From: Planctomycetota bacterium
GTDB lineage: Bacteria > Planctomycetota > SZUA-567 > H5-PLA8
DNA: 19,036 nucleotides
Reading direction: 5' to 3'
Assembly: GCA_045863855.1 (NCBI GenBank)
Contig: BTVV01000118.1
Span: forward strand, 1 to 19,036
Below the pieces are notes generated by a model, which was given only the letters and a program-made list of their open reading frames with translations, ran no database searches and had not been told where the DNA came from. The first letter of the stretch is position 1. Each line of letters opens with the position of its first letter. Both the position numbers and the translations under genes were made by a program. Of the stretch, positions 1 to 19,036 are shown piece by piece.

Positions 1-1
1 C

Positions 2-589
2 TTCGACCGCGGCTCGGGCCATGCGTTCTTGCCGTATGGCTGACGCACACCGCGCATAGGACACCCGAACGTCGCGCAGGAGAAGTTGCCTAGCGCGAAC
101 GGCGGTGAGTCTTTCTTGTACGCGGCGGTCCTTGGTTACCTGGTACGCGAAATAGGTCGAACCGAAGTCGAAGATGGGGATTAGGGCGCGTATATTGAAG
201 CGATCGACCTCGACATCTTCGAATGCAAACGTTCCACCGCCTTGGCTGGAGACCAGCGGCTCGTTGTTGCGGCGGGTCGTCTTGAACTCCGTCGTGACCT
301 CCGGCAAAGCCCGAGAGAACGCCAGGCGTACCTCGTCGTCCTGTAACCTCGTCTCCAGGAGCTTCACCCTGTATTCGAGGTTGTTCTTCAGCGCGATCCT
401 CTCGCATTCTGAAAGGGCAAGCGGGTGGCTTGCATCGAGATGGAGATCATTCATCCGCGCACTAATGGTGGAATTGAAACGGTCCACCTCGTCAATACGT
501 TTCACTCTCGGAGCGTTGCAACCGGCCAAAAGCAGGCCCGTGAGGAACAGCACCCGAGCTGGGTGGACGGTTCTTCCTGAAAGCGGCAT
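2..589 (-). CDS. TolC/OprM-family outer-membrane efflux lipoprotein, N-terminal part (runs off the window edge)
   Basis: Not in the ORF track; translated by hand: MPLSGRTVHPARVLFLTGLLLAGC(lipobox)NAP...LALSECERIALKNNLEYRV...RALPEV...IPIFDFGSTY...QLLLRDVRVSYAR. These are typical OEP motifs. The ATG overlaps the tetR stop (TGATG at 591-587). Confidence 0.85.
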   Translation of the reverse strand, partial: MPLSGRTVHPARVLFLTGLLLAGCNAPRVKRIDEVDRFNSTISARMNDLHLDASHPLALSECERIALKNNLEYRVKLLETRLQDDEVRLAFSRALPEVTTEFKTTRRNNEPLVSSQGGGTFAFEDVEVDRFNIRALIPIFDFGSTYFAYQVTKDRRVQERLTAVRARQLLLRDVRVSYARCASAIRQERMARAAVE

Positions 590-1200
590 CAGCGCGCCCC
601 CAATCCGCCATATAGGAATGCCCAGAGAAGACGTAATTGCTCGCCAGGGTCCGTTTCCCCGTCTTCGGCGCTCCAACGAGCCAAGGTCGAGATGGTCACT
701 CCATGAATGAACTCAACCAGCTCTGCTGCAGAGATGTCGTCTCGGAACTGGCCTTCGGCTTGACCCTTCCTTACCACCGCTTCTTCCTTTCGTTTGAAGT
801 CCAGGTAAGACTCAAGTGCGTCGTCCCGCAGGTTGGAGCGCACATAAGCGCGTCCCCCCGGACTGGCGGTGTAGAAAAGACGAAAAAACGTCTTGTGGTC
901 GTTGAAATAGGAGAGAATCGCCTCAGTCTTACGCCTCAATTTGTCCAGGGGATCCTTACCCTGCTCGAAAGCTACCGTGAGCATTTCAGCGATGGCATTG
1001 GTATGCCTGGTCACCATGGCACTGTAAAAGTCGTCCTTGCTCTTGAAATAGAGGTACAACGTTCCAATGGCACAGCCGGCTTCCTCCGCAACGTCCTGCA
1101 TGTGGGTGTTCTCGTATCCTTTCTCACCGAAGACCTTCTCCGCGGCGAGAACGAAGGACTCTGCAACAGCCCGTCGCCGAACGTCCCGAATCGTCTTCAT
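589..1200 (-). CDS. TetR/AcrR family transcriptional regulator
   Basis: HTH motif AAEKVFGEKGYENTHMQDVAEEAGCAIGTLYLYFKSKDD and C-terminal GQAEGQFRDD. Start is ATG 1200 (MKTIRD) or ATG 1218. Confidence 0.95.
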   Translation of the reverse strand: MKTIRDVRRRAVAESFVLAAEKVFGEKGYENTHMQDVAEEAGCAIGTLYLYFKSKDDFYSAMVTRHTNAIAEMLTVAFEQGKDPLDKLRRKTEAILSYFNDHKTFFRLFYTASPGGRAYVRSNLRDDALESYLDFKRKEEAVVRKGQAEGQFRDDISAAELVEFIHGVTISTLARWSAEDGETDPGEQLRLLWAFLYGGLGAR

Positions 1201-1202
1201 GG

Positions 1203-1237
1203 ATGAAATTCCATTCATTTTATTGAATTCAAATTCA
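1203..1237. promoter_or_regulatory. Putative tandem TetR operator, two TGAA-N6-TTCA palindromes
   Basis: ATGAAattccaTTCAT (1203-1218) and TGAATTcaAATTCA (1224-1237), 20 bp apart, directly upstream of tetR. Confidence 0.6.
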
Positions 1238-1291
1238 TATAAGTGAGCCGTGGCGTAACGTCAACTGGAAAATGGGCTGGACCCAAGACCG

Positions 1292-1789
1292 GGGTGCGTA
1301 GTCGAAAAGTGGACCCCACAGGCGCGAAATAAAGAGAGGGCCTCGCACAAGGCTGCCGATTCTTTGGTTAGCAGACCAAAACCGACAGTGGAGCGCATTG
1401 CGATCGCGGGCAAAGACATGGGTTTTCAGAAAGCGTCCCAAAATCTCGAGCGTCTGGGGATTTTGAGCGTGGCGGCCAGCACGGTGCGCAAGGTCTGCGC
1501 ACGCCTGGGCAAACGCGTACGCGGCGCGCTGGATCGTGAAGCGGCCAGCCAGCACACGCCGCAAACGCCAAAGGCCGAAGAAGCCTGCGAGAATCTGGCC
1601 ATTGCGGTTGACGGCACCATGCTCGGACGCGTCGACCCGCAGCATCGGCGCAGGAAATCCAAGCGTGGCAAAGTGCGCGGCAAGACGAAGCTGCAGCACT
1701 TCTTCCACGAAGTGAAAACACTGGTGATCTTCAGTTTTGACAAACACGGCGAAGCCCTGCGCAAGACGTTCCATGCGACACAGGAACGA
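1292..1789 (+). mobile_element. ISKra4/UPF0236-like transposase remnant: possible left end plus an internal transposase fragment at ~1388-1789
   Basis: VERIAIAGKDMGFQKASQNLERLGILSVAASTVRKV...LAIAVDGTML...HEVKTLVIFSF matches the HTH and first catalytic Asp (xDG) region of ISKra4/ISLre2-type DDE enzymes. The N- and C-termini are missing. GGGTGCG at 1292 resembles a terminus (weak). Confidence 0.65.
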
Positions 1790-1990
1790 AAATTTCAGCA
1801 GCGACAGCGTCTACCATTATTATCGGTGCCGTGGCTCCATGAACGGGAGCACGGCATGCTCCAACAAGACGAAGGTCCGTGGCGAGGAAATTGAAGAACT
1901 GGTAATCAACCTACTTCTTAAGGAGGTCTTGTCGGAAAAGTTCATCTTGGACATTGCAGAGGAAATTGTTGCATTGCATCAGGGGGTGTT
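1790..1990 (+). pseudogene. Fragment of a large serine recombinase (second half of the zinc ribbon plus following helix)
   Basis: YHYYRCRGSMNGSTACSNKTKVRGEEIEELVINLLLKEVLS fits the YYxC...C...v...xIExxV pattern. No catalytic domain. Locally AT-richer. Confidence 0.65.
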
Positions 1991-2046
1991 TGCGGTTTCG
2001 GCGCTGAGGCATTCCTTGTACGGGAACGGGCCGTTTCAGAGGCCAA

Positions 2047-2955
2047 ATGAGCTCAACCTTGTTCGGATACAAAATCGAACCGCAGTTGGCGATCCACTTC
2101 ACCGGTGGAGGCCGACTGCAACTCGATGCTCCGGTTCCTCAACCCAAACGGAATACGGTCTGCTTTGTCATGTTTCTGGTGCTGAAAGGCGAATTGCGTC
2201 TCTGCGACGATCTTCCGGACGGTTCTGAAACGTATCTGGTGCGGGCGAACGAACTGCATCTCGTGGCGCCGGGTATCATCCAATACAGCACCGCGCCCTG
2301 CCAACCGGGCACTGAGATGTTGTGGCTGCATTTCAGTTTTTTCGAGATACCCGCCATACGGTATCTGGCCACGCGCGACGATGCGGAGCGGTGCCTGCGC
2401 GACATGCCTTCGTCGCCGTGCTGGCTGCTGCCGCGCCATCTGAGTCTTGCGGGCGAGTCCGGCATCGCGCGGCTGTGGCTGGAACTGCGGGACTATTCCC
2501 GGGTATTTGGCCTTGAGGACATGGGTTCGCATCAGATCTGCGGGCACCTGATCACGGCGCTGCATCGCGTCTTTTCAGACCGGCTGCTGCACGAGAATAT
2601 CAGGGGCAGTTCGCCGGCTACCTGGGCGCTGGTCACGCGCGCGCGCCGGTTCATGCAGCTCAACTATGCGAAAGGTATCTCGCTGGCGGAGGTTGCGCGG
2701 TTCCTGGCGGTCACGCCCGGGTATCTGAGCCGCGCGTTTCGGCGCGGGACGGGGCAGAGCCTGGTGGATTGTCTGCAGCGCATAAGAATCGAGGCTGCCA
2801 GACAACTGCTGACATCCGAACCCGCGCCGTCCATAAAGGAGATCGCTTGTCAGACCGGGTTTTCCTCTCCCGCCTATTTTTGCCGTGTTTTCAAACGTCT
2901 GGAAAAAGCCACGCCCATGCAGTACGCGGCGGAATCAGCGCGCGCCAGACAATAG
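2047..2955 (+). CDS. AraC family transcriptional regulator (cupin sensor + double HTH)
   Basis: ISLAEVARFLAVTPGYLSRAFRRGTGQS...RIEAARQLL...SIKEIACQTGFSSPAYFCRVFKRLEKATPMQY; N-terminal VLKGELRL...LWLHF cupin. Confidence 0.95.
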   Translation: MSSTLFGYKIEPQLAIHFTGGGRLQLDAPVPQPKRNTVCFVMFLVLKGELRLCDDLPDGSETYLVRANELHLVAPGIIQYSTAPCQPGTEMLWLHFSFFEIPAIRYLATRDDAERCLRDMPSSPCWLLPRHLSLAGESGIARLWLELRDYSRVFGLEDMGSHQICGHLITALHRVFSDRLLHENIRGSSPATWALVTRARRFMQLNYAKGISLAEVARFLAVTPGYLSRAFRRGTGQSLVDCLQRIRIEAARQLLTSEPAPSIKEIACQTGFSSPAYFCRVFKRLEKATPMQYAAESARARQ

Positions 2956-3101
2956 GCGCGTCCGATCAGTGCAAAAAAGTGCAAAGCAGGCCGGTATTTT
3001 GACACCAATCCATCCACGGCGGCCCTTTCGCTCAGTGTATGAATAGAGCGATGAACAGTCTGCAGGGACGAACACACTGTATTCCAAAAAGGAGATGCCA
3101 C

Positions 3102-3272
3102 ATGCACCCGCGAGTTCACCCCCGTTTGGTATGTCTGTGGCTGGTGGGAGCGCTGAGCGCGCAAGCGGGGGAGCCGGCAGCCGCGCCGGCCGAGTGGCCG
3201 TGCTTCATGGGTCCGGCGCGAAATGGTGTCGTGGAAGGCGGACCGAAACTGCTGCAGACTTGGCCGAAGGGG
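3102..3272 (+). pseudogene. N-terminal stub of a secreted PQQ-like (BamB-type) beta-propeller protein
   Basis: RBS AAGGAG at 3089, signal peptide (LVCLWLVGALSAQA), then EWPCFMGPARNG...PKLLQTWPKG. Homology stops there. Confidence 0.7.
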
Positions 3273-3544
3273 GCGGCGCCGACCTGGAACTGGGCGCGGA
3301 ATGGCTGCACAACCGGCTGGACCTGATCTGCAGCCTGCCCGATTGGGGTAATCCCTCGCGCGATCCTGCCTGGGACCGCGCGCGCATGTGGCGCGCGCTG
3401 ATTTCCTTATTCCGGCGTAAGTCCTTGACCTCGGACGGGGTGCTGGACCCGATTGTGGATTTGGACGAAGCGCCCGGCATGTTTATGTCCATCTACCGCA
3501 ACGCGATTCCGTCCGTGAAAATGGGAATCCGCTTTGATCGATAA
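3272..3544 (+). pseudogene. C-terminal stub of a zinc-binding alcohol dehydrogenase-like (MDR) protein
   Basis: GGADLELGAEWLHNRL...WGNPSRDPAWDRAR...LDPIVDLDEA...VKMGIRF* resembles MDR C-termini. It has no N-terminus and is in a different frame from the preceding stub. Confidence 0.55.
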
Positions 3545-3568
3545 GCGCTACGGGAGAAAGGTAAGGCC

Positions 3569-3740
3569 ATGAACGAGTACAATTTGGCACTCGGGCCTAG
3601 GACTTGTTGCGTCGCTCGCGCGCGCCGGACAACCCCTCCGTCGAGACCGACTGGCCGCAGTGGCGGGACGGACCGGCGCGCGACGGCGTTGCGCGAACAA
3701 GTCCGAAACTGCTCGACCAGTGGCCTGGCAGGCGGCGCGC
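3569..3740 (+). pseudogene. Second PQQ-like beta-propeller N-terminal stub, frameshifted
   Basis: RBS and ATG at 3569. With single-base frameshifts it reads MNEYNLALG/LGLVASLARA/DNPSVETDWPQWRDGPARDGVARTSPKLLDQWP/AGG. Confidence 0.6.
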
Positions 3741-4046
3741 TCAGGCGAGGCGGTTTTCCGCTTGGGCGGCAGTCTTTGCTGCTTGGGCGGGGCAGACTAT
3801 CCCGGCACGGACGCGGGCAAGGTCGCCCATTATCTGCTGCGTTGCGGCTTTTGACCATCTTCCCTGGCACTCGTCATGGGTGGGCCGTGGCGTTGGCGCT
3901 CCGATATGCCGGAGAAGCCCCTGGAGACATCGCCAAAGACCAATTCCTCGGGGCTTGGGCAGCGAAGGATCCAGAAGGCCGCCGTAAAATATGCGGAAAG
4001 CCCTGAGCACCTGATAAAAGACGATCTTCATTACAAGGAGTTACGC

Positions 4047-6026
4047 ATGTACTTCGTCCCCCTGGGTGTGACGCGTCTGATCAGCCTCGGTGTAGGCCTG
4101 TGCCTGCTGCCGCTTGTACTGCACGGGAGCGAACAGCCATACCCGATGCAGGATTGGGTTCCGCCGACAGCCTCGCAATGGACCAGCCTGCGCCATCACC
4201 TGCTGGACGCATACGGGCAGGCCCGCAAGAAAGACCCCAAGCTCGGTGGTGGGGTTCTCCAGGCACCGATGGTCAGCGTTGATCGGACCAATGGTTGGCT
4301 CTATGCCTTTCCCCAATATGGTGCACTGTGGCTCAGCACGGATCGCGGCCAGACGTTCGAATGGCTCAATCGAGAGGTTCGGGATTGGGGGTTCAATGAA
4401 TCGCCCACCAGCATGTGCATCAGCCCCGAGGGGTCGAAACTGCGGATCTTCTCGTCACAGCGCAGCGGCTTCTCCTTGGACGGGGGCAAGACCTGGAAGT
4501 ACATGAATTTTACGATCAATTTTGGCTTCGAAGACGGTCTCATCAACTGGGACGGGAAAGGCGACGGCAAGATGATCGTGGCCCGGTCGCATACCTGGCC
4601 GCATGCGCGGATGTGGTTCAGCCGCGATGCCGGAGCAAGCTTCACCGAATGTTCGCCAGAGATCACCAAGCAGATCAACACGCAGACCATGGCCTTGATG
4701 GATGACGACGTCCTGCTGTTCTGCCTAGATGCCCAGTACCCGTACTCCAAGCTGCTGCGCACCGAGGACTATGGCAAGACGGTCGTAGAAGTGCCGATAC
4801 CGGTACGCGGCGCTGACGGGAAGATGGCTCCGGGAACATTCCAGGGCTTGAGCCGGCGTTTCAAAGACAAGGTCTATTGGCTGCACAGCACCGGCGTCTA
4901 CACCAGTTCGGACAAGGGGCTGACGTGGACCGTGGTGGGCAAGCCCTTCCCGTCCAAAGCCAAAGGGGCCAAGGAGTGGGGGCCGGTACGCTCAGGGCCG
5001 CTGTTCGGCAAGGACGAGAACCACATGCTGGTGCTCTTCCTTAACACGGTCGTGGAGACGCTGGATGGCGGTCAGACTTGGCATGTGCTGGCCGAACTGC
5101 CCGTCTCTCTCACCTATCAACCGTGGGGCCACTCCTTCGCCTACGATCCGCTCGGGGATGTGCTGTACTGTAACAATCGACACCACCACGGCGGGCCAAA
5201 CCTGTTCGGTCGTCTGGCGCTCAAGCGTTGGGGCGATGTCGAGAAGGTGCTGCCGTCTGCGCCAGCGGGCATCCAGGCGAACATCGTGCGTGGTGGAAAC
5301 TGTGCTGAGCTCAGTTGGAAACCGTCCAGCGACGCCAGCGGCATCTACGCCTACTACGTCTATGTCGACGGCACCTTGCAGTACCGCACCGAGCAGCCTG
5401 GCATCGTCTTGTCGAACCTTGCCTGGGGTCAGGAACTGAAGGTCGGCGTGCAGGCCGTGGACGCCTGGCAGAACCGCTCGGCGGTGGTCGAGGTTGCCGT
5501 TCGTCTGGGTGCCAAACCCGCCCAGGCCACGCTCTTACAGGACCTGCCGAGGGCCACCGCCACCTTCGACGGTGCGCCGATGGACATCGTGACCGCGGCG
5601 GCAGACAAGCCCGGACAATCGTTGGCCTTCCGGATGGACGGCTACGAGCCGAATCCGGTCCCCGAATATGCGCGCAGGAAAATGCCGTATGGACTCGGTG
5701 TACAGGTCAAGAAGACCCACAAGCAGGGAGTGCTCGAGTACGCCCTCGATCAGAAATACACGCGCCTCCTGCTGGAGGCCGGCATGTACGACTCCCAGTG
5801 GGAGAAGGTGCGGTTGAGGATCCTGCTGGATGGCAAGGAGGTCTACGCGACCAAGCCGGCTAGTTACGGGACGTTGACGGATCACATCGGACGGAAGCCG
5901 GAGCCCGTCGATCTCGATCTCGCCAACGTGAAGACACTTCGGTTCGAAATAACGGTTACCGACGCGAAGCATTTGGGACTGGATATGGTGGTCTTGGGCA
6001 ACGCCATGCTGTTTGCCCGCGAGTGA
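4047..6026 (+). CDS. Secreted BNR/Asp-box beta-propeller + FN3 + NPCBM/NEW2 (CBM51-like) protein, putative glycan-active enzyme
   Basis: AAGGAG precedes ATG 4047 (the ORF-track start at 3876 is likely too long). Signal peptide; six Asp-boxes (STDRGQTF, SLDGGKTW, SRDAGASF, TEDYGKTV, SSDKGLTW, TLDGGQTW); FN3 (PSAP...LSWKPSSD...YYVYVDG...AVDAWQNRS); NPCBM (GLGV...YALDQKYTRL...LDGKEVY...VDLDLANVKTLRF...GNAML). Confidence 0.85.
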   Translation: MYFVPLGVTRLISLGVGLCLLPLVLHGSEQPYPMQDWVPPTASQWTSLRHHLLDAYGQARKKDPKLGGGVLQAPMVSVDRTNGWLYAFPQYGALWLSTDRGQTFEWLNREVRDWGFNESPTSMCISPEGSKLRIFSSQRSGFSLDGGKTWKYMNFTINFGFEDGLINWDGKGDGKMIVARSHTWPHARMWFSRDAGASFTECSPEITKQINTQTMALMDDDVLLFCLDAQYPYSKLLRTEDYGKTVVEVPIPVRGADGKMAPGTFQGLSRRFKDKVYWLHSTGVYTSSDKGLTWTVVGKPFPSKAKGAKEWGPVRSGPLFGKDENHMLVLFLNTVVETLDGGQTWHVLAELPVSLTYQPWGHSFAYDPLGDVLYCNNRHHHGGPNLFGRLALKRWGDVEKVLPSAPAGIQANIVRGGNCAELSWKPSSDASGIYAYYVYVDGTLQYRTEQPGIVLSNLAWGQELKVGVQAVDAWQNRSAVVEVAVRLGAKPAQATLLQDLPRATATFDGAPMDIVTAAADKPGQSLAFRMDGYEPNPVPEYARRKMPYGLGVQVKKTHKQGVLEYALDQKYTRLLLEAGMYDSQWEKVRLRILLDGKEVYATKPASYGTLTDHIGRKPEPVDLDLANVKTLRFEITVTDAKHLGLDMVVLGNAMLFARE

Positions 6027-6034
6027 CCGGAACC

Positions 6035-6200
6035 ATGTCTCGCCGCATCATCGCACTGTTGGTCATCGCCTCCATCCTGACGGCCGCCGAGCTTCGCTTG
6101 GATGCCATCGTCGGAGATGGGATGGTGTTGCAGCGCGGTTCGCCAGCTCGCGTGTGGGGGGCCGCCGATCGCGGATCGACCGTTACCGTGAAACTGGCTG
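6035..6200 (+). pseudogene. N-terminal stub of a sialate O-acetylesterase-family protein
   Basis: Signal peptide followed by ELRLDAIVGDGMVLQRGSPARVWGAADRGSTVTV, the family's characteristic N-terminal motif. Unrelated sequence follows. Confidence 0.75.
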
Positions 6201-6414
6201 CCGACCTCCGGCAAAGTAGGGGGCGCGCGCGTGGCGCAACTTGCCTTTGCCTCTGGCGTAAACGCCGCCTCGGAGAGTTGCAGGTTCACGCGGGAGGCCA
6301 GTGCCTGGGCTTTGTCGCGGTCAGCGCGGGCGATCGCCAGGCGGCAGGCGATGCGCCGGGTTGTCACAATGAGTGTGCTCTGGAAACATGGAAAACATGG
6401 GAGAGAGTAAGCAA

Positions 6415-8628
6415 ATGAAAACAGCCTTGATCCGGATCGTGTTCTGCTCGGAGAAATTCTGTGCTTGCATGCTGGCGGCGACGATCCTTCTCGCGCTGGC
6501 CGCGTTCGAAGCGCGGGCGGCAGAGCAGGGCGACGATCCGTACGAGAAGTACGTCAAGACATCGAAGGACTTCAAACGCGTCAAGCAGGACAAGGCTTGG
6601 GCGCTCAAGGCGTGGCCAAGCTGGGTCTACATGCCCTGGCAGGCGCCTCTGGGGACCGACGACAAGGCGGCGGAGTACTACAAGAAGATCGGCTGGAACG
6701 GCCAGACCATCGACTTTCGCGGCGGCACGGGGCGTCTCGGCTGGATCGAAAAACACAAGTTGCGTTTCTATGGCGACCATGCGGCCGAGAAGGGGTTTCT
6801 CCATCTTTGGGAAGGCGGTAGCAAACACCCGGAGATTTTCAATCCCGGGATGCGCGTTAAGCCGGTCAACCAGGGCATGAAGACGCAGCTTGAAGGGTTC
6901 ATTAAAGGGCACATCAAATCAGTGAAAGCCTCGCCGAATCGCCTGGCCTACATGTTGGATGACGAAATAAGCTGGGGCCATTTCTCTAAGCCGTGCATGT
7001 GGCAGATCACGGACGATCAGTCGGCGTTTCCCGCCTGGCTGAAGGAAATCTACGGCGAAGCCAATGCGCCGAAATATAACGGCTGGATGTCGTACGACAG
7101 CCTGCTGGGCAGATTGTCGGGATGGAAGGTCAAGGATTTCGATGCCAGCCAGTTGATGGACCAGTGGACGTTCAACGACTCGTACTGGAACAACTTCCTC
7201 GGCGACCTGGTCGAGTACGCCAATTCGATCGATCCGGACATTCCCTGCGGTTATGAAGGCGGTCAGGGAGCCAACCCGTTCGGCGGTTATGACGTGGCTA
7301 AATACATGCGCAAAATCCAGGTTCTGGAAAGCTACGGTGGCGGCGGCATCATCCGTTCCTTCAATCCGTACAATGCGCTGCCGATCGTCACCACCCATTT
7401 CTTCACGAGTGTGGACGACACCGTCTGGCAGTGCTGGTACAACGTGGCCCACGGCAACAGAGGGCAGATCGGCTGGGTGGAGAAGGTGCCCGACGACCAG
7501 GCAGTCGCGCGCATTGCCCCAAACTACCATGATGCCGCCGAAAAGATTGGTCCGCTGATGACGGGCGCTGAATGGATTCATGACGGCGTCGCGGTGTATT
7601 ACAGCCACGCTTCGATTCAACTGGGCTGGATCATGGATGCCCAGGCCCACGGCAAAACCTGGCGCAATCGCAACTCCGACGGCATGGGCGGCCAGAACAT
7701 GTGCCGCGAAGCCTGGGAGAACATGCTGAAGGACGATGGCCTGCAGTACAATTTCATCAGCTATGCCGATGTCATCCAGGACGGTATTCCCAAGGAATAC
7801 AAGGTGTTGATTCTGCCGAACATCCTCTGCCTCTCCGACGCCGAAGCGAAGAAGATCAAGGAATTCTGCAAGGCGGGCGGCACGGTCATCGCCGACTACA
7901 TGCCCGGTCTCTGGGACCAGCACGGCAAGGGACGCCCCACCGGCGGCGTGCTGGATGACATGTTCGGCGTCAAGCACGACCCCAACCTGGGCACGGCCGA
8001 TGTGTTCCAGGGCGGCGCGAACGGCAATCTTTGGGCGGAGACGAATCAGGACGCGCATTTCAACCAGTCAGGCGAGAAGTTGCTGAGCGACAATAAGTGC
8101 ATCCGGGACAAGTCCGGCTACAACAAGGCTGTGCGCAACATGGAGGTGTGCACGGTCGGCAAGTTTGGCAACGGCACGACGGTGCTGCTGAACCTCTCCC
8201 CGCAGTGGTACAGCGCCTATCGCGGCCGGCCGTATGCCGAGGCGGCGGCGAAGCGCGATGTATTCACGCAATACGTCAAGAAGGCCGTTGGCCCGCGCTG
8301 GGTCCAACTCGAGGGCGCAGGCGACAAGGAAAACGGGTACGAAATCACCTATTGGTCGCAGGGCGAGCGAACGATTCTGTTCCTCTGCTACAAGCCGGGG
8401 ATCACGGCAGGAACGATGGGCGGCGGCAATTCAGTGGGCCTTAAGAAAGACAAGATTCCCGTGACGCTGTCGTTCGCTCAACCGGTCAAGGAAGTCCGCG
8501 ATGAACGCGCCGGCAAGGACCTCGGCAGCGGCAAGCAGTTCAAGTTTGACTGGACCATGAACGAGGCGGTTGTCCTGTCGTTTGCCGGCGCGCCCGGCCG
8601 GGCTCCCGCCCCGAGCCCCGCGAAATAG
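6415..8628 (+). CDS. Secreted GH42-like protein with beta-galactosidase trimerisation (GATase1-like) domain
   Basis: VAVYYSHASIQ...LQYNFISY...YKVLILPNILCLSDAEAKKIKEFCKAGGTVIADYMPGLWDQHGK; a possible TIM-barrel acid/base in LDDEISWG. Signal peptide; GGAGAG precedes ATG 6415. Substrate unknown. Confidence 0.8.
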   Translation: MKTALIRIVFCSEKFCACMLAATILLALAAFEARAAEQGDDPYEKYVKTSKDFKRVKQDKAWALKAWPSWVYMPWQAPLGTDDKAAEYYKKIGWNGQTIDFRGGTGRLGWIEKHKLRFYGDHAAEKGFLHLWEGGSKHPEIFNPGMRVKPVNQGMKTQLEGFIKGHIKSVKASPNRLAYMLDDEISWGHFSKPCMWQITDDQSAFPAWLKEIYGEANAPKYNGWMSYDSLLGRLSGWKVKDFDASQLMDQWTFNDSYWNNFLGDLVEYANSIDPDIPCGYEGGQGANPFGGYDVAKYMRKIQVLESYGGGGIIRSFNPYNALPIVTTHFFTSVDDTVWQCWYNVAHGNRGQIGWVEKVPDDQAVARIAPNYHDAAEKIGPLMTGAEWIHDGVAVYYSHASIQLGWIMDAQAHGKTWRNRNSDGMGGQNMCREAWENMLKDDGLQYNFISYADVIQDGIPKEYKVLILPNILCLSDAEAKKIKEFCKAGGTVIADYMPGLWDQHGKGRPTGGVLDDMFGVKHDPNLGTADVFQGGANGNLWAETNQDAHFNQSGEKLLSDNKCIRDKSGYNKAVRNMEVCTVGKFGNGTTVLLNLSPQWYSAYRGRPYAEAAAKRDVFTQYVKKAVGPRWVQLEGAGDKENGYEITYWSQGERTILFLCYKPGITAGTMGGGNSVGLKKDKIPVTLSFAQPVKEVRDERAGKDLGSGKQFKFDWTMNEAVVLSFAGAPGRAPAPSPAK

Positions 8629-8679
8629 GGAGATTCCGCGGCGCCGATTCGGCTCGCAGGCGAAAAGGGATTGTATTCT

Positions 8680-8909
8680 ACCGTCTGTATTAAAAATGTT
8701 CGCTCGACGTAAACAGGTGAAGTGCGAGATGATTGAATGATTTTCGGGCCGCTCAAGATCGCTCGCTATGTGGCCATAGTAAGGTTGAATGGTTGCCGTT
8801 TAAGGTGTTGTTTGGTTCGGCCAAGCTCTTTGACAATCGCAGAGGCGTAACAGCGCATACGCGGGTCGGCGTGACCGCTTGCTCCAGGTACGACATCGGA
8901 CGCGCAAGA
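8680..8909. repeat. Copy A of a conserved non-coding element end (3' flank of the rve_3 transposase)
   Basis: 8680-8841 aligns with 12822-12981 with two 1-nt gaps, about 123/162 identities by hand. Similarity starts abruptly at ACCGT-N7-AAAAATG. Confidence 0.85.
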
Positions 8910-9155
8910 CTACGCCGATTCGCGGTAGTAATGTTTGAGCCAGCCGCCGAGGAACTCCTGACATCGAATTTCGCTGGCCTTAGGTGGATCGCCCGGTGGT
9001 GATGTGGCCTGCGGTGAGAGCGGTACGTTGCCCAAGCCCTGGTGCGGTCGATAGCGGTTGTAGAACTCCGCATACTCGTTCACGAGATGGTCGAGGTGAT
9101 GGACGCCGACCACGATGAAGTGGTCGAGGCATTCATTCTTGACCGAGCGGACCCA
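8910..9155 (-). mobile_element. C-terminal fragment of an 'integrase core domain' (rve_3, IS481/IS3-like DDE) transposase
   Basis: WVRSVKNECLDHFIVVGVHHLDHLVNEYAEFYNRYRPHQGLGN...IRCQEFLGGWLKHYYRESA*. It is cut just after the position of the catalytic 'AER', so no DDE residues remain. Confidence 0.85.
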
Positions 9156-9288
9156 TTTTATTCGACGGTCCCTTTCTGCCCTAATTCGCCTCGCTCCGAG
9201 GTTTTGCGTAGGTCGGAAGGAAATTACTCCACCTCTTGGGCCTGCGTGACCGGCGTCGCAAACAGAACGCGGAGCGCGCCCGGTCCGT

Positions 9289-10554
9289 TCACTTGGTGAC
9301 GAACGCCTGGTGCCAGCTGCTCCAGATACTCCAGCGTCCCGCATCGTCCTGCTGCCGGCTGCGGCAGAAGTAGGTTTTGCCCGACTCAAGTTTCGTCGCG
9401 TCCTTGAGTGGACCCACGAAAGCGCCGTGCGCGGCATCCGCCGTCACGGTCAGGCCCGCGCCTTCAACCGGTTTCGACAGCCAGACAGGCCGGACGTAGG
9501 CGTCCTCGCCTTTCTGATGTCCCCACTCGTCGGGGAGGCGCTTGGATATTTGCTCGGCACCGCCGCCGGCTCCCTCCGCGCGTTCGGCCAGTTGAACCTC
9601 CCAGGCCGCCTGCTTGGCGCCCTCCGCTCCACGGAACGGCGTCTTATGCAGCACGGGATTGGCCGCCGCGACGAGCGGGCCGATGGGCTTGGTGCTCACC
9701 ACAAAGTCGTCCAGCCAGCGGACCTGATCGACGGGACTGCCCTTGTTCCAGTAGGCCTCCAGGAAGACCGCGTTGATGCCCTGGCTGGTGTAGGTCCCGC
9801 GAAAGTTGAGGTTCTTGCGGTCGCACTGGAGTAACCCGTCGATCCACAGATGCATGCTGCCGTCCTTCTGTCCCGGGGTGTTGAGTTTCGCATGGGCCTC
9901 GACGCAAACCCAACGTCCGGTCTCTCCCGTGGCGTGGATCGGAAACGGACCGGAGGGCTTGTTGCCGAGCCACTTGAGATTCTCGAAGTCGTTGTACTTG
10001 GTGGTGACGACGCGCCCGTCCTTCACCCCGCTGGCCGGGTCGAGCGTCAATCCTTCGCCGGCCGACCAGACGTGCCCGATCATGGCCTGGGTCCACTGGC
10101 CGGAAGTAAAGGAAGTGCAGCGGCTAAGTTTGTTCGGCCCACCGCCCATCCAGCCGTACTGGTGCTTCACGTAGACGCGCCACCAAAGCTCCTCGAATTT
10201 CTCTCCCTTCCGGATGGGCGCGCCGAAGGGGCAGTCGCCGAAGACCAGCTTCCGCCCGCCGATGCCCTGCTTGCCCTTGGGATAAAACATCCGTAGCGCT
10301 TGTCCGCTGGCGCCGAGGAACACGTCCTCTACGCGCACATTCTCCTTGTCGCGGTGCGCGTACTCGTGGTACTTCTGCTGCACGGACTCGTCGCCGTCGA
10401 AGTTGTCGTACCAGATAACCGCGGGATCGTTCTTCCAGGACTGCTCTGCCGCCAGATCTACACTGTCGATCCTGGGCACCTCGGGCTCGTCTGAGGCAAA
10501 CGCTCCAAACGCCACCCACATGACCGCTCCGAGCAACACACCTCGCGAGAACAT
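9289..10554 (-). CDS. Secreted PL14-like/ConA beta-jelly-roll protein with C-terminal FN3-like domain
   Basis: Signal peptide; WYDNFD, ELWWRVYVK...GW...NKL, GRWVCVEAHAKLNTPGQKDGSMHLWIDG...NLNFR, WLDDFVVSTKPIG; FN3-like QAAWEVQL...LESGKTYFCRSRQQDDAGRWSIWS. RBS GGAGGG. Confidence 0.7.
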   Translation of the reverse strand: MFSRGVLLGAVMWVAFGAFASDEPEVPRIDSVDLAAEQSWKNDPAVIWYDNFDGDESVQQKYHEYAHRDKENVRVEDVFLGASGQALRMFYPKGKQGIGGRKLVFGDCPFGAPIRKGEKFEELWWRVYVKHQYGWMGGGPNKLSRCTSFTSGQWTQAMIGHVWSAGEGLTLDPASGVKDGRVVTTKYNDFENLKWLGNKPSGPFPIHATGETGRWVCVEAHAKLNTPGQKDGSMHLWIDGLLQCDRKNLNFRGTYTSQGINAVFLEAYWNKGSPVDQVRWLDDFVVSTKPIGPLVAAANPVLHKTPFRGAEGAKQAAWEVQLAERAEGAGGGAEQISKRLPDEWGHQKGEDAYVRPVWLSKPVEGAGLTVTADAAHGAFVGPLKDATKLESGKTYFCRSRQQDDAGRWSIWSSWHQAFVTK

Positions 10555-10587
10555 AATGCCCCTCCCTTTTGATTGGACCGGCTTCGC

Positions 10588-11688
10588 TCACAAGGCCCGC
10601 GCGGTGGTCTCGCGCAGGCTCAATTCGAACGGCAGCACCTGCCGCACCGGGCGCTCTAGCGTGCCGCACACCATGGCCACGGCCGCGCGCGCGGCCGCCC
10701 GGCCCACGTCCACCGTCAGTACCTTCAGGCCCGAGAACTGCGGATCGGTATGCGTGCCGATGTGCCCGTCGTCGAACGAAACTAAGCTGAAATCCCGCGG
10801 CACGGAAAAGCCCCTCTCGCGCGCAAGCCTGAGCACCGTCTTCGCCTGGTTAGTCTGCGACGTGAACAAAGCGCTCGGCCGGTCCGGAGCGTCGAAGAAC
10901 TCCTCACAGCGTCCGGCGTAGATCACACGGCCCTTCAGGCGCCCGCCTTTGACCTTTGCCAGAGCTTCTCGGAATGCCGCGATCTTCAGCGCCGGGATGG
11001 TCGTCCGCGCGGCGTGTTTTTCATCCTCGGTCGTCAGGTACGCGACGGAAGCATGCCCCAGCCGCGCAAGCTTCACGAGCACTTGCTCCACGCCCCCGAA
11101 CAGGTCGCCGCCCACGTAATCCCAACCGCGGTCCGTGAACGCGTAGCCGACCTGCAGCGCCGAGGCGTGCGCGTGCAGCGCCTCCCAGACCTCCAGACGT
11201 GACTCCGGCAGCAGCAGGATCACGTCCAGTGGCGTACTTCTCACGTCGTCGAGCAGTTTCGCGAAATGGTCCCCTGGTTGCACGCTCAGGCCAAAGGTCG
11301 TCGACAGACAGCCCTCAACTTGCAGCACCTCGTGAATGCCGGTTAACAGGTCCGTGGTGAGCGGGTCCTGGGTCGGGTCGGTGTACTTGAGGAACACGAT
11401 GCCGACGTGCGCGGTGGCCGTACGCGCGGCGTCATGGATGCGGCGCGCGTTCAATACGAACGTCCCCCGCCCCACGTGGCGGTTGATACGCCCCTCGTCT
11501 TCCAGCAGTTCCAAAGCCGCGCGAACCGTCTTGCGGCTCACTCCGAAACGCGCCATCAGCGTCCGCTCGGGCGGCAGGCGTGAACCGGCCGGCCATACTC
11601 CGTCTACCATCTCGCGGTCCAAGATCTCCCGCACCTGGATGGGCAGCGGATAGGGGCTCGTCGCGTCGATCTTCGTTTTTCTGGACAT
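10588..11688 (-). CDS. GntR-HTH / LacI-type sugar-binding domain regulator (AraR-like)
   Basis: WPAGSRLPPERTLMARFGVSRKTVRAALELLEDEGRINRHVGRGTFV plus LGHASVAYL...VPRDFSLVSFDD. ATG 11688 preferred over 11718. Confidence 0.92.
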   Translation of the reverse strand: MSRKTKIDATSPYPLPIQVREILDREMVDGVWPAGSRLPPERTLMARFGVSRKTVRAALELLEDEGRINRHVGRGTFVLNARRIHDAARTATAHVGIVFLKYTDPTQDPLTTDLLTGIHEVLQVEGCLSTTFGLSVQPGDHFAKLLDDVRSTPLDVILLLPESRLEVWEALHAHASALQVGYAFTDRGWDYVGGDLFGGVEQVLVKLARLGHASVAYLTTEDEKHAARTTIPALKIAAFREALAKVKGGRLKGRVIYAGRCEEFFDAPDRPSALFTSQTNQAKTVLRLARERGFSVPRDFSLVSFDDGHIGTHTDPQFSGLKVLTVDVGRAAARAAVAMVCGTLERPVRQVLPFELSLRETTARAL

Positions 11689-11732
11689 CCTAGAGATTCG
11701 CTTTACCCAGGAAACCAATAGGAGACCAATCC

Positions 11733-11756
11733 ATTCTTGGTGTATACACCTAGAAT
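11733..11756. promoter_or_regulatory. Putative GntR-family operator in a divergent promoter
   Basis: ATTCTtGGTGTATACACCtAGAAT, a 24-bp palindrome with one mismatched pair; GT..TA..AC core typical of GntR-HTH sites. Confidence 0.7.
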
Positions 11757-11822
11757 TGGACTTGAGCCACGCTTTTTTGTCTTTACCGGCCCCGAAAGCG
11801 GGGTTCGTGGGGAGCGGTCAAT

Positions 11823-12854
11823 ATGCCCAACACACACCGACCTTGGACGATCAAGGACGCCGGCCCGAACCTACTGCGCGCCAGCCTGGAGGGGCCGGCT
11901 TTCCACGCCCCGCCGTTCCCGGTCGGCGTGGAGGACCACGCCCACCCGCGCCTGGCGCGGTTACGCCGAGAGTACCGCTTGCCGGCCGTGCTGCGCGGTG
12001 CGCAGAGCGAGTTCGAACGGCTCTTGCGGCTGCGCCACTGGGTACATACCCGCTGGCCCATCGACAACGCACAGAACTTCCAGGGTGACGCCTTTGCGAT
12101 CCTGGAACACGCCAAGACCGGCGCGGGCTTCCACTGCCACCATGCGATGGTCGTGCAGCACGCGGTGCTGGCCGCCTGTGGCTTCGTGGTGCGGGACCTC
12201 GGCGTCGACCGCGACTTCCGCCTGCTCGGACGCAGCAGCCACCACGGCGTCAACGAGGTCTGGTCGAACACCTTCGCCAAGTGGGTCGTCCTCGACGCGA
12301 AATACGATATCCACTTCGCGCGCCGTGGCGTCCCGCTCTCGGCCGCTGAACTCCACGCGGCCGCACGCTCGGGCCGGGTGCGCGGAATCGTAAAGGTCCG
12401 GGGCTTGCGCCGCCGCAAGACCGCGATGGAGAATCCCCGCAAGGTAGAGGGCAGCGGGCTGGGCTACTGGTGGGTCAGCTACCACATGCGGACCGATACC
12501 TTTACGCACCCGCACTTCAGCGGCGGAGATAGGCTGCTGGTCTGGGACAACCTATACTTCCGGCGCAGCACCTGGTACCGCAACGCTGGCCCAGCGCGGG
12601 TCAAGCACTGGGCCTATGCAAACCAAGCGTTCGTCCGCGTGCGCGCCCAGGAAGGCATCGACTGGACGCCGGGCGTGCCCGGGCTGGTCGCCCGGCAGCG
12701 CGCGCCGCACGTACTCGACGTCCGCCTGCGCAGCGCGACACCCAACTTCAAAACCTACCGCGTACGCTTCGACGGCGGTTCCTGGCGTAACTGCCCAAGC
12801 GGGCGTCTACGATGGAAACTCACCGTATCTCTCAAAAATGATCGCGCGGCGTAA
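11823..12854 (+). CDS. Transglutaminase-like (Cys-His-Asp) protein, C-terminus replaced by element-end sequence
   Basis: LRHWVHTRW...GFHCHHA...HHGVNEVWSNTFAKWVVLD triad pattern. The last 10 residues (TVSLKNDRAA) are read from repeat copy B, which starts at 12822. Confidence 0.8.
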   Translation: MPNTHRPWTIKDAGPNLLRASLEGPAFHAPPFPVGVEDHAHPRLARLRREYRLPAVLRGAQSEFERLLRLRHWVHTRWPIDNAQNFQGDAFAILEHAKTGAGFHCHHAMVVQHAVLAACGFVVRDLGVDRDFRLLGRSSHHGVNEVWSNTFAKWVVLDAKYDIHFARRGVPLSAAELHAAARSGRVRGIVKVRGLRRRKTAMENPRKVEGSGLGYWWVSYHMRTDTFTHPHFSGGDRLLVWDNLYFRRSTWYRNAGPARVKHWAYANQAFVRVRAQEGIDWTPGVPGLVARQRAPHVLDVRLRSATPNFKTYRVRFDGGSWRNCPSGRLRWKLTVSLKNDRAA

Positions 12855-13031
12855 ACGGGCGATGTTCGAGGGGGTTGAACGATTTTGAGCCGCTCAAGAT
12901 CGCCCCCTATGAGGCCAAAGTAAGGATGGCTGGGCGTAGTTTAAGACGAAGTTCGGTCGGCGATGCTCATTAACAGTCGCAATAGGGTGAGCGTACGCAA
13001 GAGTTCGAGAGAGCATTGGTCGCAGGATGAG
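12822..13031. repeat. Copy B of the conserved non-coding element end
   Basis: Direct repeat of 8680-8841. Weaker similarity continues to about 13027, where an IS3 end interrupts it. Confidence 0.85.
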
Positions 13032-13206
13032 TGAGGTGCCCCCCGAAAACTGATCCAGGCGCAGAGTGAGAACTCGGTAGCCTGATCGCAGAAAGGGGGC
13101 GGTTATGTCCAAGAAGCGGTTCATGCCGGAGCAGATCATTTCCAAACTTCGAGAGGCGGAGGTGGAGCTGGCGAAGGGGCAGCCCATAGGTCTTGTTTGT
13201 CAGAAG
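13032..13206 (+). mobile_element. IS3-family left end with truncated OrfA (13105-13206)
   Basis: IRL-like TGAGGTGCCCCCCGAAAACTGATCCA, an RBS, then MSKKRFMPEQIISKLREAEVELAKGQPIGLVCQK, which stops before the HTH recognition helix. Confidence 0.85.
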
Positions 13207-13290
13207 AGCGGAAGTACAGGCCAGCAACAACAAACACAAATCCAGTATTCGCGCTATGGCCGTAGTTCTCCTCATTCTAATGTGAATCAT
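13204..13290 (-). pseudogene. Signal-peptide-only stub of a secreted-protein gene following the sulfatase
   Basis: MIHIRMRRTTAIARILDLCLLLLACTSA runs head-on into the IS3 fragment. Confidence 0.45.
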
Positions 13291-13325
13291 TCTGCCGCCC
13301 CATCCACTGCCGTGGCGCCGGATTT

Positions 13326-14804
13326 TCAAATCTCACGCGGCACAAACTCCGAGCGAGGAACCAGCCGGTCGATGCGCAGTTCGTAGCCGCGTTTAAAGAT
13401 CTCCTGCGCGAGCGTCCCATCCGCGCTCATTTCGCGCCGTAGTATGGCTTGGTCGTTCTTTGCGCGCAGATCCACTCCCTGTGGTGAGCAAAGCGCGCAT
13501 AACCACGCACGCATGCGGGAAATTGTGGCGCGTGTTCGCGGTGCAGCCGATTCTTCGACGACTAAATCATGCAGCTCTTGTGAATCTGCCTGGAGATCAA
13601 ACAGCATGGGGCGCGCGCCCACGGCCTCGACGTACTTCATGCGTCCGTCCGAGACGGCGAAGACACCCGCCGGGATGCCGTTGGCGTGATACTCACTTAG
13701 CACATATTCGTTGCGGACCGCGTCGGGATGCCCGCGCAATTGAGGCAGCAGCGAGATTCCACGGAAATCCTCAGTGCGTTCGATCCCTAAGGCGTCTACA
13801 ACAGTGGGAAAGATGTCCAGCAGCGATACGGGCGATTGCTCGACAACACCGCGCTGCAGCCCCGGCCCCATGATCACCAGCGGGATGCGCAGTGCGTCCT
13901 CGTACATATTCATCTTGCCCCACATGCGGTGTGCGCGGCAGTTCTCGCCGTGGTCGGACGCACAGATGACGCACGTTTCGTCAAGAATGCCCGCTGCTTC
14001 CAGCGCCTCAAGAACCCGTTTGATGTTCCGGTCGACCAATTCGCAATGCGCCAGATACGCCGCATAGCAACGCCGCAGCAGTTCGTCGTCGCTGTACATC
14101 CCGCACGAATGGTGCGCAAAGCTTTGATGATAGGGGTGCAACTTCTCGAAGGGTTCGAAGTACTTCGGTTCCAGGTCTTCAATTCTTACGCGCGCCTGCC
14201 ACTTCTCCCAAAGTTGCGGAGGGCATGGCCAGGCGGGATGAGGCTGGACAAAGTTTACATTGAGTACCCAGGGCCGGTCTGTCGGGCGCTCGCTCAACAG
14301 CCATTCCGCCGCCCGTTGCGCGACCTTGTAATCATTGAAATCCTCTTCCTTGAGATCGGTGCGCGGACCAGAGCGTTGCATGGATTGATATTCAGACCAG
14401 CGCGGCGGATTGTCCGGCTCGTGCCGAAATAGTCCGTGGATATCGCGGCTGCTTCGGTGCCCCGCGAGCAGTTCCTGGCCAATGCCGTGATCGACACCTG
14501 GCTGAAAATCCAGTTTGCCGATCGTCGTAAGCTGAACCGAGCGTTCGCGCAGAAAGTGCGGCCAGCCCCGCATACAGCCGTTCCAAGGCAGTGCGTTATC
14601 CCAACAGCCATTTTCGAAAACATAGCGTCCGGTAAATAGCGCAGCTCGCGCAGGAACGCAGAGCGGACTGTTGCAGTAGGCATACTGGAAACGAGTGCCC
14701 CGTGCGGCGATAGAATCAAGGGCTGGCGTTTCGGCCAACCGATGGCCGTAACAACCCGTGAAAAATGGATTGTGCTGATCAGTTAAGATGAAAACCGTAT
14801 TCAT
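13326..14804 (-). CDS. Formylglycine-dependent sulfatase (S1, choline-sulfatase-like)
   Basis: MNTVFILTDQH, YCNSPLCVPARAALFTG (CxPxR), QPHP, SDHGE...MWGK, MYED, LFDL. GAGGAG precedes ATG 14804. No signal peptide. Confidence 0.93.
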   Translation of the reverse strand: MNTVFILTDQHNPFFTGCYGHRLAETPALDSIAARGTRFQYAYCNSPLCVPARAALFTGRYVFENGCWDNALPWNGCMRGWPHFLRERSVQLTTIGKLDFQPGVDHGIGQELLAGHRSSRDIHGLFRHEPDNPPRWSEYQSMQRSGPRTDLKEEDFNDYKVAQRAAEWLLSERPTDRPWVLNVNFVQPHPAWPCPPQLWEKWQARVRIEDLEPKYFEPFEKLHPYHQSFAHHSCGMYSDDELLRRCYAAYLAHCELVDRNIKRVLEALEAAGILDETCVICASDHGENCRAHRMWGKMNMYEDALRIPLVIMGPGLQRGVVEQSPVSLLDIFPTVVDALGIERTEDFRGISLLPQLRGHPDAVRNEYVLSEYHANGIPAGVFAVSDGRMKYVEAVGARPMLFDLQADSQELHDLVVEESAAPRTRATISRMRAWLCALCSPQGVDLRAKNDQAILRREMSADGTLAQEIFKRGYELRIDRLVPRSEFVPREI

Positions 14805-14898
14805 GTCCGCTCCTCGGCCACTGGACTGTAGGCTATAAGCCAGCACTTTTCATGCCCGCGGTTCTTTCTGATCCAAGCCCCGTTGCCGGCTACGAGTG

Positions 14899-15714
14899 TT
14901 ACGGGCGCGCCTTTAGATCAGTTTTTTGCTCTGACTTCTCCATTGCAATCTTCTCCTTTACGATCGTCTCCTTGGCGATCGCATATAGAGCCTTTCCCAA
15001 GTCGTCGAATCTGGGCTCCTTGTCGCTCGACCACTTGGATATTTGGAACGTCTGGCCAGCGGCGTTTTTTAATACGATACTCGGCCGTCCCTCACCAGGC
15101 ATGCCTGGGCGCACCGGGATTTTGAGGCCAATCAGGTCGTTCTGGATACAGAGGGTCCTGAACGCCTGCGCCTGTTCCTGGGTGAGTTGCAGGCTTGTCT
15201 TCGTCTCGCGGCGCTTTGGAGGCAAGCCAACGATTCGTATCAAACACGCGCCGTCGCCCTGAAGATCAATGTCCACACCGCCGTGGAGGGGATGCACATC
15301 GCGGAGTTGAATCAAGCACTTTGGCCAATCGGCATCCGGTCCGACGAACTTTGCGGTTGAGAGTTGCCCAATCAATCGCTTCATGCGTATAGTGCGTTCG
15401 GGGTCGCCGCCGTGAGCTTGCAGCGCGGCTTCCAAGATGACGATAGCGCCAGGACCAGCGTCGAGAATCCTCTTCGACGCCGCTTCCCGCACGGCGAACT
15501 CCTCATGTTCCAAGTCTTTTAGCGCCGTTTCGACTGCCTTCTTTTGCTCGGCGGTCAGGTCGGGCAATGGTTTCGCGACAATTTTCTTATCTTCGGACGT
15601 CACTTCTGTGTTCAGCTCTTTGGCCTTGACCGATCCTTCGACGGGTGTCTCGGCCTCGCCCGCCAGGGCGTGACACGCCAACAACAGAATCAGCGCACCC
15701 ATCGCTGCTTTCAT
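14899..15714 (-). CDS. Secreted hypothetical protein with a HEAT-like helical motif
   Basis: Signal peptide (ALILLLACHALA); LEHEEFAVREAASKRILDAGPGAIVILEAAL...DPERTIRMKRLI, a motif common in planctomycete proteins. RBS GGAGG. Confidence 0.75.
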   Translation of the reverse strand: MKAAMGALILLLACHALAGEAETPVEGSVKAKELNTEVTSEDKKIVAKPLPDLTAEQKKAVETALKDLEHEEFAVREAASKRILDAGPGAIVILEAALQAHGGDPERTIRMKRLIGQLSTAKFVGPDADWPKCLIQLRDVHPLHGGVDIDLQGDGACLIRIVGLPPKRRETKTSLQLTQEQAQAFRTLCIQNDLIGLKIPVRPGMPGEGRPSIVLKNAAGQTFQISKWSSDKEPRFDDLGKALYAIAKETIVKEKIAMEKSEQKTDLKARP

Positions 15715-15744
15715 GTCGCCTCCCCCAGTCCCAATCCCAAATCC

Positions 15745-16899
15745 TTAGCGCGTCTCGGTGTCCATTGAACCTGAACAGCAGGGTAAGACTGTATCGCCAA
15801 GACAGATTGTACCTCGCAAAAGGATTCGCTTGGGAGCACTCCGGTCACCACCAATCCTGGACATCAGGCACTCAATAGCCTTGCGGCCCAGCCCCACCCA
15901 GTCGGCCTCTATTCCGCCAAGCAAGAGTTGGTTACTCCCAACTCGTTTATTGGTTGCGTAGGAAACTATGCTCAACGGCGAAGGAACATCAATGCGCAGA
16001 TCCCTTGCAGCCTCGGCAAAGCATTGGGCGACTCTAGGATCGATTGCGATGACTGCGGTGGGCCGAACTTGATCTTGAAACCATTCCTTTAAGATCCGCT
16101 TGGCGTCGGAGAATCGCCACTCTTTCTCAAGCCGAGCGACAGTTTGCCACTTATCGCAGGTGAACACACCGTTCTCCCTAGCGCCATCGTCAAAGCCGCG
16201 TTTCCAATTTGGATTTAGTGACGTCAACGGTCTGTCGACAAATGCGATATGTCTGTGCCCCAAATGAGACAAAGCAGCAACCAGTGCTTTTACGTCCTCG
16301 TACGAATCCGGTTCTACGCTATCTACCACCACGCCATCGTGCGCCCAGTGATCTACAATGATCGCAGGCTTTCCCATCCGAACGATACGTTGCTGAAGTA
16401 TGGGGTCGTCAACTCCAAACAGAATCGCGCCTCCCAGTTGTCCGTCGCCTAACATTGTCTCAATGCGATCCAACTCCTCTTCAACGTTTTCCGGCCGCGC
16501 TAAAAATAGATTAAACGAGCATCCATACTGCTTTCCCCGTGCGAGCATTCCGGTGTAAATACCCGCGTATCCGGCAATAGAACCTATGGCTTCATTCCAA
16601 GAGCATCCACGGGTTGCAAAAAGACCCAGTTTCAGAGAAGTTGGGGTTGCTTGTTGGTCCGCTGGCAACACGGCATTGGCAAAGCGACGATTCAGAAAAG
16701 TTCCCTTTCCCCAACGTCTTACTATGTGGCCCTCCTTGACCAACTGCGCTAACGCCTTGCGCACGGTCGCCACGCACGTGTTTGCCCGATTCGCCAACTC
16801 TCGCTCTGGTGGCAGTTGCCCCCAAGAATCGGCAAGAAGCACCGTCTGCTGGCGAAGCCACGCTAATGTTGTATCAAATACGTCTGGAGGCCTAGACAT
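15745..16899 (-). CDS. GntR-HTH / LacI-type sugar-binding domain regulator
   Basis: QLPPERELANRANTCVATVRKALAQLVKEGHIVRRWGKGTFL plus LGHRHIAFV...RPTAVIA...IDVPSPLSIVSY. Visibly lower GC than the 9.3-12.8 kb block. Confidence 0.9.
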   Translation of the reverse strand: MSRPPDVFDTTLAWLRQQTVLLADSWGQLPPERELANRANTCVATVRKALAQLVKEGHIVRRWGKGTFLNRRFANAVLPADQQATPTSLKLGLFATRGCSWNEAIGSIAGYAGIYTGMLARGKQYGCSFNLFLARPENVEEELDRIETMLGDGQLGGAILFGVDDPILQQRIVRMGKPAIIVDHWAHDGVVVDSVEPDSYEDVKALVAALSHLGHRHIAFVDRPLTSLNPNWKRGFDDGARENGVFTCDKWQTVARLEKEWRFSDAKRILKEWFQDQVRPTAVIAIDPRVAQCFAEAARDLRIDVPSPLSIVSYATNKRVGSNQLLLGGIEADWVGLGRKAIECLMSRIGGDRSAPKRILLRGTICLGDTVLPCCSGSMDTETR

Positions 16900-17251
16900 A
16901 ACACCATCCTTTCAATGCCACCGGAATCCGAATCCCCAGTCTCGCCAGTAAATAATAATTGAATCTTAAGATTTATCAACATCTAGTTTGGTAATGGTGT
17001 ATATAAGTCTAATGATTCATTAATACCTTGGCCGCTGCGGAGGTGAATCGGAGAAAGACCTCATGGCGCAGAGGAAGGAGATTCTTGTGAATGACTTGTC
17101 GTTCATGGCATTCTTTGGATTGGGGCTGGCTTGGGCGGGCGTTTACTTTGTCGAAGATAAGGCATCCGATAAAACGCTGGTGGACTCCGCAACGAACGCG
17201 CCCATTTACTACACTCCGCGAGCGAAGCCAAATATTTGGAACCTCCTAATA

Positions 17252-17953
17252 ATGATGATCGCGCGAGGAGGAATGCTGGTCATGGCTCTGCTCGGGTTGA
17301 GCCTGCCCGCTTGGGGCGGCGAGGGCGCACCGGCGGCGCCGCTGTTCGAGGACAATTTCACCAAGGGTTTGGAGCACTGGGTGATTGAGAAGTGGGGCAA
17401 AGATAAGGTCGAAGCCAAGGTGGAAGACGGCAAGCTGTGCGTAGAAACGGGCGCCGGGAAGGACGGAGTGCAGGTCTGGCTCAAGCAGGAGCTGCCGAAG
17501 AATTTCATCTTCGAATATGACTTCATCCCACAGTCGCAGAGCGGGTTCTTCCTGCTCTTTTTCTGCCAGAAGGGGACCCAGGGTGAAGACATCCTGGCGG
17601 ATGCCTTGCTGAACGACCGCAAACACCAGACGCTCTTCATGAAATACACCCTGGCGCGGAACGGATATCACATCAGCTATCGCCGCAACGAAGAGGCCAA
17701 CTGTAACCTGCGCAAAAACGCGGGAAAGAACCTTCTTAAGCAGCAGGAGCTCGACCATCCGTTGCCCAAGGACAAAAAGGTGCATGTGAGACTCACGAAG
17801 ACTATGGGGCAGATCAAGCTGGAGGTGGACGGCGAGGTGTTTATGGAATTCGAGGACAGGGACCAGCCGTATGCGGGCGGGCGGGTCGGCTTTCGGCAGG
17901 TGTACGAATCCGCCGCGCAGTACAGCCAGGTAAAGCTCACCGAGATCAAGTGA
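17252..17953 (+). CDS. Secreted DUF1961 (YesU-like) ConA/jelly-roll protein
   Basis: LFEDNF...VWLKQELP...GFFLLFF...YHISYRRN...CNLRKN...GGRVGFRQ. The frame is open from 17063, but the signal peptide next to the domain starts at about 17252-17282. Start uncertain. Confidence 0.75.
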   Translation: MMIARGGMLVMALLGLSLPAWGGEGAPAAPLFEDNFTKGLEHWVIEKWGKDKVEAKVEDGKLCVETGAGKDGVQVWLKQELPKNFIFEYDFIPQSQSGFFLLFFCQKGTQGEDILADALLNDRKHQTLFMKYTLARNGYHISYRRNEEANCNLRKNAGKNLLKQQELDHPLPKDKKVHVRLTKTMGQIKLEVDGEVFMEFEDRDQPYAGGRVGFRQVYESAAQYSQVKLTEIK

Positions 17954-18098
17954 GGACGCACTTCTAAAACGAATCATGCCTCATGACGAACGAATCTTCC
18001 GGGATCGCCTTGCTTTTTCTCTGCCTTTGCGTTGCTGATCCGGCAAGTATTTTCAGAAAAACTCCGCTGCAAGCTCGGCAGTAAAGGGACATTCTTCC

Positions 18099-19036
18099 AT
18101 GAAACAGCCCAACATCCTCTTCATCTTCACCGACCAACAATCGGCCAACATGATGAGTTGCGCCGGCAATACGGACCTGCAAACGCCTGCGATGGATTCG
18201 CTGGCCGCGCGTGGCACGCGATTCGAACGAGCTTATTGCGCCAATCCCTTGTGCGTCCCTTCGCGCGGTGTCATGTCAACGGGTCTTTACCCTCATCAGA
18301 CCGGTATCACAATCAACTACGGTTTTAGGAAGGAGCCGAAGCAAGCCGTCAGCTCAACCTGGATGGGAGCGATTTTAAGGGATGGCGGCTACCGAACCGC
18401 CTATCGGGGGAAATGGCATCAGCCGATTGCTCCCGCCCAAGTAGAAACGCACGGCTTTGAATTAGCGCACGAGGAAACATGGGATCCGGAGATTCCAGAT
18501 CTGAGCGCCGCCTTTTTTCAGGAGAAGCATTCCAAACCATTTCTGTTTGTGGTCTCGATCTCGAATCCCCATAGAATTTGCGAGGCCGCAAGGGATCTTG
18601 CGCTCCCCATCCCCGACCGTAAGGAACTTCTCAGAGACAATCTTGGCTTAATTCCGGGGCCTGAAGCGTGTCCAAGACTTCCTCCCAACTTCGAGATACC
18701 AGATGGAGAACCTGATGTTTTGCGCTTAATCCAACGGAAACACCCGAGAGCGTACCCCACCCTCGGCTGGAGTGAAGAGCTCTGGCGCCAGTATCGATGG
18801 TGCTACGCGCGCTTTACAGAGAAGGCTGATGCCTTGGTGGGATCCATCCTGAAGGACTTGCGCGCGTCTGGATTGGAGAAAAACACGGTTGTCATTTTCT
18901 CGTCCGACCACGGCGACGGAAACGGCGCGCATCGCTGGAATCAGAAAACGTGCCTCTACGAAGAAGCCGTGCGCGTGCCGTTTATCATCGCAGACCTTCG
19001 CGACGACGTGCGGGGCGCCGTTGACGATTCCCACCT
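18099..19036 (+). CDS. Formylglycine-dependent sulfatase (S1), runs off the window edge
   Basis: Not in the ORF track; translated by hand: MKQPNILFIFTDQQ...AYCANPLCVPSRG...GGYRTAYRGKWH...NPH...FSSDHGDG...WNQK...YEEAVRVPFII. Confidence 0.93.
   Translation, partial: MKQPNILFIFTDQQSANMMSCAGNTDLQTPAMDSLAARGTRFERAYCANPLCVPSRGVMSTGLYPHQTGITINYGFRKEPKQAVSSTWMGAILRDGGYRTAYRGKWHQPIAPAQVETHGFELAHEETWDPEIPDLSAAFFQEKHSKPFLFVVSISNPHRICEAARDLALPIPDRKELLRDNLGLIPGPEACPRLPPNFEIPDGEPDVLRLIQRKHPRAYPTLGWSEELWRQYRWCYARFTEKADALVGSILKDLRASGLEKNTVVIFSSDHGDGNGAHRWNQKTCLYEEAVRVPFIIADLRDDVRGAVDDSH

Follow-up and report, generated by a model that had tools for sequence, protein, structure and literature searches.

Insertion sequences of the IS3 and IS481 families end in TGT (10.1101/2022.12.17.520857), and those of the IS481 family generate target duplications of 2–15 bp, mostly of 6 bp (PMC10045372). 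Repeated internal transposase sites are used by the IS21 (IstA), Tn7/TnsB and IS1202 systems (PMC10122671, PMC10132070), a fixed end combined with a variable one that carries neighbouring DNA has been described for ISEcp1 and ISCR1 (PMC3316993), and IS1111 has a long non-coding end downstream of its gene (PMC11208160).

The locus considered here lies in a 19,036-nucleotide stretch of DNA from a Planctomycetota bacterium, the whole of which is referred to as the window. An earlier note on this DNA had described two direct repeats (8680–8841 and 12822–12981) as the long non-coding end of an element with an rve_3 (ECLDH-type) transposase, possibly encoding a structured RNA or an ssDNA structure. 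The repeats are confirmed (75.9% identity over 162 columns, E = 5e-24), as is their sharp shared start (identity at 45 of 60 positions inside versus 18 of 60 outside), and their identity as the long non-coding end of such an element is supported. From the proposed start motif, ACCGT-N7-AAAAATG, the CGT terminus stands but the preceding AC is not retained in other copies; the true termini are the CGT at 8682 (copy A) and at 12824 (copy B). The repeat is not, as had been thought, present only twice: the genome contains nine copies or fragments.

The terminal inverted repeat of copy A (8682–8699, plus strand; CGT-N7-AAAAATG when read inward) marks the point at which, within one base, the copies retaining this end begin. 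It shares the register of the family consensus CGT-N3-GT-N-C-R-AAAA and is the best site in the A flank for a matrix of five left ends, a match that is not significant alone (p = 0.6). The non-coding right end between this terminus and the transposase stop (8910–8912) measures 228 bp (8682–8909, minus strand), as it does in the sister subfamily (L027). Copy A then continues into a 3' remnant of an IS481/IS3-like DDE transposase, its last ~81 codons (8910–9158, minus strand; Pfam rve_3), which corresponds to positions 271–351 of the 351 in the family HMM and scores 49% to the full-length transposase P0001. The 175-aa open reading frame at 8910–9437 is a chimera. A 60-bp right-end fragment of the sister subfamily (9156–9215, minus strand, terminus at 9215; 75% over 60 bases to the L027 right end) is fused to the remnant, so that the unit 8682–9215 has right ends at both bounds; no target duplication was found beside it. 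Copy B (12824–12981, plus strand) is a right-end remnant with no transposase behind it and with at most a weak tail past ~12981 (shuffle p = 0.054). This tail is followed by the end of another repeated IS (13032–13175, plus strand; short ORF start at 13105; matches in contigs C124 and C60), which we take to be IS3-like and which gave no match in Pfam or NCBIfam.

A glycoside-hydrolase-like gene (6373–8628, plus strand; Pfam Glyco_hydro_42M, GC3 0.80) stops 53 bp before terminus A and is co-oriented with it, and a polysaccharide-lyase-like gene (9289–10554, minus strand; Pfam Polysacc_lyase_14, just under the cut-off) stops 73 bp before the 9215 terminus, again co-oriented. Copy B supplies the final 31 bases of a transglutaminase-like ORF (11823–12854, plus strand; Pfam Transglut_core just under the cut-off, GC3 0.84). 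The genes beside A and B are host-like in GC3. No sequencing-run contig placed on the window contained a joint across the element; one run X4 contig follows 8000–8679 and carries 285 further letters.

Beyond the window, a BLAST search with copy B in 401 genomes of the phylum returned five matches, only three of which, all from this genus, look real, and no full-length element of the exact A/B subfamily was found. Pattern scans for the right end gave nothing in viral contigs and six stretches in metagenomes, none of them homologous or close to a transposase. The right end has no 3-base periodicity of the kind expected of a hidden coding frame. We conclude that A and B are very probably right ends, now decayed, of an unnamed DDE insertion element of IS481/IS3-like type, working as double-stranded DNA. 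The evidence for a DNA end consists of the terminal motif, the long ends found family-wide, a DD(35)E transposase with an integrase-like fold and the lack of RNA covariation.

The transposase is encoded by a single ORF of ~355 aa, with no IS3-type orfA/orfB frameshift. IS481 and IS3 are the best NCBIfam matches for 52 of 52 members (best E = 1.9e-33, for IS481); the scores of P0001, 95.8 bits for IS481 (NF033577) and 82 for IS3 (NF033516), compare with cut-offs of 224 and 160, respectively. D172, D238, D240 and E273 of the DD(35)E motif are invariant in 60 of 60 proteins, and the closest Foldseek matches of the integrase-like fold are IS21 IstA, retroviral integrases and TnsB; a sequence search of the PDB returned nothing at E ≤ 0.01 and a profile search one weak match. 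The clade is present in 41 of 251 genomes of the phylum (E ≤ 1e-60) and in 98 plasmid records, with one locus in a genome-contig collection and none in viral contigs, and RefSeq names its relatives "integrase core domain-containing protein". The tree comes from a quick method alone, with 23% of the columns filled by the window fragment. By title and abstract, nothing describing the clade, its ends or the gene arrays discussed below appeared in the literature searched, which mostly excluded subscription papers and did not include ISfinder.

The element has CGT-N7-AAAAA termini, and long ends of ~110–230 bp, unrelated in sequence, are found throughout the family. Among ends picked by eye, C occupies position 1 in 14 of 16 right and eight of nine left ends, with G and T at positions 2–3 in most. 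An eight-copy relative (genome G317) has sharp CGT termini on both sides (right end ~195 bp, left ~250 bp), and locus L088 has inverted repeats matching at 19 of 20 positions, 122 bp before the start and 186 bp past the stop. Distant members from Streptomyces and Bradyrhizobium (plasmid) have TGC/TGT termini close to the stop. Of 50 3' flanks, 14 contain a site for the five-left-end matrix, in 13 cases at 109–232 bp from the stop. Sixteen long ends show an enrichment of internal direct cores of the inverted repeat (p = 0.004); the direct inverted-repeat test is significant for one of 35 elements, and scanning the whole genome with the matrix lacked specificity (46 matches versus 31 in shuffles). 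A scan with the IHF consensus gave no better sites in 39 family ends than in shuffles (p = 0.65), with seven to eight of nine bases matched at positions 29 and 120 in single copies. No target-site duplication was evident by eye in the eight G317 copies or in L088.

The proposal of a structured RNA or ssDNA was assessed with an alignment of 29 copies of this right end from five genomes. Both hairpins of the earlier note can be traced in A and B. Hairpin 1 (8699–8721, plus strand) is nevertheless not a conserved structure: 76 of 134 cells are paired, the outer pair, in which a compensatory swap had been seen, forms in six of 27 copies and the inner closing pair in seven of 28, and the swap is a coincidence of two sequences. 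Hairpin 2 (8738–8761) equals a CGAT-N16-ATCG dyad, paired in 118 of 151 cells, that is kept by identity, with covariation no higher than in shuffles. Its wobble pairs do favour the plus strand, as claimed (20 G.U versus one on the minus strand in 12 copies), but are mostly shared by descent. The dyad, whose CGA..TCG persists in remote homologues, is a candidate protein-binding site or a weak hairpin.

Covariation stays at or below the shuffled mean (484 of 500 shuffles as high with 12 copies, 226 of 500 with nine), the result that the earlier note itself had named as refuting a structured RNA. Mutual information in the 29 copies places one canonical pair among the top 12, the RNAalifold consensus contains no pairs, and a consensus fold is absent on either strand both for this end and for the G317 relative. 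The SCI is 0.3–0.4, with z close to 0, both here and at the two ends of the eight-copy relative, and neither A nor B folded better than its shuffles (z = +1.11 and -0.83). Rfam gave no match on the window at E ≤ 1, and no sigma-70 promoter or terminator was found in 8500–9400. Conservation above the neutral level holds for two of four pairs of relatives when compared with four-fold sites (85.5% versus 70.5% in L027/L043, 94% versus 78% in L039/L051) but not for A versus C129a (end 79%, third positions 76%, four-fold sites 17/20). These two pairs, together with what remains of hairpin 2, indicate that the right end is under some constraint; nothing shows that it acts as RNA. Despite that conservation, the pairing and strand bias of hairpin 2 and the persistence of its dyad, it is very unlikely that the end specifies a structured antisense RNA against the transposase or folds as ssDNA: hairpin 1 is broken across copies, covariation never rises above shuffles, and many copies, including most of those in genome G001, stop short of hairpin 2.

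An internal inverted copy of the repeat core (TTGTCAAAGA on the minus strand, 8827–8836) is a putative extra transposase site. It is present in A, C129a, C257 and C133 and decayed in B (12967–12976); similar sites lie 20–190 bp past the stop in 11 family loci (a pattern picked after looking), and a family-wide test for inverted cores gave p = 0.094. Since this site is oriented as a left end, and both B and C257 end at or just past it, the ~160-bp unit between it and the terminal repeat could be taken for a MITE. We regard this as highly improbable: the site lacks the CGT terminus, A, C129a and C133 continue through it into the transposase, and the far breakpoints of 21 measured remnants range from 51 to 365 bp, only two falling at the internal site, so lengths are not fixed. 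Target duplications in these remnants are at most 3 bp; the copies are 75–90% diverged and hence old, and duplications may have been lost. CG occurs at six of the 21 far breakpoints versus 2.6 expected (p about 0.04), a weak, post hoc excess accompanied by raised GC.

Unexpectedly, this genus has a large excess of right ends over left ends. In the sister subfamily the right-to-left ratio is 19:2 in genome G002 and 6:1 in G000, as against about 40:42 among the matches listed for the control subfamily in G317. G001 has 13 matches to this right end and no transposase at E ≤ 0.001; at least nine of its copies share one common junction to the same captured DNA, while their far ends differ and their flanks mostly differ. 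In G152, from the same large clade, three right-end matches accompany three transposase genes; the excess therefore does not extend to the whole clade. The G000 assembly is fragmented (287 contigs), and what is probably a full, collapsed copy of the sister subfamily lies at the end of one contig.

In this genus, 17 of 20 and 17 of 26 termini have the stop of a co-oriented ORF close by (G317, 20 of 65; random, 26%), and genes that start there and point away are uncommon (one of 20 and three of 26). G002 contains a row of eight right ends, seven of them behind a low-GC3 gene; the attC-type core motif RYYYAAC is absent at all eight array joints, and none of three genomes has an integron integrase over the TIGR02249 cut-off. 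Several right ends are tied to the attR sites of tRNA islands, four att copies breaking at the identical base where a normal attR continues. Upstream of the clade, tRNA 13-mers occur in 11 of 37 cases versus 18% at random, a weak signal, and arm-like repeats in 13 of 37 versus none of 21 in another clade and 13% at random; the two tRNA motifs in this test were picked after looking. Palindromes and ORFs, which we presume to be REP-like and RAYT-like, often adjoin the remnants.

These patterns might also arise by ordinary decay, with whole elements inserted in AT-rich island DNA and eroded on the left, and with the rows and the gene-end link due to selection or to elements landing at the joints of a cassette or REP array that was already there and was mobilised by other enzymes (RAYT/REP or a tyrosine integrase). 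The presumed REP-like and RAYT-like neighbours, the age of the copies and the many remnants likewise held by G317 fit such a history, which is possible though on the whole unlikely. Random erosion should spare left and right alike, as in G317; nor does it account for the scarcity of genes starting away from the terminus, for the common junction of the G001 copies with their differing far ends, or, where integron cassettes are concerned, for array joints devoid of the attC motif in genomes whose integron integrase is below cut-off or absent.

Overall, A and B are probably DNA ends of an unnamed element with one-ended action in this genus, the balance tilting slightly towards one-ended action of the right end as such. 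The transposase would bind the AAAAA-containing core of the inverted repeat as well as additional cores within the ~200-bp end, and would cleave after ...ACG-3' rather than the usual CA-3'. In this genus, CGT would have been lost from the left repeat, leaving the right end to act largely alone, by one-ended transposition or adjacent deletion. Either process would fuse the CGT terminus to new DNA, in most cases immediately past the stop of a gene that runs towards this terminus, and would leave remnants whose inner length varies, A and B being two such scars. Counting against this explanation are the missing full-length A/B element, the direct inverted-repeat test, the unspecific matrix scan, the balance in G152, the weak CG excess, the lack of IHF enrichment, the fragmented G000 assembly and the host-like GC3 beside A and B.

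Gene capture into arrays is plausible, though unproven. In its strongest form, which we consider speculative and rather unlikely, the transposase of this genus would be a gene-capture device inside the attR arm of tRNA-integrating islands: with a dead left repeat and the CG of the tRNA-derived att core standing in as the left end, the ~230-bp right end would be purposely joined behind the stops of incoming genes, making integron-like leader–gene–end rows with neither attC nor IntI, and A and B would be two capture joints. If capture does occur, it would constitute a second route to integron-like arrays, through a transposase sensing gene ends; the right ends in rows behind foreign-looking genes in close relatives hint at an undescribed way of collecting genes. 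A structured RNA would have brought RNA-assisted transposition to DDE elements as well, an idea that the data do not bear out. What remains is a widespread clade with no family label, with CG termini, long ends and no visible target duplication, and one genus with one-ended spreading and ties to gene 3' ends and attR sites.

In comparison with known systems, the element resembles IS481 and IS3 in its single ~355-aa DDE transposase with rve_3 and in short terminal inverted repeats composed of a 3-bp tip and an inner binding part. It differs from both in falling below the two NCBIfam cut-offs, in ends of ~110–230 bp and in CGT termini (CG ends, not TG..CA), and from IS481 in lacking a visible target duplication. 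With IS21, Tn7 and IS1202 it shares fold matches to IstA, integrases and TnsB and the enrichment of internal cores; it differs in irregularly placed cores, in CG rather than CA/TGT termini and in a protein shorter than the 400–500 aa of IS1202, and no IstB/TnsC partner was noticed in passing. ISEcp1 is a DDE element of the IS1380 type and ISCR1 relies on an HUH enzyme; the fixed end and variable far end in G001 and G002 recall both, but the enzyme families differ, and here the fixed end lies behind stop codons and is stacked in rows. The bridge-RNA elements IS110/IS1111 likewise combine a long downstream non-coding end with no target duplication seen, whereas the present element is DDE rather than DEDD, has terminal inverted repeats and shows no conserved RNA fold or promoter. 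A likeness to dif/xrs was dropped after a by-eye comparison with the tables in PMC10132070 gave only a partial XerC-like stretch. As to integron cassette arrays, the repeat here is a transposon end with a REP-like leader, not attC, and no IntI exceeded the cut-off; the likeness lies in the rows of L178, in which single co-oriented low-GC3 ORFs each have the repeat just past their stop.

The repeats at 8680-8841 (copy A) and 12822-12981 (copy B) align by BLASTN with 75.9% identity over 162 columns (E 5e-24), and the sharp shared start proposed in the earlier note is real: 45 of 60 positions agree just inside it vs 18 of 60 just outside. The repeat is present not twice, as first thought, but in 9 copies or fragments in the window's genome, G000 (profile search, E<1e-8; three further weak matches were dropped from the count). 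Of 62 genomes from the class searched with a sequence-only model, 6 had matches: 9 in G000, 13 and 5 in its congeners G001 and G002, 2 in G003, and one each in G006 and G037, the last looking like chance. The matches nearly always start at model position 2-3, which is the CGT at 8682 and 12824. Copy A and two other copies (C129a and C133, named by contig) continue directly into the 3' part of an rve_3 gene, in line with the repeat's earlier description as the long non-coding end of an rve_3 transposon; the transposase stop in copy A lies at 8910-8912, so that this end measures 228 bp. Copy B has no transposase behind it, and an ORF (11823-12854) runs 31 bp into it. Searches for a hidden coding frame in the end, for promoters and terminators around it (8500-9400) and for IHF sites in the ends found none.

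The earlier note went on to suggest that this end may encode a structured RNA with two hairpins (8699-8721 and 8738-8761), which we now regard as highly improbable and unsupported. Two observations do speak for it. The wobble pairs of hairpin 2 favor the plus strand 20:1, though they are mostly shared by descent. Two of four pairs show higher identity in the end than at four-fold sites (85.5% vs 70.5% and 94% vs 78%; a fifth, poorly aligned pair was left out), but A vs C129a and L048/L051 do not. Single-sequence folding of A and B did not rise above shuffles (z +1.11 and -0.83), RNAalifold predicted 0 pairs, and an Rfam search of the window gave no match at E<=1. Among 12 copies, both hairpins together showed one doubly changed cell, with a covariation score reached by 484 of 500 shuffles; trimmed alignments of the long copies gave SCI <=0.41 whichever strand was folded, at z values near 0, and their best window was hairpin 2 with the minus rather than the plus strand folded (z -1.8). 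In a 29-copy alignment, 76 of 134 hairpin 1 cells were paired and its supposedly compensatory swap formed a pair in just 6 of 27 copies, while hairpin 2 (118 of 151 cells) was paired through plain identity of CGAT..ATCG; only 1 of the top 12 pairs by mutual information was canonical. Both ends of an 8-copy relative in a control genome, G317, are as unstructured as the window's end. Nor does the repeat belong to a bridge-RNA element (compare PMC11208160).

Full-length relatives are present in G002 (P0001, 355 aa), and all of 60 proteins compared keep D172, D238, D240 and E273 without exception. In fold, the AlphaFold model (mean pLDDT 84) most resembles IS21 IstA, retroviral integrases and TnsB. 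By NCBIfam all members (52/52) are nearest to IS481 and IS3, with P0001 far under both cut-offs. The family is a common one, found in 41 of 251 genomes of the phylum and in 98 plasmid records; no published description of the clade was found by title or abstract in the literature searched.

All eight G317 copies have an abrupt break at CGT on either side, ~250 bp upstream of the start and ~195 bp downstream of the stop, and a target duplication is not visible. At locus L088 the inverted repeats match at 19/20 positions (the sole significant case among 35), and a matrix from five left ends identified sites in 14 of 50 3' flanks; in 13 of these 14 the site lay 109-232 bp from the stop. The long right end (the side beyond the stop) is thus a family trait. 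In other members the terminal inverted repeat (IR) lies at or within ~35 bp of the stop, with TGC/TGT tips in those of Streptomyces and Bradyrhizobium. At L098, L116-L118, L119, L121 and L122 the right IR begins close behind the stop codon or overlaps it, so that end length is bimodal across the family. The inner sequence of the long right end is not kept across the family. The interiors of 16 long ends are enriched in direct copies of the IR core (p 0.004), and marginally in inverted copies (p 0.094); copy A has an inverted core at 8827-8836. Internal sites of this kind are in use in IS21, Tn7 and IS1202, according to PMC10122671 and PMC10132070.

Copy A is a hybrid scar: its right end (8682-8909) is followed by the last 81 codons of the transposase gene and, beyond this remnant and in opposite orientation, by 60 bp of a sister-subfamily right end with its terminus at 9215. 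Genes reading toward the termini at 8682 and 9215 stop 53 and 73 bp short of them, respectively, and the genes adjoining A and B are host-like in GC3. The window resembles the DNA of a decayed island that carries genes for sugar use. It also holds ISKra4/ISLre2-like transposase remnants (below cut-off) and a recombinase zinc-ribbon domain (1364-1894 and 1737-2228), and, at 13032-13175, the end of one more repeated IS, also present in contigs C124 and C60, which has a truncated ORF and gave no match in a family search. One contig of run X4 matches 8000-8679, stops matching at 8679 and continues for 285 letters; it is possibly an allele without copy A. Several ends adjoin ORF remnants that we take to be RHS-core-like (G000 C186 and C129; L077), and the C186 copy is preceded by a 16-bp terminal duplication.

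Ends in the genus are asymmetric: 100-bp probes for the sister subfamily, in which the left IR is without CGT, found 19 right vs 2 left ends in G002 and 6 vs 1 in G000. The subfamily of G317 has CGT at either end and shows at least 40 right and at least 42 left ends among the matches listed (best 40 candidates scored per end). In the closed G317 genome, the end matches of one subfamily (~80, left and right together) cluster strongly in two regions (C1, 5.48-5.91 and 2.34-2.44 Mb). G001 (6 contigs, 88% complete) has 13 matches to the window's transposon end (L151-L177) and yielded no transposase at E<=0.001. In at least 9 of the 13, base 58 is followed by one and the same captured small ORF, the start of which is presumably HicB-like, and their far ends differ; tandem partial copies occur at L168/L174 and L170. 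G152, of the same large clade, showed no right-end excess (3 matches).

Right ends also tend to lie behind genes. An ORF of >=100 codons reading toward the terminus, with its stop within -100..+75, was found at 17 of 20 sister-type ends in G002 (Fisher p 2e-5) and 4 of 7 in G000, and for the window's type at 17 of 26 (p 0.004), vs 12/42 right and 8/23 left ends in G317 (23 of the 42 known left ends; a few sites in both sets) and 518/2000 random positions; these counts rest on simple ORF calling and related copies, with replication strand uncontrolled. The strand biases IS481 orientation in some phyla, according to PMC3971601. The stop lay within 30 bp outside the terminus in 11 of 20 sister-type (p 2e-5) and 6 of 26 window-type ends (p 0.07), vs 5/65 in G317 and 5% at random. 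Row L178 (G002:C1:165000-177000, 2480-9097) comprises eight co-oriented right ends and one partial tandem copy in 6.2 kb, with a single ORF directly before seven of the eight (GC3 0.42-0.52 vs a host median of 0.74 in G000; one of the seven Imm33-like) and a shared REP-like leader after most. Shorter rows occur at L179-L181. Row L178 is integron-like, but an integron identity was rejected, with no attC core at 8 array joints and no integron integrase over cut-off in three genomes; a MITE identity was likewise rejected.

A link to att sites across the clade is only partly supported. On the left of the full elements L027 and L043 there are direct repeats resembling att arms and the 3' fragment of a tRNA, and likewise on the left of gene-less minis in L143 and in G000 (C13:57545-57777, C144:9596-9850 and C129:1889-2210); an element or mini of this kind sits within the attR of a tRNA-Arg/Gly island. 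Four copies of the tRNA-Arg att share one breakpoint, exact to the base, after GGTCG; there the sequence continues in intact tRNAs and in the normal attR (L143, compared with L126, L128 and L142). Read inward, this break agrees with the right terminus in 7 of 10 positions. The L142 att arm has a 109-bp tandem copy. Far breakpoints end in CG in 6 of 21 cases vs 2.6 expected (p about 0.04, post hoc).

Overall, we show that the repeat is the right end of a DDE element, without an RNA signal, with end asymmetry and a link to gene ends. A transposase multimer may bind the terminal and internal cores of the right end and cut after ACG-3'. For want of a cleavable left IR, the right end would then be transferred alone. 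Its joining behind stop codons could be either targeted or a result of selection, and REP/RAYT activity may drive the movement. That right ends capture genes we consider doubtful, though this reading is a reason for another look at the repeat. The repeat works like an IS481/IS21-type DDE end. It differs from IS481, as defined in PMC10045372 (section 9) and 10.1101/2022.12.17.520857, in that a score over the family cut-off, TGT termini and target duplication were all tested here and none was found. The proposed transfer of the right end alone would resemble that of ISEcp1 and ISCR1, in which, according to PMC3316993, one end is transferred alone.
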